Origin: an uncultured Desulfofustis sp.
GTDB lineage: Bacteria > Desulfobacterota > Desulfobulbia > Desulfobulbales > Desulfocapsaceae
Assembly (NCBI GenBank): GCA_964433645.1
Contig: CAYSSK010000004.1
Span: 2,989 to 66,988, forward strand
Direction: 5' to 3'
Length of the DNA stretch: 64,000 nt
Shown here: positions 1-64,000 of the stretch, one piece after another
Numbering within the stretch: position 1 is the first letter of the stretch
How the letters are laid out: each line of letters opens with the position of its first letter
The notes under the pieces: generated by a model
What the model saw: the letters and a program-made list of their open reading frames with translations, nothing else
Database searches by the model: none
Told to the model about the DNA's origin: nothing
Program-made: the position numbers and the translations under genes

Positions 1-234
1 GTACAACGAGCTCAGCAGCCCAGAAAACGAAAGTATTCTGAGTATGGCATACTTTATCCACACATACGATGCCTTCGCGAAAATCCACCCCTTTACCTTT
101 AATTCCATATTCCACTTCTGCCCTTGTTGCTGTTCATCATATAGGCACTCATTCTGTACGCCCTAAAAATATCGATTGGCCAACCGCGTTTCATCAATAT
201 CCTCCTTCTGCTAAAACGCAATACCATAATAGCT

Positions 235-861
235 CTATTCAAAATATCTTTTCCGCAGTACTTTTGCAGGATTGCCAATTGCCACTACATAATCCGGCAG
301 ATCGGTGCTTACTGCTGAATGAGCACCTACTATAGTACCCTTGCTAATATGCACTCCATCTGCAATTTTTGCTCGCACACCAATCCAACAGCCGCTGTCT
401 ATTTGCGTTGTCTTCCTTTTCAAGGAATTTTCACTCCTCCGACGTTGCTTTTTTTCGTCGTGGCACTGTTCTCCAATTTCGCAAAACGCAGCGATCAAGA
501 CATCATTTTCTATCACAATATCTGCATTGGATCGGACAACACACCCACTTCCCAGATTTGTCCCAGATTTAATAGTGATGCTACCGTTGGTCAACGTAAG
601 AGTTGTGCCGGCTCCTATGAAAACGTTATCCGCAATTTGCAGACCAGAGTCCGAGTTTCCCCCTACATCACCGTACAAGCCCGCATAATCATTTACTATA
701 ACTCCTGAGCCAAGGGAGATTTTCTCTCTTCCATTGCATATATCAACAAAACGTCCAAACAAGACATCACGACCGCATTTCTTCAGATATCTTGGGTACA
801 ATTTTTGCCTCAGAAGCAAACCTACAATCCCGGGACACCAACGTAAAAAAGTATATAGCAC
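235..861 (-). CDS. Hexapeptide-repeat (LbH) sugar O-acetyltransferase
   Basis: 208-aa ORF. It has successive [LIV]-G-x4 hexapeptide turns (ISLGSGVIVNDYAGLYG, IADNVFIGAGTTL, IVIENDVLIAAFCEIG, IDSGCWIGVRAKIADGVHISKGTIVGAHSAV), as in WcaF/LacA-type transferases. It lies in a polysaccharide gene cluster. Confidence 0.8.
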   Translation of the reverse strand: MLYTFLRWCPGIVGLLLRQKLYPRYLKKCGRDVLFGRFVDICNGREKISLGSGVIVNDYAGLYGDVGGNSDSGLQIADNVFIGAGTTLTLTNGSITIKSGTNLGSGCVVRSNADIVIENDVLIAAFCEIGEQCHDEKKQRRRSENSLKRKTTQIDSGCWIGVRAKIADGVHISKGTIVGAHSAVSTDLPDYVVAIGNPAKVLRKRYFE

Positions 862-896
862 AATGCAACTCTTCTTTTTAGCCTTCTTCGTGATTG

Positions 897-1649
897 CTAA
901 ACGTCATTTACAATAGAGTGCCCTTTTATTATTTTGGCGGGAATTCCTGAAGCAACACACTCACTGGGAATATCACGATTCACATAGGAATTGTCTTCAA
1001 TAACCGCAGAGAATCCAATTTGGACGCCATCCAAAATTGTAACCTTTTTGCCAACAACAACGGAGTCTCCTATACTGGTCGGGCCATTGCATGTTATCGG
1101 CTGAGCTATGATAGGTTTGTTGGGATCGTTAGTTTCATGTCCAGCGCCGACAATACAGCACTCCTCCCCAATTTTGGTATCACTTCCTATGGTGAGCCCC
1201 TTGAGAGAGCCAAGCCGGCAATAATTGCCGATTATTGTTCCAGAACCGATGTTCATTTCACCGCCGGCACAATTTAATATGGTACGTTTCCCGATACTGC
1301 TATAGCTTCCCACTACCAAGGTGTTTTTTCCAGGTTTCACATCTAGGCTTACATCGCTACCTATCTCAACGAAATTACCAATAAACATTCGTTTACCGTT
1401 ACGAATGCAACAATTGGCTCCCATACGAACTGATCTTCCCATTTTACCCATAAGAATCCTTAGTATCCATTTTCTTAAAAAAACCCCTGGAAACGACTTC
1501 ATCGGTATGACAAAAAAACATATCATTTCATGGAACAGCAACATAACATTGCCGCCATCACCAACCATGCTGGCACGGTACTTTGCCAATTTATCGGGCG
1601 TATCAACCAACTGCAGCGGGATGTTCTTTCTCCCCCCTCCTACACTCAT
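897..1649 (-). CDS. Hexapeptide-repeat (LbH) acetyltransferase with N-terminal membrane-like extension
   Basis: 250-aa ORF with LbH turns (IGSDVSLDV, IGSGTIIGNYCRLG, IGSDTKIGEECCIVGAG, IGDSVVVGKKVTILDGVQIGFSAVI). A truncated paralogue at 18544-18868 shares the MS.GG...MVGDG.NVMLL N-terminus, which supports this start. Confidence 0.8.
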   Translation of the reverse strand: MSVGGGRKNIPLQLVDTPDKLAKYRASMVGDGGNVMLLFHEMICFFVIPMKSFPGVFLRKWILRILMGKMGRSVRMGANCCIRNGKRMFIGNFVEIGSDVSLDVKPGKNTLVVGSYSSIGKRTILNCAGGEMNIGSGTIIGNYCRLGSLKGLTIGSDTKIGEECCIVGAGHETNDPNKPIIAQPITCNGPTSIGDSVVVGKKVTILDGVQIGFSAVIEDNSYVNRDIPSECVASGIPAKIIKGHSIVNDV

Positions 1650-1696
1650 ACAACCAACCTCAAGGATGAGAAAAACTTATAAAGATACTACACTAT

Positions 1697-2773
1697 TTAT
1701 GGCTTTTGGAGTTTTTCAAGTTCCTCATTGCCATACTTTACACCAGAGTAAGAAATATAGGAAAGATACCCCACTCCACCGATTGTCATCATCTTAAGAC
1801 GCAACAATAACCCCATTGCCAGGGTCTCTGCACCTGGTATGCCAATGAACAGGAAGTAACAAACAAACACGGATTCAAAAAAACCAAGATTTCCCAACAG
1901 GGTAACAGGTATTTGTGCCACAAAAAGTGCCGTTGGAACTATTGCACAAATTTTAAGAAAATCGACAGAAACTCCAAATGCCAGAAAGGCCACATAGACG
2001 TTAAGCAATGTTAAAAAATAAAAGAGAATTGTTACAAAAATGATGCGCCAAAATACCGACCTATCTTTTTGAATAGTTTTAACGGCAACGCGTAATTCAA
2101 AATCAAGCTTTTCCAACCGATTATGAATCTTACGACAATAACTTTCGAATCTTTTTATCAATAAGGAAAACGTTGATAGATTAGCAAATGAGGTGCTTTT
2201 ATAAGACCACAAAAAAAATATCCTGACAATACGGGCGGGCAAATCAAGGGGGTTTTGCACCCGCCAGATCCAAATAATGATGCTTATCAAAAAAAAAGCC
2301 CCAACACTTGGGATAAAAAAATATGAAAGCGCGTAAAGATTATTTTGCAACATTGGAGTGAAAAGAACCAGGAAAAACAGCAAAAAAACGCCGGAAAAAC
2401 GTTCTATAAAAATGGCAATGGCTGAAAATGATTGGTTGTTTATCAGCTTACCACTATAATACGATCTCACTACGTCTCCACCAACGGTGGATGGCAATAA
2501 GTTCGAAAACAAATAACCGATAAGATATATCCTTATTAGCTTTAAAAATGGAATCTCCTCTGCTTTCAGATTTAATATTATTTTCCACTTCAGACAACTC
2601 ACAATTATCATAAGGGGAATTAAAGCAAAAGAAAGAAAAAAATAAAAATAATTAATATCTTTGAATATTTCGAGTAATTCATCGGTTTGCACAAAGGAAA
2701 ACAGCACCCAGAAAAAAGCAACACTGATCACTCCTTTTATGAGCAGTTTAAATTTAGAATTGGCTTTCTTCAT
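1697..2773 (-). CDS. Flippase-like / lysyl-PG-synthase-TM (UPF0104) family integral membrane protein
   Basis: 358-aa polytopic ORF. It has the family-typical motif LLPSTVGGDVVRSYY after the second or third TM segment. It sits within the EPS cluster. Confidence 0.7.
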   Translation of the reverse strand: MKKANSKFKLLIKGVISVAFFWVLFSFVQTDELLEIFKDINYFYFFLSFALIPLMIIVSCLKWKIILNLKAEEIPFLKLIRIYLIGYLFSNLLPSTVGGDVVRSYYSGKLINNQSFSAIAIFIERFSGVFLLFFLVLFTPMLQNNLYALSYFFIPSVGAFFLISIIIWIWRVQNPLDLPARIVRIFFLWSYKSTSFANLSTFSLLIKRFESYCRKIHNRLEKLDFELRVAVKTIQKDRSVFWRIIFVTILFYFLTLLNVYVAFLAFGVSVDFLKICAIVPTALFVAQIPVTLLGNLGFFESVFVCYFLFIGIPGAETLAMGLLLRLKMMTIGGVGYLSYISYSGVKYGNEELEKLQKP

Positions 2774-2887
2774 TCACTCATCTCTATTCCAATTGCTAAG
2801 ACCCAAAGAAACTTTTCTATCCTGGAGATTATCACGTTCAGTAACTGCGATGTGATTGGAAAAACTGATGGTGTCTGCCTTCGTGGG

Positions 2888-4075
2888 CTAGAGTTCATCG
2901 AGGATCGTTGAGACATGATCCACGCTTGATCGAGCCTTCTGTTTTTCTCTATCGACAGCCGGCTTCATTTGCTCTCGCAGTGTTTCTCTATTTTCCCAGG
3001 CATGTATAATTTTTGTGAGTAAGTGCTCCACCGTTACGTCGTTAAAGGTGATCGTCCAGTCCTCCATACCGATTGTTTTGAGAAAACCCGCGCTTTTAGG
3101 GTAAGCGTTGATGTTGACCATGGGTGTGTTGACGGCGGCACAGAAGATAAGCGTATGCGTTCTCATACCTGCATGTACGGCTACCTTGCTCAAGAGTCCG
3201 CTTAACTCCTGGAAGGTGTAATCACAATTCCCGACAATTTTTATGCGTTCCTGGTGGCTGCTGTTCTGGACGCATTCACGGGTGATTTTCATATCCATTA
3301 TCTGGCTGACTGTAAAGAGAATATCAACTCCCAAACGGGTTATCAATTGATCAGCCACCGTGGCGATTATACGACAGAATTCTTCCCGCTTCATACTGCC
3401 TTGTTGATTGAAGTCATCTATGTAGGCGTTGACATTAAGGCCGATGGTACCCTTGTCATTTGTGAATAACTGCTCTTGCCCAATGATTTCATCCAGCCTG
3501 GTCTGCGAAGGAGGAGTGGTATTCAAGGCGCAGTCCGCATGTACTCGTATTTCCTGTTGGTTAAAGCCCAATCGTTCGACAAGCTCTCTGGTACTGTCAT
3601 CTCGAGTGATGACAAGGGGGGAGACGTCGAGCACTTTCCCCAGCGCACGAATTCCAGCCTGGCGCTCGATAGGCCCTATACTGGCATTATAGAGGATTAT
3701 GGGGATATTCTTCTTCTTGCAGAAGGGACTGAACAGGGAAATAGCATTGAGGTTGTTGACAAAAGGATTGTAGAACTTCCGGTCAAAGAGAATATTGTCG
3801 ACGATGAGAATCATCTGGGTGTCGGTCATGGCTTTGTACATCGGCCAACCAAGATTTTTCATGGCCAAATTCCAGGGAAGCAAACCGATGGGCTCTACAC
3901 GGTGATGGCCGAAGTTCTTTTTTATAAAGGAGGGATTGAGGGTCGGAATTTTAAAGTGGATGTCATTTCGGCGAAGAGCAAAATCATCGAGCAGGTTGCC
4001 TAATATTGCATTGTCACCGGCATTACGGCCGGAGTTGTTGCCGAGGATCGTGAGAGTTTTCATATATGTATTCAA
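2888..4075 (-). CDS. Polysaccharide pyruvyl transferase family protein
   Basis: 395-aa ORF. The N-terminal ILGNNSGRNAGDNAILGNLLDD motif is characteristic of CsaB/WcaK-type pyruvyl transferases. The start could be the MKTL Met at 4063. Confidence 0.8.
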   Translation of the reverse strand: MNTYMKTLTILGNNSGRNAGDNAILGNLLDDFALRRNDIHFKIPTLNPSFIKKNFGHHRVEPIGLLPWNLAMKNLGWPMYKAMTDTQMILIVDNILFDRKFYNPFVNNLNAISLFSPFCKKKNIPIILYNASIGPIERQAGIRALGKVLDVSPLVITRDDSTRELVERLGFNQQEIRVHADCALNTTPPSQTRLDEIIGQEQLFTNDKGTIGLNVNAYIDDFNQQGSMKREEFCRIIATVADQLITRLGVDILFTVSQIMDMKITRECVQNSSHQERIKIVGNCDYTFQELSGLLSKVAVHAGMRTHTLIFCAAVNTPMVNINAYPKSAGFLKTIGMEDWTITFNDVTVEHLLTKIIHAWENRETLREQMKPAVDREKQKARSSVDHVSTILDEL

Positions 4076-4136
4076 TGTAAAAGATGGAAGCGGATAAGTG
4101 ACAACGCCTTGATGTCCCCGCTACGCGGGAACATCG

Positions 4137-4241
4137 CCCAGGATCAGGAGGGCGCCGCTGCTTCGAAATTCTGGGTATTCGACACCATGAAGACATCAAA
4201 CGGATTCAGTCAGACGCATACTACGCGCTCCTGATCCCGGG
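4137..4241 (+). repeat. GC-rich long-range inverted repeat followed by a T5 run, preceded by a second hairpin at 4111-4135
   Basis: Arms CCCAGGATCAGGAG(GG)CGC (4137-4155) and GCGCTCCTGATCCCGGG (4225-4241) pair over about 17 bp with one mismatch and one bulge. TTTTT follows at 4243-4247. An adjacent 10-bp hairpin is GATGTCCCCGC-TAC-GCGGGAACATC. Confidence 0.5.
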
Positions 4242-4329
4242 CTTTTTAGCTAGAACCGGATGTCTCTATATTGTTTGTCTGCTTTCTACGCCGGAATGAG
4301 TCGTCGGTTGGGGGCTGATTTGAGTCACT

Positions 4330-5352
4330 CTACTTTTTCATTAAACCTTTTTCAACATACCAATCAGCGGTCTGAATAATACCTTCTTTATTGGAATAGC
4401 GAGGTACATACCCTAAGGTATTGCGCATCTTGCTTACATCGAAGTCCCGATCTTTAGAGTAGAAGGCCACTCGGCGACGATAAAGAGGAGGTTCAATTTT
4501 TAAGGGTTGACAGATCTTCTCGCATATATCGGCCAGGAGAAAAAAAGGACCAATCGGTAATCGCACGATTCGGGTTTTCCTCCCAAAATGTTGCGAAATG
4601 ATTCCGGCGAGTTCTGCAATGGGAATTGGTTCATCGCCGCCGATGACAAACTCCTCACCTTGTGCCTCGGGGTGGGTTGCGGCGACAAGCATAGCGTTCG
4701 TCAAGTCATCCACGTGGACCAGATGATACATGCATTTGCCCTTTCCCAGGAGTGGGAAGAAGGGCTGAGTGGCCATCTTAAAGAGCTTGAGCAGTCGTCT
4801 GTCACCTGGGCCATATATTGCCGCGGGACGGATAATCGTATAGTTGATGTCGTTTTTCTGCGCATACTCCTTGAGCCAGAGTTCAGCTTCCAACTTGGTG
4901 CGTTGGTAAGCGTCACCCGGTGAAAATGGCGTCTCTTCGGTGGCCGGAGGGTTTTCAATATGACCATGTACTCCGAAGGTGGAGACATGTATGAGCCTCT
5001 TGAAACCGGGAACTGAAAGGATTTTTTCAGCGATTAACTGGGTGCTTTTCACATGCACGTTCCAGTAATCGCGCTCGCTGCTTTTTGCTTCCCGGAAGGC
5101 GGCGGCAACGTGAAATACATATTCCTGTGCCTGCATCGCTTCATGTATTACCGAATCATCAAAGACGTCTCCACGAAACCAGGTGATCGGGAGGCCTTCA
5201 AAAGGTTCAAGATTGGATGTAGCGCGGGCGACAGCGCTGACATCCAAGCCGGCATCGACCAGCTTCTTGGTCAAAACAATGCCGGTGAATCCCGTCGCAC
5301 CTGTAACAAGAACCCGGGTGTTTTTTGGGATTTTGCATATTTGATCTGTCAT
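4330..5352 (-). CDS. NAD-dependent epimerase/dehydratase (extended SDR)
   Basis: 340-aa ORF with the Rossmann motif VLVTGATGFTG near the N-terminus and a catalytic Y-x3-K (YQRTK). Confidence 0.85.
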   Translation of the reverse strand: MTDQICKIPKNTRVLVTGATGFTGIVLTKKLVDAGLDVSAVARATSNLEPFEGLPITWFRGDVFDDSVIHEAMQAQEYVFHVAAAFREAKSSERDYWNVHVKSTQLIAEKILSVPGFKRLIHVSTFGVHGHIENPPATEETPFSPGDAYQRTKLEAELWLKEYAQKNDINYTIIRPAAIYGPGDRRLLKLFKMATQPFFPLLGKGKCMYHLVHVDDLTNAMLVAATHPEAQGEEFVIGGDEPIPIAELAGIISQHFGRKTRIVRLPIGPFFLLADICEKICQPLKIEPPLYRRRVAFYSKDRDFDVSKMRNTLGYVPRYSNKEGIIQTADWYVEKGLMKK

Positions 5353-5674
5353 ATCGATTGATGCTTCCTTGGAGAGATTTGCGTTGAATCTTGGATCCGG
5401 TCAAGATATCACCTTGAGCTGTGATACCTGCGATGCTGGAGAAAGGCACACCTACTAAAGGATCTGAGAGAACGCACCTATCTTTTTTTATAAAGTCATT
5501 ATAGGACAATCATCGTCTACCTTCGTCAATGACCAGGATGTAGCCGACCAACTTTATAACACGTTTCCGGTAAGTCTTAAACAAGAAAAAGCGGGACGCT
5601 ATGTTACGACGAAAACGCAAGAGATAAGCATTCACAGCAGGATATCAGCCAGCTGTCATCAGCATTCGTTACCG

Positions 5675-6850
5675 TTACGCGCATTCGTTTCCGCCAAGCG
5701 AATCGTAGCATTTTTGCAAACGCAACCGATGGTTTTCAAAAGTATATGATTTTTCATACAGTCTGCGGCAATTCCTTCCTAAAATGTTTCTTTTGTCCTC
5801 ATTTTGCAATAGTGAGACTATTGCCTCAGCATATGTGGGTGGTGTTGCGGAAGCGAAGACCGCCGTATCATCATCGAGCAGCAGCCTGTTTGACGGGCGG
5901 TCGCTGGCCACTATGGCTCGGCCGGCCTTTAAATAATCTAAAACTTTCAAGGGAGTATTCACGCCGGATATTCTGGGGGAAAGCAGAATATCAGACGCGG
6001 CCAGATATGCAGGTAGAGTATCCGGCGCGATTTTCCCTAAAAATGTTACATTTTTTGCAACTCCCAGTTTGCTGAGCGTGGATTTCCTCTCTTCTATTTG
6101 GCAAGAGGTGCCGCCAATAAGGACAAATCGCGCCCTGATATCAGCCCTGACAACCTCCGGTAGAGCCGCGAAAAGCAAATCAATACCCTGGTAAACGGCG
6201 AAGGAGCCCACGAAAGTCACCACAATTTCGCCATCGTTCTTAACGAGTTGATTGTTCATTAAAGCGACTTCTTCGGTGGATGGTTCCTGTAAAGATGAGG
6301 GAATATCGGGGATGTTATAGGCAGGAGTGGCCGTGCCCATGGAGTCTACCTGTTTCACCAGACCAGGTCCGGTACAGATAACCGCGTCTGCCATTCGTAC
6401 GGCGGTTTTTTCAATATGTTGATACAGCCACAATATACAATTCTTGACTACCCCGCTTTTATGGCTTTCCGGGTCGGAATGCTTTTCGAAAATGCATTTC
6501 GTCCTAAATATTCCGGCAAGAATACAGGAGATAAAACCGGCTTCTTCAATACCGTGGATAACAACGTATCGGTTTTTTATACAGAGGGACAGTGCCTTGA
6601 AGAATATCAATATGTCAAAGAAAATCTTCCACCCAGAAGGACCGATGGGGATGTCCCGTACTTTAAAAGGATTGCCGACACGATACACGGAAACATTGGC
6701 GATCGGCAGATCCTCGCCTATGGGCAAGGTAAGAAAATCTATCGAATACCCTGCCTCGGAGAGAGCCAGAAGGTTGAATTTTAAACGAATGGGAGATCCG
6801 CGCCATTGGAAGAACGGTTGGGGGGATATCAAAAGAATTTTTCTAGTCAT
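5675..6850 (-). CDS. Glycosyltransferase family 4 (GT-B, group 1)
   Basis: 391-aa ORF. The N-terminal ILLISPQPF...RG..IR and the C-terminal donor-binding region (LSPRISGVNTPLKVLDYLKAGRAIVAS) are typical of GT4 enzymes. Confidence 0.85.
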   Translation of the reverse strand: MTRKILLISPQPFFQWRGSPIRLKFNLLALSEAGYSIDFLTLPIGEDLPIANVSVYRVGNPFKVRDIPIGPSGWKIFFDILIFFKALSLCIKNRYVVIHGIEEAGFISCILAGIFRTKCIFEKHSDPESHKSGVVKNCILWLYQHIEKTAVRMADAVICTGPGLVKQVDSMGTATPAYNIPDIPSSLQEPSTEEVALMNNQLVKNDGEIVVTFVGSFAVYQGIDLLFAALPEVVRADIRARFVLIGGTSCQIEERKSTLSKLGVAKNVTFLGKIAPDTLPAYLAASDILLSPRISGVNTPLKVLDYLKAGRAIVASDRPSNRLLLDDDTAVFASATPPTYAEAIVSLLQNEDKRNILGRNCRRLYEKSYTFENHRLRLQKCYDSLGGNECA

Positions 6851-6863
6851 GACAAGATGAGCG

Positions 6864-7595
6864 CTACCGCTTCAAAAGCAATCGATCGAGTCCGGTGAAA
6901 TTGTTGACATAGTCATAAATGTCGATCTGCGTCGGATAGACCGGACCTTTAAAAGTCGTCCAAGTCTCTCCGGTGGTCTGATCATAAACAAACAAATGGC
7001 CGTTTGCGTCAATTTTTCCTCTGAAAACCTGGCCGTAGCGTTGCGTGGAGGTGGTTGTTATTTCGACTTGCGAACCATTCTGGTCGACCACCGCCGTTAC
7101 ATTCTCCCGGCCGCCATTGACCAGATCCAGATAGCCGGCCCAGTTGTCCCCTGCTATATCGACACCGACCGGTTCTACCGATGGAGTCGGTTCCGGTTCC
7201 ACGGTCCCGCCGCCTCCACCGCCTCCGCCACTCAAGGCCAGCGCCATAGCCCCAGTGGCAGCCACACCGGCCCCTATGATAAGCATGGTATTAATTTTAC
7301 CCTGCTTATCTTCTGTTGCCTCCGGAGGACTGTAGGCGGGTTTATCGAGAGGTTTTGCCGTTGCGGAGGTGTTCGTCGAGTCAGCCGGCTTTTTTTTTGA
7401 TTTTTTTTGAAGAGACGGCGGTTTCTGCCGTGCTTCCTCAAGAACCGGGGTAATGCCTATTTTCGAAGTGCCGGAGGACGAAGGATGTTCTTCGCCGTGA
7501 ATCTTGGCAACGGGGAGCAGGCTGATGGTACAGCTCAGACACAATGCTGCGCCGAGATATAGAAAATAACATTTGGTTTTTTTTACGCTTTGAAG
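6864..7595 (-). CDS. Hypothetical exported/membrane-anchored protein with low-complexity linker and Gly8 tract
   Basis: Start chosen at MLQSVKKTK, which has GGAGG 6-8 nt upstream. It has a signal-like segment (YFLYLGAALCLSCTISLL), a Lys/Pro/Ser-rich linker, a TM-like segment (MLIIGAGVAATGAMALAL), GGGGGGGG, and a roughly 100-aa beta-rich C-terminal domain. I recognise no family. Confidence 0.5.
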   Translation of the reverse strand, partial: LQSVKKTKCYFLYLGAALCLSCTISLLPVAKIHGEEHPSSSGTSKIGITPVLEEARQKPPSLQKKSKKKPADSTNTSATAKPLDKPAYSPPEATEDKQGKINTMLIIGAGVAATGAMALALSGGGGGGGGTVEPEPTPSVEPVGVDIAGDNWAGYLDLVNGGRENVTAVVDQNGSQVEITTTSTQRYGQVFRGKIDANGHLFVYDQTTGETWTTFKGPVYPTQIDIYDYVNNFTGLDRLLLKR

Positions 7596-7861
7596 CATGA
7601 TCCCTCCTCCCAAAATAGTTAGTGCCTGACAGAAAACCCCAAAATTTTGAAAATCCCGCATTAGCCCCGTCGTAGTTACGCGGCGGGCATCCATTCCAGC
7701 AACGTTTCCCTCACTCGAACCGGCAGTAGATGAGAATGTTTCTCATATCTGCCTCGCATCGGACAGAGCTCCGCCATCGGCATTACCGCCTAACCAGCCC
7801 GGCTATCTCAGGCTGCTTTCTTGTCCGGCCCGCCTTTTCGCTCAGCAGCCTCTTGTTCCTG

Positions 7862-8095
7862 CTACCGCAGCACCGCACCCGGGCGCTGGATGTTACGTGC
7901 CGGAACCGCCATGGCGATGTAGCGCCTGAATCCGCTCAGGCCGTGGCCGCAACACGTGTCCGGTCCGTGGAATTCAAGGGCGTTGATCGCCGATTCCACA
8001 GGCGAATGCTGTTGGCAAAGATTGACAAATTCAGGTGCGCTTTCGCGTGCCTGGTCGACTTGGGAAAGCCTCCTTCTTTGGGCAGCACCATGCAT
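7862..8095 (-). pseudogene. DDE transposase C-terminal remnant (IS4/IS5-superfamily-like)
   Basis: The 77-aa ORF ends ...SPVESAINALEFHGPDTCCGHGLSGFRRYIAMAVPARNIQRPGAVLR. This resembles the conserved tail (VE..I..LK...GL.RC...G...F...V.....A.NL.R) of such transposases. No catalytic region is present. Confidence 0.4.
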
Positions 8096-8171
8096 TCAAG
8101 ACGCGATTTGTCGGTTATTGTGGTATCAGTTTGATTTTAAGGTGCTTTTGCGGTTTCTTTTCAGACAGTAG

Positions 8172-9440
8172 TTATAACATTTTCAGAGCCTCAATGGGGT
8201 CCATCCGCGCTGCTTTTACAGCCGGATAAAGACCGGATAGCACCCCGGTTATTACCGCTAGAACAAAAGGTATTGCCATGGCTGCCGCGGTGATGCGGAT
8301 CGGCCAACCACTGGCCTGCTCAAAAAGCAGTATGATGATCATTCCGGAGCAGACACCGATGATGCCGCCGAAAGTTGTCAATATTACCGATTCCACGAGA
8401 AATTGGTACAAGATGTTTTTTTTTGTGGCACCAACTGCCCGGCGCAGCCCGATCTCATGTCTACGCTCGGTAACCGTGGCCAGCATAATATTCATAATCC
8501 CTATTCCGCCTACCAGAAGCGAGATACCGCCGACAACTGCCAGCACACTGTTAAAAAGACGTTGGGTGCGGATCGATTGTTGAAGCAGTTCCAGGGGAAC
8601 CACTAACTGATAGTCTTTGATTCCGTTATGAGTGATCGTCAGGGTACGTTCAATCAAGGCCTGGGCGCGAGGGATGTCCTTTCCCGTACGGGCCTCGACC
8701 AGAATTCTGGACAGGGGTTTCAAGGGTCCATCCAGACCAGACTGCACTCGACGCTCCTGTTCGGAAAACGGTACGAAGAGGAGCTGATTGAAGTTATCAG
8801 GGGTTATCGTTGCCGAATCCTCCCGGAGTACTGATTGCTCAGCCAGAACTCCAACCACCTGATAAAGGGTTTCGCCAAGCCTGATCTGGCTGCCGATCCT
8901 GCCTTCATGGGCCAGCTCAATGGCCAGATCAAAACCGAGGACGCAGACCTTACGATTGTGCTGCTCGTCACTGGGAAGCAGAAATCGTCCGGATTGCATA
9001 GCAAGACCCGACAGCCGGATATAGTTTGGACTTGCCTGGACGATTCTGGGCGTCAATTTGCCGGTGGCCGCAAAAAGCTGTACGTGCAGCTCGCGAAACG
9101 CGGCTACCTCCTGAACGTATTGCGGCAACGCCTGCAGGTGGTAGACATCTGACCAGCTCAGGCCATAGACTCGTCGGGCAAGAACCTGCTGCCGTTGAGC
9201 AGGAGTGAGTTCGACCTGGTTGATATAGATATTTTTCAGGCCAAGCGCCTCGATTTCCACCAAGGCTTTTTCCTTGGCGCCTTCACCGATGGAAATCATC
9301 GAGAGAACGGCCATTACCCCACAGACCACGCCCAGAACACTCAGCAGTGATCTCAGCTTATGGGCGTACAGGCTGCGCAGGGCATGCAGAATCAATGGAT
9401 TATCCCGGCAAAAAAGGTTCTTGCCATAGCGTACCCTCAT
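8172..9440 (-). CDS. ABC transporter permease, MacB/FtsX family
   Basis: An N-terminal TM segment is followed by a large periplasmic domain and a C-terminal FtsX 3-TM bundle (RRHEIGLRRAVGATKKNILYQFLVES...). Start placed at MRVRYG; the ORF-track start at 9485 overlaps the upstream ATPase more deeply. Confidence 0.85.
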   Translation of the reverse strand: MRVRYGKNLFCRDNPLILHALRSLYAHKLRSLLSVLGVVCGVMAVLSMISIGEGAKEKALVEIEALGLKNIYINQVELTPAQRQQVLARRVYGLSWSDVYHLQALPQYVQEVAAFRELHVQLFAATGKLTPRIVQASPNYIRLSGLAMQSGRFLLPSDEQHNRKVCVLGFDLAIELAHEGRIGSQIRLGETLYQVVGVLAEQSVLREDSATITPDNFNQLLFVPFSEQERRVQSGLDGPLKPLSRILVEARTGKDIPRAQALIERTLTITHNGIKDYQLVVPLELLQQSIRTQRLFNSVLAVVGGISLLVGGIGIMNIMLATVTERRHEIGLRRAVGATKKNILYQFLVESVILTTFGGIIGVCSGMIIILLFEQASGWPIRITAAAMAIPFVLAVITGVLSGLYPAVKAARMDPIEALKML

Positions 9441-10116
9441 ACATCTGCAGAATTCGTTGGGCCACCGAAGCGACCTGACGATCATGACTGACCATGATCA
9501 AGGTAGACCCGGCCGCATTCAACTCGAGAAAGAGATCGAGTATGTCCATGCTGCTCCTATGGTCGAGATTTCCCGTCGGTTCATCGGCGAGAATCAGCAG
9601 CGGGTTTATGACGAGGGCCCGGGCGATGGCAACCCGCTGCATCTCTCCACCTGACAGTTCAGAGGGGCGATGGTTGCGTCGATTTTCCATGCCGACCCGT
9701 TGTATTGCTGCGGAAATGCGATCTCGCTGCTCGTCGCTGCCTATTTGCTGGTATTGAAAAGGAAGGGCGACGTTTTCCCAGACGCTCAGTTCCGGCAGAA
9801 GATAAAAGATCTGAAAGACAAAACCAAGAGAGGCGGCGCGAAGACGGGACAGCTGCTCATCATTGAGTCCAAGTACGTCGACGCCGTTCAGGGCATACCT
9901 TCCCGAGTCCGGGCGGGCAAGGGTTCCGAAAATATGGAGCAGGGTGGACTTACCGGAACCGGAGGTTCCCATGATCGCGACAAAGTCTCCGGCGGCCACG
10001 GTTAAGTCAACCCCCCTGGCGACCTGGATCAGCTCGCCACCGATGCGATAGCTTTTAACGATCTTTTCGGCCTGTAAAAGCGTAGCGGTCCGTGGCGGCA
10101 GTGTCGTGGTATTCAT
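9400..10116 (-). CDS. ABC transporter ATP-binding protein (MacB/LolD-type)
   Basis: Walker [11 protein letters not shown]-loop, signature [15 protein letters not shown], Walker [13 protein letters not shown]. Confidence 0.9.
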
Positions 10117-11546
10117 TGTTCCGGGTGGACCAGGCTGACCAGCTCACCTTCCTGGAGCCCTTCAACAATTTCTATCAGGTCATTGTCATGGGCTCCGACG
10201 ACAACTTGCTGCCTGGTATACCCGCCCTCACTATTGACAACATAGCAATAGGAAATGTCATTTTGGGTGAAAACCGCTTGAACCGGGACGGTGATGGCAT
10301 TCAGCACCGTATTGGATCGAATAGAGATGCGGCAGCTCATTCCCGGGCGTAATCGCTTGTCTTCCCCTTCGAGAACAAACCCCACCTGAAAGTATTTCTC
10401 ATCTCCAGGCTGAGATGAATCCGAGGTGGCCAGTGCGCCTATGAAGTTCAGGTGTCCGGTAAAACTGGTCTTGGGATATGCATCAACCCGTACCCGGCCG
10501 GTCTGGCCAATGGCGATCTTGTAGAGGTCGATTTCACGGATCTTGGTTTTGACAATCATTTTTGCAATATCTGGAAGATAGAGGATCGGTTGATTCATGA
10601 AGACGGTATCTCCCACCCTGGGTTTACGCTTTTCCCGCTCTCGAAAAGTCTCGAAATGGATAACGATACCATCAAAGGGCGCCTCAATCTCTGTCTTTGC
10701 TAACTCAGTCTTTGCCCGTTGCAGGGCTTCTTTTTGGGCATTCAGCTTACTCTGGATCTGACTGAGCGTGGCTTCGGTCTTGGCAATGCGGTAACGTCCG
10801 CCTTGGCGTATTTGTTCTATGGCCAGTTGGGCATTGGATAACTTGGCCCGGCCACTTTCAATCAGCGCCGGAAGCACGTTCTCGGTGTAATTTTCATACC
10901 TGCCGGCGGCCGAACGGTACTGTTTGGCCAACATTTCAACCTTTTCCCGGGTTTTGGCAATTTCGGTGCTATTGTCGTACCCCTCTTCCTGCAACATTTC
11001 AAGATCTTTGGAATACTGCTGATAGCGCTGCATCTCCAGTTTTGCCTTCTGAACCTCTTCAAAAAATTGAGACTGTTGCAGCGGGCCTTCCCCTTCTTCG
11101 AGTTTTTTCAGCTCGAGTTTGGCGACATTGAATTGGTATTGGGCGTTGGCCACCTCCTGCTCTACCTGATTTTTTTCAAATTCAACGGTTTGTTGTGCCG
11201 CCTGGACGGCTGCTTCGAATCCGGACACCTCGGTCCGTAGTTGCTCCACCTGCTTTTGGAAAGGTGCCGGATCGAACCGGACCAGCAGATCTCCCTGACT
11301 CACCTTGGCGCCATCTTCTACCAGGTAGATGATCTTCCCTTCACTGCCTTGTAATTGCGAAGTGATAACATGGGACTGAGAGGCGTCCAAAACCCCAAGG
11401 ACATGCAGTTCCACTTTAAGGTCCTGTCGCTCTACTCTGGCCGTCAGCATCTCATCGCGGTAAGGTGGATGGTCCTGCAAGGAACCGATGAAAAAAGCGA
11501 TTCCGGTCGAGACGAGAATCACGAGGGTCACCCATAACAATTTCAA
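10113..11546 (-). CDS. Efflux periplasmic adaptor (HlyD/MacA-type membrane fusion protein)
   Basis: 477 aa. It has an N-terminal anchor, a lipoyl-like half (GDLLVRFDP), a long coiled coil, and beta-barrel/MP domains. Its ends overlap the flanking genes by 4 nt, consistent with one operon. Confidence 0.85.
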   Translation of the reverse strand: MKLLWVTLVILVSTGIAFFIGSLQDHPPYRDEMLTARVERQDLKVELHVLGVLDASQSHVITSQLQGSEGKIIYLVEDGAKVSQGDLLVRFDPAPFQKQVEQLRTEVSGFEAAVQAAQQTVEFEKNQVEQEVANAQYQFNVAKLELKKLEEGEGPLQQSQFFEEVQKAKLEMQRYQQYSKDLEMLQEEGYDNSTEIAKTREKVEMLAKQYRSAAGRYENYTENVLPALIESGRAKLSNAQLAIEQIRQGGRYRIAKTEATLSQIQSKLNAQKEALQRAKTELAKTEIEAPFDGIVIHFETFREREKRKPRVGDTVFMNQPILYLPDIAKMIVKTKIREIDLYKIAIGQTGRVRVDAYPKTSFTGHLNFIGALATSDSSQPGDEKYFQVGFVLEGEDKRLRPGMSCRISIRSNTVLNAITVPVQAVFTQNDISYCYVVNSEGGYTRQQVVVGAHDNDLIEIVEGLQEGELVSLVHPEQ

Positions 11547-13117
11547 GGCATCACCTCGCTGTCTGCTTCCTGATACTCCAGAAGGGTTCCCAGAGTCGAG
11601 CGGAGCTGGTAGGTTTCAAGCAGGTACTTGATCTGTTCGGTAAGCTTGGCATTTTCAGCATTCTGCATTTCTGTCTGGGCTTCGATGAGCTCGAAATTGT
11701 CCGCCAAACCGTTTCGGAATTTACTTTCAGCCAAGCGCAACTTTCCTTTGGTCTGGTGAAGTTCCTTATCTCGAAGGGCAATGCGCTGCAACTGTTGAGC
11801 CATCGTATTGAGTTGGGCGCGGACTTCTTGAATAATGCGTTCTTTTTGAGACATCCGGTCATTTAGGACCTGTCTGTAGGAAATTTTTTGTTGAGCGTAA
11901 GCTTTTTTCTTACCGCGACCAAACAGATCGGTGTCGCTTTTCAACCTCACCGTCCAGATATCTTCCTCGAAGCCAAAGTCAAGGTCATCGCCGGTCTTGT
12001 CGTAGCCGAGTTCAAGATTGAGTTGTGGCTGGAGGTTCTTTTCGGCCAGAAGTAGCTGGCGTTTTGTTTCTGCGACCAGTCTTTTGCTTTGCTCTATTTC
12101 AGGCCGATTGGCCAGGGCGATGTTCACCGCTTCCTCCTCTTCCAGCTCTACCGGTTGATAGCGTATAGGCGCGGTGATGGCAACATTGCTGTCCTGGGTC
12201 ATGCCCAGCAACCGCTTTAATTCATCCAGCGCCCGGTCCCGGGATTCCTGCCGTATGGAAAACTCTCTTTCAACATTTTTAATTCTTATTTCAGCACGGT
12301 ACAGATCAATAACGGATATGATCCCGGCCTTTTCTTTAATTTTGGCCAGAGCAAGGTGTCCTCTCAGGTTTCTCAGTTGTTTTTCCAGCAAATCAATTTG
12401 CTGTTCACTCAGCAGAATAGAGTACACCGTCTGGACCGTCTGGAGCACGGTATCTACCTGTTTGAGATGATATGAGATCCTGGCATCTTGGTAAGAATAG
12501 CGACTGCTATAGACATTATTGAGTGCGAATTCTTTGCCCAATCCCCGCAACAAAGGCAGTTCCAGTCTCGCCGCGATACCGGTCTGGAACTCATCGTCTT
12601 GACCGCCGACAAAAGGATTGACCGAGAGATTGATGCCGGAGGTGAAACGCCGGGAGAAACCGGCTCCGGCTCTCCACGCCTGTTCTGACGCCGAGCTGTA
12701 CCCGGTTTGGACATTTGGATGAATTTTAAATAGGAATTCTTCCTGCTGCCCCTGGTAGGAAATTCTACTCGACTCAATCCCCAATTTTGCCCTGCCCAGG
12801 GATCGATTGTTGACGAGAGCCATTTGTATTGCCTCGTCGAGAGTGAGCACCCTTTGAGGTAATCCAGCCGAATCTTCAGCGTAGCATCGAGAAAACTCAA
12901 ATCCAGAAAGAGAAAAAAAAATGAGCAGGTTAACAGTGAAAAAGATTAAAACTTGTGTCACGCTGTATCTTGAGCGCCGGACGCTATAATTTGGCAGAAT
13001 CAATTTAAATTGCAATTTAACTTTCTGAGATCGCAGATACCCTGGGACAAAGCAAAATATCTTTACTCTTTTATATGACACGGAACGTAAGTCAGACAGT
13101 GCCAAATTCTGCAACAT
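11543..13117 (-). CDS. TolC-family outer membrane efflux protein
   Basis: Duplicated OEP repeats are visible (LTLDEAIQMALVNNRSL...; second half IALANRPEIEQSKRLV...). The start is uncertain (ATG 13117, or GTG 12961 just before the signal-like VTQVLIFFTVNLLIFFSLSG). The ORF-track start at 13189 lies inside the IS terminal repeat and is rejected. Confidence 0.8.
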   Translation of the reverse strand: MLQNLALSDLRSVSYKRVKIFCFVPGYLRSQKVKLQFKLILPNYSVRRSRYSVTQVLIFFTVNLLIFFSLSGFEFSRCYAEDSAGLPQRVLTLDEAIQMALVNNRSLGRAKLGIESSRISYQGQQEEFLFKIHPNVQTGYSSASEQAWRAGAGFSRRFTSGINLSVNPFVGGQDDEFQTGIAARLELPLLRGLGKEFALNNVYSSRYSYQDARISYHLKQVDTVLQTVQTVYSILLSEQQIDLLEKQLRNLRGHLALAKIKEKAGIISVIDLYRAEIRIKNVEREFSIRQESRDRALDELKRLLGMTQDSNVAITAPIRYQPVELEEEEAVNIALANRPEIEQSKRLVAETKRQLLLAEKNLQPQLNLELGYDKTGDDLDFGFEEDIWTVRLKSDTDLFGRGKKKAYAQQKISYRQVLNDRMSQKERIIQEVRAQLNTMAQQLQRIALRDKELHQTKGKLRLAESKFRNGLADNFELIEAQTEMQNAENAKLTEQIKYLLETYQLRSTLGTLLEYQEADSEVMP

Positions 13118-13150
13118 GGTTTTCAAAAAACTGGAGTTTGGAATTTCAGG

Positions 13151-14450
13151 TCTATGATCTGACGAATGTTCCACGAACAGGGTAGCCACAGTTAGTGCCC
13201 GATATACCGAATTTATTCCGCTTTTATCCTGTCAGCCAGCTTCTTCCTGCTGCCTACACGGCCGCCATGGCGGGGCAGAGCGCTTGGCGGGGTAATCGCC
13301 AGCGCTGAGAATAACCGGGCCAGGCGCGGTCGTGGTTGCGGTATGCTGAGCATGCCGCCGGGCCGGCTGCCGTTGATTTCATGCTCCAACGCGCACAAGG
13401 TCGACAGCTTTTTCAGGCCTTCCTCGACCGTCATATCCAGATCCCGCCAGGCCTTGGCCAGTTTCCGTCGGACCAGATATGCCAGCATGACCACAAAGAC
13501 CTGACCTCTGGTGCGCGACTCCTTGCGCACATAGATTGGCCGAACCTCCAGGTGGCCGGTCTTGCAGGTCCTAAACGCCTGTTCAACCTGGATCAGATCT
13601 TTGTAACGATCATGGACAATTTCCATCGGGGCGTGTTTGGCAGGCAGGTCGGTTTTCAAGACATACCAACCATCCAGTTCCTGCACCTCCGTCAGATATG
13701 CCTCGTCGATCTGCACGGCGATCGAGCGATTCTTGCAGGTTGTTTTCAGGAAGTCGCCTACCTTCAGCTTGCCTTGCCGTTCCCACACCTTGCGGATGGC
13801 GGTGAACTCGTCAGCCCGGGGGTGCTCGGCCAGATAACGGTTCTGCTGCTCGCAGAGCCAGTCCAGGGCCTGGTACAGCTCATCTTCGGTAAACGGATCA
13901 ACGCCGAGCAGTTCGCATACCGCGTGTTCATCTGCCAAGCGCACGGCACTCAGGCGTGAGCCCTGTTCAATCAGCCGGGCCATGACCATCCACAGGCAGA
14001 GCAGGCCGTGTCGCGACGAGCCGATAATTTTATCAAGTCCGAGGTCCCGGCAAACGTGCAACAAGACCCACACGGCGCCGACCGAGCGGCCCTGTGTTTG
14101 CTTGGCACTGCCGCCCAGCAGGTGTTCAAGTTCGCCCGGGCTGTTTTTGTGTTTCAGGGCAAGCTCGATGGTCTTGATCACCGCTTCGGGATATTTGGTC
14201 AGGTTGAGCAGGGTTCGCTTCTTGACCTTGGAGCCATTTTCTCCGCGCTCGCGGTATGATTCGCGGAGCAGGATCTGGGTGTAGACTTTGTGCCACCTTG
14301 TCTGGATTTTTGTCGCTTGATGCACGAAATGGCCACTTAATACCATATAGGTATATCTATGACAATATAATAGATGCACTTTAATGGCTACGATGTTGTC
14401 CCGAAAAATATCGCTTTTTGAGCGATAATCAGGCACTTGCAATAATTCCA
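13151..14450 (-). mobile_element. Degenerate IS1634-family element
   Basis: It contains the transposase ORF below. One terminus (about 13151-13388) is repeated in inverted orientation at 18869-19105. The other terminus is not defined; the 14450 limit is a guess from the composition change. Confidence 0.55.
13213..14346 (-). CDS. IS1634-family transposase, internally deleted (no recognisable DDE core)
   Basis: The N-terminal YTQILLRESYRERGENGSKVKKRTLLNLTK and the C-terminal WYVLKTDL...IVHDRYKDLIQVEQAFRTCKTGHLEVRPIYV are IS1634 hallmarks. The ORF has about 377 aa, against the 500+ aa I recall for this family. The region that should carry the first two acidic catalytic residues is absent. Confidence 0.65.
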   Translation of the reverse strand: MVLSGHFVHQATKIQTRWHKVYTQILLRESYRERGENGSKVKKRTLLNLTKYPEAVIKTIELALKHKNSPGELEHLLGGSAKQTQGRSVGAVWVLLHVCRDLGLDKIIGSSRHGLLCLWMVMARLIEQGSRLSAVRLADEHAVCELLGVDPFTEDELYQALDWLCEQQNRYLAEHPRADEFTAIRKVWERQGKLKVGDFLKTTCKNRSIAVQIDEAYLTEVQELDGWYVLKTDLPAKHAPMEIVHDRYKDLIQVEQAFRTCKTGHLEVRPIYVRKESRTRGQVFVVMLAYLVRRKLAKAWRDLDMTVEEGLKKLSTLCALEHEINGSRPGGMLSIPQPRPRLARLFSALAITPPSALPRHGGRVGSRKKLADRIKAE

Positions 14451-14874
14451 GGCTGGAACATCCGCTGGAAGAGTGGCGAGAAGAGAGCTTCTACCGCCGA
14501 ATATGATGAGTAACACTATGGAAAACGCATATTTACTTGAAAGGACAATTGAAAAAGGGTAGGCTGCATTTGTCAGGAGCCCCTCTGTTTTTTTAAGGAG
14601 AAACCGAGCAAAACACCTGTTTTTGATCACTCGGTTACTTGAGTAACCCTCATGCCAACTTCCCTTCCCACCATGAAAGATTGAGGTGTCATAATGCTGG
14701 TATCCGCAACATTGAAATTTTCAGCTTTGCTCTTTCACCGCCTGCGGATAAATAAACAATAACGAGATCTGACCTATCTTGTTTCTATGTCTCTGAGAAA
14801 AGCTGTTTTAGAATAAACAGAAAAGCTGAAAGTTAGAATTTTAACTTTTTTACAAAAATAATGGTTGAAATATT

Positions 14875-16833
14875 ATGTGTGGCATATGTGGTGAGGTAGG
14901 TTTTAGGTATGGATACAACGTCGATCCTTGGTTAATCAAGCGAATGTGCGACTCGCTGGCTCATCGTGGCCCAGATGAAGAAGGGCAGTTTGTGCATGAA
15001 ATGGTTGGTCTTGGACAACGTCGCCTTTCTATTATTGATCTTAACACAGGTAAGCAACCTATCAGCAACGAAGATGGCTCAATCTGGGTTGTTTTAAATG
15101 GTGAAATCTATAATTTTGTAAGCTTGCGACAGGAACTTATCAGCAAAGGACATGCTTTTTCCACCAATACTGATACTGAGGTGATTGTCCATCTCTATGA
15201 AGAGTATGGCGTTAAATCCATAAAAAGATTGAGGGGCATGTTTGGATTTGCTTTATGGGATAACAAAGACCGGCTTTTGTTGTTAGGGCGCGATAGGCTT
15301 GGCAAAAAACCTCTATTTTATGCACAGCTTTCCGAATCTCTTTTGTTTGCTTCTGAAACGAAGGCACTTTTCCAGGATTCAAGACTGAAAAAAACACTCA
15401 ATCAGGAGGCTATCCATGATTTTCTATCATTTAAGTTTATCCCGCGCCAGGAAGACTTGTACAAGGGGGTTTTTAAATTGCCACCTGCTTCTTATATGAT
15501 ATTTCGCGAAGGACAGGCAACTATTCATAAGTACTGGGATCTTCACTATAAGACTGACTTCAATATGAGCGAGGAAGATGCTCTTGTTGAATGCGAAAGA
15601 GTGCTGACCGAGTCAGTCAGGCTCCGCATGATGAGCGATGTCCCGATTGGCGCTTTTTTGAGCTCTGGGATTGATTCTGGAATGATAGTTGCGTTAATGT
15701 CACAGCTGTCTCATGACTCAGTCAATTCTTTTTCAATTGGCGACGAAACCCAGGATTTTAATGAACTGCCTATGGCTGCGGTCATTGCAGAAAAATTTGA
15801 GACAAATCACCGAGAGTTCTTGGTGCGTCCGGATGCCATAAAAATTTTACCGGACTTAATATACCATCTTGACGGTCCTTTTGCCGATGTACCTGCTTTA
15901 CCGATGTATTATGTTGCGAAAATGGCAAGCGAGCATGTCAAGGTCGTATTGACGGGCGATGGTGGTGATGAATCATTTGGGGGGTATGATCGATACTTGG
16001 CAAATCAATTATTGGTGCATTATCGTAAAATACCTAGGAGCTTCCGCCAAAAGCTTATTCCCAATTTCCTCAACTTATTTAATGAAAAGACGGCTAGGAA
16101 GAGCTGGAGGCAATCCCTGCGCTGGTTTAACACTTTATCTATGTTGCCTGACGATGAGAGCTATGGTAGAGGGATCTCTTTTTTTTCATTCGAAGAAGAT
16201 CAGAAAAAAAAGCTATACACTTCTGATTTTCAATCTCAACTTGAGGGAGTAGACTCTCTTGAACAAATTATGTCAAGATTTCATAGCCGAAAGTCAGATG
16301 CACCTCTCAATAAGATGACATTTTGTGACCTTATGATTCGTGTCCCTGAGTACTCTTGTATTAAAATTGATCGTATTACAATGATGCATGGCCTTGAAGC
16401 AAGAAGCCCTTTTCTGGATCATAAACTTGTTGAGTTTGCAGCAACTATCCCGCCAAGTTTGAAGTTGAAGAAAGCGCGCTTAAAGTACTTGTTGAAAGAG
16501 GTAGGCAAAAAATATTTACCAAAGGAAATTATAGCGTTGCCTAAACAAGGATTTGGTTCTCCTATAAATACATGGTTACGGGGTGAGCTTAGAGGTTTTT
16601 CAAATCATCTTTTACGGGATGAATCCATGCTTGTTGAGCACAATATTTTCAGGCAGAATTATATCAATTCTCTCTTGGATGGACATACCTCTAAGAAAGT
16701 TAATGATGGCAATAGAATATGGAGTCTTGTTAATTTGGAGATATGGTATCGATTAAATTTTGGTGATAAGGATCCAGTTACTGAGCGCGATAATCTCAAG
16801 GATAGATTTATTTCTTTAAGTATTAACAGATAG
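14875..16833 (+). CDS. asnB: Asparagine synthase (glutamine-hydrolysing), EPS-associated amidotransferase
   Basis: The N-terminal MCGICG carries the Ntn nucleophile Cys2. A GATase-II domain is followed by the synthetase PP-loop SSGIDSG. 652 aa. Confidence 0.9.
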   Translation: MCGICGEVGFRYGYNVDPWLIKRMCDSLAHRGPDEEGQFVHEMVGLGQRRLSIIDLNTGKQPISNEDGSIWVVLNGEIYNFVSLRQELISKGHAFSTNTDTEVIVHLYEEYGVKSIKRLRGMFGFALWDNKDRLLLLGRDRLGKKPLFYAQLSESLLFASETKALFQDSRLKKTLNQEAIHDFLSFKFIPRQEDLYKGVFKLPPASYMIFREGQATIHKYWDLHYKTDFNMSEEDALVECERVLTESVRLRMMSDVPIGAFLSSGIDSGMIVALMSQLSHDSVNSFSIGDETQDFNELPMAAVIAEKFETNHREFLVRPDAIKILPDLIYHLDGPFADVPALPMYYVAKMASEHVKVVLTGDGGDESFGGYDRYLANQLLVHYRKIPRSFRQKLIPNFLNLFNEKTARKSWRQSLRWFNTLSMLPDDESYGRGISFFSFEEDQKKKLYTSDFQSQLEGVDSLEQIMSRFHSRKSDAPLNKMTFCDLMIRVPEYSCIKIDRITMMHGLEARSPFLDHKLVEFAATIPPSLKLKKARLKYLLKEVGKKYLPKEIIALPKQGFGSPINTWLRGELRGFSNHLLRDESMLVEHNIFRQNYINSLLDGHTSKKVNDGNRIWSLVNLEIWYRLNFGDKDPVTERDNLKDRFISLSINR

Positions 16834-17057
16834 GTAGAGATGAATTAATAAAGAAGGCCAATTTTAAACTAAGGCTGCCCTCCAAAGGAGTGATCAGTGT
16901 TGCTTTTTCCTGGATACGGTCTTCTAACCTGTCAGTGTTTAGTTTGGCTATAAAAAATAGCATACCGTTGCAAATATATCTATATTCGATTGGAAAAACT
17001 TCGTTACAAATTACGAATTGCGGTCAAAGTTATTCTAAAGGACAGGTCGTTATTTCG

Positions 17058-17065
17058 TGTATAAT
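17058..17065 (+). promoter_or_regulatory. Candidate extended -10 promoter element (TGTATAAT)
   Basis: TG-n-TATAAT lies about 90 nt upstream of the 17155 ATG in an A/T-rich intergenic region. No good -35 is present. Confidence 0.3.
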
Positions 17066-17154
17066 ATTTATAATAATTCTTTGTTGTTTTTAATGTGGCA
17101 GTGACAAAAAAAATGCTTCAAAAGTTCTAAGGTATATTTTTATTGGGGAAAACA

Positions 17155-18489
17155 ATGAAGGCTTCCCAGACAGAAAATGATTTTAGTGTTCTAGCAGATA
17201 CTGTGATTGATAATGGGCTTTGTACACGCTGTGGAATCTGCAGCGGAGCCTGCCCTGTCAATGTAATAAGTTTGGATGAGAATTATTTCCCAAAGTTGAC
17301 GGGTGAGTGCGTAAAATGTGGTTTGTGCGTTGAATGTTGCCCTGGAGGAGATGTTAATTTCCCGAAACTCTCAATGCGTATTTTTAAATCTGAATATAAT
17401 CATAATGATCTCCTTGGATTTATCGATAATATTTTCATAGGCCGCTCCGCCAGTAAAGAGATGAGAATGGCGGGTGCAAGTGGTGGTTTGGTGACAGGAC
17501 TACTTACATATCTTCTTGAAAAAAAAAGAATTGATGGCGCCGTTGTGGTGGCCATGGACCAGGAAAAGGGATATTTGACAAAAGGTATATTGGCAACCAC
17601 TGTGCAAAATGTAAAAGATGCTGCGCAGTCAAAATATTGCATTACACCTTCCATGGAAGTTCTCAAGGAAATTCGAAAAAGAAACGGTCGTTTTGCCGTT
17701 GTGGCTTTACCCTGTCAACTACACGGTCTTAGGAAACTAGAAGAGGCAGACCCTTCACTATCAAAAAAAATTTGTTATTATTTGGGACTATTTTGTAATT
17801 GTAATTTAAACCCCAATGGACACATAGAAGCAATTAGTGCGTGCAATATTGACCTTACGGATGTTGAAAAATTCAATTTCCGAGGTGCCGGGTGGCCTGG
17901 CGGGTTTTATGTTCAAAAAAAAGATGGCACTGAAGAGTCTTTACATAAAATCAATATTAAAAACGTAATGAATGTTATGTTCAGGATTTATAGTCCGGAA
18001 CGTTGTTCTCTTTGTTATGACGCAGTTGCTGAATATGCCGACTTAAGCTTTGGCGATTTCTGGGCATTTGATTATTTGAATGATTATTCCGGATATGAGC
18101 AACACACCCTTGTTTATCAAAGAACGGACCGAGGAAGAGCGCTTTTGGAACAGGCGATGGCAGATGGAGCGATATATATGCACCGAGTACCTTACGAGCG
18201 AAACTCAAAACGAATACTTAATATGGCTAAAGGGAAAAAAAGTAGAGCACTGGCTAGAATTTATCGACTGAAAATGAAAAAGCTGGCCATTCCTCAATAT
18301 CATTTTCCTGTTCAGAAACCTTCAAAAAAAGCCAGGCGTTCATTGCTGTTTTACAATATCTTCCTCATATTCCGTGGTCCATTGCGAAGAAAGCTTTTAC
18401 TGAAAGTTCTATTTTCTCCTGTTGGCGAAATATTGGACCGCTTAAATATTATGAGGAAAAATATGTTCTGCAACTATAATGATAATTAA
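17155..18489 (+). CDS. Coenzyme F420 hydrogenase/dehydrogenase beta-subunit (FrhB)-like Fe-S flavoprotein
   Basis: The N-terminus has two 4Fe-4S motifs (CTRCGICSGACP, CVKCGLCVECCP), followed by FrhB-like N and C domains (GASGGLVTGLL...). ATG 17155 is preferred over TTG 17143. Confidence 0.8.
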   Translation: MKASQTENDFSVLADTVIDNGLCTRCGICSGACPVNVISLDENYFPKLTGECVKCGLCVECCPGGDVNFPKLSMRIFKSEYNHNDLLGFIDNIFIGRSASKEMRMAGASGGLVTGLLTYLLEKKRIDGAVVVAMDQEKGYLTKGILATTVQNVKDAAQSKYCITPSMEVLKEIRKRNGRFAVVALPCQLHGLRKLEEADPSLSKKICYYLGLFCNCNLNPNGHIEAISACNIDLTDVEKFNFRGAGWPGGFYVQKKDGTEESLHKINIKNVMNVMFRIYSPERCSLCYDAVAEYADLSFGDFWAFDYLNDYSGYEQHTLVYQRTDRGRALLEQAMADGAIYMHRVPYERNSKRILNMAKGKKSRALARIYRLKMKKLAIPQYHFPVQKPSKKARRSLLFYNIFLIFRGPLRRKLLLKVLFSPVGEILDRLNIMRKNMFCNYNDN

Positions 18490-18543
18490 GTGGTTTGTTA
18501 CCTTTATAGAGATGAAAATTATCTGACATTTTGTGTTGTTTCA

Positions 18544-18868
18544 ATGAGTAAAGGAGGGAATAGAGAGACTGTTCAGGCACAGTTTGTGAGTACGTCTGAA
18601 AAATTGCAAACGTATCGCCCGAGCATGGTTGGTGATGGCGACAATGTTATGTTGCTACTCCATGAAGTGTTATGCTTTTTTGTCATGCCGGTGAACTTGG
18701 CTCCAGGTTTTTTAGGAAATTGATGCTGAAGATTCTCACTGGTAAAATGGGAAAATCAATTCGAATAGGAACCGGCTGTTGTATTCGTGACGATAAACGA
18801 ATGTTTATTAGTGATTTCGTCCAGATTGGCAACGAAGTAAGCCTTGATGTCAAGCCTGGAAAAAATAA
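18544..18868 (+). pseudogene. Truncated, frameshifted paralogue of the 897-1649 acetyltransferase
   Basis: Frame 1 reads MSKGGNRETVQAQFVSTSEKLQTYRPSMVGDGDNVMLLLHEVLCFFVMPVN. Frame 2 reads FFRKLMLKILTGKMGKSIRIGTGCCIRDDKRMFISDFVQIGNEVSLDVKPGKN. Together they align residue for residue with the first ~110 aa of the 897-1649 product. The match stops exactly where IS1634-end homology begins (18869). Confidence 0.75.
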
Positions 18869-19105
18869 TGGAGCATGAAATCAACGGCAGCCAAACCGGC
18901 GGCATGCTCAGCATACCGCGGCCACGGCCGGACCTGGTCCGTTTATTCTCAGCGCTGGCGATTACCCCGCCAAGCGCTCTGCCCCGCCATGAGCGGTCGT
19001 GTAGCCAGCAGGAAGAAGCTGACCGACAGAAGTAAAACAAAATAAATCCAAAATTTTGGGCGCCAACTATGGCTACCCAATACGCGGAACATCCGATCCA
19101 TGAGC
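18869..19105 (+). mobile_element. IS1634-family 3' end fragment (inverted copy of 13151-13388)
   Basis: It encodes EHEINGSQTGGMLSIPRPRPDLVRLFSALAITPPSALPRH, versus EHEINGSRPGGMLSIPQPRPRLARLFSALAITPPSALPRH in the 13213 ORF. Nucleotide similarity continues past the stop codon to about 19105. Confidence 0.7.
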
Positions 19106-19130
19106 TGTGATTGAATGAATCCTGCCAACT

Positions 19131-19601
19131 TTAGTAGTCCCTGCAGTTAAATAGAATGTATTTGCGTGCGTAGAAGTTCCAGAGAAAGACGGTGCCTACC
19201 GCTACCGCTTTGGAAATAGTGTAGTGAATAGAGAGAAAATCCGTCAGAAGCCACATCAGACCAATTGTAAAGAGTAGCCCACCACCGCCAATGACAGAAA
19301 AAATTATAAACTCTAACTTCTTATTATTGAGTTTTCCTTTCTTGAATACGTAACGAATTGCCAATCCATAGTTGACCAATAAACCAACAAAAAAGCCGGC
19401 TGTGGCTGATATAAGATGATTGATGTGAGCGAATTCTGTAAGGATTACCAGAACTGAATAGTCAAAAAAAAGAGCGATTAGGCCGACTATACCGTATTTG
19501 GTAAGTTGCGAAAGATGACTGGCTATTTTGTTAACGACGGCTGATCCCACAAGATCCTCGTAAATCTGGCAGATACTTTTCGTCGCGCCAAGATAACACA
19601 T
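19131..19601 (-). CDS. GtrA-family membrane protein
   Basis: 156 aa with 4 TM segments. The LTKYGIVGLIALFFDYSVL start and the conserved YVF basic loop are typical of GtrA-like polyprenyl-sugar handling proteins. Confidence 0.75.
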   Translation of the reverse strand: MCYLGATKSICQIYEDLVGSAVVNKIASHLSQLTKYGIVGLIALFFDYSVLVILTEFAHINHLISATAGFFVGLLVNYGLAIRYVFKKGKLNNKKLEFIIFSVIGGGGLLFTIGLMWLLTDFLSIHYTISKAVAVGTVFLWNFYARKYILFNCRDY

Positions 19602-19696
19602 TTCTTAAAAAAAGCATTGTATTGTCAATTTCACTTTATACCGTGGAGCTTTGACAAACAGGACAGATCTTTTTGGGAAACAGCTATGGAAGACGA

Positions 19697-21379
19697 TTAG
19701 CTAGGTAATTGTGTGTTAGTGTGAAACATTTTGTTCTTGATATAATTATGCGTGCTAATCGCAATGAATGTAATGTAATAAAGTACGAGGGGGTAGGCTG
19801 ACAAAAGAGGTCTGTTGATACCCCATAAGGTTATTTTTACATAGGTAAGAATACTCACAAGAGAGATAATCCCTCCCAGTAAAACAAACCCAAAAGTTGT
19901 TGCAAAATCAAATTGACGATTCCGCAGAGATTGGACCAGAAAAAACATGTGTGCAAGTACTGCCATGACAAACAAAACCGGGGTAATGAGTTTGTATGAA
20001 TTGCCTATGTCAACTTTAATGCGGAATTTTTCTACTATCATATGTTTATAGTAGTCAGGATATGATGCAATTTGATGACGATACGCAGGCACAATTTTTT
20101 CTCTCGTGACGAAGCGATAATCTTCTACCATCTCTTTTGATGCAGTTGATCTCCACTTCTCATACTCACGCTCCGAGAGTTTAAAAAATCTGAAGGTTAC
20201 TGCCTGCTTGAATATATCCCAAAAGGTTTTGGGTATATATTTTATGTATTTGGCCTTCCAGACAGGTTTAATTGAAGGTTTTCTATCTATGCAGGCGATT
20301 TCTCCTGCAGCACAGGCAGCACTTATTTCTTCGCCAACTTTTCGATAAAAATCCAGCGCTTCCGGCAGGGAATCAGCATTACCACTTTTACGGACCATAT
20401 CCCTGAAAACCCAGATATAAAATGACCTTGGCAGTTGTGATCCTTTTTCAGCTTCCTCAAAATAGGGTTGGAGCTGCTTGAAGGTTGGACTCACTTCATA
20501 TGCAGCTTCCTGGTTCTCAATTCTTACTGGTATATAGCGCTTGGTTTCATTTACATTTATGTTCATCAGTCTACCAAGAGCGGATTGGAACTCTGGTGAC
20601 TTCAGCTCGATGATATATGGGGCACCATAATGTTTCTGATTAAGTTGCTTAAAAGTGGTGGTAAAAAACGTGAATACGAGGAGAATTGGAAGCAGTAGAG
20701 CGATTCTTGTCAAAACTTTCTGAAAAGAAATATTTTCTCCTATGAAAAGAAAATACAATGCAAACAGGGCAATAGATGGGAGCAGCCAGATCCCCTCCTC
20801 TCGGGTGTACCAGAGCAGCGAAAAAATCACTCCTGCACATACACTCCAGAAGGTTCTGTTTAAAAGAGAGTATTTATATCTTATGAGAAGAGCACCCATA
20901 CATGAAAAGAGAGCGAGTACGAGCGGCATGGATAGACCAAAACGAAAGGCTCTGCCGGTGCCTGGATAAAAGTACGTAAAAGGATTGAATAAGAGAAAAA
21001 AGAAGCCAAGTACCAGGAGCCACTGGGCCCTAATGAGAGGGCGAAGAGCTACTATAGCTACGACACAAACTGCGGCGTAGAGAAGATGCTGCACCAGGAG
21101 CAAAGGCATTCCAGTATGATGTGCCGCTGCAATAAATAGTGGGTAAATCGGACCTTTCACAAGAGTAACCTGGTCATAAGGTCCGAGCCAGGTACCGCTT
21201 AATATATGCTTGGCAAGTTTGACGAAGAGGTAGTCATCATGGGGGGTGTACGTAGCCAGAAAATCTTGCGCCTCAACCAGCCACAACTTTACTACGATCA
21301 TAAACAGCATCCACCAATAGAGGGTACGGCTGCTGTAATTCTCTACACAATCTATAGGTTTAAAAATATTTGAGAGCAT
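19697..21379 (-). CDS. GT-C-like polytopic membrane protein (putative polyprenyl-phosphate-sugar-dependent glycosyltransferase)
   Basis: 560 aa with about 8 N-terminal TM segments. An acidic DD motif (TPHDDYLF) lies in the first predicted external loop, as in ArnT/PMT-type GT-C enzymes. A soluble domain and C-terminal TMs follow. The family assignment is tentative. Confidence 0.55.
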   Translation of the reverse strand: MLSNIFKPIDCVENYSSRTLYWWMLFMIVVKLWLVEAQDFLATYTPHDDYLFVKLAKHILSGTWLGPYDQVTLVKGPIYPLFIAAAHHTGMPLLLVQHLLYAAVCVVAIVALRPLIRAQWLLVLGFFFLLFNPFTYFYPGTGRAFRFGLSMPLVLALFSCMGALLIRYKYSLLNRTFWSVCAGVIFSLLWYTREEGIWLLPSIALFALYFLFIGENISFQKVLTRIALLLPILLVFTFFTTTFKQLNQKHYGAPYIIELKSPEFQSALGRLMNINVNETKRYIPVRIENQEAAYEVSPTFKQLQPYFEEAEKGSQLPRSFYIWVFRDMVRKSGNADSLPEALDFYRKVGEEISAACAAGEIACIDRKPSIKPVWKAKYIKYIPKTFWDIFKQAVTFRFFKLSEREYEKWRSTASKEMVEDYRFVTREKIVPAYRHQIASYPDYYKHMIVEKFRIKVDIGNSYKLITPVLFVMAVLAHMFFLVQSLRNRQFDFATTFGFVLLGGIISLVSILTYVKITLWGINRPLLSAYPLVLYYITFIAISTHNYIKNKMFHTNTQLPS

Positions 21380-21390
21380 CGGTGTGAAGG

Positions 21391-22968
21391 TTATTTGGAT
21401 TCGTGATATTCCTGCTCTGTATTAACTTCCCAGATATTTCTCTTTGTGGTTATTCCCTGCTGAATATTTTCAACTGCCACCATGGCTGTCAGCATGGAGT
21501 GGTCGGCGTTGTTATATCTGTGCATACCGTTCCTACCGATCATGAAGAGGTTCTCAAGCCCATCGGTAAAGGCTCGTAATTCATCAAACTGATTGTATGT
21601 TCCAAAATATGCGGGGTAGGTTTTCGGCACCCTCAAGATCGTCGAGTCGATGACATCCTTTTTGGAGATGATGTCTATTTTCTCAAGTTCATCGATGGCA
21701 AACTCAATAAATTCAGGATCCGGTTTTGACCATAGTTCATCCCCCTCATGGCAAAAATATTCAAGGCCAATCCAGACATTATCCCGCTCGGCCACCATAT
21801 ACGGACTCCAGTTGTTGAAGATCTGGAGGCGGCCAATCTTGACATCACTTTCCTGGATGTAAATCCAGTTGTCAGGGACAATGTTATTGAGGGTCTTGTT
21901 TTTCGTATCGTTGGTAATCTGTAATTTTTTCAATAGAAGGCCAACGGTGATAAAGTCTCTGTACACAAGTCCATTCGCAATATTTTTGACCTTGTCAGGT
22001 ACTTCGGCTGGTGTCATTCTACCAATTAGGTCTTTAATTGGCATTGTCGAAAAGAGGTAGTCGCATTCATGAGTTATCTCTTCACCGTTATTGTGATTAC
22101 GAACCGTAAGAAATTTAGCCGAGTTTGAGATAATTCCTATGCCCACTGCTTCATGTTTCATATGAATTTCACCACCTTTTTTTTCAACAAGTCTTGCAAC
22201 CTCTTCCCATAGTTGTCCCGGGCCAAGTTTAGGGTAGAGAAACTGTTCAATAAGTGATGTTTCTGTATTTTTCTGATCGATGGATTTGTCGCTTACAAAG
22301 ATCGCCTTGACGGCATGGATGAGGGTTTTGGTGATGGAAAGCCCCTTGATTCTTTGGGCTCCCCAATCGGCAGGTATTTCTTCACAGGGAACACCCCAGA
22401 CTTTTTCGGTGTAATCTTTGAAAAAGGTGTTGTAAAGCTCCCTACCGAAGCGATTGATGAGAAAGTCTTCGAGGCTTTTTTCATCCTTGATTGGCTTGAG
22501 GTTTATCCAGACATACGAAATCCCAATTTTAGCAATGCGTACAATACCGAGATTTTTGAATGTGTTCAGCTTCAGCGAAATAGGATAGTCGAAGAATGAA
22601 CGCAGGAAGAAAATCCTGGACAATCTGCTCCTGATAAGCATGACCCTGTCTATGTTTTCAGGGTCATTTTCACTGTTTTCAACTGGTATGGGGAGCTTTC
22701 GCTTCAAAATAATATCATCATAGGCAGGTTTACCCTGCAGAGGCATGATGTTTTGCCACCAATCCATGACCCGCCCAGATTTAGAAAAAAATCTGTGACC
22801 ACCTATATCGATGCGATTCCCTTTATAGTTTATTGTTTTTGAAATGCCGCCGATGTCTGATGACATTTCAAATATTACAGGTTTGATGTCAGTATATTTG
22901 AGAAGTTCGTAAGCCGCAGTCAGTCCTGCCGGGCCTGCACCAATGATGAGAGCTTTTTTCTGGGTCAT
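21391..22968 (-). CDS. NAD(P)/FAD-dependent oxidoreductase (amine-oxidase / UDP-galactopyranose-mutase-like fold)
   Basis: 525 aa with an N-terminal dinucleotide-binding motif [19 protein letters not shown]. It lies in an operon with the GT-C-like and GtrA genes. Confidence 0.8.
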
Positions 22969-23102
22969 GATTAAAAAAATATTTTTCGAAACTCTTTATG
23001 AGTAGCTGTGCTGCGGTAAGTTGCAATCGCGTTTTTGTTTTGGACTCAATTGATTACCACGGGATATATCATTTTATCCTTCAGGTTTCGAGAGATATTT
23101 CA

Positions 23103-23285
23103 GTTGCCGAGATACTTGGCCTGTTCCCTGGGGGGCACGTGGGTGCGGTGTTCTTTCCAGTCGGCGTTTTTGATGGCCAGGTAGCTGTTGTAGATTTGTT
23201 TGCCGAGAATCTCCGGCAGAATCTTGCTGCGCTCCGCTTCCACGAGTGTTTCAAACGTCGATTTGGGCAGGAGCCGCTGGTCCCA
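23103..23285 (-). pseudogene. Glutamine-synthetase-family 3' end remnant
   Basis: The ~60-aa frame LLPKSTFETLVEAERSKILPEILGKQIYNSYLAIKNADWKEHRTHVPPREQAKYLGN* follows the GS C-terminal pattern LP.sl.eAl..l.......LG..i...y...K..EW..y...V...E...YL. Upstream homology is replaced by transposase sequence. Confidence 0.5.
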
Positions 23286-23287
23286 GA

Positions 23288-23705
23288 TGCGATGAGCTGA
23301 ATGCGAGCCAACACGTTGAGGTTGTAGGCAACAATCGTACTCCACAGGTATGCCTTGAAGCCTGCCCAGCCCGACCAGTTACAGCGTTTCATCCCATAAC
23401 TTCGTTTCAGTGTCGAAAAGTTTGCCTCGATCCCGGCCCGAAAATTCCGCAGCCGCCGATACACCCAGGTGCTCTTGGCCATTTCCACGATCGACAGACC
23501 GCGTTGCTTGGCAAAGACCACGTCCTTGACGTGTGCTGCCTTGGCTCCCGCCAGGTTCGCCTTCGAAGCAAAGCCGCCATCCGCCGTGCTCTGCCGGGGC
23601 GGACGACCGTATTGCTCGATATGCCGCTCCAACAACGGCAGAAACAGGTCGGTGTCGGCCGGGTTGCCACACTCAACCAGACAATCAAGAATAGGGCAAC
23701 CGCTA
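23288..23705 (-). pseudogene. Truncated DDE transposase (IS4/IS5-superfamily, ISNCY-like), C-terminal portion only
   Basis: The frame reads ...CGNPADTDLFLPLLERHIEQYGRPPRQSTADGGFASKANL...RNFRAGIEANFSTLKRSYGMKRCNWSGWAGFKAYLWSTIVAYNLNVLARIQL. There is no start codon or N-terminal half, and the frame runs on into the GS remnant without a proper stop. Confidence 0.6.
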
Positions 23706-23984
23706 GCAGAATGCTACCCGCCTGAAAGGCGGGGGTTTAAATCTTTAGCAGGAACAATCAACGAATCACAGATGGCCGAGGTCCAGCGCCTCAGCGCAAA
23801 CGATGCGGTCTCTGCACCGAAAATCCAGGGCCGTCTCCACCGATCCACCGATTGGAGGCCGAGCTGACTCGTAATGAACTGGCGGCGCTGGCATTCATGC
23901 TGATCAAACGCCTCAAGGAAAACCGGCACGGTTAGCATGCTGCCGGCCAACGAAACACGCCGGGCACCAGGCTGCCGGCGCATA

Positions 23985-25238
23985 TCAATCGATACCGGGC
24001 GGCGGGAAGGCCTTGCAGAAAGCGGCGACATCGACCCCGATCTCGATGATCAGCCGCTCGTTTTCCGGCTCCGAGACCACCGCGTTGATCCACTCACCGA
24101 CCTGGAGCATCTCCGCTTCCTTGAATCCCCTGGTCGTCACCGCCGATGTCCCGATCCGGATACCGCTCGGATTGCCCGGCTTTCGGGTATCGAACGGCAC
24201 GGCGTTGTAGTTGACCACCAGTCCCGCCTTGTCGAGCGCTCTGGCGGCCTGTTTGCCGGTAACTTCCTTGCTGGTCAAATCCACGAGCAGCAGGTGGTTG
24301 TCGGTGCCGCCTGTTACCAGGTCAAAGCTCCGTTTGCGCAACGTCTCGGCCAGGGCCCGAGCATTTTTCACGATCTGGTCGGCATAGGCGGCAAATTCCG
24401 GGGTCGCCGCTTCCTTGAAGGCCACCGCCATGGCCGCGGTGGTATGATTGTGCGGCCCACCCTGTATTCCGGGAAAGACCGCCTTGTCGATGGCGGCTCC
24501 GTATTCCCGCTTGCACATGATAATCGCACCGCGCGGACCCCGCAGGGACTTGTGGGTGGTGGTGGTCACCACGTCGGCCCACGGCAGCGGAGACGGGTGC
24601 GCGCCGCCGGCGACCAGCCCGGCGAAATGAGCCATATCGACGAGCAGCAGGGCCCCGACCTCGTCTGCAATCTCCCGGAACCGCTCAAAATCGAGAACCC
24701 GCGGATAGGCGGAGTGGCCGGCAATGATGATTTTCGGCCGGCATTGCCGAGCCGTTTCCAGGAGCTGCCGATAATCGATCACCCCGGTTTCCGGACTCAA
24801 CGTGTACTGTTCGGCCCGAAAATATCTGCCGGAGATACTCACCGCTGCGCCGTGGGTCAAATGACCGCCATGCGGCAGAGCCATACCGAGGATGGTGTCA
24901 CCGGGCTTGAGAAAGGCGAGATAGACGGCGAGATTGGCCGGTGACCCGGAATACGGCTGCACGTTCACATGCTCGGCGCCAAACAGGTCCATGGCCCGCT
25001 CGATAGCCAGCGTCTCTATCTGGTCGATGACTTGCTGACCCTCGTAATAGCGCCGGCCGGGATAACCTTCCGAATACTTGTTGGTCAGAACCGAGCCGGT
25101 AGCCTGCAATACCGCCGAAGAAACATAATTTTCCGAAGCGATCAGACGGATCTTGTCGAACTGCCTTCGTTCTTCCTGTTTGATCAACTCATAGATTTCC
25201 GGATCAATCTGTCTGATGTCGTTCATTGTTCCTGCCAT
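23985..25238 (-). CDS. glyA: Serine hydroxymethyltransferase
   Basis: 417 aa with strong SHMT signatures: LIASENYVS, the PLP-Lys motif VTTTTHKSLRGPRG, and GGTDNHLLLVDL. Confidence 0.95.
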   Translation of the reverse strand: MAGTMNDIRQIDPEIYELIKQEERRQFDKIRLIASENYVSSAVLQATGSVLTNKYSEGYPGRRYYEGQQVIDQIETLAIERAMDLFGAEHVNVQPYSGSPANLAVYLAFLKPGDTILGMALPHGGHLTHGAAVSISGRYFRAEQYTLSPETGVIDYRQLLETARQCRPKIIIAGHSAYPRVLDFERFREIADEVGALLLVDMAHFAGLVAGGAHPSPLPWADVVTTTTHKSLRGPRGAIIMCKREYGAAIDKAVFPGIQGGPHNHTTAAMAVAFKEAATPEFAAYADQIVKNARALAETLRKRSFDLVTGGTDNHLLLVDLTSKEVTGKQAARALDKAGLVVNYNAVPFDTRKPGNPSGIRIGTSAVTTRGFKEAEMLQVGEWINAVVSEPENERLIIEIGVDVAAFCKAFPPPGID

Positions 25239-25260
25239 CTATTGCTCGTCAAAATATCTC

Positions 25261-25872
25261 TTACTCCACCTTGTCTTTACCATCTCTTCTCAGCAGGCGC
25301 GCCGCCTCCTCATCACCCGGGCGATTACGCTGATGCAGGTAGGATCCGAGCCGCTGTCTGGCCTGCCGATCCTTCTTCTGCGCCAGATCGCTCTTGCCGC
25401 TGATCGATTCGATGCGCACCGCAACCACCAGGCACAACGCCACCGCCGGTGTTGCGGCGGTGATCGGGGGAAACTCGGTGTCGGCCGGTTCGTGGGCAAC
25501 CACCAGAGCGTTCAGCGCCCGCACTTTCTCGTCGATCCGATCGACGGCCTCGGCCCGCCCCCGGATGATCACACAGTGGTAGAACTGATGGACCAGGCAT
25601 GGTTCGGGAAGATCACCATAATAGCCAAGATCAAGATAGGCAAGCGGAATGTCGACGGTAAAGCAGACCCGTGGGTCGCGCCTGATATTGTCGAGTTTCT
25701 CGCCGGCCCGGGCGCAGTGAAAATAGATCGAACCGTCGAGATAGACGTAGTTGACCGGAGTGATGTAGGGGTAACCGTCGTTGCCGATCGTTGCCAGCCG
25801 GCCGATCGTGGAACGGTGCAGAATGGCATCCATTACCGCCCGGTCGGTAATTTCGCACTGGGCTCGTTTCAT
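25261..25872 (-). CDS. Pyridoxamine 5'-phosphate oxidase family (NimA-like) FMN-binding protein
   Basis: Start placed at MKRAQCEI. The sequence ILHRSTIGRLATIGNDGYPYITPVNYVYLDGSIYFHCARAGEKLDNIRRDPRVCFTVD is typical of the split-barrel family. The ORF-track upstream extension would overlap rph. Confidence 0.8.
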   Translation of the reverse strand: MKRAQCEITDRAVMDAILHRSTIGRLATIGNDGYPYITPVNYVYLDGSIYFHCARAGEKLDNIRRDPRVCFTVDIPLAYLDLGYYGDLPEPCLVHQFYHCVIIRGRAEAVDRIDEKVRALNALVVAHEPADTEFPPITAATPAVALCLVVAVRIESISGKSDLAQKKDRQARQRLGSYLHQRNRPGDEEAARLLRRDGKDKVE

Positions 25873-25879
25873 GTCGTCC

Positions 25880-26623
25880 TCACGCGCGCGCCGCCGGATA
25901 ATCGAGCTCCGGCCGCTGCCACAGAGACTGCAGCGTCTCAATGCCGACCCGGGCAGCATCCTTCATCAGGCCGAACTCAGCGTCGGTGAGCGGCCGCCCC
26001 TCGGCGGACACCTGGATCTCGACCCAGTCACTGCCGGCCATCACGAAGTTGCCGTCCGCCTCGGCCCGGGCGTCTTCACGATAGTCGAGATCGAGCAGCA
26101 CCTCGCCATCCACCAGGCCGACCGAAACCGCCGCCACCGGCCGCAGCAGCGGCAGACACCCCAACCGCTGTTCACGCACCATCCTGACGATGGCCGACCG
26201 CACCGCCAGCGCCGCCCCGGTAATCGCGGCCGTGCGCGTCCCTCCGTCGGCGTTGAGAACATCGCAATCGACCCGCAGTGTATAGGGGCAGAGCCGGGTA
26301 AGATCGACCATCTGCCGCAGGCTGCGGCCAATCAAACGCTGAATCTCCATACTCCGCCCGGATCGCCCCGCCGCTTCCCGGCGATTTCGGGACGAGGTCG
26401 CACCCGGCAACATTGCATATTCCGCAGTGATCCAGCCCTGACCGGTGTTTTCCAGAAACGGCGGCACCTTATCTTCCAGGCTGACCGCACAGACCACCTG
26501 GGTGGCGCCGGTGCTGATAAGCAGCGAGGCATAGGACTGCGGCTGGATATCCGGCTCGACGCGAAACGGTCTCGGCGTATCGGCCGCCCGATCGTGGGCA
26601 CGCTGCCAGGCTTTCGTGGTCAT
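25880..26623 (-). CDS. rph: Ribonuclease PH
   Basis: 247 aa with GSALISTG-like SLLISTGATQVVC, TAEYAMLPGATSSRNRRE, EIQRLIGRSLR and DCDVLNADGGTRTAAITGA. Confidence 0.9.
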   Translation of the reverse strand: MTTKAWQRAHDRAADTPRPFRVEPDIQPQSYASLLISTGATQVVCAVSLEDKVPPFLENTGQGWITAEYAMLPGATSSRNRREAAGRSGRSMEIQRLIGRSLRQMVDLTRLCPYTLRVDCDVLNADGGTRTAAITGAALAVRSAIVRMVREQRLGCLPLLRPVAAVSVGLVDGEVLLDLDYREDARAEADGNFVMAGSDWVEIQVSAEGRPLTDAEFGLMKDAARVGIETLQSLWQRPELDYPAARA

Positions 26624-26635
26624 GGTCGGGCACTC

Positions 26636-27934
26636 CTAGAGTTCACGTTTGTCGATGATCCGGGCGCCTTTGCCGTTGAACCGCTCCAGGCTCCGCTCCT
26701 CGACCAGCTTGACCTCGACGCTGACCCCGAGTTCCGTGGCCAGCCGTTTCTTGATCTGCTCGATAACCTGGCGCTGCTTCTTCATCTCATGGAAAAAGAG
26801 TGATTCGACGACCTCGACGAGAACGGTCATGCGATCCTCGTTCTGCTGCCGTTCGATGACCAGGTTATAGTGGGGCTGCGTTCCTTCGATATCGAACAGG
26901 ATGGCTTCGATCTGCATCGGAAAGACGTTGACTCCCTTGATGATCAGCATGTCGTCGGTCCGGCCGGTGATACGCTGGATCCGCTGCAACGTGCGCCCGC
27001 AGGGACACGGCTCGGGCAGCAGCCGGGTCAGGTCCCGGGTGCGATAGCGGATCACCGGAAACGCCTCCTTGGTCAGCGTGGTGATGACCAACTCGCCGAT
27101 CTCACCGGGGGCAACCGGCTCCAGGGTTTCCGGATCGAGGATCTCGACCAGGAAGTGATCCTCGTTGACGTGCAGTCCGTTGCATTCAAGGCATTCCCCG
27201 GCCACGCCGGGCCCCATCACTTCGGAGAGGCCATAGTTGTCGGTGGCGATGATGCCGAGGCGCTCGTTAATCTGCCGGCGCATCCGCTCGGACCAGGGCT
27301 CGGCGCCGAACAGGCCATATTTCAGCGACAACCCGCTCGGGTTGATGCCCATATCCATCATCACATCGGCCATTTTCAGTGCGTAGGACGGCGTGCAGAC
27401 CAGGGCCGTGGTCTTGAAGTCCTGCATGATCTGGATCTGCCGCCGGGTATTGCCGGCGGAGATCGGAATAACCGACGCGCCGAGCCGTTCCGCCCCGTAA
27501 TGGAGGCCGAAGCCGCCGGTAAACAGGCCGTAGCCGAAGGCGATCTGGATCACATCGTCCTTGGTCACTCCGGCCGCGGTGAGAATGCGGGCAACCAGGT
27601 TCGACCAGGTGCGGATGTCGTTGCCGCTATAACCGACCACGGTCGCCATGCCGGTGGTCCCGGATGAAGAATGAATCCGGACCACGTCGCGTAGCGGCAC
27701 GGCAAACAGGCCGTAGGGATAATTGTCGCGCAGGTCCTGCTTGGTGGTGAACGGCAGCCGGCGCAGATCGTCGAGCGAACCGAGCGACTCGTAATCGAGT
27801 TTCATATCGAAGAACTTGTTGCGATAAAACGGCACATGGGTGCCGACCCGGTACAATGTCGCCTGGAGCCGCTCCAGCTGCAATTGCTCGAGTTCGTCTC
27901 GCGCGATGCACTCCCTCTCTTCTTCCCAGAACAT
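26636..27934 (-). CDS. paaK: Phenylacetate--CoA ligase family (PaaK / coenzyme F390 synthetase-like)
   Basis: MFWEEERE...LQLERLQ N-terminus, the AMP-binding motif [14 protein letters not shown], and a C-terminal ACT-like tail. ATG 27934 has GGAG upstream and is preferred over TTG 27967. Confidence 0.85.
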
Positions 27935-27985
27935 CTTCTCACTCCATCTCTTCGTATCAGCCTGCAAACCGGCGCCCGCCGGCGG

Positions 27986-28708
27986 CTAGTGGATCCGCTC
28001 CCGCCCCAGATAGGCCCGCTGCACATCGCGATTGGCCAGCAGGTCCTCGGCGGTCCCCTGTAGTATCACCTTGCCGGTTTCCAGCACGTAGCCGCGATCG
28101 GCGATGGACAGGGCCGCCTTGGCGTTCTGTTCGACGAGCAGTACCGTATTGCCTTCTTCACGCAGCCGGACGATAACCCGGAAAATCTCCTGAACGATCA
28201 GCGGAGCGAGGCCGGTGGACGGCTCGTCCATCATGATCAGCGACGGCTTCGACATCAGGGACCGGGCCATGGCCAACATCTGCTGCTCCCCGCCGGACAG
28301 CGTGCCGGCCAGCTGCTGCCGCCGCTGGTGCAGGATCGGGAACAACTCATACTGGTGGGCCAGCTGCTCGGCAACCAGCTGCCGACCCCGCCGCCGGAGC
28401 ACATGGCCGCCCAAAATCAGGTTTTCCTCCACCGACAGCGGCGCGAACACCTGCCGGCCCTCCGGCACCATCACGCAGCCGAGTGCCGGAATCTTCTGCG
28501 CGGCCAGCATGGTGATCGGCCGGTCGCGAAATTCGATCTCGCCCGAGGTCGCGCGCAAGAGTCCGGCTATCGTGGTCAAAAGGGTCGTCTTGCCGGCGCC
28601 GTTGGCACCGATGATGGCAACGATCTCTCCCGCCTTGACGTGCATGGAGATCTGCTTGAGAACCTTGAGCTTGCCATAGCCGGAGGAGAGATTTCTGATT
28701 TTCAGCAT
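27986..28708 (-). CDS. livF: Branched-chain amino acid ABC transporter ATP-binding protein (LivF-type)
   Basis: Walker A GANGAGKTT, signature LSGGEQQMLAMARSL, Walker B LIMMDEPSTGLAP. It is the last of five liv-type genes. Confidence 0.9.
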   Translation of the reverse strand: MLKIRNLSSGYGKLKVLKQISMHVKAGEIVAIIGANGAGKTTLLTTIAGLLRATSGEIEFRDRPITMLAAQKIPALGCVMVPEGRQVFAPLSVEENLILGGHVLRRRGRQLVAEQLAHQYELFPILHQRRQQLAGTLSGGEQQMLAMARSLMSKPSLIMMDEPSTGLAPLIVQEIFRVIVRLREEGNTVLLVEQNAKAALSIADRGYVLETGKVILQGTAEDLLANRDVQRAYLGRERIH

Positions 28709-28718
28709 GACCTGACCG

Positions 28719-29474
28719 CTACTCCCCGAGATACACCTTGATTACTTCTTCGTTGCGCTGGATCGCCTCCGGCACGTCTTCGGCGATCTTTCGCCCGAAA
28801 CTGAGCACGACGATCTCATCGGATATATCCATCACCAGCGACATGTCATGCTCGACGAGCACCACGGTAATGCCGAGCTGCCGAATCGAGCTGATCAGCC
28901 GGCCGACCTCGGCGGTCTCATAGATATTGAGACCGGCCGCCGGCTCGTCGAGCAGCAGCAGTTCCGGTTCCATGGCCAGCGCCCGGGCCAGTTCGACCGC
29001 CCGCTGCTGGCCAAAAGCCAGGCTGGTGGCCTCGACCTCGGCCAACTCGGCAATGCCAAGCATTTCCAGGCGCTCCAGAGCCGCCTGCCGGATTCGCTGT
29101 TCTTCGGCCAAGACCGAGGGGAGGTGGAGCATCGAGGCGATGAAACCGCCGCAGCTCCTGATATGCCGGCCGATCATCACGTTCTCCAGCACCGTCATGC
29201 CGGGGAACAGCTTGATGTTCTGAAAGGTCCGGGCAACCCCGAATGAGGCGATCTGATGGGGCTTGCGGCCGGTAATATCGCGGCCGTCAAGCAGCACCGA
29301 TCCCGACGTGGGCGCCAGTGAACCGGTGATTAGGTTGAACAGGGTGGTCTTGCCGGCCCCGTTGGGTCCGATCACCGCCTTGATCGCCCCGCGCTCGACC
29401 GCAAAGGAAACCTCGCTGACCGCCTGCAGGCCGCCGAACTTTTTTCCCAGATCCGAGACTGCCAGCAAGGCCAT
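28719..29474 (-). CDS. livG: Branched-chain amino acid ABC transporter ATP-binding protein (LivG-type)
   Basis: Walker A GPNGAGKTT, the LivG-specific insert, a QQRAVELARAL signature region, and LLLLDEPAAGLN. Confidence 0.9.
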   Translation of the reverse strand: MALLAVSDLGKKFGGLQAVSEVSFAVERGAIKAVIGPNGAGKTTLFNLITGSLAPTSGSVLLDGRDITGRKPHQIASFGVARTFQNIKLFPGMTVLENVMIGRHIRSCGGFIASMLHLPSVLAEEQRIRQAALERLEMLGIAELAEVEATSLAFGQQRAVELARALAMEPELLLLDEPAAGLNIYETAEVGRLISSIRQLGITVVLVEHDMSLVMDISDEIVVLSFGRKIAEDVPEAIQRNEEVIKVYLGE

Positions 29475-30556
29475 CAGTGGTGCCCTCCCGGCTCGTTTGC
29501 CCGGCGTCCGCGGCGGCGGAAGAAATCGAGTAGAGCGGTATAATTCAGGCTCAGGATACCGTTCGGGGCAAACAGCATGATGGTGATCAGAATCAGGCCG
29601 AACACCGCATCATCATAGCTGCCGAACACGCCGCGCAGCGACAGGAAGTTGAGCACCACCCCCATGACCAGAGCGCCCCAGAGATGAGTCATGCCGCCGA
29701 CCGCGACGATCGCCACATAGCGCACCGACTTCATTACCCCGGCCTCCGACGGGCCGATACCGCCGTTGTAGTGGGTCAGAAAAACTCCGGCAACCGCGGC
29801 GAAAACCGCGGACAGGACAAAGACGTGGAGTTTGCAGCGGGCCGTGTCGACACCCATCGACCCGGCCGCCTCCTCGGAGCCGTGAATGGAGCGAAGCGCC
29901 CGGCCGACCCGACTGTCAACCAGGTTCCTGAGCAGGACCAGACCGATGATCAGCAGCCCCCAGGCGATATAATAATTTGCTTCCCGGGCGGCGAAACTGC
30001 CGCTGACCTCCAGACCGAACGGCAGCAGGAAGGGCGGTACATCGGAAATACCGTCGGCCTCGCCGAAATATTCGCTGGCCAGCACGATGCGGTAGATAAT
30101 GATGCCGAAACCGAGCGTCGCCATGGCCAGGTAGTGCCCTTTCAGCTTGAGCACCGGAATGCCGAGCAGCCAGGCGATCAAAGCCGCCGCGATAATCGCG
30201 ACCAGGCAGGCCGCCCAGGGGGCGACGACCACCAGTTCAGCACCGTAGATATCCTGCCCGGTCGCCAGGATGCCGGCCTGCTCGAGCAGCCGATAAAAGG
30301 CCTGATCCTGAAAGAGCGCCAGATTCCTGGTGGTCAGCGCGGCGGAGAAATACCCGCCGATGGCGAAAAAGCCGGCGTGGCCGAGCGAAATCTGGCCGGT
30401 ATAGCCCATCAACGCGCAGAGTCCGATGATCAGCAGCGAATAGTAGGCCGCCATGGTCAACTGGGTCAGGTAATACCTGGTATCCGTCCAGTCGGTCAAG
30501 AGCTGGATGGTGATCACCAGGATCACCAGCGGCAGCAGAGGAAGAAGGCGCCGCAT
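29474..30556 (-). CDS. livM: Branched-chain amino acid ABC transporter permease (LivM-type)
   Basis: 360-aa polytopic protein with GQISLGHAGFFAIGGY typical of LivM. Its ends are coupled to neighbouring genes. Confidence 0.85.
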   Translation of the reverse strand: MRRLLPLLPLVILVITIQLLTDWTDTRYYLTQLTMAAYYSLLIIGLCALMGYTGQISLGHAGFFAIGGYFSAALTTRNLALFQDQAFYRLLEQAGILATGQDIYGAELVVVAPWAACLVAIIAAALIAWLLGIPVLKLKGHYLAMATLGFGIIIYRIVLASEYFGEADGISDVPPFLLPFGLEVSGSFAAREANYYIAWGLLIIGLVLLRNLVDSRVGRALRSIHGSEEAAGSMGVDTARCKLHVFVLSAVFAAVAGVFLTHYNGGIGPSEAGVMKSVRYVAIVAVGGMTHLWGALVMGVVLNFLSLRGVFGSYDDAVFGLILITIMLFAPNGILSLNYTALLDFFRRRGRRANEPGGHH

Positions 30557-30558
30557 CG

Positions 30559-31449
30559 CTAGAACTCCTTCAAACCGGCGGCCGCCCGGGAACCGAACAA
30601 GCCGTGCGGGCGAACAAACAAAATGAGCAGCAGGATGGTGATGGCAATGGCATCCTGGAAGGCCAGCGGCACCACCGACACCGAAAACGCCTCAAGAATC
30701 CCGAGCAGCAGACCGGCCGTCACCGCCGCCGCGGAATTGCCGAGCCCGCCGAGGATGGCCACGGTGAATCCCTTGATGGCCAGGCCGGTGCCGTTGTCGT
30801 AGGCGGTCGAGGTGATCGGCGACATGACGCAGCCGGCCAGCGCCCCGATACCGGCGCTGAGCACGAAGGAGAAGGTCACCATGTCGCGGGTATTGATGCC
30901 GCAGAGCACGGCCGCCTTGCGGTTGGCGGCGCAGGCCCGCATCTGCCGGCCCACCGACGTTCCCTGGAAAAAGACACTGAGAAACGCGACCATCAGGCCG
31001 CAGGCGCCGATTACCCAGAACACCTGCGGTGACACACGGGCACCAAGCACGTTGACGGAGCTGATCTCGTTGCCGACAAAATACGGCAGCGACCGGATCG
31101 ACTCGCCCCAGACATGCAGGGCGGCCTCGCGGGTCAGTATGGACAGACCGATGGTGATGATGATCATGCGCAGCACGCCGGGATTGTCCAGCCAGCGGAT
31201 AAAACAGATCTCCAGCAGTGCCCCGTAGAGCATGGTCAGAGCGACCGCCGCACCGATGGCCAGCGGCAACGGCATGATCGGCAGCAAGGTGATAGAGATC
31301 ATGCCGCCGAGCATGACGAACTCGCCCTGGGCGAAATTGATGATGCCGGTGGTGTTGTAAATGATATTAAAGCCGATGGCGACGATCGCATAGATCGAGC
31401 CATAGGTAATTCCGGCAAAGAGATATTGGATAAAGAGTTCCAGGGTCAT
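30559..31449 (-). CDS. livH: Branched-chain amino acid ABC transporter permease (LivH-type)
   Basis: 296 aa with GIINFAQGEFVMLGGM typical of LivH. Confidence 0.85.
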   Translation of the reverse strand: MTLELFIQYLFAGITYGSIYAIVAIGFNIIYNTTGIINFAQGEFVMLGGMISITLLPIMPLPLAIGAAVALTMLYGALLEICFIRWLDNPGVLRMIIITIGLSILTREAALHVWGESIRSLPYFVGNEISSVNVLGARVSPQVFWVIGACGLMVAFLSVFFQGTSVGRQMRACAANRKAAVLCGINTRDMVTFSFVLSAGIGALAGCVMSPITSTAYDNGTGLAIKGFTVAILGGLGNSAAAVTAGLLLGILEAFSVSVVPLAFQDAIAITILLLILFVRPHGLFGSRAAAGLKEF

Positions 31450-31554
31450 CGCTCCCGCCTGCGTCCGAAGACGCCGAACACCGCAAAACGGAAAACTGCG
31501 ATTCCATGGTGTCCGGCGAGACCGGTCAATACATTTTTCATCCCTGGATGCTGC

Positions 31555-32700
31555 TTACTGCCGTACATAGGGGACGAAGGCGCCGTCCTTGACGGTAATC
31601 ATCTCGAAAGAATCGAGATCGAGTCCGTTATGATCGGCGGCGGAAAAATTGAATATCCCGGCGGTACCGGGCAACCCCTGGATTTTTTCGATCTCGTCGC
31701 GAATCGACTGCTGATCCGTACCGCCGTTGTCAATGGCGGCCATCAGGATAATGAAGGCATCGTAGGCATGGCCGCCGAAGGTGGATGCCTGCTCCTGGAA
31801 TTTTCCTTCATAATCGGCCTTGTACTTGGTCAGCAATTGCTTCTGCGGGTGATCGGCGGACAGTTCGTCGGCCACCAGCAGACGGCCGGCCGGGAAAATG
31901 ATCCCCTCGGCCGCCACGCCGGCCGACTCGACATACTTGATATTACCGAAGCCGTGACTCTGAAAGAGCGGTACATCCCAGCCGGCCTGACGCATATTCT
32001 TGGCAACAATGGCCTGGGCCGGTACGATCGACCAGTTGACCACCGCCTGTACATCCTCATTGGCTTTGATCTTGGCCACCACCGCGGACAGGTCGTTGGC
32101 ATCCTTGTCGTAGACCTCGGCCTCGACGATCTCGATGCCCATGGTCGGGGCGATAGCCTGCAACTGCTCCTTGCCCGCCTTGCCGAAACCGGTGTTGCCG
32201 GCAAGGACCGCGATCGTGCTGATCCCCATCTCCTGCATGGTCATGAAGATCCGCTTGACGGCAAAAGAGTCGCTCTGCGGAGTCTTGAAGACGTAGCTGG
32301 CCACCGGGTTGACGATAACCTCGGCGGCGGCACAGGAAAGCAACGGAGTACGGCTCCCCTCGAAGAGCTTCTTGACGGCCATCGACTCGCCGGAAGTGGA
32401 TGGTCCGATTACGGCCACCACCTGCTCTTCCTCGATCAGCTGCTTGGCAAAGGAGATGGCTTTTTCCGGACTGCCGCCGGAGTCCTTGATGATCAGCTCG
32501 ATCTTCTTGCCGTTGACGCCGCCGGCCCGATTGACTTCGTCGGCAAGCATCTCGATGGTCCGCGATTCCGGTCCACCGAGAAACGCCGCCGGTCCGGTAA
32601 CCGCCAGAATCGCGCCAACTTTCAAGGTTTCAGCGATTACGGCCGGAGCCGCGATCAGGCTCAACGCCAGGACGACCAACATCATGCGACACGCTTTCAT
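31555..32700 (-). CDS. ABC transporter substrate-binding protein (Leu/Ile/Val-binding, type 1 PBP)
   Basis: 381 aa. A signal peptide (MLVVLALSLIAAPAVIA) is followed by LKVGAILAVTGPAAFLG, typical of the LivK/LivJ family. Confidence 0.85.
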   Translation of the reverse strand: MKACRMMLVVLALSLIAAPAVIAETLKVGAILAVTGPAAFLGGPESRTIEMLADEVNRAGGVNGKKIELIIKDSGGSPEKAISFAKQLIEEEQVVAVIGPSTSGESMAVKKLFEGSRTPLLSCAAAEVIVNPVASYVFKTPQSDSFAVKRIFMTMQEMGISTIAVLAGNTGFGKAGKEQLQAIAPTMGIEIVEAEVYDKDANDLSAVVAKIKANEDVQAVVNWSIVPAQAIVAKNMRQAGWDVPLFQSHGFGNIKYVESAGVAAEGIIFPAGRLLVADELSADHPQKQLLTKYKADYEGKFQEQASTFGGHAYDAFIILMAAIDNGGTDQQSIRDEIEKIQGLPGTAGIFNFSAADHNGLDLDSFEMITVKDGAFVPYVRQ

Positions 32701-32919
32701 ATATTCTCTCCCCTCTTGCTGTTGAAAGCCGACGACACAGCCCGGTCACTACACGGCTTTCATCCCTGTTTTCCAGGAGTACCGAACATCGCTGCCGGGG
32801 CGGTACTACCGGAACATGTCGACCGACGCCTCGGTATCATGATCGGCATCGCTCTTCTTCTGCCAGCCCAAGAACGCTCGCTTCGCCGGATCCCGAGGCG
32901 AAGCGGCCATCGTCACCTG

Positions 32920-33351
32920 CTAGATATTATAGATCTGCTGACTCTCCAGGATCGTGAAGCCGTCCTTGAGCAAGGTTTCAATGGCACGATCCATCTCCTC
33001 GAAGCGAAAGATCAACACCGCGTTTTCACCGGTCTTGTTGACAAAGGCGTACATGTACTCGACGTTGAGATTGGCCTCTTTGATGCTTTTCAGTACCATG
33101 GCCAACCCGCCGGTACGATCGGGTACCTCGACGGCGATAACATTGGTCTTGCCCACCGTAAAACCGGCAGCCCGCAAGGCCTGTTCAGCGGCTTCCACCT
33201 TGTCGACGATCAGTCGCAGGATACCGAAATCGGCAGTGTCGGCCACCGACAGAGCACGGATATTAATACCGTTGCCCGCCAGGATCGAGGTGATCTCCGC
33301 CAGTCGTCCCGACCTGTTCTCCAGAAAGACTGCAATCTGCTCAACGCGCAT
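32920..33351 (-). CDS. ACT domain-containing (amino-acid-binding) protein
   Basis: Tandem ACT folds: MRVEQIAVFLENRSGRLAEITSILAGNGINIRAL..., with the second starting VIAVEVPDRTGGLAMVLKSIKEANLNVEY. Start placed at MRVEQ. Confidence 0.75.
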   Translation of the reverse strand: MRVEQIAVFLENRSGRLAEITSILAGNGINIRALSVADTADFGILRLIVDKVEAAEQALRAAGFTVGKTNVIAVEVPDRTGGLAMVLKSIKEANLNVEYMYAFVNKTGENAVLIFRFEEMDRAIETLLKDGFTILESQQIYNI

Positions 33352-33368
33352 GGTCGCTCCTCCCGAAC

Positions 33369-34688
33369 TCAAATTTTGCGTTTGTCGATAACGCGCTGCG
33401 CCTTGCCTTCGCTGCGCTGGATCGCTCGCGGGTTAACAAGCTTAACGCGGCAGGTGACGCCGAGAATGTCTTTGATATCATGGGTGATCTGCCCGGTCAG
33501 TCGTTCGAGCTGCTTGATCTCGTCGCTGAATACCTGGTCGCTGATCTCGACCTCGACGGTCATCGTATCCATCGACCCGTCCCGCTCGACAATGATCTGA
33601 TAGTGCGGTTCGACCCCGTCGATACCGATCAGCACGTGCTCGACCTGGGACGGAAAGACATTGACGCCGCGGATGATCAACATATCGTCGGTGCGGCCGG
33701 TGACCTTGCCCATCCGTACCAGGGTCCGCCCGCATTCGCAGGTGTCGTAGCAGAGGCTGGAGATATCCTTGGTCCGGTAACGGATCACCGGAAAAGCCTG
33801 CTTGGTCAGCGTGGTGAAGACCAGCTCACCCTGCTCGCCGGGCGGCAGGACCTCTCCGGTGGCCGGGTCGATGATCTCCGGCAGAAAATGGTCCTCGAAG
33901 ATATGCATCCCCTTGGTGGTCCGCAGACATTCCATGGCCACGCCGGGACCGATCACCTCGGAGAGGCCGTAGATGTCGACCGCCCGCAGATTGAGCTTGC
34001 GCTCCACTTCCTCGCGCATGTTCTCGCTCCACGGCTCGGCGCCGAAGATACCGACGCGCAGCGCCAGGTCCTGTGGATCGATACCCATTTCCTCCATGGT
34101 CTCAGCCAGATTCAGCGCATACGACGGGGTCGACAGCAGGACCGTCGAGCCGAAATCCTTCATGATGGTAATCTGCCGCTTGGTGTTGCCGCCGGAGACC
34201 GGGATGACCGTTGCGCCAAGCTTTTCCGCGCCGTAATGGGCGCCGAGACCGCCGGTGAACAGGCCGTAGCCGTAGGCGTTGTGCACCATGTCGCCGCTGC
34301 TCGTGCCGGCACAGGCCAGGGCTCGGGCCATCAGGTTGGCCCAGGTGTCGATATCTTTTTTGGTGTAGCCGACCACGGTGGGTTTGCCGGTGGTGCCCGA
34401 CGAGGCATGGACCCGGACCACCTCGTCAAGCGGCACCGTGAACATCCCGAACGGGTAGTTGTCCCGCAGATCCTCTTTCAAGGTAAACGGCAGGTTGGCC
34501 AGATCGGCCAAACTGCGAATATCCTCCGGCTTGACGCCGGCCGCGTCCATTTTCCGGCGATACGGCTCCACCGTCCGATACACCCGCTCGATGAGATGCT
34601 GCAGGCGCCGCAGCTGAATCGACTCCAGGCCGGCCCGCGGCAGGGTTTCCATCTCCGCTTCCCAATATGTCGTCGCGTTGCTTGCCAT
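33369..34688 (-). CDS. paaK: Phenylacetate--CoA ligase family, second paralogue
   Basis: [14 protein letters not shown] and the same architecture as 26636-27934. ATG 34688 has AGGAG 7 nt upstream and is preferred over GTG 34706. Confidence 0.85.
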
Positions 34689-34702
34689 ACCCGCTCCTCT
34701 GC

Positions 34703-35296
34703 TCACGACTCTTGCCGGCGTCCAGCCTGCCGGCCGGCCGCGAAGGCCTGCATGTTTTCGGCGCGAAACCGCTCCGGTACCCGACTCTCGATAATATCTC
34801 GAAACTTCTGCTCGTCAACCGGCAGATGCACCGACAGGGCGCCGACCAGGGCTACGTTGGCGGTGCGCACTTCGCCGGCCTCACGGGCGATGGTAAAGGC
34901 ATCGACGGCGATGACCTCGATATCGCGGGACCGCAGTTCGTCAAGCACGTTCTCCGGATAAAGCGCCTGCCCGGTAGCCACCGACGGTGGCAGGATCTGC
35001 TGGGTGTTGACGATTACCGTGCTGCCCCGATGGAGATATGGCAGGTAGCGCACCGCTTCCATCATTTCAAAGGCCATCTGAATGTCGGCACGGCCGGGAT
35101 CGATCAGCGGCGAATAAACCTTGGTCCCGTAACGCAGCTGCGCCGTTACCGAACCGCCGCGCTGGGCCATGCCGTGCACCTCGCTTTTTTTCACGTCAAA
35201 ACCGACTGCCAGCAACGCTTGGGCGGTGATTTCACTGGCCAGCAGGATGCCCTGACCGCCCACCCCGGAAAAAAGGATGTTTTTGTTATCGCTCAT
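34703..35296 (-). CDS. iorB: Indolepyruvate:ferredoxin oxidoreductase beta subunit
   Basis: 197 aa with [15 protein letters not shown]...[10 protein letters not shown], typical of IorB (2-oxoacid:Fd oxidoreductase gamma-type domain). It lies directly downstream of iorA. Confidence 0.85.
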
Positions 35297-37122
35297 TATT
35301 TCGCTTCCCCTCTGGTAATGGCGTTGAATTTACACAGGGAGGCACACTGACCGCAATCATTGCACAATACCTCGTCGATCTGCGAATACCCTTTCTGGCT
35401 CTTCTTGTATCCCCTCGCCTCGGCCTCGCCCTCGCCAAACGGAGTCCAGCTGATCGCCGGACATCCGAGCCGGATGCAGGACGTACAACCAACACAATTA
35501 TCGATATTGGTGTAGTAGCCGACCGGCGTGCGCAGCTTCAGCTCCGGCAGCAAGACACAGGGCGCCCGGGCGATGATCACCGACATCTCATCGCGCTCGA
35601 CCTCCTCTTTGATGATCTTACGACACTCCGGAACTTCGTGCGGGTTGACCACCCGGACATGTTTTACGCCGATGGCCCGGCACAGCGCTTCGAGATCGAG
35701 CGACCGGGCCGGCTCGCCTTTGATCGACGTACCCGATGACGGGTTGGGCTGCTGGCCGGTCATCGCGGTGATGCGGTTGTCGAGAATGATCAACGTTGCG
35801 GCGGAACCGTTATAGACCGAGTTGATCAAGCCGGTGATGCCGGAATGAACAAAAGTCGAATCCCCGATTACCGACACCACCTTGTCATGCGCCCCGTCAC
35901 CGATGGCCTTGACCATACCGTGCGCCATCGGGATCGATGCACCCATGCAGACCGTTGCATCCAGCGCGTTGAGCGGCGGCAGAAAACCGAGGGTATAGCA
36001 GCCGATATCACCGGAGACGAAGATCTTCAGGCGCGACAAGTTGAAAAAGATACCGCGGTGCGGGCAGCCGGGGCACATGTTCGGCGGCCGCGGCGGCAGC
36101 TCTACCGGCTCAAACAACTCGGCGGTGTCTCGCTCGGGGTCGATGGCCCGGCGGACGATGGCCGTGTTCAACTCGCCGATGGCCGGGATCAGGTCCTTGC
36201 CGTGGCAGGCGATGCCCATGGCCTTGATCTGCGTCTCAAGAAACGGATCGAGTTCCTCGACCACATAGAGCGTCTCCACCGACGCGGCAAAATCCCTGAT
36301 CTTTTGTTCGGGCAGCGGCCAGCACATACCGAGTTTGAGCACGGCGGCCTCGGGAAAGGCACCCTTGACGTAGAGATAGGAAACCCCCGAGGTAATGAAG
36401 CCGCGACTGCGGTCTCCTTCCTCGACCCGGTTGTCGGGGTCGCTCTCGGCCGGCTCCCGGCACCGTGTCATCCGCTCTTCGACATAGAGCCGGCGCTTGC
36501 GGGCCATGGCCGGCAGCATCACGAATTTTTCCGGATGTTTCTCGATTCCGGGCTCAACCGGCGCCTCCCACCGCTCGCCGGGGCCGGCGACAACACCTTT
36601 GACATGGGCGATCCTGGTGGTGATCCGCAGCAGGACCGGGGTGTCGAGTTGCTCGCTCAAGGCGAAGGCCCGCGCCATGAAATCGCGGGACTCGGCCGGA
36701 TCGCTCGGTTCGAGCATCGGCAACTTGGCGGCCAATGCGTAATTGCGGTTATCCTGCTCGTTTTGCGAGGAATGCATGTCCGGATCGTCGGCGGTCAGAA
36801 TCACCAGACCGCCCCGACCGCCGGTATAGGCCGCGGTGAACAGCGGATCGGCGGCGACGTTGACCCCGACATGCTTCATGGTCGCCAGGGCTCGTCCCCC
36901 GGCGAACGAAGCGCCGATCGCCACCTCGAGGGCCACCTTTTCGTTCGGCGCCCATTCCGTATACACCCCGTCGTAGCCGGAGAGGTGTTCCATGATTTCC
37001 GTCGACGGCGTGCCGGGATACCCGGAGGCGACCCGCACACCCGCTTCCCAGGCGCCGAGGGCTATCGCCTCGTTTCCCGACAGCCACATCGTTATATCTG
37101 CGTTACGCTGAGTCATGAGCAC
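35296..37122 (-). CDS. iorA: Indolepyruvate:ferredoxin oxidoreductase alpha subunit
   Basis: 608 aa. It has a pyrimidine-binding domain (GNEAIALGAWEAGV..GYPGTPSTE), a TPP-binding GDSTF motif (IGDSTFVHSG) and a C-terminal 2x[4Fe-4S] (CVGCTSCIRLGCP; CNDCGQCASLC). Confidence 0.9.
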   Translation of the reverse strand: MLMTQRNADITMWLSGNEAIALGAWEAGVRVASGYPGTPSTEIMEHLSGYDGVYTEWAPNEKVALEVAIGASFAGGRALATMKHVGVNVAADPLFTAAYTGGRGGLVILTADDPDMHSSQNEQDNRNYALAAKLPMLEPSDPAESRDFMARAFALSEQLDTPVLLRITTRIAHVKGVVAGPGERWEAPVEPGIEKHPEKFVMLPAMARKRRLYVEERMTRCREPAESDPDNRVEEGDRSRGFITSGVSYLYVKGAFPEAAVLKLGMCWPLPEQKIRDFAASVETLYVVEELDPFLETQIKAMGIACHGKDLIPAIGELNTAIVRRAIDPERDTAELFEPVELPPRPPNMCPGCPHRGIFFNLSRLKIFVSGDIGCYTLGFLPPLNALDATVCMGASIPMAHGMVKAIGDGAHDKVVSVIGDSTFVHSGITGLINSVYNGSAATLIILDNRITAMTGQQPNPSSGTSIKGEPARSLDLEALCRAIGVKHVRVVNPHEVPECRKIIKEEVERDEMSVIIARAPCVLLPELKLRTPVGYYTNIDNCVGCTSCIRLGCPAISWTPFGEGEAEARGYKKSQKGYSQIDEVLCNDCGQCASLCKFNAITRGEAK

Positions 37123-37342
37123 CGACTTGTTCCACTCCTTTATTGCCGTGATTGATGAGATATCGACCCGATGCGGGCCGGTTCTTGGGATGACCTAGGA
37201 AACTACTCTGAAATCAGGATTTCCGGCAAGTTTTTTTTGCCGCGCAGCACGCGCCCGGCACCACTGCCCGCCCCGGCAAAATATCTTCATGCAGCGTGCT
37301 TCACCCCCTGTCAAAGCAGTTTTCTTTCCCGCGGCGATACCG

Positions 37343-37348
37343 TATAAT
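37343..37348 (+). promoter_or_regulatory. Candidate sigma70 -10 hexamer (TATAAT) for the CBS-domain gene
   Basis: A perfect TATAAT lies 64 nt upstream of ATG 37412. The -35 at 17-nt spacing is poor (TTTTCT). Confidence 0.3.
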
Positions 37349-37411
37349 GGAGCTGCAATCGCCCCGTATCGCCCCGGTGCGACCCCGCTTGCGATCAACC
37401 AGGAGGATGAC

Positions 37412-38089
37412 ATGTATATCGGCCGGATCATGCGTACCGATCTGATTACCGTCTCGCCCGAAGCGACCCTCGTTCAGGCGCGAAAACTGATCGAGGAGAA
37501 AAAGATCGACCACCTGCTGGTGGTCAACGACAAGGGCAAACTGGTCGGCTTGCTGTCCGACCGCGACCTCAGGCAACACTGGGCATCACCGGCAATCTCT
37601 CTGAGCGCTCACGAACTGGGATACCTGCTCGACAAGATCCTGGTCAAGATGATCATGATCAAGACCATCGTCACCGTAACCCCGGAAACGACTATCGAGC
37701 GGGCCGCCCTGATCATGCAGAGCAACAATATCAATTCTCTGCCGGTCATGGACAAGGGCGAGCTGGTCGGCATCATCACCAGCACCGACGTGATGCACGT
37801 CCTGCTCGAGGCCATCGGCATGAACGAGGAGTCGGTGCGCATCAGCGTCCTGGTCGAAGACCGCATCGGCACCATTGCCGAGGTCAGTGCCATTCTGCGG
37901 GATCTCGACATCAACATCCAGAGCCTGGTGACCTGGCCGTTGCGCAACCATCCGGGAATTCACCAGATGATCATCAGGCTTCCCGGTGATGACGGCGCCC
38001 GCGCGGTGGCCGCCTTGAATCGCAATCGTTATAAAGTAATGACCCACTATATCAAGGACATGACCCCCTACCTCCCCAAACCCTCCTGA
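37412..38089 (+). CDS. CBS-pair plus ACT domain protein (AcuB-like)
   Basis: Start at MYIGRIMRTDLITV, with AGGAGG upstream. It has two CBS motifs (..HLLVVNDKGKLVGLLSDRDL; ..NSLPVMDKGELVGIITSTDV) and then an ACT-like SVLVEDRIGTIAEVSAILRDLDINI. Confidence 0.8.
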   Translation: MYIGRIMRTDLITVSPEATLVQARKLIEEKKIDHLLVVNDKGKLVGLLSDRDLRQHWASPAISLSAHELGYLLDKILVKMIMIKTIVTVTPETTIERAALIMQSNNINSLPVMDKGELVGIITSTDVMHVLLEAIGMNEESVRISVLVEDRIGTIAEVSAILRDLDINIQSLVTWPLRNHPGIHQMIIRLPGDDGARAVAALNRNRYKVMTHYIKDMTPYLPKPS

Positions 38090-38251
38090 TCTTCTCCCCA
38101 CCCGGGCAGCATCCCCGCCCGGCGGTCGGACCTGCCCGCCCGGACCTCATGGATGCTCTGTCCACGCCGACCGGTACCTCGGCAACGCTGTACCGGTGTG
38201 GCGCAGCACGGTAATGTCGCTCGCCACAAATCAACAAAATATGTTCCCTGC

Positions 38252-38267
38252 CGGTGCGAAAGTTGCA
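38252..38267 (+). promoter_or_regulatory. Weak candidate sigma54 -24/-12 element (cGGtgCG-aaag-TTGCA)
   Basis: The GG and GC dinucleotides are at the canonical 12-nt register and the -12 TTGCA is perfect. The -24 box is poor. It lies about 130 nt upstream of the kinase ORF. Confidence 0.25.
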
Positions 38268-38302
38268 TAAAAAGGGCAGAAAGGGGAACCGATATCCGCC
38301 TG

Positions 38303-38316
38303 CCACAATTGTGTGG
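38303..38316. promoter_or_regulatory. Palindromic operator-like site CCACA-ATTG-TGTGG (site A)
   Basis: Perfect 5+5 inverted repeat with a 4-nt spacer in the leader of the kinase operon. The same motif recurs at 43128, 43149, 49046 and 49089. Confidence 0.5.
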
Positions 38317-38399
38317 TATACTAGGCAAGCACCCCTATCACAACAGGGCATGCCACGGTTTCGTGGCTGAAACAGACCGGCACAGGGGGAATACCGACG

Positions 38400-40445
38400 A
38401 TGTCCCCGGCAAGGATACAGCGGGCTGCTCACGGCAACCAGGTTATGATGCGCCGCACCAAGGTGCTGCGGGCCATCAACCGTTTGAGCAACACCGATCT
38501 GACCAATCTGAGCCGCAGCGAAATATTGACCCGCTGCGGCGAGATCATGCTGCTCAACAGCGAGTTCTGCGGCGGCTGGGTCGGACGATACGATGCCGAG
38601 GAAAAACAATTGGTGCCGCTCGTCTTCTTTCTGCCGCTGCTGCGACCGGACGGCAGCAGGGAGTTGTTCCGCAAACAGGTGCTGCTCGAAGAACCGATCG
38701 TTGCGCCGGCCCGGCAAGCCATCGAAAAACGCCGGCGGATCATCCTCAAAAACATCGATCCGCCGCTGCATATTCCGCTGCTGCCCGGTGAAATCTCGTT
38801 TCACTCGGCCGGTTGCTGGCCGCTGGCCCACCTCGATCAGGTGTATGGGACCATTACCGTCTATTCATCCGAGCACAACGGCTTCCCGAAATCGGAACTC
38901 GATTTCCTCGACGGCACCGTCATCGATCTGTCCCTGGCCCTCTACGCCCACAATGTTTCCCTGCTGCTCCAGTACGAGCGTGATTTCAGCACCGAGATCA
39001 TCGATTCCATCCAGGCCTTGATGGTCTCGGTCACGCCCTGCGGCAAGATCCTGCGATTTAATACCGAAGCCGAGAGAATCAGCGGCTATCGCCAGCAGGA
39101 GGTGCTCGACCGCTACTGGGTCGACGTGCTTCTGTCTCCGGAAACCCGGATTCATTATCAAAATCTGTTTTCCGAGCTGCTGAAAAGCGACCGCCGCAAT
39201 CTCAGTTTTCGGGCGCCGCTGCTGACCAGGGACGGAACCCTGCGCACCATCGACTGGCACAGTTCGATCAAACCCGACATCGACCGGGGGACCGTCGGCA
39301 TGGTCCTCTTCGGCCTGGATATCACCGACCGGCTGGCGGCCGACCGCCTCTACGACAGTACCGTCGCCAAGTGGAAAAACATTTTTACCACCATTCAGGA
39401 CCCGGCTCTGATCGTCAGCCGCGACGGCGTCATTCTCGACGCCAACCATGCCACCTTGTCCGCCTCCCGCAAGAGCCGCGAAGAGGTTATCGGCCAATCG
39501 GTCTGCGTTATCCTGCACGGCGGCCGCACACGCGAAAGCGTCTGCCCGCTGGAGACAATTGTTAAAAGCGGCAAGAGCCGCATTCTGCATACCGAACTCA
39601 ACGGCCTGCACGGCGACTATCTGCTCACCATCAGTCCGTGCCCGAACACCTCGGTCAACGAAAAGATGACCCTGCTCGTCGCCCGCGACATGACCGAGGA
39701 AGAGCGCCATAAGGCAGAGGCGATCAGGGCGGCGCAACTCGCCTCCCTTGGCGAACTGGCCGCCGGCGTCGCCCACGAAATCAACAACCCGATCAACGGC
39801 ATCCTCAACTATGCCCAGATGCTGCGCGATCTCTCCCTGGATGGCCAAGGCGAACAGATAGCCGGCCGAATCATCGATCAGAGCAAACGAATCGCCGGTA
39901 TCGTCAAGAATCTGCTCGATTTCTCCCGGCCAAAAGTCGAGGAGCCGGAGCCGGTCAACTGCCGGGACCTGCTGCACGACTGCATCGAGTTGGTCAAGCA
40001 CCAGCTGCAAAAAGATGATATCCGCCTTGCATTCGAATTCGACATCCCGCTGCCGCTGATCTATTGCAACGCATCCCAGGTGCAGCAGGTGTTTCTCAAC
40101 ATCATCAGCAACAGCAGATACGCCCTTAACCAACGATACGGCACAAAACACCAGAACAAGAAAATCATCTTCAAGGGAACGATGACTCACCATGGCCGGA
40201 CGCCCTACGTCCGAACAACCATCACGGATTTCGGCTCCGGTATCGAACACCGGCTGATCGATCGGGTCCTTGAACCGTTTTTCTCAACCAAACCGGATGG
40301 CCAGGGCACCGGCCTCGGCCTGAGCATCAGCTACGGACTGATCAGGGACAACGGCGGTTATCTGCACATCAAGAGCCGCTACGGCTCGCACACGTCGATT
40401 CAGGTCGATCTGCCGGTGGTTGCCGGCGAAGGAGGAACGCTATGA
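38400..40445 (+). CDS. Cytoplasmic sensor histidine kinase (GAF-like + PAS + PAS + HisKA + HATPase_c)
   Basis: 681 aa with no obvious TM segment. H-box ELAAGVAHEINNPINGI, N-box FLNIISNSRYAL, G-boxes DFGSGI and GTGLGLSISYGLI. The start could be 38448 (MMRR). Confidence 0.85.
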   Translation: MSPARIQRAAHGNQVMMRRTKVLRAINRLSNTDLTNLSRSEILTRCGEIMLLNSEFCGGWVGRYDAEEKQLVPLVFFLPLLRPDGSRELFRKQVLLEEPIVAPARQAIEKRRRIILKNIDPPLHIPLLPGEISFHSAGCWPLAHLDQVYGTITVYSSEHNGFPKSELDFLDGTVIDLSLALYAHNVSLLLQYERDFSTEIIDSIQALMVSVTPCGKILRFNTEAERISGYRQQEVLDRYWVDVLLSPETRIHYQNLFSELLKSDRRNLSFRAPLLTRDGTLRTIDWHSSIKPDIDRGTVGMVLFGLDITDRLAADRLYDSTVAKWKNIFTTIQDPALIVSRDGVILDANHATLSASRKSREEVIGQSVCVILHGGRTRESVCPLETIVKSGKSRILHTELNGLHGDYLLTISPCPNTSVNEKMTLLVARDMTEEERHKAEAIRAAQLASLGELAAGVAHEINNPINGILNYAQMLRDLSLDGQGEQIAGRIIDQSKRIAGIVKNLLDFSRPKVEEPEPVNCRDLLHDCIELVKHQLQKDDIRLAFEFDIPLPLIYCNASQVQQVFLNIISNSRYALNQRYGTKHQNKKIIFKGTMTHHGRTPYVRTTITDFGSGIEHRLIDRVLEPFFSTKPDGQGTGLGLSISYGLIRDNGGYLHIKSRYGSHTSIQVDLPVVAGEGGTL

Positions 40446-41185
40446 TACGTTACCATCGAAACACCGTTCTGGTCGGGCTCGTCCTCGGCGTTTACACACT
40501 TTTACTGGTAACCCCCGCCTACCTTGTCCGGGGAAGCGGTGATCTCCCGGAAAACACCCTGATCGGTCCCGCCGCCGCGACGATAGCCCTGTTCTGCGCG
40601 ACGCTGCTCGCGCTGCTGTCGATCATCTCCTCGCTGCGCAAGCGGATCGAGACCGTCCAGGCAGAGTTGAGCCGACGGGAGGCGGAGCTCTCCGACATCC
40701 GCTTCAACCTGGAAAAGACCATCGAGAAACGCACGTTTGAAATCTCCGTGGTCAACGCCTCGCTCAACAGGGAGATTGCCGAGAGGCTGCAGGCCGAAAC
40801 GCGGAGCAAGGAATTGCAGAAACAAATGGAGTTGATTCTCAATTCGGCCGGCGAGGGTATTTTCGGCCTTGATACCGACGGCAAGCTGACTTTCGTCAAT
40901 ACCGCCGCCGCGCTGATGCTCGGCTGGCAGCGGAAAGAAATGATCGGCAGGAACCATCATGAACTGGTCCACCACAGCCATGCCGACGGCAGTCCGCATG
41001 ATCCGGAAGAATGTCCGATCCGCCAGGCATTTCAGGACGGCATCGTCCATTTCAGTTCCGATGACGTGTTCTGGACCAAGGACGGCACCTGTTTTCCGGT
41101 CGAATATGTCAGTACGCCGATCATCGAGCATTCGATGATCAAAGGGGCCGTGGTCGTTTTCCGCGACCAGAGCACCTTCTCTTGA
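40442..41185 (+). CDS. Membrane-anchored PAS-domain protein without output domain
   Basis: 247 aa. It has two N-terminal TM segments (VLVGLVLGVYTLLLV; AATIALFCATLLALLSIISSL), a coiled coil and one PAS domain (ILNSAGEGIFGLDTDGKLTFVNTAAALMLGW...). Its start overlaps the kinase stop (ATGA). Confidence 0.75.
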   Translation: MIRYHRNTVLVGLVLGVYTLLLVTPAYLVRGSGDLPENTLIGPAAATIALFCATLLALLSIISSLRKRIETVQAELSRREAELSDIRFNLEKTIEKRTFEISVVNASLNREIAERLQAETRSKELQKQMELILNSAGEGIFGLDTDGKLTFVNTAAALMLGWQRKEMIGRNHHELVHHSHADGSPHDPEECPIRQAFQDGIVHFSSDDVFWTKDGTCFPVEYVSTPIIEHSMIKGAVVVFRDQSTFS

Positions 41186-41255
41186 CCGGCAGCAAGGCCC
41201 GCTCCGCGAATTCGGCACGATCCGGCCGCCGGAAACGAGGCAAGGAGGAACAAAC

Positions 41256-43091
41256 ATGACGGAAAAACACGACGGAACGGGAGCGATTCTGGTGGTCGAT
41301 GATGAGGCCAGCCTCCGGGAGACCTTTCATTTCTTTCTGTCCCGGGAAGGATACGACCCGGTCCTGACCGCGGCCGACTTCGACCAGGCCTTTGCGACAC
41401 TCTCTTCCACGCCGGTCGACCTGGTTATCTCCGATATCGTGCTGCGTGACGCATCCGGCATCGAACTCCTGAAGAAGGCGCGGCAAAACGGCATCGACAG
41501 CCCCTTTATCATCATCACCGGTTACCCGGACGTCGACACCGCCGCCGAGGCCGTACGCTACGGCGCCTTCGACTATATCGTCAAGCCCGTCGACAAGGAT
41601 GCGCTGCTGCGTTCGGTGCGGCTCGTCCTTCGACAGCGCCACCTGGAGCGATTGAAGGTCCGGGCGGAAGAGGAGCGAGAGCGCTACCGGCTGCTGCTCG
41701 ACACGGTTTTCAGAAGCGTCGCCGATGCCATCGTCATCGTCGATGACCAACTGAATATCATCAACCTCAACGCCGCCGCTCGCCAACTGTTTGCCGACCT
41801 GCTGCCCGGCTTCGAGGAAGGAGCGAACCTCAATTCCTCCATCCGCTCCAGTGAATTTTCGACACTGCGCACCGACCTGCTGCGTGTCCTGCAGACCGGT
41901 GAGGACGTCGTCGAACATCGTTTCGAATGCAACACCATCGACAACAAACCGAAAATCTTGAGCATCTGCACGTCACCGTTTGCCGAGGGCGGGGCGCAGC
42001 ATCATGGCGCCGTCATCGTCATTCGTGACATGTCCGTCTGCGGCGAGCAGCAGCGCAGCCGCCGGAGCAGCTTCCACCGGTTCCTCGGCAGCAGCGATGT
42101 GATGCAGGCAGTCTACACGATGATCGAAAACGTCGGCCGGGTCGACACCACGGTCCTGATCACCGGCGAATCGGGAACCGGCAAGGAACTGGCGGCCGAA
42201 GCCCTGCACCTTGAATCCAGCCGGCGCACCATGCCGCTGATCAAGGTGGACTGCACGGCCATCCCGGAAAATCTGCTGGAAAGCGAACTGTTCGGCCACA
42301 AAAAAGGCTCGTTCACCGGAGCCGACAAGGACCGGCGCGGCCTGATCATGCAGGCCGACGGCGGCACCTTGTTTCTCGATGAGATCGGCGAGATCTCGGC
42401 GATGACCCAGCTCCGTCTGCTGCGCTTTCTGCAGGAACGGACCTTCTACCCGGTGGGCAGCGACACGCCGATGACCGTCGACACCAGGGTGATTACCGCA
42501 ACCAACGTGGATCTGCGGGAAAAGGTGCAGCAGGGAACCTTTCGTGAAGACCTCTACTTCCGCCTTCGCGTTATCGATATCCACCTGCCGCCGCTGCGGA
42601 AACGAAACGGCGACATTTTGTTGCTGGCCGGCCATTTCGTCAAGAAATTCTCGGAAAAGCTGCATAAACCGATCAACGGCCTGTCCGATAACGCCTTCAA
42701 AGTGTTGACCAGCCATCACTGGCCGGGCAACGTCCGCGAACTGGAACACCTGATCGAACGGGCGGTGGTCCTCTGCCAGGGCGTCACCATCACCATCAAG
42801 GACCTGCCGCAGGACCTTGCGGAACCGGATGATCACAGCGACATGACACCCTCTTTTGATACAACGCCCCGTTTTGACACGGCAACCCGTTTGACAAAGC
42901 ATGAGGCCCCGCCAACGGACGATCAGGCCGCCGACAAACTCGGTTCAGCCGCCCTGCGGATCCTCGGCACGCTCAACAAGTGCGGCGGCAACAAGGCCAA
43001 GGCCGCCCGGCTGCTCGGCATCGACCGTTCGACACTGTATCGCAAGATCAAGGAATACGATATCGATCTCTCGACATTCTCCCTCGAATAA
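41256..43091 (+). CDS. Sigma54-dependent response regulator (REC-PAS-AAA+-Fis HTH; NtrC family)
   Basis: REC domain (ILVVDDE...DLVISDIVL), PAS, AAA+ domain with GESGTGKE, the GAFTGA-type loop GSFTGA, ESELFGH and an R-finger region, and a C-terminal HTH AARLLGIDRSTLYRKIKEY. Confidence 0.9.
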   Translation: MTEKHDGTGAILVVDDEASLRETFHFFLSREGYDPVLTAADFDQAFATLSSTPVDLVISDIVLRDASGIELLKKARQNGIDSPFIIITGYPDVDTAAEAVRYGAFDYIVKPVDKDALLRSVRLVLRQRHLERLKVRAEEERERYRLLLDTVFRSVADAIVIVDDQLNIINLNAAARQLFADLLPGFEEGANLNSSIRSSEFSTLRTDLLRVLQTGEDVVEHRFECNTIDNKPKILSICTSPFAEGGAQHHGAVIVIRDMSVCGEQQRSRRSSFHRFLGSSDVMQAVYTMIENVGRVDTTVLITGESGTGKELAAEALHLESSRRTMPLIKVDCTAIPENLLESELFGHKKGSFTGADKDRRGLIMQADGGTLFLDEIGEISAMTQLRLLRFLQERTFYPVGSDTPMTVDTRVITATNVDLREKVQQGTFREDLYFRLRVIDIHLPPLRKRNGDILLLAGHFVKKFSEKLHKPINGLSDNAFKVLTSHHWPGNVRELEHLIERAVVLCQGVTITIKDLPQDLAEPDDHSDMTPSFDTTPRFDTATRLTKHEAPPTDDQAADKLGSAALRILGTLNKCGGNKAKAARLLGIDRSTLYRKIKEYDIDLSTFSLE

Positions 43092-43113
43092 CCGTCCACG
43101 ACAACACTCGTTG

Positions 43114-43162
43114 CAACACTTCTGTTGCCACACTTCTGTGGTTTCCTGCCACACAAGTGTGG
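43114..43162. promoter_or_regulatory. Cluster of three 14-bp palindromes: CAACA-CTTC-TGTTG, CCACA-CTTC-TGTGG, CCACA-CAAG-TGTGG
   Basis: Sites at 43114-43127, 43128-43141 and 43149-43162. The last two are perfect matches to the motif at 38303, with centres 21 bp apart. The cluster lies 23 nt after the activator stop codon. Confidence 0.55.
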
Positions 43163-43209
43163 CCCGATCGCCAGTTCCATCTCTTTTTTCTTAATATATG
43201 AAAATCGGC

Positions 43210-43231
43210 GGGACAGGTTTTAACCTGTCCC
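43210..43231. repeat. 22-bp perfect palindrome GGGACAGGTTTTAACCTGTCCC (copy 1)
   Basis: An identical 22-mer occurs at 51987-52008. Both copies lie in 3' intergenic regions and form a 9-bp stem with a 4-nt loop. Confidence 0.7.
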
Positions 43232-43498
43232 CCGCTCACTTTCACTAACCGGATCTTCCAACCACGGCGCCGATTTTCATCGTTCGTTGTGACCTTCGGT
43301 CATGGACGTTATATGAAAATCATCTCCCCGGGCTGGTTGATTCTCTCGGAGGCTGCCTCGCGACAGCCCGGCTGGCCGGAGAATCAGGCCCGAAGGGTGG
43401 CGGACAACCTCACCGCCCGGCCACGCAGCACCCGTCAGATCGCAACCCGTCATGCGGCGGACAAAAACAAGCGTGAAATACGGCTGCTCCCGCCACTC

Positions 43499-43514
43499 CG
43501 GCATCCAATATGCA
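43499..43514 (+). promoter_or_regulatory. Candidate sigma54 -24/-12 promoter (cGGCAT-ccaat-ATGCA)
   Basis: GG and GC are in the canonical register. The sequence closely resembles the element at 49216 (TGGCAT-tattg-GTGCA). It lies 56 nt upstream of ATG 43570. Confidence 0.35.
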
Positions 43515-43569
43515 CAGCCAGAGATAAAGCTGCCGAGTCTTTAACGGCCGGAAACGATGGAGGGACCCG

Positions 43570-44484
43570 ATGCCACAGGCTCCACCCCTGCCTGACGACC
43601 AGAACCGGTGGTCGGCTCTGCTGCGGGACGAAACATGGTGCACCCACTATCTCTTCCTGCTTCGCTGGCCGCAGGATTTCATCTGTCCCGCCTGCGGCCG
43701 CAGCGGCGGCCGCAGGCCGCCGGCAACACGGATTACCTGCCGGAATTGCGGCAAAACCACATCAATTACCACCGGCACCCTGTTGCACGGCACCAAGAAG
43801 CCGCTTTCCTTCTGGCTCCAGGCCTTCTGGTGGCTCAGCTCGCTGCCGCAGCAGCTGACCGGTAAGACGCTGCAGCGACATATGGGCCTGAAGAGCTACC
43901 AAACGGCCTGGAGCTGGCTGAAGACCCTGAGGCGAGCGATGAAGAATGCAGACCGACAGCGGTGTTCGGGGACGATCGAACTGGACTGCGGCTTTGTCGA
44001 TTTCGGCAGTGACGAAGCACACGGGCGCTACCTGCTGGCCGCAATCGAGGTGGAGCCGAAACACCGGCTGCCCGGCCGACTCCACTTGGCCCACTGCGCG
44101 ATCCCGACAGAATCGCTGCTTGTCGCGTTCATTGAAAACACCACCGATCCCGGCAGCACCATCCTGGCCCCCGACCGGCGGCTCTTTTGTTTACAGAACC
44201 GGCCGGATCGTCTCTATCTCGTCGAAACCGGCTGCAACGACCAGGAACGTGCCCGAGAAGCGATCAACCGCTGTTGCACGGGCTTTCGTGAGCAGCAGGG
44301 TCCGAAGTGTTCGCCGGCCCGTCTCCAGGAACATCTCGACGAGTTCTGCTTCAGAAATAACAGCGCTCTGCTGGCCGACCGACGCCTGATATTCGACCGC
44401 CTCATCGAGGCCATGCTGCTGCACAATGGCCGCAACCGCCGACCGAGAATCGGCGAGCCGCACCCTGCCGGAGGTCTGCCATGA
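43570..44484 (+). CDS. IS1595-family transposase-like protein (zinc-ribbon + ISXO2-like domain), divergent
   Basis: The N-terminus reads CTHYLFLLRWPQDFICPACG...CRNCGKTTSITTGTLLHGTKKPLSFWLQAFWWL...YQTAWSWLKTLRRAM. The tail reads RLQEHLDEFCFRNN. These follow the IS1595 transposase pattern (YL...RWP.gf.CP.CG / GT.f..tk.PL..W / LQ.YLdEF.FR.N). The stop overlaps the ftsH start. Confidence 0.6.
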   Translation: MPQAPPLPDDQNRWSALLRDETWCTHYLFLLRWPQDFICPACGRSGGRRPPATRITCRNCGKTTSITTGTLLHGTKKPLSFWLQAFWWLSSLPQQLTGKTLQRHMGLKSYQTAWSWLKTLRRAMKNADRQRCSGTIELDCGFVDFGSDEAHGRYLLAAIEVEPKHRLPGRLHLAHCAIPTESLLVAFIENTTDPGSTILAPDRRLFCLQNRPDRLYLVETGCNDQERAREAINRCCTGFREQQGPKCSPARLQEHLDEFCFRNNSALLADRRLIFDRLIEAMLLHNGRNRRPRIGEPHPAGGLP

Positions 44485-46298
44485 ATATTCCGGTACGCGT
44501 TCTGCTGGCTCTGATCCTGACAGCTATTCTTATTTTTATCGGTTTCAATATCTATCATATCAGCACCCGCCTGCCGGAACGCTCCTACAGCGCCTTTCTC
44601 GACGACCTGGAACGGGGTGAAATCAACGAAGTAACCATCAAGGACGGGGTGATCACCGGCACCGATCGGCAGCAACGTCAATTCACCACCTATTCGCCCG
44701 ATATCTCCTCGCTGATGCCCCTGCTGCGCCGACACCAGGTGGACATAACCACTAAAGCGGCATCCCGGGGCAGCGCCTTCATCAGGGAGCTGTTGCTGGT
44801 GCTGCTCATTCTCGGCGGTTGGATGATTCTGAGCCGCAAGCGAAACAACCAGTCATTGCAGTTTGCCCGCAACAAAACCTACCAGCGGAATCTCAGCAAC
44901 CCGACTCGGGTCTCGTTCGATGATGTGGCCGGGATCTCCGAGGCCCGGGAGGAACTCAAAGAGATCACCGCTTTTCTCAAAGAGCCGGAAAAATTCGGCG
45001 CCCTTGGCGGCCGTATCCCGAAGGGCGTGCTGCTCCAGGGGCCGCCGGGAACCGGCAAGACGTTGTTGGCCAAAGCCATTGCCGGCGAGGCCTCGGTACC
45101 CTTTTATTCCCTCGGCGGTTCCGATTTCGTCGAAATGTTCGCCGGGCTCGGCGCCTCCCGGGTTCGCGATCTGTTCGCCGAAGCCAAAAAGAATGCCCCG
45201 TGCATCATTTTCATCGACGAAATCGACGCCATCGGCGGCAGGCGAGCCGGCCAATCCCGGGGCGGGTCCAACGACGAACGGGAGCAGACCTTAAACGCGC
45301 TGCTCGTCGAGATGGACGGCTTCACCTCCCATGAGACGGTGATCGTCGTCGCCGCCACCAACCGTCCCGATATTCTCGATTCGGCCCTGCTCCGGCCGGG
45401 GCGATTCGATCGACGCATCACTCTGACCCTGCCCGACATCCGGGGACGAGAAAAGATCCTCGCGGTTCACAGCCGCAAGGTCGCCGTCGGCGGCACTGTC
45501 GATTTTGCCGCGGTGGCCAAGGGAACACCGGGTTTCAGCGGGGCGGAAATCGCCAATCTGGTCAACGAGGCGGCTCTGCTTGCCGCGCGCAAGGGAAAGT
45601 CGCTGATCGACCTGAGCGATTTCGAAGAGGCCAAGGACAAGATCATCATGGGGCTGGAGCGGAAGAGCGCTGTGATCAGCGAAAAGGCCCGGCGACTCAC
45701 GGCCTATCATGAAGCCGGTCACGCGGTCCTTGCCGCCCTGCTACCAGAGACCGATCCGTTGCACAAAATCACCATTATCCCGCGCGGCCAGGCACTTGGC
45801 CTGACCCAGCAACTGCCGTTCGACGAGCACCTCACCTATTCCCGGGAATACCTGATCAACAAGATCAAGATCCTGCTCGGCGGCCGGCTGGCAGAAGAGA
45901 TCATTTTCGGCACCCTGACCACCGGCGCGAGCAACGACCTCCAGTCGATCAGCCGGATCGCCTATCGCCTGGTCTGCACCTTCGGCATGAGCAGCCATAT
46001 CGGCCCGCTGGCCTGCAGCGACCTGGCCGACCAGATAACCGGCGACCCGGGCGACATCAACTGGCAGCGTAGCGAGGAGACCCGGCGGGAGATCGATATG
46101 GAAATCAGAAATATCATCCTCTCCTGCTACCAGAGCGCCAAGGAGGTGCTCAACGACAACAGCGATTTCCTGCATATGCTCGCCGAAGCATTGCTGGTCA
46201 ATGAAACACTGGACAGCGAAGAGGTGGACATCATCCACCGCTGCTACCTCAATGAGCATGAGCAACATCACAAGAAATGGGACATCGTGCCCAGCTAG
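44481..46298 (+). CDS. ftsH: ATP-dependent zinc metalloprotease FtsH
   Basis: 605 aa with two N-terminal TM segments, Walker A GPPGTGKT, Walker [10 protein letters not shown], the [23 protein letters not shown], and the zinc motif HEAGH. Confidence 0.95.
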
Positions 46299-46311
46299 CG
46301 AGGAGTCTGCC

Positions 46312-46773
46312 ATGAATATCCGTCACCAGCCTGTTTCCCGGGGTATGCTCCCGCTGCTCGGCCTGGTCTTTGTTCTGACCACCGCCGGCAGGAGCAGTGC
46401 CGCAGAGCCACCCGACTATCTGGATATCGACGTGCTCAGCGACCGTTACGAAGAGGTGGCCTTCGACCATGAACTGCATGCCGACTACGCGGCATGCAGC
46501 GAATGCCATCATCACACCACCGGCCAAGCCCCGTCCGACCCGGTCTGCGCGACCTGTCACCAGGCCGGTGAAGAAGCTGAGACGGTATCATGCGCAACCT
46601 GCCATCCGGCACAACCGTTTTCCGAAGAGCTGATCGAGCAGAAAGCGCATTCCACCCGCTATCACCTCGACATCGTCGGGCTGCAGGGGGCCTACCATCT
46701 GAACTGCCTCACCTGCCACGAAGCGATCGGCGGCCCGACCGGCTGCCTTGATTGTCATCAAAGTAAACCGTGA
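46312..46773 (+). CDS. Periplasmic multihaem cytochrome c (c3-family-like, five CXXCH)
   Basis: Start at MNIRHQ, followed by a signal peptide. The c3-like FDHELH motif is present. Haem motifs are CSECH, CATCH, CATCH, CLTCH and CLDCH. Confidence 0.85.
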   Translation: MNIRHQPVSRGMLPLLGLVFVLTTAGRSSAAEPPDYLDIDVLSDRYEEVAFDHELHADYAACSECHHHTTGQAPSDPVCATCHQAGEEAETVSCATCHPAQPFSEELIEQKAHSTRYHLDIVGLQGAYHLNCLTCHEAIGGPTGCLDCHQSKP

Positions 46774-46793
46774 ACCTGGGGGAGGAACCTGTC

Positions 46794-47744
46794 ATGAACG
46801 GTCCGTTGTCCCGTCGAAACTTTCTGAGAACCGGCCTAGCCGCGTTTTCTGCAACGCTGCTCACTACTCGCGCCGACAAGGCCGCCGCCCGCGAATTCGA
46901 AGGTTATCGGGAGAGCAAGGGGGTCCTGGTCGATTTGACCAGGTGCATCGGCTGCCGCAGTTGCGAAGCGGCCTGCAACAAAGAACAGGGATTGCCGCCG
47001 CCGGAAACCGGCTTTGACGATCCAGCCGTTTTTCAACTGGACCAGCACGGCCAGCCGCGGCGCCCGGACGATCGGGCCTATACCGTGGTCAACCGCTACC
47101 AAACGGAGCTGGCCGACCATCCGCTGTTTCGCAAGATCCAGTGCAATCACTGTCTGGAACCGGCCTGTCTGACCGCCTGTTTCGTCAACGCCTATACCAA
47201 GACACCGGAAGGCGCCGTGATCTACGATGCCGATGTCTGCGTCGGCTGCCGCACCTGTATGATCGCCTGTCCGTTTTCGATCCCGGCCTTCGACTATTCG
47301 AGCCCTTTCGAGCCGCGCATCATGAAGTGCATCTTCTGTTACGACACCCGCCTGGTCAACGGTCAGCCGCCGGCCTGCGTCGAGGCCTGCCCGACCGAGG
47401 CACTGACCTTTGGCGAACGGGAAACACTGGTGCGCATCGGGCGCAAACGGATCCGCGAACGTCCCGGCCGCTATGTCGATCATATCTACGGCGAGCACGA
47501 GGCGGGCGGCACCGCCTGGCTCTACCTGTCGGGGGTGCCGCACCGCGAAGTCGGTTTCGACATGGACGTGCCGAAACAGCCGATTCTCACCTACGTCAAG
47601 GATTTTCTGGCCATCGTGCCGATGGTGTTGACCATCTGGCCGGCACTGTTTGCCGGCTTTTATCTGCTGGCCGGCCGCGGACACAAAACGATCGATGAAC
47701 CCCACGCAGCCCAGGAGGACAGTCATGAAAGCACTGGTCAATGA
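46794..47744 (+). CDS. Tat-exported 4Fe-4S ferredoxin-type subunit (HybA/DmsB/NrfC-like) with C-terminal anchor
   Basis: Twin-arginine signal SRRNFLRTGLAAF. Cluster motifs are CIGCRSCEAAC, CNHCLEPACLTAC, CVGCRTCMIACP and CIFCYD...PACVEACP. ATG 46794 has GGGGGAGGA upstream. Confidence 0.85.
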   Translation: MNGPLSRRNFLRTGLAAFSATLLTTRADKAAAREFEGYRESKGVLVDLTRCIGCRSCEAACNKEQGLPPPETGFDDPAVFQLDQHGQPRRPDDRAYTVVNRYQTELADHPLFRKIQCNHCLEPACLTACFVNAYTKTPEGAVIYDADVCVGCRTCMIACPFSIPAFDYSSPFEPRIMKCIFCYDTRLVNGQPPACVEACPTEALTFGERETLVRIGRKRIRERPGRYVDHIYGEHEAGGTAWLYLSGVPHREVGFDMDVPKQPILTYVKDFLAIVPMVLTIWPALFAGFYLLAGRGHKTIDEPHAAQEDSHESTGQ

Positions 47745-48975
47745 GGCGCCCGGCCTGCCGATCGACCGCAGCCGCAAAGATCACGCATCATCTTGGAATT
47801 TCAAAGAAAAGATATTGCTCGGGCTGTCGGTCCGCGATTATCTGGCCCAGATGGTGCGCAATCCTGTCAACTGGGTCCTGGTCGCCATCCTGTTGCTCGG
47901 CATCCCGCTGCTCGGTCAGCGCTACCTGTTCGGCCTGGCCAGCGTCACCCACGGTTCGCAGGATTATCCCTGGGGGCTGCTCCTCGGTTTCGGCCTGTTC
48001 GCCATGGTACCGCTGTCGGCGTCCGGGTTTTTGCTGAGCACCGCCGTGGAAATCTTCCACCGTAAGGACTTCCTGCCGATCGAACGGCTGGCCCTGCTCA
48101 ACGGCCTGCTCGGCTACTTCTTCGCCGTCGTCTACCTGCTCGTCGATCTCGGGATGCCGTGGCGGCTGACTTACCCGATGATCGTCTCCTTCGGCCCGGC
48201 CGCCGTGCTCTTCCTCGTCGCTTGGCACGTGGCCACCTATCTCTCCGTCCAGATCGCCGAAATGGTGCCGGCCTTTGCCGAATGGGCCGACTGGCCGGCG
48301 GCCAAACGCTGGATCAAGAGCATCGCCCTGGGGCTGACCATCGCCGGCATCATCCTGTCCACGCTGCACCAAGGTGCGCTCGGGGCGCTGTTCTGCTACG
48401 CCCCGGCAAAAATTCACCCGCTCTGGATCTCGCCCGAATTCCAATGGCTGCATTTTTTCTGCTCGTCCATCTTCGCCGGGCTCTGCATGGTCATCATCGT
48501 CTCGACCCTGCTCAAACATTTCATGACCTGGCGCTGTGACGCCCGCTTTCTCGAGAACCTCGACCGGATCACCATCGGCCTGGCCAAAGGCTCCGCCTAT
48601 GCAATGATCACCTATCTGGTGATCAAACTTGTCGCGATTGCCCACGACCAGGAATGGCAATACCTGATCACCGGCTGGGGAGTCTACTATCTCCTTGAGT
48701 TGGGAATCGGCGTTGTGCTGCCGATGGTGCTGTTCGCCCGCGGCGTCCGCAACCACAATGTGGCGATCCTGCGTTTCGGAGCGGCCATTGCCGTTCTCGG
48801 CATCATCTGGAACCGGCTCAACACCGTTCTGGTCGCCTACAACTGGCGCCAGTACCAGGAACTGCCGACCTGGCAGGAAACCTGGATCGTCTTCACCGTG
48901 CTGGCCTTCTATTTCATCATCTATCGCTTCATCCTCTATCGGTTGCCGGTCGTCTTCAGCTGGAAACAGGTCTGA
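47725..48975 (+). CDS. NrfD/PsrC-family quinone-interacting integral membrane subunit
   Basis: About 416 aa with about 10 TM segments. Its position directly after the FeS subunit (short overlap) is typical of NrfCD/HmcBC/Cbc-type modules. Confidence 0.8.
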   Translation: MKALVNEAPGLPIDRSRKDHASSWNFKEKILLGLSVRDYLAQMVRNPVNWVLVAILLLGIPLLGQRYLFGLASVTHGSQDYPWGLLLGFGLFAMVPLSASGFLLSTAVEIFHRKDFLPIERLALLNGLLGYFFAVVYLLVDLGMPWRLTYPMIVSFGPAAVLFLVAWHVATYLSVQIAEMVPAFAEWADWPAAKRWIKSIALGLTIAGIILSTLHQGALGALFCYAPAKIHPLWISPEFQWLHFFCSSIFAGLCMVIIVSTLLKHFMTWRCDARFLENLDRITIGLAKGSAYAMITYLVIKLVAIAHDQEWQYLITGWGVYYLLELGIGVVLPMVLFARGVRNHNVAILRFGAAIAVLGIIWNRLNTVLVAYNWRQYQELPTWQETWIVFTVLAFYFIIYRFILYRLPVVFSWKQV

Positions 48976-48983
48976 TCGAGCAC

Positions 48984-49020
48984 GCCGGAACCGTAAGACC
49001 TTCGGTTCCGGCGTTTTTTT
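48984..49020 (+). terminator. Rho-independent terminator
   Basis: GCCGGAACCG-(9 nt)-CGGTTCCGGC forms a 10-bp G+C-rich stem, followed by G and T7. It begins 9 nt after the NrfD-like stop. Confidence 0.75.
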
Positions 49021-49045
49021 GCCTTCGTCTATCCAGAACAATACC

Positions 49046-49102
49046 CGACAATTGTGTGGCAGCGGCGCGACACATTGGCCGCCTGACGCCACAGGTCTGT
49101 AG
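49046..49102. promoter_or_regulatory. Two near-perfect copies of the CCACA-N4-TGTGG palindrome (CGACA-ATTG-TGTGG; CCACA-GGTC-TGTAG), a candidate UAS
   Basis: Sites at 49046-49059 and 49089-49102, each matching 9 of 10 motif positions. Their centres are 43 bp apart and lie about 120-165 bp upstream of the -24/-12 element at 49216. Confidence 0.5.
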
Positions 49103-49215
49103 TACTGCGCGACAGCCGCCCCGCCCCATCTTCGGAGACGCTTGCTCAAAGAGAGTTTTTACCCACAATTACAAATAGATACAAACGAACAAACAATGCG
49201 CGCAAAGTCGTTTCC

Positions 49216-49231
49216 TGGCATTATTGGTGCA
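49216..49231 (+). promoter_or_regulatory. Candidate sigma54 -24/-12 promoter (TGGCAT-tattg-GTGCA)
   Basis: It matches TGGCAC-N5-TTGCA in 9 of 11 conserved positions, with GG and GC correctly spaced. It lies 53 nt upstream of ATG 49284. A sigma54 activator gene lies 6 kb upstream. Confidence 0.55.
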
Positions 49232-49283
49232 ATACCAAGAGCAAAGAAGCCAACCATCCACAACCCGCTTACAGGAGGATGCC

Positions 49284-49481
49284 ATGAAAACGATCGTCAC
49301 CACCAACAGCCGGACCGAAACCGATCTGCAGCACGAAGTATCGGGTTTTCTGTTCACCGTGGTCTCGGCCTCGGCCCTGATCATCGGAATCTGGGGAGCT
49401 GCCTGCCTGGTCGCCGGGCTGGTCAGCGGCGGCTTCATGTCTCTGGTCAAAGGATATGTGACCGCCCTCACCGGAATGTAA
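49284..49481 (+). CDS. Small membrane protein (65 aa), paralogue A
   Basis: AGGAGG lies 7 nt upstream of the ATG. It has one strong TM segment (FLFTVVSASALIIGIWGAACLVAGLVSGG) and a conserved tail SLVKGYVTALTGM, shared with the next ORF. Confidence 0.55.
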   Translation: MKTIVTTNSRTETDLQHEVSGFLFTVVSASALIIGIWGAACLVAGLVSGGFMSLVKGYVTALTGM

Positions 49482-49511
49482 CACATTCCCTCATCACTGG
49501 AGGAATAACAG

Positions 49512-49811
49512 ATGAAAACCAGTCCCTCTCGAGTCATGCTCAGCATATCGCTGGGCTTCGGCAGCCTGGTCGGCCTCTGGGCGCTTGCCGCCCTGATCGG
49601 TGGTCTGCGCCAGACCGGCTGGCAGGTGAGCGAACTCCTGCGGCAATACATGGTGGCCACCGGCATGATCCAGCCGTTTCACACCCTGGTCGATTTTTAC
49701 AGCCACATCAAAGGGGTCGAATACCTGATCTGTGTCGCTTTCTTCGTCGCCTTTCCACTTTTTTTCCGCTATGTCAACGAAGAACGCAAAGAGGTACGCA
49801 CGGAGAAATGA
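49512..49811 (+). CDS. Small membrane protein (99 aa), paralogue B with extra C-terminal TM
   Basis: GGAGGA lies upstream. GSLVGLWALAALIGGLRQTG...SELLRQYMVATGM aligns with paralogue A. A second TM segment follows (YLICVAFFVAFPLFF). The 3' end overlaps the convergent HAD gene by about 43 nt. Confidence 0.55.
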   Translation: MKTSPSRVMLSISLGFGSLVGLWALAALIGGLRQTGWQVSELLRQYMVATGMIQPFHTLVDFYSHIKGVEYLICVAFFVAFPLFFRYVNEERKEVRTEK

Positions 49812-50458
49812 TCGCCGTCCAGCAGGGCCGCCTCGACCTGGTCGATCCGCGTGATCACCAGGTCGGCCGCGCTGAAATCATGTCCCTTCGACCAGGCACT
49901 CGGCACGGCAACCACCTGCAACCCGGCACTTTTGGCCGCCCGCACCCCTGATTCGGAATCCTCGAAGGCCAGGCACCGGCCCGGCGGCAGGCCGAGCATC
50001 CGGCAGGCCTGCTGATATATATCCGGGGCCGGCTTTTTCCTGGCAACCATATCACCGCCCACCACCACCTCGAAATGGTGGTCCAGCGCATGCACCTGCA
50101 GGATCTTCCGCAACTCGAGCAGGTGCGATGAAGACGCCACCGCCAGGCGGCAGCGCTCACCGAAACGCTGCAAGACCGTCCGCACCCCCGGCAACAGCGT
50201 GAGGTGCGGAATCATTTCCAGATAGCGCCTCTGCTTGCGATGCACCAGTTCGTCCACATCGATGTTCAGCGATGCCGCGGCAATAAAATCTTCGGCCACC
50301 TTTTCATTGCTGGTACCGACGTAGGCGAGAAACTGCTCCCAGGAAAACGACGGGACACCGTGGTCGGCCAGGGTCTGCCGCCAGGCCTGGTGATGGAGCG
50401 GCTCCGAATCGACCAGCGTGCCGTCCATGTCAAAAATCACTGCCTCGATCATCCCCAT
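49769..50458 (-). CDS. HAD-superfamily hydrolase (beta-phosphoglucomutase/phosphatase-like, subfamily IA)
   Basis: Motif I is VIFDMDGTLVDSE, motif II is VASSS, and motif III/IV is K...FEDSESGVRAAKSAG. Confidence 0.85.
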   Translation of the reverse strand: MGMIEAVIFDMDGTLVDSEPLHHQAWRQTLADHGVPSFSWEQFLAYVGTSNEKVAEDFIAAASLNIDVDELVHRKQRRYLEMIPHLTLLPGVRTVLQRFGERCRLAVASSSHLLELRKILQVHALDHHFEVVVGGDMVARKKPAPDIYQQACRMLGLPPGRCLAFEDSESGVRAAKSAGLQVVAVPSAWSKGHDFSAADLVITRIDQVEAALLDGDHFSVRTSLRSSLT

Positions 50459-50745
50459 TCCTCCTGCTCGTGTAGTTATCTCGGGTCAGCTTTATACCGA
50501 TAAGACAGGTGCCGAAAATCTCAAGCGAACGCCGCACCGCAACGGGCAATCGTCGCTGATCCCCCCCCTGCCTTTGATTGCTGTTGACAGCCGTTTATCA
50601 AACCAATTATTGTTGCGTTTCATTATCCCTTAAGACCGTCTTGAAACATGGCAACCTCCATTTACCATCAAGGCGAACGCAAACACGGTGCCGCTCACCC
50701 GAGGTTACCAGGCGGCCCAAACACGTATCGGCAATGAGGAAGCAC

Positions 50746-51945
50746 ATGTGGAAATCAGTAGCGGCCGCCCCGGCGGACTCGATCCTCGGACTCACCGAGG
50801 CCTTTAGAAACGACAGCAATCCCGACAAGGTCAATCTCGGCGTCGGCGTCTACAAGGATGATACCGGCACGACACCGATCCTGAATTGTGTCAAGGATGC
50901 CGAACGCATCCTGCTCGGCGTTGAAAACAGCAAGAGCTACCTGCCGATTTCCGGTGACCCTGAATACGGCCACCAGGTGCAGCGATTGATTTTCGGTGAA
51001 GAAGCCGAGGTCATCGGCAGCGATCGGGCCGCGACCGCTCACTCGCCGGGCGGTACCGGTGCCCTGCGGATCGGCGGCGAGTTGATCAAACGGTTCCGGC
51101 CACAGGCAACGACCTGGCTCAGTTCACCGACCTGGGCCAATCACCAGGGAATTTTCAGCGCCGCCGGCTTTCCGATCCGCCAATACCCTTATTATAACGC
51201 CGAAACCAAGGGGCTGCGCTTCGACGAACTGCTGTCGACACTGCGCACCATCCCGGCCGGTGACGTCGTGCTGCTGCACGCCTGCTGCCACAACCCGAGC
51301 GGCGTCGACCCCGATGGCGACCAGTGGCGAGAAATTGCCGCAATCGCAGCGGAGCGGGGCTGGTTGCCGTTTCTCGATTTCGCCTACCAGGGGCTCGGCA
51401 GCACCATCGAGGAGGACCGCAGAGCGGTGACCGAATTCGCCGCTCGGGGCATCGATTTCTTCGTGGCCAGTTCCTTTTCCAAGAACTTTGGCCTCTACAG
51501 CGAGCGGGCCGGTGCGATAACCGTGATCTCCCCGAGCAGCCAGGAAAAGAACGTGGCGCTCAGTCACCTGAAATCGACGGTGCGGGTCTGTTACTCCAAC
51601 CCGCCGGCGCACGGCGGCCTGATCGTCAAGACCATCCTTTCCGAACCGACGATGGCAGCCGCCTGGCGACAGGAACTGGCCGAGATGTGCGGCCGCATCG
51701 TCGCGATGCGCCGCGCGCTGGTCAACGGACTGGCCGCGCGCGGCATCTCCCGGGATTTTTCTTACATTACGAGGCAGCGGGGAATGTTCTCGTTCAGCGG
51801 CCTGACCGATGAAACCGTGGCCTGGCTCAGAGACAACAAGGCCATCTACGTGGTCGGCGGCGGCCGCATCAACGTCGCCGGCCTGACGAGCGCCAATATC
51901 GACTATGTCTGTGACTCCATTGCCGAAGCACTGCGTATCGGCTAG
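50746..51945 (+). CDS. Aspartate/aromatic amino acid aminotransferase (class I, subgroup Ia)
   Basis: AAPADSILGLTEAFRNDSNPDKVNLGVGVYKDD, HACCHNPSG, and the PLP-Lys motif SSFSKNFGLYSERAG. The start is placed at MWKS by analogy with AspC/TyrB N-termini, and AGGAAG lies upstream. Confidence 0.9.
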   Translation: MWKSVAAAPADSILGLTEAFRNDSNPDKVNLGVGVYKDDTGTTPILNCVKDAERILLGVENSKSYLPISGDPEYGHQVQRLIFGEEAEVIGSDRAATAHSPGGTGALRIGGELIKRFRPQATTWLSSPTWANHQGIFSAAGFPIRQYPYYNAETKGLRFDELLSTLRTIPAGDVVLLHACCHNPSGVDPDGDQWREIAAIAAERGWLPFLDFAYQGLGSTIEEDRRAVTEFAARGIDFFVASSFSKNFGLYSERAGAITVISPSSQEKNVALSHLKSTVRVCYSNPPAHGGLIVKTILSEPTMAAAWRQELAEMCGRIVAMRRALVNGLAARGISRDFSYITRQRGMFSFSGLTDETVAWLRDNKAIYVVGGGRINVAGLTSANIDYVCDSIAEALRIG

Positions 51946-51986
51946 CGGGGACAGATTGAAACCAGCCCGCGAACAACGCCTGCCCG

Positions 51987-52008
51987 GGGACAGGTTTTAA
52001 CCTGTCCC
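51987..52008. repeat. 22-bp perfect palindrome GGGACAGGTTTTAACCTGTCCC (copy 2)
   Basis: Identical to 43210-43231. It lies between the convergent aminotransferase and rubredoxin-fusion genes. Confidence 0.7.
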
Positions 52009-52023
52009 GCCGTTGGCTGGGGT

Positions 52024-52644
52024 TTAATCCTTAAAGACCAGTTTGCCGCCCATGTGGCCGGCCAGACCGGCGGCGGCGACCATCACCACGCCGAGCAGCA
52101 GATAGATCCAGCGGCCCGGTGAAGCGAGCACCTGCGGATCGACCAGACGCCAGACGACCATCGCGATCAGCGTCGCGCTGACGATGGCCGAAGCACCGAT
52201 CTTGGTCGCGAAGATTTTGGTCATCACCTTCTTGTAGCGATTCTTCCATTCCAGATAACCGGTGATCAATACCACCGGCATGATCAGCAGCACGAAAACC
52301 AGGTTGTAGAAGGCCGCCTGCTCAAACCCGGCCACACTGAACACCAGGGCGATAACGAGAAACACCAAAGCCAGCGGCAATACGCCGTTGGGGGTATGGA
52401 CGGATATCGGGTGCAGGTGGTATGTAAGCACCAGGCCGACGATGCCGCTTGGCGAAGGCTGTCCGCCGCTCGTTCCGGCCGGCTCGGTTGCCGCCTGCGG
52501 GGCCGGGGATTCGCTTGGTGCCGGCTCGGGCTCATCAACGATTTCCTTGAAATATTCGGCGCCCGCACCACAGACCGGACAGGTCTCCGGCGGTGCATCC
52601 CCCTCGTGAATATAGCCGCAGACCGTACATTCCCATTTTTTCAT
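52024..52644 (-). CDS. Rubredoxin-type domain fused to a DUF2231-like membrane domain
   Basis: The start [32 protein letters not shown] carries two CxxC knuckles. A Pro/Ser/Ala linker is followed by 4 TM segments with the HP.SVH.P motif ([12 protein letters not shown]). Confidence 0.75.
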
Positions 52645-52833
52645 GCGCGTGTCCTCCCTGATTATCCCTGTCACACCGGTTTAACCCGGCTTCACTATCC
52701 TACAAATATCCGGAAATGCAGTTATTCTACCATACCAACGGTCGTTCTGCCAGCAGCGAATCGATACCGGCAGCTCACGACAAACCAGGCCACCCGTCAA
52801 AATCCTCGATCGAGACAGGCAACCGGCAAACCA

Positions 52834-54810
52834 CTACCCGTCCACGGCCAATTCCCGGTCGATCTCGTCGATCCGGGCCTGGGCCTCCTCCCAGCGCAAC
52901 AGCCAGCGATCGAGGCGGCGCGTGCTCTCCTCGTAGTCGGCGCTGACACCACTCCATCGCTTTTGATCCTGGTAGATATCCGGATCGGCCAGGATCTTTT
53001 CCAACTGTTCCTTCTCCCGCTCCAGTTTGTCGACCTGCCGCTCGGCTTCGCTCAGCTTTTTGAGCCAGGGGCCGGCCAGGTCCTGCCGCCGCCGACGACG
53101 TTCGGCATCCCGGCGACGTCGCTCCTTTCTGCTGTCCCCGGAGGCCTCGACCGACGGCGCCGCCGTTTCTTCCTTTTTTTCCCGCTCCGCCTGCCGCTGC
53201 TCGAGCAGCTGCTGATGAGCAAGAAAATCGGCGATATTGCCTTCATGAACGGTCACCGTGCCGTCTTTGACTTCGAGCACCTTGTTCACGAAACAATCAA
53301 GAAAATAGCGGTTATGCGAGACGACGACGATGGTCCCGTCATATTGCCGCATCGCTTCCTGGAGCACCTCCTGGGAACTCATGTCCAGGTGGTTGGTCGG
53401 CTCGTCGAGGAGCATGCAATTGGCCGGGATGGCAATCATCCGGGCCAGGGCCAGGCGGCTTTTTTCGCCGCCGGACAGCACCGAAACCTTCTTGTCGACA
53501 TCCTCGCCCCGAAAGAGAAAGGCGCCGAGCAAGGAGCGCATCCGGGTGGCAGTCAGTTCCTCGGCGGCATGGGACAGGGTCTCCAGCACCGTGTAATCCG
53601 TCGGCAGCTCCTGGGCCTGGTGCTGGCCGAAATAGGTGAGCTGGACCCCGGAACCGAGCCGGCAACGGCCGCTGTCGGCCGGCAGTTGACCGGCCAGGAT
53701 GCGCAGCAGGGTCGACTTACCGGCGCCGTTGACCCCCACCACGGCGACCTTGTCGCCGCGCTGCAGCAACAGATTGACCCCGGTGAAGACCGGCGTGCCA
53801 TGATAGCTTTTGCCGACATCCTCGACCATCAGCACGTCCCTGCCCGAATGCGGCGCCGACGGGAAGGAAAAGCGGATCTGCTGTTCGTCTTCGGCAAGCT
53901 CGATCATCTCCATCCTGTCCAGCTGCTTGAGCTTGCTCTGAGCCTGGCGGGCCTTGGTGGCCTTGGCCTTGAACCGCTCGACGAAACGCATGGTCTGACG
54001 GATCTGCGCCTGCTGGTTGCTGTAGGCCGCCTTTTCGATGCGGCGCCGTTCTTCCTTTTCCCGAACGTAATACGAGTAATTGCCCTTGTAGACGGTCAAT
54101 CGGCCCAGGCTCAGCTCCCAGGTCTGCCGGGTGGTCCGGTCGAGAAAGGCCCGGTCGTGGGAAATAATCACCAGCGCCCCGTCATACGACTGCAAAAAGG
54201 ATTCAAGCCAAGTCAGCGAGTCGAGATCGAGATGGTTGGTCGGTTCATCGAGCAACAGCAAGGAGGGAGCAGCCAGCAGCATCCGGGCGAGCAGCAGCCG
54301 CATCACCCAGCCGCCGGAGAACGAGGCCACTGGTCGCGCCAGATCTTCATCACGAAAACCGAGGCCGTGCAGCACTTTTTCGATCCGGGTCCGGATCGTG
54401 TAGACATCATGCTCCTCGAGCCGATGCTGCACTTCGCCCTGTCGCTCCAGAATCTGCTCAAACTCCTCGCTGTCCGGCGCGGCGCTGGCGAGTCGGAGGT
54501 TCAGCTCTTCGAGTTCGCGCTGCAGGTGGAGCACGGTGGCAAACGAGGTCTCCGCCTCCCGGTAGACCGTCCGAGTCGAGTTGATCACTCCGGGTTCCTG
54601 CGGCAGATAACCCACCGAAAAGAGGCGGGCACAGGTGACAACTCCGTCATCGGTGGCGGTCTCGCCGGCCATGATCTTCATCAAGGTGGTCTTGCCGGTA
54701 CCGTTGACCCCGACCAGACCGATGCGATCGTCGGGGTAGACCACGGCGGAGAGGTCTTTGAACAGGTGTTTGTTGCCGTAGCGGATATCGAGATGATTAA
54801 CGGATAGCAT
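52834..54810 (-). CDS. ABC-F family ATPase (Uup/YbiT-like, no TM domain)
   Basis: Two ABC cassettes (GVNGTGKTT / LSGGWVMRLLLARML; GVNGAGKST / LSGGEKSRLALARMI) and a C-terminal Arg/Glu-rich coiled coil. Confidence 0.9.
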   Translation of the reverse strand: MLSVNHLDIRYGNKHLFKDLSAVVYPDDRIGLVGVNGTGKTTLMKIMAGETATDDGVVTCARLFSVGYLPQEPGVINSTRTVYREAETSFATVLHLQRELEELNLRLASAAPDSEEFEQILERQGEVQHRLEEHDVYTIRTRIEKVLHGLGFRDEDLARPVASFSGGWVMRLLLARMLLAAPSLLLLDEPTNHLDLDSLTWLESFLQSYDGALVIISHDRAFLDRTTRQTWELSLGRLTVYKGNYSYYVREKEERRRIEKAAYSNQQAQIRQTMRFVERFKAKATKARQAQSKLKQLDRMEMIELAEDEQQIRFSFPSAPHSGRDVLMVEDVGKSYHGTPVFTGVNLLLQRGDKVAVVGVNGAGKSTLLRILAGQLPADSGRCRLGSGVQLTYFGQHQAQELPTDYTVLETLSHAAEELTATRMRSLLGAFLFRGEDVDKKVSVLSGGEKSRLALARMIAIPANCMLLDEPTNHLDMSSQEVLQEAMRQYDGTIVVVSHNRYFLDCFVNKVLEVKDGTVTVHEGNIADFLAHQQLLEQRQAEREKKEETAAPSVEASGDSRKERRRRDAERRRRRQDLAGPWLKKLSEAERQVDKLEREKEQLEKILADPDIYQDQKRWSGVSADYEESTRRLDRWLLRWEEAQARIDEIDRELAVDG

Positions 54811-55810
54811 GAAGATAAGACCCGCGCACCAGCGCCCCGTCGAGCCTGACCGACAGAGCGGCCGACTCGGGCAGGGCGCCGAGGCGCTTGAGATTAATTT
54901 TGCCGGAACCGATAAAGGCCGAATGGTCCCGGGGGGAAAGCGTCAGCTCCACCGTCCGGCCCGGCCCGGCGGAACGCAGCATCCGCCGCGCCATGAGATA
55001 CCAGCCGCGACTCGCCACCAACTCGCCAAACGCCGGATGATACGGACCGGCGAGCAGCCGGGACTGCAGCTCGGGTGACGACTGCAGTCCCATGCGGATC
55101 ACGGAGATCCCCTCCGCCGTCAGCAGCTGATGGGCCCGGCCGGTCAACGCGACCGCCCGGGCCAGACCGAGCGGCTGCCAACGCCTTCGCCGGTACAGCT
55201 CCGCCAACCCGGTGCCGGCCAGCACCAGGGTCGGATAGAGCCGGACGAAGGCCGGCTGCAGCTCTATCACCCGGCGTACGCCGGCCAGAAACGAGGCGGT
55301 GGTCTCGCCGGGCAGCCCGACCATCAATTGCAGGCCGACGTCGCACCCCCGACGGGCCAGCACCCCGACCGCCCGTTCGGTCGCGGCACCATCATGGCCG
55401 CGCTCCACTCGCTCCAGCACCGCATCACTCATCGACTGGGCGCCGAGTTCCACGGTGCGAACACCGTAGGCACGTAAAAAATCGACGATCGCCTCGTCGA
55501 TGCAATCCGGCCTCGTGGAGACCCGCAGGGAATCGATTTCCCCCCGGCGCAGATAGGGCTGCGCCGCGTCGAGCAGGACCCGGCGCTGATCTTCCTCAAG
55601 GCAGGTAAACGAACCGCCGAAAAAGGCGAGCTGCACGACCCGGCGCCGCCGCCGGTAGCCGAGCCAGCTGTCGATGGTCCGGCGGAGCCGGCCGGCCTGA
55701 TCCGGGCTGGCCGACATGTCCCGGTCCCGGCCGGCAATCGCCCATTGATCGCAGAACAGGCAGCGGTGGGGACAACCCCGATGCTGGATGAAAAACGGGA
55801 TGATCAGCAT
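54797..55810 (-). CDS. Radical SAM protein (ELP3-like radical SAM domain, no GNAT)
   Basis: The N-terminal IPFFIQHRGCPHRCLFCDQ carries CxxxxCxxC, followed by a TIM-barrel-type core. 337 aa. Confidence 0.75.
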   Translation of the reverse strand: MLIIPFFIQHRGCPHRCLFCDQWAIAGRDRDMSASPDQAGRLRRTIDSWLGYRRRRRVVQLAFFGGSFTCLEEDQRRVLLDAAQPYLRRGEIDSLRVSTRPDCIDEAIVDFLRAYGVRTVELGAQSMSDAVLERVERGHDGAATERAVGVLARRGCDVGLQLMVGLPGETTASFLAGVRRVIELQPAFVRLYPTLVLAGTGLAELYRRRRWQPLGLARAVALTGRAHQLLTAEGISVIRMGLQSSPELQSRLLAGPYHPAFGELVASRGWYLMARRMLRSAGPGRTVELTLSPRDHSAFIGSGKINLKRLGALPESAALSVRLDGALVRGSYLHAIR

Positions 55811-55814
55811 CCGC

Positions 55815-56546
55815 TCAACGTCCCCTTTTTTCCCAGAGCACCAGCGCGGCGGTGGCGGCGCGCTGCTCCGCCTCCTTTTTCGAGCCGGCCGTGCCGGTGC
55901 CGAGCACCTCGTCGTGAAACACTACCGAAACGCTGAACTGTTTGCGGTGCGACGGACCGTCCTCGCCGTCGAGTCGGTAGACCGGCGCCTCGTTATGGCG
56001 CTCCTGCACCATTTCCTGGAGACGGCTCTTGGCATCGCCGAGCAGCAATTCCTGTTTCTTTTGCTCGATTGCCTCGGTAAACAGTCGCTCCACGATTTCG
56101 GCAACGGTCGTATAATCGCTGTCCTCGAAAATCGCGCCGATCACCGCCTCGAAGGCGCAGGCGAGGATCGACGACTTGTTTCGGCCGCAGGACGCATCCT
56201 CGCCCTTGCCGAGGCAGAGAAAGCGCCCGAGATCAAGAGAGCGGGCCATATCGGCGAGGTGTCCTTCATTGACCAGCGACGACCGAAACCGGGTCAACTC
56301 GCCCTCGCGCATCTTGGGGTAACGACGGCAGAGCAGGTGCCCGATCACCAGATCGAGCACCGCATCGCCGATAAACTCCACTACCTGGTTGTCGTTACCG
56401 GCCTGCGCCTGCTCAAAAGCATAGGAGGGATGCACCACTGCTTTCTGCAGCAGACGCAGATCGGTAAAGCGGTACCCAAGGGTGGTCTCGAGCGCGGCGA
56501 GCAACTCCTTGTTCTGCTGTACCAGCGCCTCAACGGGGATTCCCAT
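55815..56546 (-). CDS. rnc: Ribonuclease III
   Basis: It carries the signature NQVVEFIGDAVLDLVIGHLL (ERLEFLGD-type), then GEGRSKKEAEQ-like GTGTAGSKKEAEQRAA in the dsRBD. Start placed at MGIPVE. Confidence 0.9.
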   Translation of the reverse strand: MGIPVEALVQQNKELLAALETTLGYRFTDLRLLQKAVVHPSYAFEQAQAGNDNQVVEFIGDAVLDLVIGHLLCRRYPKMREGELTRFRSSLVNEGHLADMARSLDLGRFLCLGKGEDASCGRNKSSILACAFEAVIGAIFEDSDYTTVAEIVERLFTEAIEQKKQELLLGDAKSRLQEMVQERHNEAPVYRLDGEDGPSHRKQFSVSVVFHDEVLGTGTAGSKKEAEQRAATAALVLWEKRGR

Positions 56547-56634
56547 GTCAGTGTCCTCTCGATTCTCCTCTATCTTTCCTCTTGTCAAAAGCATGATCTA
56601 TGGTATAAAGGACCTTCTTCGCCTGCGGGATGAC

Positions 56635-56710
56635 GGCGGCGTAGCCAAGTGGCCAAGGCAGTGGTCTGCAAAACCATTATTCAGCGGTTCAAATCCGCTC
56701 GCCGCCTCCA
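56635..56710 (+). tRNA. tRNA-Cys (GCA)
   Basis: Cloverleaf read by eye. Acceptor GGCGGCG/CGCCGCC, anticodon stem GTGGT/ACCAT with loop CT-GCA-AA, T arm AGCGG-TTCAAAT-CCGCT, discriminator T and encoded CCA. Confidence 0.9.
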
Positions 56711-56718
56711 ATAAAAAC

Positions 56719-56759
56719 AAGGAGTTATCGACTATACGTCGGTAGCTCCTTTTGTTTTT
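56719..56759 (+). terminator. Rho-independent terminator after tRNA-Cys
   Basis: AAGGAGTTATCGAC-TATAC-GTCGGTAGCTCCTT forms a 14-bp stem (2 G.U pairs), followed by TTGTTTTT. Confidence 0.7.
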
Positions 56760-57003
56760 ACTGCCGCGTGGTTGCCAGTATCGAAGCAAGCATCACCCGG
56801 GAAGCAGCGCCGAGGCTCTCCGTTTGCACGAGATGCCCGTAGATGTCAACGGTGACCCTGGTACCGCTGTATCCCCTGTGCACCTGGATATACTTTATGT
56901 TTCGGCCAAGGTCAATCCGTATACTGGTACCGTTCAAAATCAAGACCAACGAGAATACGGTACCGGTGGCGATAGTTATTCCTGCAAGCGAGTTTTTACC
57001 CCC
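56758..57003 (-). pseudogene. Tyrosine recombinase (phage-type integrase) C-terminal remnant
   Basis: An open frame with no proper start reads ...ITIATGTVFSLVLILNGTSIRIDLGRNIKYIQVHRGYSGTRVTVDIYGHLV... This parallels the integrase box II pattern H.LRHTFAS.L...G......IQ..LGHS....T.D.YGHL, but with the His/Arg positions lost. It is A/T-rich and abuts the tRNA-Cys 3' end. Confidence 0.5.
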
Positions 57004-57116
57004 CTCTCATTGACATCCCGGTATCCTCTTGGGGTTATCGCTTGGTTAGCATTGCCGGGTGTGGCCGTTTGTCCGATATAAATAAGAACTATGATCAGCA
57101 CCGCAAGGAAAAGCCA

Positions 57117-59429
57117 TTACTTCTTGGCAAAGGGAGCGGCGGCGCATAGAGCGCCGGTGGAGGCCAGCAGATACGCTCCCCCGACGGCCGGAGTCAGGGC
57201 GTCATAGCCGAACTGAAAGGCCAGCAGGGCGGCGCCCGGGGCGGCAAGGACCGCAACGGCTCCGTCAATTCCGCAGGCCCATGGAATTTGCCGCCCATCT
57301 CTTCCTGCCAGCAGGCGCACGCCAAGAGGAAACGGGACGCCCATCGGCACAGCGGCAAGCATCAGGAACAACAAAACAGCACCGCCCCTTACGACTGCCG
57401 GCCAGGCCATCAGCGAGGCAATCGCGAAATCAAGACCTTCAAGGGTTATGACCGTTAATCCTGCGATTACCAGTGTCGATCCCACCAACATCAGAGGTGT
57501 GGCGGCACCCCTGCGGCTTATGGCACTGCCGATTCCCATGCCACACAATAACGCGGTAATAACCAGGGCGACACTGGTCGGCGCGTTGCCCCACAGCGGC
57601 ATCAACCGCTGAATCAGGGCCACCTCGAACAGCATGAAACCGGCGCCCAGTCCGGTGAAATAGATCAGCGTAAATGGCTGACGGATCGGCGAGAGTGAAA
57701 GCGGGGCGAGCGGGCCGAGGACAAGAAGCAGGACCGCCGCCGCCAACAACAGGAGCAGCATCTGCAAAATGACCAGCCCCCGTTCGCTGACACTCAGAAA
57801 GTGCAGATCCGCGCCCCAATCACCGAGCCGCAGAAACTGATTGAAAAAGGGACGATCATCGCTCGGCGCCCGGATATCGAAGCGATATGAACTGCGCACA
57901 AGCTCCGGGTTCGGCCCAATCAAGGCGGCAACCATGTCATCGAGTACGTCCTCCGAAGATCCATGGTGCCGCACGGTCCGCCCCGGCGGCCACAGCAGAT
58001 CAAACCCCTTGCTGTCGGCAAAGGATTCTATCCGCCCAATAGAGTCAGGCCCGAACGGTCGCCGGCCCGCCAGCAACGTCAACGAGCCCCAACCGCGCAC
58101 GATGGCGATGTGATCCGCCGGCTGTTGAATCCCTCCCTCACGCAAGATGGTAACCGCCAGATCGACAATCCGCAGGGCATGACGCAACGGCTCGTCCAGC
58201 CACACATTAAAGGCAAGATACCCGGCGGGCGCCAGGTGACTGAAGGCGCGGCCTCCTGCCTCGACGGTGAACAACGAGTCTTCACCGAGTGTCTGCAAAC
58301 CGGTTGGCCCGCCGAACAGTCCGCGGACCGGAAAGACAACCAGATCGTAGGTGGAAAGATCGGTCCGTGCCAGGAAACGACGGGGATCGCTGATATCCAT
58401 CCGCGCGATATCCGGCAACAGGGGGCGAATCAGTCCGGCAATGCGGTGATGTGGTTCAACGATCGTCATGGCGGCAGAGCAGGCCCGGGCCAGGTGGAGA
58501 TACGGGGTGCCGCCGGGGGCGAGGAAGAGGACCGACTCGACCGCGCCGGCAATAAAAGGCAGGGCTCGCGGCGTTTCCGCGACTATCAGGGCGGCGGGAT
58601 CTTCTGGTGACAACAGAACGCCGGTCATATCGCCATCTACGAAAAGATGCGGCGGCGAAGGCACCGGGCCGCGATAGTGCAGGCTGAGATCGGGTGCATA
58701 GCGCAATGCCGGAGACTGCACGACATCGACACGCCCCAGGGGATGCGGCAGCGGGCCGGTTCGGCTGATGTCCGGCAGGTGCAGCGCCGAACTCACATCC
58801 TTGTACGGGGAGCGAGGCAGATCCGGCGCCTGCAGGGCAAGCACCACAATGGCCAACAGCGTCAGCACGAGCGGTATCTTGCGGGGCCGGGCCGGCAGGG
58901 CCGCCGCCCAGGCAAACAGGGCCAGGAACGGCACGATAGTCTCCGGCAGGCTCCAGCGCAGGGCCAACAATATCGTCGCCGCACCCGCCGCAGATCCGAG
59001 CAGATTGGCACCATAAAATCGGCCAATGCCCCGGGGCCTGGTTGAAAAAACAATGGAAAGCGCGGCCGCTCCGAAAAAAAACGGCAGCAACACGATACAG
59101 CCCAGCCCGATGAGACGGAGCCACTGCAGAGAATCGACGAACAGCAGATCGACTTCCAGACCGTGCAGAAGAGTCCGAGCCGGAAACGGCAACCAGGCGG
59201 TACTTACTGCGCAGAACAGCAGGGCCGGGCCGTAGAGACGCTCCAGTTTGATGCGGCTCAGCCTCGGCAGCAGGGTGAGCGCCGATCCTCCGGCGCCAAA
59301 TCCCAGCAGGGCAATGGAGAGTATCACATAGGCCAGATGATGCCCCTGAGCGTAGCCGACCGCCTGCATCAAAACGATCTGCAAGGCCAGCAGAAGAAAA
59401 GAGATCAGGGCAACGGAGAGCACGGTCAT
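57117..59429 (-). CDS. Polytopic membrane protein with central spermidine-synthase-like (class I methyltransferase fold) domain
   Basis: 770 aa. About 7 N-terminal TM segments are followed by a soluble region (VLFLAPGGTPYLHLA...VEPHHRI...YDLVVFP) resembling aminopropyl/methyltransferase folds, then about 6 C-terminal TM segments. Confidence 0.65.
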   Translation of the reverse strand: MTVLSVALISFLLLALQIVLMQAVGYAQGHHLAYVILSIALLGFGAGGSALTLLPRLSRIKLERLYGPALLFCAVSTAWLPFPARTLLHGLEVDLLFVDSLQWLRLIGLGCIVLLPFFFGAAALSIVFSTRPRGIGRFYGANLLGSAAGAATILLALRWSLPETIVPFLALFAWAAALPARPRKIPLVLTLLAIVVLALQAPDLPRSPYKDVSSALHLPDISRTGPLPHPLGRVDVVQSPALRYAPDLSLHYRGPVPSPPHLFVDGDMTGVLLSPEDPAALIVAETPRALPFIAGAVESVLFLAPGGTPYLHLARACSAAMTIVEPHHRIAGLIRPLLPDIARMDISDPRRFLARTDLSTYDLVVFPVRGLFGGPTGLQTLGEDSLFTVEAGGRAFSHLAPAGYLAFNVWLDEPLRHALRIVDLAVTILREGGIQQPADHIAIVRGWGSLTLLAGRRPFGPDSIGRIESFADSKGFDLLWPPGRTVRHHGSSEDVLDDMVAALIGPNPELVRSSYRFDIRAPSDDRPFFNQFLRLGDWGADLHFLSVSERGLVILQMLLLLLAAAVLLLVLGPLAPLSLSPIRQPFTLIYFTGLGAGFMLFEVALIQRLMPLWGNAPTSVALVITALLCGMGIGSAISRRGAATPLMLVGSTLVIAGLTVITLEGLDFAIASLMAWPAVVRGGAVLLFLMLAAVPMGVPFPLGVRLLAGRDGRQIPWACGIDGAVAVLAAPGAALLAFQFGYDALTPAVGGAYLLASTGALCAAAPFAKK

Positions 59430-59437
59430 GACCGCTT

Positions 59438-60178
59438 CTACCTCACGCCCGCATCTTCCCCACGGGTAAAGGGCACAAAACGTACCGGCAGCATATTTCT
59501 CGTGGTGATCTCCCCCTTTGTTTTCTCCACCAGGACCAGCTGTTGGACACGGAAGCGAGAGCCCACCGGGATGATCATCCGGCCGCCGTCCTTCAGCTGC
59601 TCGATCAAAGGCGGCGGAATGTGCGGCGTGGCGGCGGTTACGATGATGGCATCAAAGGGGGCATGCTCTTCCCAGCCGTAATAGCCATCGGCCTGCTTTA
59701 CCATGACGTTTTCATAGCCGGCCAACGCAAGCCGCTGCTGGGCCCACTTCGCCAGCGGGGCGATAATCTCGATGGTATAGACCGTCTCGACAAGTTCGGC
59801 CAGCACGGCAGCTTGATAACCAGAGCCCGCGCCGATCTCCAGCACCTTGAACGGTGGCTGCGGATCAATGAGCTCGGTCATCAGGGCAACGATATAGGGT
59901 TGGGAAATGGTCTGGCCGTGCCCTATGGGAAGAGGCCGGTCATCATAGGCGAACTCCACCTGGGAATCCGGAACAAACAGATGCCGCTCTGCGCTGCGCA
60001 TCGCCTCGAGTACCGGCGGTGCTTTCACGCCGCGCGCCTCAATCTGCTCGGCGACCATAGCCAGACGCCTTTTCTCCATGATGTCCGTTCCGTCTTGACC
60101 CAGACCTGCCGCCGGAAACCAGCCGCCCCGCAGGCCAAGAAGGGCCAGCAAGAAAAAGAGAAGCCATGTTCTTTTCAT
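59438..60178 (-). CDS. pcm: Protein-L-isoaspartate O-methyltransferase with N-terminal signal peptide
   Basis: PCMT motifs are present: GHGQTISQPYIVALMTE, the SAM site VLEIGAGSGYQAAVLA, and FDAIIVTAA...LKDGGRMIIPVG. The N-terminus MKRTWLLFFLLALLGLRGG looks like a secretion signal. Confidence 0.9.
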   Translation of the reverse strand: MKRTWLLFFLLALLGLRGGWFPAAGLGQDGTDIMEKRRLAMVAEQIEARGVKAPPVLEAMRSAERHLFVPDSQVEFAYDDRPLPIGHGQTISQPYIVALMTELIDPQPPFKVLEIGAGSGYQAAVLAELVETVYTIEIIAPLAKWAQQRLALAGYENVMVKQADGYYGWEEHAPFDAIIVTAATPHIPPPLIEQLKDGGRMIIPVGSRFRVQQLVLVEKTKGEITTRNMLPVRFVPFTRGEDAGVR

Positions 60179-60624
60179 GATGCACATCCTTGATTCGATT
60201 GTTGTTTCTTAGGTGCAAGCCGTCGCCTCGACCGGCAGGAGACGCCCCCCTCCGACCGGCCCGGCAACGCGCACTGGTGGTAAACTGTCCGCCTGTTTCT
60301 TACAGGCTATCTTTCTTTGGCTGATATTTCCAGATCTTTACCGCCGGAAAAGCCGAGGCGGGCAGGCACTTGCTCAAACGGCCCAGAGAAGATGAGCATG
60401 TTTTGCTGCTTTGGTTTGGCCGGCTCTTCGGTGGCACGGTTTATTTTGAAATGCCGGATGGAGCGACTGTTTGACACCGCGTTTGGCACCGCACCTGTCA
60501 CCTTCTCGCCTGCCGGCACCATCGCGAGTCGGCCGTCAGGAAAAACGGTTTCCGCTGACTATTGACACGGGGCTCTTCATTACCAAAGTCTCTCTATGTC
60601 TGTTATCGCAAGGAGGGCACCATT

Positions 60625-61248
60625 ATGGCCATACTCGAAATCTTTTCCGACTATATCTGACCCTGGTGTTATTTCATTACCGGGAGTATTGAAAAACTGA
60701 CTGATACCTACGACATCCAAATTCGCTGGCGAGCCTTTCCGCTCCATCCGGATACCCCGGAGGAGGGGCGCTCCCTGGAAGAGCTTTTTGCCGGCTCAAC
60801 CATCGACGTCGCGCAGATGCTCGCCCATCTCAGCCAGGTGGCCCAATCGCTTGGGCTCCCCCTTGGCACGCGAAAAATGACCTATAACAGCAGAGTGGCC
60901 CAGGAATTGGGGCTGTGGGCGGAAACGAGGGGAAAGGGCCACCGCTTTCACCTGGCGGCGTTCCACGCCTATTTCGCCAAGGGACAAAACCTGGCGAAAA
61001 AGGACGTCCTTCTCGAAATAGCCGCGGCGGCGGGACTCGACCCGGCCGACGCGGAGCAGGTCATTGAAAAACGATCCTTCAGCGCCCGCGTTCTCGCCGA
61101 CTGGCAGCTCTCCAGAGACAAAGGCGTCACCGCCGTTCCCACTTTTATCATGAACGACTCATCCCTGACCGGAGCCCGACCCTACGACGATCTTGTCCGC
61201 TTTGTCGAGTCGGCGGGAGCGGTGTCGGCTTATGATAGAGGGCGATGA
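60625..61248 (+). CDS. DsbA-family (FrnE/2-hydroxychromene-2-carboxylate-isomerase-like) thiol oxidoreductase with in-frame TGA (candidate selenocysteine) at 60658-60660
   Basis: AAGGAGG lies 7 nt upstream of ATG 60625. Translation gives MAILEIFSDYI-TGA-PWCYFITGSIEKL...IRWRAFPLHPDTPEEG..., continuing in frame without further stops into the ORF-track ORF 60817-61248 (...GVTAVPTFIMND...). The TGA occupies the first Cys of the family's CPWC redox motif. Confidence 0.7.
60662..60684 (+). other. Candidate SECIS-like hairpin immediately 3' of the in-frame TGA
   Basis: CCUGGU-(GUUAUUUCAUU)-ACCGGG forms a 6-bp stem (one G.U pair) starting 2 nt after the UGA, and the loop begins with GU. It is a modest structure and I did not evaluate its energy. 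Confidence 0.35.
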
Positions 61249-61284
61249 TCGGCCATCCGCTGGAAAACCCACAAGGAGCTCGAT

Positions 61285-63240
61285 ATGGGTGTCAATCTGA
61301 CCCGCAAGATCATTGAAGCACATCGTGTTGCAGGCAGCCCTCGGCCAGGCGAAGAGATAGCCCTCACAATAGATCATACCCTGTTGCAGGACGCCACCGG
61401 CACCATGGCGATGCTCGAATTCGAGTCGTTGGGGCTGGACCGGGTCCGGGTCGCTCTCGCCGCCCAGTATGTCGACCACAACCTGTTACAGACCGATTTC
61501 AGAAATGCCGATGATCACCGTTACCTGCAAAGCGCCTGCGCTCGTTACGGTGTGCATTACAGCATGCCGGGCAACGGCATCTCCCATCAGGTCCATCTGG
61601 AGAATTTCGGCAAACCCGGATTCACCCTGATCGGCGCCGACAGCCATACCCCGGCGGCGGCCGGTCTCTCCATGCTCGCCTTCGGCGCCGGCGGGCTCGA
61701 TGTCGCGCTGGCCATGGCGGGGCGTCCGTATTACCTGCCCTGTCCGAAGGTGCTGGGAGTAAGGCTCGACGGAAGGCTGCCGCCGTGGGTAAGCGCCAAG
61801 GACATCATCCTCGAGATGCTGCGACGCTATGGGGTCAAGGGATGCCGGGGAATGGTCGTGGAATATTTCGGCCCGGGCGTTGCCACCCTGTCCGTTGAGG
61901 ATCGAGCCGCCATCGGCAATATGGGAACGGAACTCGGGGCGACCAGTTCGATATTTCCTTCCGACGACAATACCCGGAAATATCTTGCCTCCCAGCAGCG
62001 GGAGGCGGACTGGCAGCCCATGGCAGCGGATGACAACGCGGGCTACGATGAATACGACGAGATAGATCTGGCCCGGGCCGAGCCGCTTATCGCCTGCCCG
62101 TCATCGCCCGGCAATGTCGTTGCCGTGAGTGAGGTGGCAGGCACCCGTGTCGACCAGGTCATTGTCGGCTCCAGCGCCAACAGCGGGCTGAAAGATCTGC
62201 TGCGGGTCTCTTCGATCGTCGAGGGCCGCCATAGCGCGCCCCATACCGATCTGCATATCAATCCCGGCAGCCGCCAGGTGCTTGAAAACGTGGTGGAGGC
62301 CGGAGGGCTGATGGCACTGATCAAGACAGGAGCCAAGATCCACCAGTCCGGCTGCCTGGGCTGCATCGGCATGGGCCAGGCCCCGGGTACCGGCCAGGTG
62401 AGTCTCCGCACCTTTCCCAGGAATTTCCCCGGCCGTTCCGGAACAAAGGACGACCAGGTCTACCTCTGCTCACCGGAGACCGCGGCGGCCGCGGCACTGA
62501 AAGGGGTCATAACGGACCCGCGCCTGCTGGCAGACGAGATGGCATACCCCGTGATCGATGATCCGGAGCTGCGGCTGGTGGACAGGTCTTCCATCATTTA
62601 CCCTTCGAGAGAGCTGCAGGCGACCGAAGTCGTACGCGGGCCGAATATCACGCCGTTTCCGGAACTTGCCCCGTTGCCGGAAAGTCTGCGGCTGCGGGTG
62701 GCCCTCAAGGTCGGGGACAATATTACAACGGATGCCATTATGCCGGCCGGTAATACGGTGCTGCCCCTGCGATCGAACATCGAAGCGATCAGCAGGTTTG
62801 TCTTCTATCAGACAGCCCCTGATTTCTACGAGCGTTGCCGTCTCCTTGGTGACGGCGCCGTGATCGGCGGCGAAAATTACGGCCAGGGGTCCAGCCGGGA
62901 ACATGCCGCCCTGGCCCCGCGCTTTCTCGGGATACGCCTCAAGCTGGCAAAAAGCTATGCCCGCATCCACAAGGCTAATCTGTGCAATTTCGGCATACTC
63001 CCGCTGATTTTTAAAAATCCTGCTGATTACGACCGGATAACCGATTCGTCGGTGATCGAAGTACCCGGCATCAGAGCCGGCATTGAACGAGGGGAAAAAG
63101 AGATTGGCATCAGGGTTGACGACCAGGAGATGATTGCCCTGCTGGAGGTTTCCGACCGGCAGCGGCAGAGCCTGCTTGCCGGCGGGACGTTGAATCTGGT
63201 GCGCCGGGAATTGGCGGAAGATCAGCACCTCGCTCCCTGA
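61285..63240 (+). CDS. Aconitate hydratase (aconitase-family, ~650-aa fused catalytic + swivel domain type)
   Basis: DHTLLQDATG, GADSHTPAAAG and the Fe-S ligands in GSSANSG...CLGCIGMGQAP. The C-terminal swivel domain has GENYGQGSSREHAAL. Confidence 0.9.
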   Translation: MGVNLTRKIIEAHRVAGSPRPGEEIALTIDHTLLQDATGTMAMLEFESLGLDRVRVALAAQYVDHNLLQTDFRNADDHRYLQSACARYGVHYSMPGNGISHQVHLENFGKPGFTLIGADSHTPAAAGLSMLAFGAGGLDVALAMAGRPYYLPCPKVLGVRLDGRLPPWVSAKDIILEMLRRYGVKGCRGMVVEYFGPGVATLSVEDRAAIGNMGTELGATSSIFPSDDNTRKYLASQQREADWQPMAADDNAGYDEYDEIDLARAEPLIACPSSPGNVVAVSEVAGTRVDQVIVGSSANSGLKDLLRVSSIVEGRHSAPHTDLHINPGSRQVLENVVEAGGLMALIKTGAKIHQSGCLGCIGMGQAPGTGQVSLRTFPRNFPGRSGTKDDQVYLCSPETAAAAALKGVITDPRLLADEMAYPVIDDPELRLVDRSSIIYPSRELQATEVVRGPNITPFPELAPLPESLRLRVALKVGDNITTDAIMPAGNTVLPLRSNIEAISRFVFYQTAPDFYERCRLLGDGAVIGGENYGQGSSREHAALAPRFLGIRLKLAKSYARIHKANLCNFGILPLIFKNPADYDRITDSSVIEVPGIRAGIERGEKEIGIRVDDQEMIALLEVSDRQRQSLLAGGTLNLVRRELAEDQHLAP

Positions 63241-63303
63241 GCGTACTGCCTCTCATCTGTGCTGAAAATCGGAACCCCGTTGTTTCGTTTTCTGTCGGCG
63301 GCG

Positions 63304-64000
63304 TCACACCGGAATGCCCCATATCTCGTTGGCGTATTGCCTGATCGTCCGGTCCGTGGAGAATTTACCCATGCGCGCGACGTTGAGTATCGCCATCCGC
63401 GTCCAGCGCTGCTGGTCGAGAAAGGCTTCGTTTACCTGGTTCTGGCAGTCGATATAGGCCTCGAAATCGCGAATCAGCAGATACTGGTCACGCGGACTCA
63501 TCAGGCTGTCGACCAATGGCTTGAACAGATTGCGATCGCCGAGCGAGAACGAGCCATCGGCCAGGGCTTCGATAACCTCATCCACCTCCGGATTTTCCCT
63601 GCAGATCTGCTCCGGGGTCCGGCTGTTGCGGATCCGCTCGTATTCCGCCTCTTCGGCGTTGAGGCCGAAAATGAAGATGTTCTCCTCACCGACCTCCTCG
63701 CGAATCTCGATATTGGCCCCGTCCAGCGTGCCGATGGTCAGGGCGCCGTTAAGGGCGAACTTCATGTTGCCGGTGCCTGACGCCTCGGTGCCGGCGGTTG
63801 AAATTTGCTCCGAGAGATCGGCCGCCGGGATTATTATCTCGGCCTGGCTGACGTTATAGTTGGGCAGGAAGACGACCCGCAGCCGGTCGCCGATGCGCGG
63901 ATCGTGATTGACCACCTCGGCGATCGAATTGATCAGCTTGATGATCAGCTTGGCCCGCCAATAAGACGGTGCCGCCTTGCCGGCAAAGATAACGGTGCGC
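63304..64000 (-). CDS. glgP: Glycogen/alpha-glucan phosphorylase, C-terminal part (gene continues beyond window end)
   Basis: [96 protein letters not shown] includes the PLP-Lys motif [10 protein letters not shown]. The frame is open to position 64000. Confidence 0.9.

Follow-up and report, generated by a model that had tools for sequence, protein, structure and literature searches.

An intergenic palindrome as a putative enhancer-type site of the adjacent sigma-54 activator in an uncultured Desulfofustis sp.

The systems closest to the locus described here come from enteric bacteria and Desulfovibrio. At the enteric glnAp2/glnAp1 promoters, dimers of NtrC (GlnG) bind inverted repeats of ~17-18 bp, which stand as phased pairs 5' of a -24/-12 promoter, and an NtrC site overlapping the sigma-70 promoter leads to autoregulation. 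The hmc genes of Desulfovibrio (HmcABCDEF) are linked to the rrf1/rrf2 regulators and are not known to be linked to a sigma-54 activator. The phage-shock activator PspF provides an analogy only, in that a sigma-54 activator drives small inner-membrane proteins. For DVU3142 of Desulfovibrio vulgaris, comparative genomics has predicted a sigma-54 activator regulon comprising the ohcBAC octahaem cytochrome complex, together with the activator sites and a -24/-12 promoter (Kazakov et al. 2015, PMC4641369).

We analyzed a 64-kb window of DNA from an uncultured Desulfofustis sp., where all coordinates are positions within the window and 1 is its first letter. The genes and elements of the locus are listed below.

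38252-38267, + strand: -24/-12-like element CGGTGCGAAAGTTGCA (GG-N10-GC), candidate sigma-54 promoter in the kinase leader
38301-38318 (core 38303-38316), no strand: site K1 TGCCACAATTGTGTGGTA, perfect palindrome copy
38351-38368, no strand: site K2 TGCCACGGTTTCGTGGCT, weaker symmetric variant 50 bp 3' of K1
38400-40445, + strand: cytoplasmic sensor kinase, GAF-PAS-PAS-HisKA-HATPase (Pfam)
40442-41185, + strand: membrane-anchored PAS protein (two predicted TM helices, coiled segment, PAS)
41256-43091, + strand: sigma-54 enhancer-binding response regulator, REC-PAS-AAA+(GSFTGA)-HTH_8 (Pfam and motifs)
43112-43164, no strand: three-site array, putative upstream activator sites F1, F2 and F3
43198-43280, no strand: small inserted repeat element, 13-bp terminal inverted repeats ATGAAAATCGGCG / CGCCGATTTTCAT, internal hairpin GGGACAGGTTTTAACCTGTCCC
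43499-43514, + strand: predicted -24/-12 promoter CGGCATCCAATATGCA for the operon of Zn-ribbon, ftsH, cytochrome, HmcB-like and HmcC-like genes
43570-44484, + strand: Zn-ribbon protein, IS1595 transposase-derived (Pfam Zn_ribbon_IS1595); its stop overlaps the ftsH start
44481-46298, + strand: FtsH-family AAA+ zinc metalloprotease (TIGR01241, 724 bits versus cut-off 600; Pfam)
46312-46773, + strand: periplasmic c3-type cytochrome (five CxxCH motifs, signal-peptide-like N-terminus)
46770-47744, + strand: HmcB-like iron-sulfur subunit (NF045715, 396 bits versus cut-off 420)
47650-48975, + strand: HmcC-like (NrfD-type) integral membrane subunit (NF045714, 332 bits versus cut-off 550)
48984-49020, + strand: intrinsic-terminator-like hairpin GCCGGAACCG...CGGTTCCGGC followed by seven T, end of the ftsH/Hmc-like operon
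49044-49104, no strand: putative upstream activator array S1, half-site, S2 (one-mismatch motif scan and conservation)
49216-49231, + strand: predicted -24/-12 promoter TGGCATTATTGGTGCA (consensus 9/11)
49284-49481, + strand: sm1, small membrane protein of 65 aa (two hydrophobic segments)
49512-49811, + strand: sm2, small membrane protein of 99 aa, same family as sm1

The activator of this locus and NtrC are both sigma-54 activators of the two-component type, and both carry a Fis-type helix-turn-helix. The two differ in their motifs (TGCMACA-N4-TGTKGCA here versus TGCACC-N5-GGTGCA for NtrC), in the extra PAS domain of the activator here, and in its predicted targets, which are membrane and redox genes and not those of nitrogen assimilation. 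The sites in the kinase leader also lie downstream of a putative sigma-54 promoter, the opposite of the glnA order, and the activator scores 405 bits versus an ntrC NCBIfam cut-off of 559. Its gene context resembles that of DVU3142, as each activator gene adjoins an operon for a complex of periplasmic cytochrome c, iron-sulfur and membrane subunits. In contrast, DVU3142 belongs to another bacterial order and is arranged divergently where the genes here are in tandem, and the regulon proposed here adds FtsH, tandem small membrane proteins and apparent autoregulation. PspF differs in lacking a receiver domain and in being under PspA control; this locus has no Psp homologues, its small proteins match no known family, and a homologue search with sm1 found only hypothetical proteins.

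Likeness to Hmc extends to several subunits. The iron-sulfur and NrfD-type proteins score best to HmcB and HmcC, residues 56-86 of sm2 give a weak HmcD-like match (NF045712, 23 bits versus cut-off 34), and the cytochrome is similar to TmcA and to the C-terminal part of HmcA, although it carries five CxxCH motifs versus sixteen haems in Hmc. No HmcE or HmcF homologues were seen at this locus. The HmcC-like protein has nine hydrophobic segments and an uncertain start codon. Assignment as Hmc equivalogs was rejected, with the HmcB, HmcC and HmcD scores all below cut-off; judged by these profiles, the redox complex is Hmc-like and not an Hmc equivalog.

Inspection of the window for the palindrome CCACA-N4-TGTGG (CCACANNNNTGTGG) reveals perfect copies at 38303-38316, 43128-43141 and 43149-43162, that is, three versus 0.05 expected, with three or more found in 0 of 100 dinucleotide shuffles. 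Permitting one mismatch adds only 49046-49059 and 49089-49102, bringing the total to five versus 1.55 expected (five or more in 2 of 100 shuffles). All five copies, three perfect and two with one mismatch, are intergenic: they fall between a CBS-ACT gene and the kinase gene, in the gap separating the activator stop (43091) from the gene that follows (43570), and in the stretch that runs from the HmcC-like stop (48975) to the first small-protein gene (49284). A first-pass annotation of this DNA had reported these copies as rare (0.06 by chance) and confined to intergenic DNA, with 21 bp between the centers of the 43128 and 43149 sites and a -24/-12 promoter downstream of the 49046 and 49089 copies. 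Every coordinate checks out in our scan, and the rarity, spacing, intergenic confinement in the window and promoter match (TGGCATTATTGGTGCA, 49216-49231) are borne out. The sites listed there stand, but the list was incomplete, missing the second kinase-leader site at 38351-38368 and a half-site at 49067-49072. It also placed CAACA-CTTC-TGTTG correctly at 43114-43127; this symmetric copy, called a variant there, is of a common type, the CAACA form being about as frequent as the CCACA form family-wide.

At full length, the motif is an 18-bp palindrome, TGCMACA-N4-TGTKGCA, which matches the window three times at 13 or more of 14 positions (0.04 expected) and four times at 12 or more (0.64 expected). 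An extended consensus derived from 56 sites reads TGCMACA-SWWS-TGTKGCA, where the central W-W preference lies outside the rule by which sites were selected. Comparison of the copies in the window found no common flank sequence beyond the 18-bp motif.

Five Desulfofustis loci (L001-L005; activator identity 70-93%) served as close relatives. Directly 3' of the activator stop codon, sites F1 (43112-43129, TGCAACACTTCTGTTGCC), F2 (43126-43143) and F3 (43147-43164) form a block that is kept in L002-L005, with centers 14 and 21 bp apart and F1/F2 forming a 14-bp tandem duplication. The array sits at -404 to -369 from the 43499 promoter (~370-405 bp), which is farther than usual; the corresponding sites of the L002 ftsH operon are at about -179 to -144. 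The long distance in the window is due to ~225 bp of inserted DNA, missing from L002, of which the repeat element at 43198-43280 is a part. The REP-like hairpin element of 43198-43280 recurs at 51988. Within the 43499 promoter, CGGCAY-N5-ATGCAC shows no change among the window and L002-L004 and occurs in L005 too, while the flanks diverge. Against the consensus alone this promoter scores 8/11, a level reached 58 times in the window versus 44.6 expected and therefore non-significant singly, such that conservation is what argues for this element and for the equally scoring one at 38252.

Upstream of the small-protein operon, S1 (49044-49061, core CGACAATTGTGTGG), the conserved half-site GCGACA (49067-49072) and S2 (49087-49104, core CCACAGGTCTGTAG) have centers at about -189, -167 and -146 relative to the inferred start, with spacings of 22 and 21 bp. 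Their ACA...TGT cores and the GCGACA half-site are kept in L003-L005, and CTGGCAT...TGCA of the 49216 promoter is unchanged in four genomes. Positions of -146 to -189 here and of about -144 to -179 in L002 suit NtrC-type enhancer-binding proteins. That is to say, dyad, phased sites ~80-200 bp upstream are found for the small-protein operon and for the L002 ftsH operon, and promoters with a -24 GG and a -12 GC lie downstream of the sites at 49216 and 43499. The terminator-like hairpin read from the sequence at 48984-49020 is kept in L003.

The kinase leader is arranged differently. Its copies lie downstream of the 38252 element, with K1 at ~+32 and K2 at ~+82, outside upstream-activator geometry. 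The GG and TTGCAT of this element are unchanged in six sequences, including L005 (AGGCGCACTAATTGCA) despite its diverged flanks, and its match to the consensus is just 8/11. K1 overlaps an extended -10-like TGgTATACT (38314-38322) within a block, TGCCACAATTGTGTGGTATAMT, that is nearly invariant across six genomes. K2, with core CCACG-GTTT-CGTGG (38353-38366; CCACAGCTTCGTGG in close relatives), reads TGCCACAGCTTCGTGGCT in L001-L003 and TGCCACACAACTGTAGGA in L005, and is lost in L004. This placement suggests autoregulation of uncertain sign: because K1 and K2 follow the -24/-12-like element and K1 covers the -10 box, they may serve downstream activation, sigma-70 repression, or both. Sites downstream of a putative sigma-54 promoter are atypical and count against the explanation favored below.

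Phylogenetic footprinting, which the first-pass annotation had proposed, finds the sites unchanged in the Desulfofustis relatives at each of the three orthologous positions, as islands in intergenic DNA whose flanks and spacers have diverged, one spacer differing in length by ~225 bp. In ~60 loci from more distantly related Desulfobulbales, either the motif or the half-site GCAACA/TGTTGC is found directly 3' of the orthologous activator gene and again in the ftsH-cytochrome interval, with conserved -24/-12 promoters ~100-400 bp downstream. Across 63 loci with an orthologous activator, matches at 12 or more of 14 positions occur at 0.42 per kb within 950 bp 3' of the activator stop versus 0.04 per kb elsewhere. 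The remaining matches are mostly arrays with 14-bp phasing in the ftsH-cytochrome interval, where a GGCAC/T-N5-NTGC (-24/-12) promoter follows ~100-370 bp downstream. Observed versus shuffled motif counts are 19 versus 0.8 for Desulfofustis and 33 versus 4.4 for the Hmc-type group, in contrast to loci with unrelated activators, which have no excess (2 versus 2.2). In a more distant group, the density of the half-site hexamer immediately 3' of the activator stop is 13.5 per kb versus 1.16 per kb elsewhere, and a TGGCAC-N5-ATGCA promoter follows at ~+200; distant orthologous loci carry stronger TGGCAC-N5-TGCA promoters. The target genes keep synteny with the kinase/activator pair throughout the order. 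The three transcription units, once described as otherwise unrelated-looking, are in other genomes one contiguous cluster of kinase, activator, small membrane protein, FtsH, cytochrome c, HmcB-like and HmcC-like genes, in which the synteny comparison found no other conserved DNA-binding gene.

The palindromes are best explained as enhancer-type (upstream activator) sites at which dimers of the adjacent sigma-54 activator (41256-43091) would bind, a reading to which we assign a probability of roughly 80%. The idea of a dimeric helix-turn-helix protein, most simply the adjacent NtrC-family activator, gains from the footprinting, the ~60 loci, the lack of excess beside unrelated activators, and the domains of the protein. 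These include an AAA+ sigma-54 interaction domain with a GAFTGA-type loop (Sigma54_activat, 2.9e-67), with Walker A/B and loop motifs GESGTGK at residue 304, GSFTGA at 351 and LFLDE at 372, and a C-terminal Fis-type helix-turn-helix (HTH_8, 1.7e-13, residues 569-601). The segment GNKxKAAxxLGIDRSTLYRK is kept in activator orthologues, in agreement with a common half-site; since HTH_8 recognition helices are alike in many activators, its conservation says little about specificity.

That same likeness leaves room for a transcription factor from another part of the genome, for example a global redox regulator, to own the sites and co-regulate these operons while the activator binds other, unrecognised sequences. 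The activator-site link is a predicted one, and kinase-leader sites over a sigma-70-like -10 box have a repressor-like geometry. We consider this unlikely: the motif or half-site tracks the orthologous activator gene through ~60 loci, in many starting 0-60 bp past the stop codon, and always lies 5' of a -24/-12 promoter, which requires an enhancer-binding protein. Loci with unrelated activators lack the excess, and the cluster has no second conserved DNA-binding gene.

Slightly less probable again is that the F2/F3 pair (43127-43163) acts mainly as an RNA hairpin that terminates or stabilizes the kinase/PAS/activator transcript, and not as protein-binding DNA. A 15-bp stem closing a 7-nt loop is predicted immediately 3' of the activator stop codon (the whole 109-nt stretch has a centroid structure of about -24 kcal/mol and an MFE z-score of -4.3), and in L002 the arms change yet stay paired, as CAACA...TGTGG and CCACA...TGTTG. 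The stem is nevertheless followed by no T-run, the nearest being 27 nt away in the window and inside the loop in L002; sites 38303, 49046 and 49089 lack a second arm to pair with, and arrays in other genomes stand upstream of promoters and not just at gene ends. F2/F3 may have a dual role as DNA site and RNA hairpin. An intrinsic (Rho-independent) terminator at 43127-43163 was rejected, with no adjacent T-run and no call from the terminator scan.

A generic dispersed REP/MITE-type repeat or local duplication with no regulatory role is the least credible alternative, despite the F1/F2 duplication and the true REP-like hairpin element nearby (43198-43280 and again at 51988), as the copies have only the short 18-bp core in common with differing flanks, keep orthologous positions across genera where surrounding DNA no longer aligns, and are confined in the window to the intergenic regions of this one locus, whereas the real REP-like element is missing from L002.

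For the activator-site reading, the analysis directly shows the motif excess, the site positions, the conservation of sites and promoters, the protein domains and the synteny, and from these we infer the binding protein, sigma-54 dependence, sign of autoregulation and signal. The cytoplasmic GAF-PAS kinase, with no hydrophobic segment detected by a scan of the protein, would phosphorylate the activator, and the membrane-anchored PAS protein, in which no output domain was found, would possibly modulate this step. The signal is probably redox because of the PAS and GAF sensors. Activator dimers on phased TGCMACA-N4-TGTKGCA sites would assemble an AAA+ ring that, via DNA looping, opens sigma-54 RNA polymerase complexes at the 43499 promoter, for the Zn-ribbon, ftsH, cytochrome c, HmcB-like and HmcC-like genes, and at the 49216 promoter, for the two small membrane proteins. 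K1/K2 would autoregulate the kinase/PAS/activator operon through downstream activation, sigma-70 promoter repression, or both. No rpoN was found among ORFs sampled from the window.

The sites are an ordinary kind of regulatory element and leave the understanding of sigma-54 regulation unchanged; we found no published description of the regulon. More tentatively, the kinase/activator pair and GCAACA-type enhancer might constitute an order-wide Desulfobulbales module, likewise without a published description that we found, in which the genes under a sigma-54 promoter encode 1-6 tandem members of an unannotated ~65-100-aa membrane protein family, a dedicated FtsH and, in one lineage, an Hmc-like complex. 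Such a module might serve redox-sensing membrane remodelling or quality control, analogous but unrelated to the phage-shock system, with autoregulation in Desulfofustis via enhancer sites downstream of its own sigma-54 promoter. The analysis provides a concrete putative binding motif and target list for one of many uncharacterised sigma-54 activators in sulfur-cycling Desulfobulbales. It links three components to a single sensor system, namely an FtsH paralogue, a family of small membrane proteins with no annotation, and an Hmc-like electron-transfer complex, which hints at how production of this redox complex is controlled. With the motif, this regulon can be annotated in dozens of further genomes and metagenome-assembled genomes.

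The first gene of the ftsH operon had been labeled IS1595-like. The Zn_ribbon_IS1595 domain is present, with NCBIfam transpos_IS1595 reaching 57.6 bits versus a cut-off of 75 over profile positions 2-72 of 215 only, but the gene is not a recent insertion: it is a conserved syntenic gene that holds the equivalent position in L002-L005, at 86 to 32% identity.

Inspection of the 64-kb window reveals three copies of the palindrome CCACANNNNTGTGG, at 38303, 43128 and 43149, where 0.05 are expected and where none of 100 dinucleotide-preserving shuffles reached three. When one mismatch is permitted, only 49046 and 49089 join these perfect copies, and a symmetric variant, CAACA-CTTC-TGTTG, is found at 43114. 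All copies are intergenic, and pattern counts together with the sequence of the window confirm every coordinate in the first-pass annotation, which had proposed CCACA-N4-TGTGG as a putative local regulon. The flanks agree between copies and extend the palindrome to TGCMACA-N4-TGTKGCA, which is matched three times at 13 or more of 14 positions (0.04 expected) and four times at 12 or more (0.64 expected). A symmetrised profile built from 56 sites in 19 related loci and the window reads TGCMACA-SWWS-TGTKGCA, where the central A/T preference is independent of the search rule used to collect the sites. An Rfam search of 37-51 kb returned only sub-threshold chance matches and no known RNA element, and a sigma-70 and terminator scan gave nothing relevant close to the sites.

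Genes at the locus were mapped with Pfam and NCBIfam; judging by its closest relatives, the window belongs to Desulfofustis (Desulfobulbales). The features are as follows:

37289-38089, CBS-ACT protein
38400-40445, cytoplasmic GAF-PAS-PAS histidine kinase
40442-41185, membrane-anchored PAS protein
41256-43091, REC-PAS-AAA+-HTH_8 sigma-54 activator, with GSFTGA, Walker A and Walker B present
43570-44484, Zn-ribbon protein derived from IS1595 transposase
44481-46298, FtsH
46312-46773, c3-type cytochrome with five CxxCH motifs
46770-47744, HmcB-like iron-sulfur protein (396 bits, cut-off 420)
47650-48975, HmcC-like NrfD-type membrane protein (332 bits, cut-off 550)
48984-49020, terminator-like hairpin with a T-run
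49284-49481, small membrane protein sm1
49512-49811, small membrane protein sm2, with a weak HmcD-like match at residues 56-86

Pfam holds no family for sm1, sm2 or the HmcC-like protein. The hairpin 3' of the HmcC-like gene is clean and terminator-like (10-bp stem, 9-nt loop, seven T), and is absent from the consensus terminator scan because its loop exceeds 8 nt.

By comparison with established knowledge of NtrC-type activators, we predict that the window sites are upstream activator sequences of the sigma-54 enhancer-binding protein. They show the pattern expected of such sequences, with dyad sites phased by about two helical turns, lying upstream of -24/-12 promoters and adjoining the gene of a domain-complete activator. 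With transcription starts inferred ~11-12 nt past the -12 GC, which lies at 43513 for the ftsH operon and at 49230 for the small-protein operon, the small-protein sites fall at -189, -167 and -146. The ftsH-operon sites fall at about -179 to -144 in the relative L002 and, because of an insert at 43175-43425, at -404 to -369 in the window, a tolerance of distance that would fit DNA looping. At 8 of 11 positions, the sigma-54 consensus gives 58 matches against 44.6 expected, such that the elements at 38252 and 43499 (both 8/11) are not significant alone and are indistinguishable from background in a consensus-only promoter scan. We therefore relied on conservation, which is their only support.

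Phylogenetic footprinting, which the first-pass annotation had suggested as a check, was performed with five Desulfofustis loci (L001-L005) that share gene order and have 70-93% activator identity, and the sites are conserved in these relatives at all three intergenic regions. In the spacer ahead of the small-protein genes, the ACA...TGT cores, a half-site and CTGGCAT...TGCA are all invariant. The half-site, GCGACA at 49067-49072, lies exactly midway between the two sites of its region, with spacings of 22 and 21 bp. In the spacer between the activator and the Zn-ribbon gene, conservation covers the site array directly 3' of the activator stop codon and CGGCAY-N5-ATGCAC ~55 bp ahead of the next start codon. 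The DNA between these is unconserved, amounting to ~150 bp in L002, relative to which the window and L003 each carry ~225 unrelated extra bp between the array and the promoter element.

In the kinase leader, alignment reveals two islands kept in 6/6 sequences, where L004 and L005 are otherwise unalignable. The first island is the site fused to TATAMT (TGCCACAATTGTGTGGTATAMT), and the second is an upstream block, GGTGCGAAAGTTGCAT, whose L005 version, AGGCGCACTAATTGCAT, retains GG-N10-GC and TTGCAT with the bases in between altered. A second site at 38351-38368 (TGCCACGGTTTCGTGGCT) lies 50 bp past the first; three relatives have TGCCACAGCTTCGTGGCT in its place and L005 has TGCCACACAACTGTAGGA. 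Relative to the -24/-12-like element conserved at 38252, the two sites sit at about +32 and +82, and an extended -10-like sequence, TGgTATACT, overlaps the first of them. The kinase operon would start at about 38278 with sigma-54 or at about 38329 with sigma-70. We take this arrangement as probable autoregulation of either sign, in which the sites could activate from a downstream position, repress a sigma-70 promoter, or do both. NtrC itself represses the sigma-70 promoter glnAp1.

Orthologous activators (~50% identity) adjoining kinase and ftsH genes were found in ~58 further loci, and the helix-turn-helix segment GNKxKAAxxLGIDRSTLYRK is conserved in the orthologues. Across 63 loci, the density of matches at 12 or more of 14 positions is 0.42 per kb in the 950 bp that follow the activator stop versus 0.04 per kb elsewhere. 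A crude ORF mask gives 0.79 per kb in intergenic versus 0.05 per kb in coding DNA, an enrichment of ~15-fold that is conservative because the mask miscalls 49044 and 49087 as coding, owing to a spurious antisense ORF in GC-rich DNA. Observed versus shuffled counts are 19 versus 0.8 for Desulfofustis, 33 versus 4.4 for an Hmc-type group (L006-L018 except L016, and L056-L059) and 14 versus 5.8 for a distant group, while 16 loci with unrelated activators give 2 versus 2.2.

Gene order in the Hmc-type group is kinase, activator, sm1, sm2, ftsH, cytochrome, HmcB-like and HmcC-like. The three transcription units of the window, initially regarded as unrelated, thus form one cluster. Among the more distant relatives, repeats of the TGCAACA-N4-TGTTGCA type come after the activator gene, with a strong TGGCAC-N5-TGCA promoter and then sm1 next in line. 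Further arrays, in which three to five units repeat every 14 bp (for example TGCAACACATCTGTTGCAACAGATGTGTTGCA in L018), lie after ftsH, mostly at its stop codon, ~100-370 bp upstream of the GGCAC/T-N5-NTGC (-24/-12) promoter of the cytochrome operon. In L008, L010, L013, L056, L057 and L059, ftsH comes directly after the activator and is preceded by a conserved -24/-12 promoter of the GGCCCAAAGCTTGCA type. No site array is recognisable between activator stop and ftsH, the nearest being ~2 kb downstream, past ftsH; enhancer sites may act from a downstream position here too.

The distant group retains the half-site in another arrangement, with three or four TGTTGC units that repeat every 11 bp followed by two GCAACA, and a TGGCAC-N5-ATGCA promoter ~200 bp past the activator stop. 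Within the 270 bp that follow the stop, the half-site hexamer reaches a density of 13.5 per kb here, versus 1.16 per kb elsewhere. When perfect 5-Nx-5 palindromes downstream of the activator were tallied without bias across all loci, no single motif stood out. The distant sites are imperfect or 11-bp direct repeats; they were resolved by reading the sequences and with a degenerate 18-bp pattern.

The proteins sm1 and sm2 form one family, present as 1-6 tandem copies directly after a predicted sigma-54 promoter in 45/63 loci. The family is unannotated (~65-100 aa, two predicted membrane segments, a GxWG...L..G signature) and has no Pfam family or named homologues; sm1 matched only six close hypothetical proteins in a large protein database. 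Its tandem amplification in other Desulfobulbales, up to six copies, is always behind a sigma-54 promoter, and L016 and L021 each carry six copies after the activator gene.

Other readings of the sites were weighed. A secondary role as an RNA hairpin or terminator is possible for the last two sites of the array, 43126-43143 and 43147-43164, which are predicted to form a 15-bp hairpin whose arm changes in L002 preserve pairing, but no T-run follows the stem and the remaining sites have no pairing partner. Another regulator may bind the sites, but this is unlikely and nothing supports it. A generic repeat is rejected: similarity between copies is confined to the motif, their positions are maintained across genera, and the true REP-like element close by does not behave in this way.

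Upstream activator sequences are a well-known kind of element, and the predicted sites are not surprising in principle. The closest analogue is the sigma-54 activator DVU3142 of Desulfovibrio, predicted by the same kind of reasoning to control the ohcBAC cytochrome complex (Kazakov et al. 2015, PMC4641369). Literature searches returned no account of the Desulfobulbales regulon or of its motif. The predicted regulon can help annotation and can guide experimental work on the Hmc-like complex, the FtsH paralogue and a small membrane-protein family that lacks annotation.

Adjoining the regulon, 52024-52674 (- strand) encodes a rubredoxin-like domain fused to a DUF2231 membrane domain, possibly a further redox-related protein of the membrane; the motif is absent upstream of it. 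The IS1595-like gene at 43570-44484 retains the Zn-ribbon but matches the transposase profile over its first third alone (57.6 bits, cut-off 75). Four other Desulfofustis genomes have an intact copy in the corresponding position (86 to 32% identity), and the stop codon of the gene overlaps the start of ftsH. In more distant genomes this place is taken by the small-protein genes, and the gene may be a domesticated transposase that stayed behind when a rearrangement relocated them.

The REP-like hairpin GGACAGGTTTTAACCTGTCC recurs in intergenic DNA of the window (43198-43280 and 51988-52007, degenerate at 51949-51968) and of L003 (12126-12145 and 20870-20889). Terminal inverted repeats of 13 bp mark the copy at 43198-43280, and the 12-bp sequence TATATGAAAATC is directly repeated at 43195 and 43310. 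This copy lies within the ~225 bp absent from the close relative L002 and therefore resembles a small element that is mobile or prone to insertion.

Follow-up and report, generated by a model that had tools for sequence, protein, structure and literature searches.

Comparison with described systems

Two complexes that contain an NrfD-like subunit, Hmc of Desulfovibrio and the nine-haem complex NhcABCD, are described with an additional small membrane subunit each, HmcD and NhcD (PMC10924467; PMC8076601). Both peptides have been listed in this way for decades without an assigned function, and HmcD is called only a "hydrophobic peptide" in the literature. We analysed a stretch of 64,000 nucleotides (the window) from an uncultured Desulfofustis sp., in which two small genes, ORF1 (49284-49481, 65 aa) and ORF2 (49512-49811, 99 aa), show relation to this group. 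Residues 53-99 of ORF2 align with HmcD over its full length, the ORF2 gene lies 3' of hmcB- and hmcC-like genes, and it occupies the place of hmcD in the order hmcABCD. The locus also differs from Hmc. ORF2 has an extra N-terminal transmembrane (TM) module, compared with 41-49 aa for HmcD peptides, and is preceded by the paralogous 65-aa gene; it is cut off from the hmcC-like gene by a terminator and has its own predicted sigma-54 promoter. The genes hmcE and hmcF are absent here, and the cytochrome has five haems versus 16 or 9 in Hmc and Nhc.

The second related group is formed by sigma-54 promoters under activators of the NtrC family. The respiratory operon cbcBA of Geobacter sulfurreducens, for example, is dependent on sigma-54 and BccR. 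The locus is similar to such systems in having GG at -24 and GC at -12, palindromes 120-190 nt upstream, an A/T-rich spacer, a response-regulator gene nearby and predicted control of a quinone-linked cytochrome module. It differs in that no earlier description exists of the CNACA-N4-TGTNG motif, the membership of the regulon or the inducing signal, and nothing was found in the literature on this gene pair or regulon.

We propose that ORF1 and ORF2 would form a bicistronic operon which the terminator insulates and which has its enhancer-dependent sigma-54 promoter at 49216-49231. It is probable that this operon is activated by the local regulator and supplies accessory membrane subunits to the neighbouring Hmc-like complex. 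All features which the earlier note had listed, including the terminator, the palindromes, the -24/-12 element, the two ORFs with ribosome binding sites and their paralogy, were recovered as real at their positions.

Organization of the gene cluster

All genes and strand-specific elements of the cluster are on the + strand. It begins with a histidine kinase with GAF-PAS-PAS domains (38400-40445) and a membrane PAS protein (40442-41185), which on domain matches and synteny are presumed sensors feeding the activator. The candidate cognate activator (41256-43091) is an NtrC-family response regulator with REC, PAS, AAA+ sigma-54 interaction and Fis-type HTH domains (REC-PAS-Sigma54_activat-HTH_8). 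Then follow an IS1595-like gene (43570-44484), an FtsH paralogue (44481-46298), a five-haem class III cytochrome c (46309-46773), an HmcB-like FeS protein (46770-47744), an HmcC/NrfD-like membrane protein (about 47650-48975, start uncertain) and finally ORF1 and ORF2, with the ribosome binding sites AGGAGG at 49273-49278 and GGAGG at 49499-49503, respectively. In profile searches HmcB and HmcC were the best matches of the two genes directly upstream, with 396 bits for the HmcB model (cut-off 420) and 332 bits for the HmcC model (cut-off 550). The cytochrome showed a weak match to the C-terminus of HmcA and to TmcA.

The predicted sigma-54 promoter

The element TGGCAT-TATTG-GTGCA at 49216-49231 has the -24/-12 register GG-N10-GC and agrees with the sigma-54 consensus TGGCAC-N5-TTGCW, and a transcription start is predicted near 49242. 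Within the window alone, the -24/-12 pattern had two matches against 0.36 expected, and 7 of 100 shuffles also reached two, which is non-significant. This would suit a reading in which the match does not work, transcription of the pair comes from hmcC read-through or from a sigma-70 promoter that escaped recognition, and the palindromes have another use. The element was accepted because its conservation in relatives is decisive, not the match in a single window. In 24 of 25 loci, drawn from the sampled families of the order Desulfobulbales, TGGCAY-N5-xTGCA was retained 50-90 nt 5' of the ORF1 homologue, and the element holds its distance from ORF1 although the flanking DNA diverges. The orthologous loci gave the fuller consensus cTGGCAY-N5-xTGCAAT. 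Further points against a non-working match are the strong terminator upstream and the consensus scan, which found no sigma-70-like site in 48500-50600. In favour of the non-working reading, an ORF1-like gene on contig C23 of the same genome has a sigma-70-like TTGACG-N17-TATGGT rather than a sigma-54 element.

The sigma factor gene itself also bears on this question, and the earlier note had held that a genome lacking rpoN would speak against the promoter. No rpoN was found in the draft assembly (185 contigs, 96.7% complete). Nine of the 10 relatives examined have rpoN, including four of five genomes of the same genus, and the assembly encodes 32 full-length sigma-54 activators, so the missing gene is most likely an assembly gap. 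We consider it highly improbable that the -24/-12 match is without function. Order-wide sequence conservation gives strong support to the idea that a sigma-54 promoter with paired upstream sites drives two small membrane proteins which are paralogues. RNA runs contained no more than 7% of the sampled words, and the sequence was carried only by metagenomic DNA runs.

An orthologue of the activator is present in the cluster in 14 of 20 wider loci, and in four genomes its gene is directly 5' of ORF1.

Palindromic sites and the proposed local regulon

Two palindromes, CGACA-ATTG-TGTGG (49046-49059) and CCACA-GGTC-TGTAG (49089-49102), start 170 and 127 nt 5' of the -24 element and 43 bp apart from each other. 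The description of these as a pair of putative upstream activator sites is borne out by their distance, which is in the range of about 100-200 nt, and by enrichment and conservation of the motif. The pattern CNACANNNNTGTNG has six matches in the window against 0.61 expected, and none of 100 shuffles got to six. All six are confined to intergenic DNA of this single gene cluster. Three of them (starting at 43114, 43128 and 43149; 43114-43162) lie 5' of the IS1595-like/ftsH/hmc-like operon and are kept in relatives. In the loci of 20 relatives there were 55 palindromes against 5.1 expected, nearly all located 120-420 nt 5' of the sigma-54 elements belonging to ORF1-ORF2 or to the ftsH/cytochrome unit, and the positions of the palindromes at 49046 and 49089 are conserved. 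The motif is not a genome-wide repeat (44 matches in the genome, about 30 expected), and a genome-wide scan detected no strict copy near a sigma-54 element outside contig C4.

A second sigma-54-like element, CGGCAT-CCAAT-ATGCA (43499-43514), is located 56 nt 5' of the IS1595-like gene, which opens the co-regulated operon. In relatives this position is taken by CGGCAT or TGGCAT-N5-ATGCA, again 3' of palindromes. Because the same palindrome and a sigma-54 element precede both units, we regard them as one local regulon. The NtrC-type regulator would activate ORF1-ORF2 by binding the palindromes at 49046 and 49089, and the operon for the FtsH paralogue and the Hmc-like cytochrome c/FeS/NrfD quinone module may respond to it in the same way.

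The IS1595-like protein was also considered as the palindrome binder. It was rejected because loci without its gene still have the palindromes, always together with the activator gene.

ORF2 contains an HmcD module

The two proteins had been described before as assignable to no family, which is not correct for ORF2, since its C-terminal half is HmcD (PF28260 DVU_0533 / NF045712). Residues 53-99 (49668-49811 including the stop codon), with TM helix 2 and a basic tail, were aligned by hhalign over the whole length of HmcD (99.3%, E 5e-20), with the common pattern HTLxDFxxHxKGxEYLIxVxFxxxFPxF... The match of ORF2 to NF045712 reached 23.2 bits (E 4.9e-5), below the curated HmcD equivalog cut-off of 34 bits. 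The same model was matched by 30 of 31 ORF2 homologues at E <= 0.01 (best 7.8e-6), and the ORF2 profile in turn recovers bona fide HmcD peptides which score above the HmcD cut-off. PF28260 carries the name of DVU_0533, which is HmcD, and is precomputed on ORF2 homologues with up to 98% identity. No other protein in the assembly gave an HmcD-like match.

With two predicted TM helices, ORF2 departs from the HmcD definition of a single-TM peptide of about 40-50 aa. Residues 1-52 (49512-49667) are an ORF1-type module, formed by TM helix 1 and a short helix ending in ATGM. ORF2 is predicted to cross the membrane twice, with HmcD as its C-terminal helix and a further copy of the ORF1 module as its N-terminal one. 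Its AlphaFold2 model, which is of low confidence (pLDDT 66, pTM 0.32), has helices at 4-34 and 38-49, and the PDB contained no relative at E <= 10.

Because the second protein contains HmcD, the pair would most likely belong to the adjacent Hmc-like complex as inducible accessory components, with ORF2 probably paired with ORF1 through glycine/alanine-rich helices. The term "HmcD-like subunit" names the partner and not the mechanism, because HmcD itself has merely been described as hydrophobic. The HmcD module is here split from hmcABC, placed under its own predicted enhancer-dependent promoter and joined to another membrane module, of which a free-standing paralogue also exists. A sensor kinase, an activator and an FtsH paralogue belong to the same compact putative regulon, and this offers experimental handles: a promoter, an operator motif and a regulator, with the HmcC-like protein and FtsH as predicted partners.

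The ORF1 family

In ORF1 a polar N-terminus is followed by a single TM helix with many small-xxx-small motifs and by a short C-terminal helix that closes with TGM; the AlphaFold2 model of the protein is one long helix at low confidence (pLDDT 70). ORF1 matched nothing in Pfam and NCBIfam. A word-based homologue search gave only six close relatives, and the wider ones were found only by six-frame genome searches. ORF1 belongs to a multi-copy, so far unannotated small-membrane-protein family of Desulfobulbales for which there is no curated model. The paralogy of the two proteins was upheld by BLASTP (37% identity over 35 residues, E 4e-5) and by profile-profile comparison of the two families (hhalign, 96% probability, E 3.5e-9, ORF2 residues 4-52). 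Within the genus, differences at codon positions 1, 2 and 3 numbered 135, 62 and 247 for ORF1 and 78, 38 and 257 for ORF2, and both genes are under purifying selection.

Synteny and co-occurrence

The five-haem cytochrome is encoded in every one of the 22 genomes with a strong ORF2 match, and in only two of 19 genomes without ORF2. Gene order is variable, for example ORF2-cyt c-FeS-NrfD in genome G036 and EBP-ORF1-ORF2-cyt c-FeS-NrfD in G030, and the association of ORF1-ORF2 with Hmc-like genes persists in most relatives despite this; in two genomes the pair is not linked to them. The cultured relative Desulfofustis limnaeus shares the locus, and its ORF2 is 85% identical. The conservation beside Cbc/NrfD-like modules or ftsH, for which the earlier note had suggested a check, is thus confirmed.

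These data also bear on the comparison with the small Psp proteins under PspF and sigma-54, in which ORF1 and ORF2 would be stand-alone envelope-stress effectors unrelated to their respiratory neighbours. The pair is similar to the Psp system in consisting of small membrane proteins with a dedicated sigma-54 promoter, and unlinked extra copies in some genomes would fit such a role. The analogy breaks down in other respects. No Psp family of Pfam or NCBIfam matched either protein, and the partners in the genome are here genes for respiration and for FtsH. REC and PAS input domains are present in the activator and are not known from PspF, and the scores of PspF models on the activator were far below their cut-offs. 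ORF2 contains HmcD, its co-occurrence with the five-haem cytochrome is near-perfect, and the palindrome common to both units places them in one regulon. A Psp-like function is therefore very unlikely.

Relation to FtsH paralogues

According to another reading, the ORF1-type module chiefly partners dedicated FtsH paralogues, as adaptor, modulator or substrate, and ORF2 bridges FtsH and the Hmc-like complex. ORF2 would then direct conditional assembly, quality control or turnover, and not electron transfer. A second conserved cluster type, found in eight genomes, consists, in this order, of an activator, a sigma-54 element, one to three tandem ORF1-like genes and a second FtsH paralogue. In the source genome, the ORF1-like gene on contig C23 is directly 5' of a second FtsH paralogue (C23:4782-7303). 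ORF1-family genes often adjoin FtsH paralogues without Hmc genes nearby, and genomes with the family have about 2-6 FtsH genes, versus 1-2 in genomes without it. Among the enzyme genes of the co-regulated operon in the window, that for the FtsH paralogue comes first.

FtsH is known to be steered or inhibited by some small membrane peptides, such as MgtR in Salmonella, SpoVM in Bacillus subtilis and YccA in E. coli. Members of the ORF1 family are likewise short and single-pass and are repeatedly encoded beside FtsH paralogues; this likeness is one of genomic context only, and the family has no sequence similarity to these three. Searches of Pfam and NCBIfam showed no similarity of ORF1 or ORF2 to known FtsH modulators. 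In G036 and G030, ORF2 is directly before the cyt c-FeS-NrfD genes with no FtsH gene within 14-20 kb, and G036 yielded a single FtsH-type gene. Adjacency alone is also no proof of contact. A principal role with FtsH is possible, though we think it rather unlikely.

This reading is compatible with the explanation as Hmc subunits, and both could hold together. The primary partner of the ORF1 family may be FtsH and not Hmc, which is a counterpoint to the subunit explanation.

Possibly, the accessory subunits controlled by the cluster activator link the Hmc-like complex to the FtsH paralogue. A more specific form, which we put forward as doubtful, is that ORF2 is a "Rosetta stone" fusion whose ORF1-type helix docks the FtsH paralogue and whose HmcD helix docks the HmcC/NrfD-like subunit. 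If this were true, the sigma-54 regulon would build a protease-tethered respiratory complex whose assembly or turnover is set by small membrane adaptors, and there would for the first time be a mechanistic role for HmcD, which has lacked an explanation ever since the sequencing of the hmc operon. The peptides of the ORF1 family would then act as general adaptors for FtsH paralogues in Desulfobulbales. In any case, the genomic tie between the ORF1 family and extra FtsH genes suggests an unexplored control of membrane-protein homeostasis in sulfur-cycling bacteria.

Terminator and promoter-upstream region

The intrinsic terminator at 48984-49020, which ends the hmcC-like gene, has an 11-bp G+C stem, a 9-nt loop and T7. 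Its fold is stable (dG -24.1 kcal/mol, z -3.7) and was equalled by none of 200 shuffles, and the stem is preserved in three genomes of the same genus despite base changes on both arms. A consensus terminator scan missed it because the loop limit of the scan is 8 nt. The terminator would insulate the ORF1-ORF2 unit from upstream read-through.

Together with the separate promoter, it sets ORF1-ORF2 apart from hmcC, unlike the canonical hmcABCD, and this is a counterpoint to regarding the pair as Hmc subunits.

The A/T-rich stretch before the promoter was confirmed as enriched (49140-49215, 60.5% against 45% A+T in the window), but its length is about 75 bp and not the 110 bp given earlier. It is possibly a bending or IHF region. 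IHF-like matches group about 50 nt 5' of the -24 element in many relatives; their excess over shuffles is modest (1.58 versus 2.05 mismatches) and the best match in the window itself has two mismatches, so an IHF site is a weak inference. Upstream of both palindromes, a CTATCCA box (49029-49035) is located about 10 nt 5' of the first one, and it is found in the same register in many loci of the family.

Conserved small proteins and the HmcD-type half of ORF2

The two small genes behind the sigma-54-type promoter, ORF1 (49284-49481, 65 aa) and ORF2 (49512-49811, 99 aa), have an AGGAGG and a GGAGG site upstream, respectively. In six-frame searches an ORF1 homologue was found directly 5' of an ORF2 homologue across the order, and within the genus substitutions at codon positions 1/2/3 numbered 135/62/247 for ORF1 and 78/38/257 for ORF2. 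This conservation and the excess at the third position confirm that both ORFs are real. A large protein collection contained 382 homologues of ORF2; among the named ones, all of Desulfobulbales type, that of Desulfofustis limnaeus is the closest (85% identity). Close matches to ORF1 were few. At its 3' end ORF2 shares 43 nt (49769-49811) with the 3' end of a convergent gene for a HAD-family phosphatase, leaving no space for a terminator; other genomes of the genus show a comparable overlap.

The paralogy of the pair proposed in the earlier note was borne out by profile-profile comparison, in which the ORF1 family aligned with ORF2 residues 4-52 (96% probability, E 3.5e-9). The analogy it drew to Psp small proteins was not, as neither protein matches any Psp family, and its statement that neither protein could be assigned to a family does not hold for ORF2, whose C-terminal half corresponds to HmcD, the small subunit of the Desulfovibrio Hmc complex. 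The NCBIfam HmcD model matched this half with E 4.9e-5 and 23 bits, under the 34-bit cut-off, and matches 30 of 31 ORF2 homologues. Exhaustive profile searching with ORF2 gave 80 representative clusters and no more, among them peptides of 41-49 aa that match ORF2 positions ~53-94 alone and score over the HmcD cut-off; with hhalign, these HmcD peptides aligned to residues 53-99 of the ORF2 family (99.3%, E 5e-20). ORF2 homologues carry the precomputed Pfam domain PF28260, which is named DVU_0533, and DVU_0533 is HmcD, a protein of 5.8 kDa (PMC10920352). Because of the ORF1-family alignment and these HmcD matches, ORF2 is, judged by its sequence, an ORF1-type module followed by HmcD. It is the only HmcD-like sequence in its own assembly.

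For HmcD the literature offers no more than the description 'hydrophobic peptide' within the Hmc complex (PMC10924467), and it lists the counterpart NhcD as the extra subunit of NhcABCD (PMC8076601). A low-confidence AlphaFold2 model of ORF2 has helices at 4-34, 38-49 and 59-90; no solved structure related to the pair was found. Two proteins from the profile search, P0195 and P0204, represent a further architecture of the HmcD module, with an HmcD-like N-terminal TM helix fused to a soluble domain of ~190 aa, which by eye resembles glycine-cleavage H protein or a lipoyl-type domain.

An Hmc-like gene cluster

Using tblastn of window proteins, we identified a conserved set in 20 wider loci of relatives: a GAF-PAS kinase, a membrane PAS protein, an NtrC-type REC-PAS-AAA+-HTH activator, an IS1595-like protein, an FtsH paralogue, a five-haem cytochrome c, an FeS protein, an NrfD-like protein, ORF1 and ORF2. 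Conservation of the pair beside Cbc/NrfD-like modules or ftsH, which the earlier note had suggested examining, is thus seen in other genomes, and the association outlasts changes in gene order. The order is activator-ORF1-ORF2-FtsH-cytochrome c-FeS-NrfD in the related genomes G039, G037 and G033, activator-ORF1-ORF2-cytochrome c-FeS-NrfD in G030, and ORF2-cytochrome c-FeS-NrfD in G036. Among 41 related genomes, the five-haem cytochrome was present in 22/22 with a strong ORF2 match and in 2/19 without ORF2.

The FeS protein was best matched by HmcB (396 bits, cut-off 420) and the NrfD-like protein by HmcC (332 bits, cut-off 550). The cytochrome (46309-46773; five CXXCH motifs within a c3-like fold that spans ~125 residues) weakly matches TmcA and the C-terminus of HmcA, and has five haems, whereas HmcA has 16 and NhcA nine. 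Compared with Hmc, the module is a minimal Hmc-like one without hmcE or hmcF.

The IS1595-like gene (43570-44484) encodes a zinc ribbon and a partial transposase domain, under the family cut-off. It is syntenic between activator and ftsH across genera with 30-80% identity, and its stop codon overlaps the beginning of ftsH. The gene seems domesticated, not mobile.

Sigma-54-type promoter, palindromes and probable regulon

The terminator, palindromes, promoter element and both ORFs were all found where the earlier note had placed them. The terminator hairpin (48984-49020), an 11-bp G+C stem closing a 9-nt loop, plus a T7 tract, folds with -24.1 kcal/mol (z -3.7; 0/200 shuffles equally stable). 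A consensus terminator scan missed it solely because the loop range of that scan was 3-8 nt. An A/T-rich spacer exists but is shorter than claimed, with 60.5% A+T at 49140-49215 vs 45% in the window.

The -24/-12 element TGGCAT-TATTG-GTGCA (49216-49231) keeps the GG-N10-GC register. In the window alone the promoter-element pattern is not significant (2 matches vs 0.36 expected); the only other exact TGGCAY-N5-KTGCW match is TGGCATACCAGGTGCA at 1829-1844 (- strand). After the loci were re-oriented, TGGCA-N7-TGC was found 50-90 nt 5' of the ORF1 start in 24/25 of them, with the consensus cTGGCAY-N5-xTGCAAT. Aligned at genus level, the locus shows conserved islands amid diverging DNA: the promoter, the two palindromes and a box reading CTATCCA. 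In the family at large this box (49029-49035), ~10 nt 5' of the palindrome at 49046, is conserved as well. None of the RNA runs searched contains the locus sequence, so the ORF1-ORF2 transcription start is a prediction only.

Palindrome 1 (CGACA-ATTG-TGTGG, 49046-49059) and palindrome 2 (CCACA-GGTC-TGTAG, 49089-49102) belong to the pattern CNACANNNNTGTNG, which has six matches in the window vs 0.61 expected, a number that no shuffle reaches. All six are intergenic and inside a single gene cluster: the kinase leader has one (38303), three follow the activator gene (43114, 43128, 43149) and two precede ORF1 (49046, 49089). In the 20 wider loci of relatives there were 55 copies vs 5.1 expected, almost all 120-420 nt 5' of a sigma-54 element that heads the ORF1-ORF2 unit or a unit starting with the IS1595-like gene, ftsH or cytochrome. 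A second sigma-54-like element of the window, CGGCAT-CCAAT-ATGCA, is at 43499-43514. Since relatives' loci without the IS1595-like gene keep the palindromes and the activator is present in all of them, the activator is the likely binder.

The kinase-leader copy is a perfect palindrome (CCACA-ATTG-TGTGG, 38303-38316), with a sigma-54-like CGGTGC-GAAAG-TTGCA upstream (38253-38268). This arrangement may reflect autoregulation of the sensor operon.

The sigma-54 reading also implies rpoN in the genome, which was not detected in the own assembly (185 contigs, 96.7% complete, 6500 N) with Pfam Sigma54_DBD, TIGR02395 or tblastn using a relative's RpoN. Yet this assembly has 32 full-length sigma-54 activators, and rpoN is present in 9/10 relatives, the sole exception being 69% complete. 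We read the missing rpoN as a probable assembly gap. The interpretation by sigma-54 and enhancer sites is well supported by the comparative evidence. The ORF1-ORF2 locus represents a variant of two kinds already known, an HmcD-type small subunit and an NtrC-type sigma-54 regulon; literature searches on the pair or the regulon found nothing.

ORF1 family and FtsH paralogues

A second ORF1-like gene of the own genome (71 aa, C23:4782-4994, on another contig) is directly followed by a further FtsH paralogue (C23:5393-7303) and a pair of membrane multihaem cytochromes (region C23:4782-10459), with a sigma-70-like TTGACG-N17-TATGGT in place of the sigma-54 element. Searching with this protein showed the family to be multi-copy, with as many as 10 copies in a genome, frequently in tandem arrays. 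Many of these copies form a second cluster type, which in relatives has the order activator, sigma-54 element, one to three ORF1-like genes, FtsH paralogue. Genomes with the ORF1 family have ~2-6 FtsH genes, vs 1-2 in those without. This supports a functional tie of the ORF1 module to FtsH paralogues. The repeated adjacency and the higher FtsH counts motivate the hypothesis that ORF2 acts as an adaptor bridging FtsH and the Hmc-like complex, and the locus would gain interest if this were true. As a full account, however, it is opposed by G036 and G030, where ORF2 stands beside Hmc-like genes and the neighbourhood lacks an FtsH gene.

Follow-up and report, generated by a model that had tools for sequence, protein, structure and literature searches.

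A probable FrnE/DsbA-like selenoprotein gene with a covarying SECIS hairpin, truncated in public annotation, in an uncultured Desulfofustis sp.

Positions 60625-61248 of the window (the whole stretch of DNA analysed, 64,000 nucleotides from an uncultured Desulfofustis sp.) very probably hold one gene, with a probability of roughly 0.9, encoding a 207-residue cytoplasmic thiol-disulfide oxidoreductase of the FrnE/DsbA-like kind with the active site Sec12-Pro-Trp-Cys15. An in-frame TGA occupies the place of a catalytic redox cysteine, coding constraint is seen on both sides of this codon, and a covarying hairpin follows it; together these uphold the proposal of an earlier sequence-only reading of this DNA that such a UGA marks a selenoprotein. 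The features of the locus are collected in Table 1.

Table 1. Coordinates of the features described in the text, numbered from the first letter of the window
Feature	Position	Strand	Remarks
Possible -35 hexamer TTGACA	60562..60567	+	Tentative assignment
Ribosome-binding site AAGGAGG	60610..60616	+	8 nt 5' of ATG
Proposed FrnE/DsbA-like selenoprotein CDS	60625..61248	+	207 codons and stop; Sec at codon 12
Codons before the UGA, MAILEIFSDYI	60625..60657	+	11 codons; first beta-strand of the thioredoxin fold
UGA selenocysteine codon (U12)	60658..60660	+	First position of the U-P-W-C redox motif
UGA-to-SECIS spacer	60661..60672	+	12 nt
Hairpin of the sequence-only reading	60662..60684	+	7 pairs, 9-nt loop; mutually exclusive with the SECIS hairpin
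Cys15 codon	60667..60669	+	Sole Cys of the protein; presumed resolving residue
SECIS hairpin	60673..60693	+	Arms UUCAUUAC and GUAUUGAA; U·U at 60677/60689
143-codon ORF of public annotation	60817..61248	+	Lacks the active site; P0001 100% identical
Val171-Pro172 of the T-A-V-P-T-F loop	61135..61140	+	Position of the thioredoxin-fold cis-proline loop; role by homology

Gene structure and start signals

The frame opens at an ATG (60625-27), reads MAILEIFSDYI up to the TGA at 60658-60660, continues as PWCYFITGSIEK... and stays open until its stop codon, a second TGA at 61246-48, passing on the way through the 143-codon ORF at 60817-61248. The ribosome-binding site is kept as AAGGAGG or ATGGAGG in the related loci L002 and L004. 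The sequence-only reading had pointed out this site and its ATG, the short frame before the TGA, the run without a further stop into the downstream ORF and the failure of ORF calling to recover the gene. All of these are present in the sequence, the frame now being followed to 61246-48 and the public call (P0001) comprising the 143-codon fragment only. Its remark that a TGA taken as a stop leaves an 11-codon stub and a headless domain also holds, the called ORF lacking the active site.

About 100 nt 5' of the ATG, including the TTGACA that may serve as a -35 hexamer, form a conserved block in three Desulfofustis genomes, and the block is retained in L004 despite a different upstream neighbour (tRNA-Cys). 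A sigma-70 scan found no full consensus promoter on the plus strand. A 71-codon minus-strand ORF at 60307-60522 was considered as a real gene and rejected, as it is not conserved. The genes pcm and aconitase are neighbours only within Desulfofustis; as the neighbourhood is not conserved beyond the genus, it gives no operon-based clue to function or substrate.

Protein family and active site

With Cys replacing the TGA, the translation matches the Pfam family DSBA (PF01323) over residues 4-192 (E=4e-37; 128 bits against a cut-off of 25.6). The nearest solved structure by sequence is FrnE of Deinococcus radiodurans (E=5e-16), in which Cys22, the first cysteine of the C-P-W-C motif (DIACPWCY), aligns with U12, and Cys homologues read DYICPWCY (P0012) and DYVCPWCY (P0076) at the same place. 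The motif is of the UxxC type with Sec first (U12-P-W-C15). The pattern D-x-x-C-P-W-C-Y, which the sequence-only reading had ascribed to Cys-containing relatives, is seen in all three proteins, and the column of the TGA is that of the first active-site Cys.

The fold was judged from the AlphaFold model of P0012, a 56%-identical Cys homologue taken as a proxy for the window protein (pLDDT 95.6). In this model a strand lies at 6-12 and the active-site Cys directly precedes a helix at 17-32, and a Foldseek search with it placed FrnE at the top (TM 0.89, rmsd 1.9). The model thereby points to a FrnE-type fold, in which the thioredoxin fold carries a helical insertion and helix alpha-1 has the active site at its N-terminus. 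The T-A-V-P-T-F loop was found to be invariant; by column, A170 and P172 are invariant in alignment A1, and in alignment A3 P172 is invariant and V171 nearly so. There is no hydrophobic leader, the first beta-strand starting from residue 3-4, and the protein is presumably cytoplasmic, with no apparent signal peptide.

The probable SECIS hairpin

The recoding signal is the hairpin at 60673-60693, which has seven pairs in addition to the U·U mismatch and an apical loop CGGGA (60681-60685) that lies 20 nt from the UGA. RNAalifold recovers this helix from the orthologue alignment. At pair 60676-60690, 71 sequences have A-U and five have G-C, and at pair 60678-60688, 71 have U-A, five C-G and one A-U; placed on the tree, the double changes at these two pairs represent at least eight independent events, and none of 500 shuffles matched the covariation score of the helix. 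Its energy is uniform across orthologues (-3.4 +/- 0.6 kcal/mol).

Codon usage tells of the same element. From codon +5 to codon +11 synonymous change is almost absent, with TTC used in 100% of cases (background 40%), ACC in 94% (44%), GGG in 95% (28%), CGT in 52 of 52 (11%) and ATT in about 90% (37%); the spacer codons +3 and +4 (TGY, TAY) vary at background rates. Genomes of Desulfobacterales, Desulfobulbales and Syntrophales-type bacteria show hardly any nucleotide change in the element, which Cys and Trp variants retain as well. The closest Cys forms in metagenomes (L208, L209) carry only the change from TGA to TGT and retain the SECIS; they are recent conversions, not negative controls. 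One metagenome-assembled genome (L203) has a genuine TGG at the Sec codon. The helix is missing from distant Cys homologues (3.4 of its 7 pairs form, versus 6.9 of 7), and the mostly distant proteins (YLGDNRV-type) obtained in a metagenome pattern scan have neither the hairpin nor the same amino acids. Rules for bacterial SECIS elements give an apical loop of 3-9 nt, a stem of 4-16 bp, a G in the first two loop positions and a UGA-to-loop distance of 16-37 nt (PMC13188914); the hairpin at 60673-60693 agrees with these in loop size (5 nt), in its stem of seven pairs and the U·U, in the G at loop position 2 and in spacing. Rfam searches at gathering thresholds over the window returned a tRNA-Cys and a chance intron fragment only, with no SECIS family, and none was found over 60560-60800 at E up to 10.

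The sequence-only reading had placed the hairpin directly after the TGA, at 60662-84, 11 bases upstream of the one described here. Were this the SECIS, beginning 2 nt after the UGA, the gene would still encode a selenoprotein, and there is something to be said for it. It is the minimum free energy fold of the single sequence (-10.2 kcal/mol, a value that the wider region attains through this fold), it beats the SECIS hairpin in naked RNA, its pairs form in 96% of cells across 77 orthologues, and codon +1 is enriched in CCC (74% versus a background of 34%), which would favour one of its pairs. We nevertheless regard it as an improbable SECIS. Not one of its pairs shows compensatory changes. Its 5' arm is set by the Pro-Trp-Cys codons and its 3' arm consists of the 5' arm and loop of the SECIS, so that the pairing comes free. 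It leaves the frozen TTC, CGT, ATT and GAA codons unexplained, and its energy among orthologues ranges from -10.3 to +0.9 kcal/mol. Folded within 66 nt its z-score is -0.1, and within shorter stretches it is -1.7 to -2.3, which alone is not significant. The ribosomal mRNA channel covers the nucleotides just 3' of the A-site codon, and with the UGA in the A site the 5' arm would be expected to sit inside the ribosome. The fold also breaks the rules on a G in the loop and on the 16-37 nt spacing (PMC13188914). The hairpin at 60662-84 is therefore present as a minimum free energy fold and is probably incidental, the evolutionarily preserved element being that at 60673-60693.

Conservation of the TGA and other readings of the codon

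TGA occurs at this exact codon in all 80 of the closest species-level GTDB genomes (Desulfobacterota), and tblastn matches in relatives cover residues 1-207. The PWC that follows is invariant in 77 of the 80 genomes. Before the TGA, the peptide LEIFSDY[IV] is conserved across the 80 genomes while most of its codons, including those for Glu, Asp and Tyr, show synonymous usage near background frequencies, so that selection there acts on the protein. Conservation of the in-frame TGA is far beyond chance. The sequence-only reading had looked to homologues for a preserved N-terminus and a Cys or TGA at this column, and had named decay of the upstream codons as the sign of a genuine stop; the homologues bear out the former, and in place of decay there is a conserved peptide before an invariant TGA.

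On these grounds it is very unlikely that the TGA is a true stop, which would make the locus a decaying pseudogene or an 11-residue stub followed by a headless 143-residue protein from 60817. Public pipelines do annotate it in this way (P0001), and the entry for Desulfofustis glycolicus DSM 9705 (P0009), whose copy of the gene is 85% identical, is truncated likewise under the name 'DSBA-like thioredoxin domain-containing protein'. Sec machinery was likewise not seen in the window: selA, selB and selD are absent among the ORFs of the 64-kb window, which were read by eye and scanned, and tRNA-Sec was not found in the window or in the flanks of 60 related loci. Against a true stop, the 11 codons upstream and the 52 codons from the TGA to Met65 are kept as protein in 80 genomes while synonymous sites vary, and the TGA is invariant rather than drifting. 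Met65 is not a conserved start, the truncated public calls elsewhere beginning at widely varying positions (lengths 143 to 193 aa), and the strong ribosome-binding site precedes 60625, not 60817. A product without the strand and helix that carry the CxxC would, moreover, lose the active site. Relatives with this gene are documented as heavy selenocysteine users, among them Desulfospira joergensenii DSM 10085 (L048) with 36 selenoproteins.

It is most improbable that the UGA is read without selenium, whether through a near-cognate tRNA for Trp or Cys or because the code is reassigned (TGA = Trp or Gly). Many database entries do show W at the Sec column and L203 is truly TGG, but of five W entries checked, four have TGA in their DNA and are gene-caller artefacts. 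Among ordinary stops in the window TGA is the most frequent, ending 15 of 36 confident genes, this one among them, and the code is accordingly the standard one. With Trp as the catalytic residue there would be no redox chemistry, and a covarying hairpin of SECIS geometry would be purposeless under simple read-through. It is barely credible that a TGC or TGT was turned into TGA by faulty sequencing or assembly, even though the Cys forms L208 and L209 differ at this codon only by TGA to TGT, as the same TGA is present in an independent Logan assembly of run SRR7048224 (L001) and in all 80 related genomes, which were produced by many projects on many sequencing platforms.

A scan of the window for other TGA-interrupted genes gave 176 candidates, all of which were rejected as overlapping frames in GC-rich DNA, and no second selenoprotein gene was recognised in the window.

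Proposed decoding and catalysis

Taking the gene as a selenoprotein gene, decoding may proceed as follows. With the ribosome at the UGA (60658-60), the first ~12 nt downstream would occupy the mRNA channel, leaving the next 21 nt (60673-60693) to fold into the small hairpin with its G-rich loop CGGGA. Bound to this hairpin, SelB with its Sec-tRNA(Sec) would deliver selenocysteine in place of release-factor termination, and translation would proceed past the UGA to the true stop at 61246-48. In the folded protein Sec12, at the N-terminus of helix alpha-1, is the likely nucleophile that attacks substrate disulfides or oxidised thiols, after which Cys15 would resolve the mixed selenylsulfide, giving an intramolecular Se-S bond that a cellular reductant could recycle.

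The two exclusive hairpins might, as a long shot, form a switch operated by the ribosome, by which SelB would bind only mRNAs under translation. In free mRNA the stabler fold at 60662-84 would tie up the SECIS loop (CGGG) together with half the SECIS stem, and it would take a ribosome arriving at the UGA to unwind the 5' arm of that fold and allow 60673-93 to refold for SelB. The near-invariance of the element and its retention in Cys and Trp variants could also reflect a second RNA role beyond recoding.

Significance

The main value of the finding lies in annotation, since public databases hold the gene in two wrong forms. One is a fragment of 143-193 residues without the active site, including that of the type strain Desulfofustis glycolicus DSM 9705, and in the other the protein is full-length but has a false Trp as its catalytic residue. 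The signature TGA-CCN-TGG-TGY-TAY-TTC-ATT-ACC-GGG-MGT-ATT-GAA would allow correct calls across Desulfobacterota. A compact, covariation-supported bacterial SECIS, with the hairpin retained in natural Sec-to-Cys and Sec-to-Trp variants, offers material for tests of SelB recognition, and the variants are also convenient for comparing selenylsulfide with disulfide in a FrnE-type enzyme. General knowledge of selenoproteins is unchanged.

Comparison with known systems

Escherichia coli DsbA, the periplasmic disulfide oxidase, belongs to the same superfamily and fold class and has its CxxC-type motif likewise placed. The window protein, however, has no signal peptide and carries U-P-W-C rather than C-P-H-C, and with the P0012 model DsbA entries reach TM values of only ~0.55-0.65, far below FrnE. 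A classical periplasmic DsbA oxidase was accordingly rejected, there being neither a hydrophobic leader nor C-P-H-C, and the window protein should not be called a DsbA orthologue.

The hairpin is like the E. coli fdhF-type SECIS and the bSECISearch consensus in lying within the CDS and in its small apical loop, and it shares with them the loop G at position 2 followed by G, the 20 nt from UGA to loop and the 12-nt spacer. For the minimal fdhF element of E. coli, about 11 nt are needed. There is neither sequence resemblance nor an Rfam match, and a U·U mismatch stands where fdhF has a bulged U. The helix is also weaker, the isolated hairpin having -4.2 kcal/mol, and the orthologues about -3.4 kcal/mol on average, against the bSECISearch consensus cut-off of -7.5 kcal/mol or lower, which is a search heuristic and not a mechanistic requirement. 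The present analysis defined the SECIS at 60673-93 by covariation and recognised its remnants in Cys forms.

The best match in both sequence and structure is D. radiodurans FrnE (PDB 5CNW, 5COH, 5CP1, 5XWH), a cytoplasmic disulfide oxidoreductase. The two share the C/U-P-W-C at the start of helix alpha-1, the thioredoxin fold with a helical insertion and the absence of a signal peptide, but FrnE uses Cys where the window protein has Sec, and identity is ~32%. The solved FrnE chains are also ~50 residues longer (260 versus 207). A second Cys pair lies in this extra tail of FrnE (the PDB includes a C239S mutant), whereas C15 is the single Cys of the window protein.

DsbA-like selenoproteins with UxxC were described in the Sargasso Sea selenoproteome in 2005 (PMC1088965), and the DsbA-like selenoprotein family was treated by Zhang et al. 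2006 (PMC1794560). The supplement of Peng et al. 2016 records 45 such genes in 41 organisms (PMC5029168), and a 2026 review names a 'DsbA-like protein form 1' (PMC13188914); the sequence-only reading was correct in stating that such proteins had already been reported. A dedicated NCBIfam model reaching the window protein was not found, and the copy in this genome, unlike the COG2761/FrnE UxxC family, is not annotated as a selenoprotein. With that family it has in common the PF01323 domain, the Sec-first UxxC motif, the SECIS directly downstream and the occurrence in deltaproteobacterial/Desulfobacterota anaerobes, and nothing essential is different: the gene belongs to the already-known DsbA-like kind of selenoprotein.

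Gene structure and public annotation

Translation past the TGA at 60658-60660 begins PWCYFITGSIEKL and stays open as far as the true stop. The sequence-only reading had described the ribosome-binding motif, the ATG, the frame opening MAILEIFSDYI, its TGA and its run into the ORF at 60817-61248, and was correct in each as written. That 143-codon piece is the sole part of the gene in the window's ORF list, and it is 100% identical to P0001, the public gene call for the same DNA. The closest protein-search matches are truncated calls, of 143 aa at 81-100% identity and of 167-193 aa at about 60-74%, and full-length matches reach 50-59% identity only. In many ENA, JGI and NCBI records, such as proteins P0084, P0055, P0021 and P0032, a W is the gene caller's reading of the TGA; other public records are N-terminally truncated, with varying start codons. 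Mis-annotation of the family, by spurious Trp or by truncation, is systematic in public records.

Features of the probable selenoprotein gene and its neighbours
Feature	Position	Strand	Remark
pcm (protein-L-isoaspartate O-methyltransferase)	59438-60187	-	upstream neighbour, divergent
Ribosome-binding motif AAGGAGG	60610-60616	+	read in sequence
Start codon ATG	60625	+	read in sequence
Sec-candidate TGA	60658-60660	+	preceded in frame by MAILEIFSDYI
SECIS hairpin	60673-60693	+	21 nt; arms UUCAUUAC / GUAUUGAA, U·U at 60677/60689, loop CGGGA
True stop TGA	61246-61248	+	closes frame of 207 codons
Aconitate hydratase gene	61285-63240	+	downstream neighbour

Protein family and fold

With Cys in place of the TGA, the protein matches Pfam DSBA (PF01323; E=4e-37, residues 4-192) and reaches no specific NCBIfam model. 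In sequence, the nearest protein with a solved structure is FrnE of Deinococcus radiodurans (E=5e-16; 5CNW and related entries), whose DIA-C-PWCY aligns with DYI-U-PWCY, placing the UGA in the column of the first active-site Cys and bearing out the proposed DsbA/FrnE-like assignment. Structure was modelled on P0012, a natural Cys form 56% identical to the studied protein. This model (pLDDT 95.6) has a beta-strand at 6-12 and the Sec-equivalent Cys directly precedes helix 17-32; Foldseek against the PDB ranks FrnE top (TM 0.89, rmsd 1.9), followed by SCO1869, YjbH, HCCA isomerases, DsbM and kappa-class GSTs, with classical DsbAs far lower. The studied protein has no leader peptide and its sole Cys is C15, which marks it as a FrnE-type oxidoreductase of the cytoplasm with U-P-W-C as its only redox pair. 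A periplasmic DsbA identity was rejected on the missing leader and the Foldseek ranking.

Conservation of the TGA codon

One genome per GTDB species was scanned with motifs from the C-terminal half of the protein, hence with no bias towards TGA. This gave 564 relatives, from which the best 80 loci were retained for analysis. All 80 are from Desulfobacterota-type organisms, among them Desulfofustis glycolicus DSM 9705 (85%), Desulfopila, Desulfocapsaceae, Desulfotignum, Desulfobacula, Desulfospira joergensenii DSM 10085 and Desulfosarcina alkanivorans. Every one of these best 80 of 564 relatives carries TGA at the Sec codon, and an identical TGA is present in an independent Logan assembly of run SRR7048224. 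FSDY[IV] precedes the TGA and PWC follows it in 77 of the 80, the deviants being U-P-Y-C in locus L027, DCI in L034 and DTI in L054. The upstream codons have not decayed in close orthologues, and the Sec column holds TGA in these 80 loci and Cys in FrnE and P0012, in line with the check that the sequence-only reading proposed.

At most codons 5' of the TGA, those for Glu, Asp and Tyr among them, synonymous alternatives occur at close to the same-gene background; the target of selection is therefore the peptide, and the TGA must be read through in frame. The genetic code is standard; ordinary stops among 36 confident window ORFs are 15 TGA, 11 TAA and 10 TAG, and TGA, the commonest, also ends the studied gene. 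Immediately flanking the UGA there is a mild codon bias, to ATC before it (88% of Ile cases vs 43% background; window 60655-60663 and orthologues) and to CCC after it (74% vs 34%), for which the SECIS hairpin gives no explanation.

The probable SECIS hairpin

The DNA 3' of the TGA is conserved well past the needs of the protein in a synonymous-codon comparison of 78 genes, with usage at background level at codons +3, +4 and +13 onward. Where codon +9 encodes Ser, it is always AGT.

Synonymous codon usage downstream of the Sec codon
Codon after TGA	Usage	Background	Genes
+5	TTC 100%	40%	78
+6	ATT 88%	37%	78
+7	ACC 94%	44%	78
+8	GGG 95%	28%	78
+9	CGT 52/52	11%	
+10	ATT 90%	37%	78
+11	GAA 96%	63%	78

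RNAalifold on 77 distinct sequences recovers the helix of 60673-60693. At 60676-60690, 71 sequences have A-U and 5 have G-C; at 60678-60688, 71 have U-A, 5 have C-G and 1 has A-U. The helix shows 13 double-change cells, the observed score being reached by 0/500 shuffles, and pair counting found no double changes in slid registers. For these changes, a neighbour-joining tree of the remaining protein sequence requires at least 3 origins of G-C, at least 4 of C-G and 1 of A-U. The L027:6094 region, from a Desulforhopalus MAG, combines its U-P-Y-C with an A·A mismatch at the pair equivalent to 60676-60690.

The sequence-only reading had pointed to a different hairpin, directly after the TGA at 60662-60684. 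This is a real fold, namely the single-sequence MFE structure (-10.2 kcal/mol), and it pairs in 96% of cells among orthologues; however, pair counting over the orthologues found no compensatory change in it, and its energy among them runs from -10.3 to +0.9 kcal/mol. Its 5' arm is set by the Pro-Trp-Cys codons and its 3' arm coincides with the 5' arm and loop of 60673-60693, so its conservation comes free. A ribosome with UGA in its A site covers some 10-12 nt beyond it, so the 5' arm of 60662-60684 could not pair and 60673-60693 would lie just outside the ribosome. Given this free conservation, the lack of covariation and the ribosome footprint, the SECIS is assigned to 60673-60693. The hairpin at 60662-60684 is most likely incidental, and a role as a switch alongside the SECIS is improbable.

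The bacterial SECIS consensus specifies a loop of 3-9 nt, a stem of 4-16 bp, G in the first two loop positions, a UGA-to-loop distance of 16-37 nt and an MFE of -7.5 kcal/mol or lower (PMC13188914). The hairpin at 60673-60693 fits four of these rules: its stem has 7 pairs, its 5-nt loop carries G at position 2 and another right after it, and the UGA-to-loop distance is 20 nt. It misses the energy heuristic (-4.2 kcal/mol isolated, -3.4 ± 0.6 across orthologues). The hairpin at 60662-60684 breaks the rules on loop G and on spacing.

The invariant UGA, the in-frame constraint and the covarying SECIS-type hairpin support the selenoprotein interpretation first put forward, and we place the probability that the gene encodes a Sec-decoded FrnE-like oxidoreductase at roughly 0.9.

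Cys and Trp variants

Distant Cys forms (118 metagenomic sequences) form a mean of 3.4/7 SECIS pairs, compared with 6.9/7 in Sec forms. The closest Cys homologues (loci L208, L209 and L210) differ from Sec forms at TGA, which is TGT or TGC. P0012/L208 (L208:304-342) and P0100/L209 have the exact SECIS nucleotides and 7/7 pairs, reading TGT CCC TGG TGC TAY TTC ATT ACC GGG ..., and P0061/L210 keeps 5/7. These close Cys forms look like recent TGA-to-TGY conversions in which a remnant SECIS persists, which suggests that Sec was the ancestral state of this clade.

Five entries with W at the Sec column were checked, and four (L204-L207) have TGA in the DNA and are gene-caller artefacts. The fifth has a true TGG (MAG GCA_018819005.1, JAHJQU010000359.1, L203:1543-1545; also L202). 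Its SECIS loop is changed from GGG to GTG and the Pro of its FPLHP motif to Ser; it may be a decaying copy or belong to a lineage that has lost Sec decoding.

Genomic context

The order pcm, studied gene, aconitase is common to Desulfofustis genomes only. Aconitase, encoded on the same strand, starts 36 nt past the stop, and the interval between the two genes (61246-61287) has no terminator-like site, so co-transcription is plausible. The TGA stop is in frame with the aconitase start (61246-61287), probably by coincidence. Three Desulfofustis genomes share a conserved block of about 100 nt 5' of the ATG, which contains a perfect TTGACA (60562-60567). Inside this block an imperfect inverted repeat, GTCAGGAAA..TTTCCGCTGAC (60535-60567), adjoins TTGACA on its upstream side, with its right arm not retained in the related locus L004; repeat and TTGACA could be an operator plus -35 element. 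Gene identity and synteny point to a Desulfofustis-like member of the Desulfocapsaceae as the source of the window.

Elsewhere, 1-23700 is a low-GC island (37-53% GC vs about 60% for 24-64 kb) rich in glycan/envelope genes: hexapeptide acyltransferases, polysaccharide pyruvyl transferase, NAD epimerase, GT4 glycosyltransferase, asparagine synthase, an FrhB-like protein, GtrA and a MacB/HlyD/TolC-like exporter. It contains transposase-like ORFs (13213-14442, 23081-23635) and is probably a polysaccharide locus gained by horizontal transfer. The high-GC part of the window includes an ORF (43570-44484) carrying a transposase domain of the IS1595 family. At 46201-48975 a multihaem c-type cytochrome with weak HmcA/TmcA similarity, a 4Fe-4S dicluster protein and a polytopic membrane protein stand in a row, a predicted Hmc/Tmc/Qrc-like membrane redox module typical of sulfate reducers.

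Sec machinery and comparison with known selenoproteins

The 64-kb window has tRNA-Cys only, with no tRNA-Sec and no ORF similar to selA, selB or selD, and tRNA-Sec is likewise missing from the flanks of 60 related loci. Selenoprotein counts in relatives lend the Sec reading indirect support: according to the supplement of Peng et al. 2016 (PMC5029168), Desulfospira joergensenii DSM 10085, which carries the studied gene (locus L048), has 36 selenoproteins, two Desulfotignum species have 23, Desulfocapsa sulfexigens has 14 and Desulfotalea psychrophila has 16.

That DsbA-like selenoproteins had been reported before, as the sequence-only reading stated, is borne out by the literature. The DsbA-like protein (COG2761, UxxC) was first named as a selenoprotein family from nine sequences in Sargasso Sea data (PMC1088965), and was later found in Desulfovibrio desulfuricans, Anaeromyxobacter dehalogenans and Desulfotomaculum reducens (PMC1794560). 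By 2016 it was counted in 41 organisms (PMC5029168), and a 2026 review has the entry 'DsbA-like protein form 1, PF01323, UxxC' (PMC13188914). The studied gene has every feature of this family (COG2761, PF01323, UxxC) that could be tested, and is an unannotated addition to an already known selenoprotein family.
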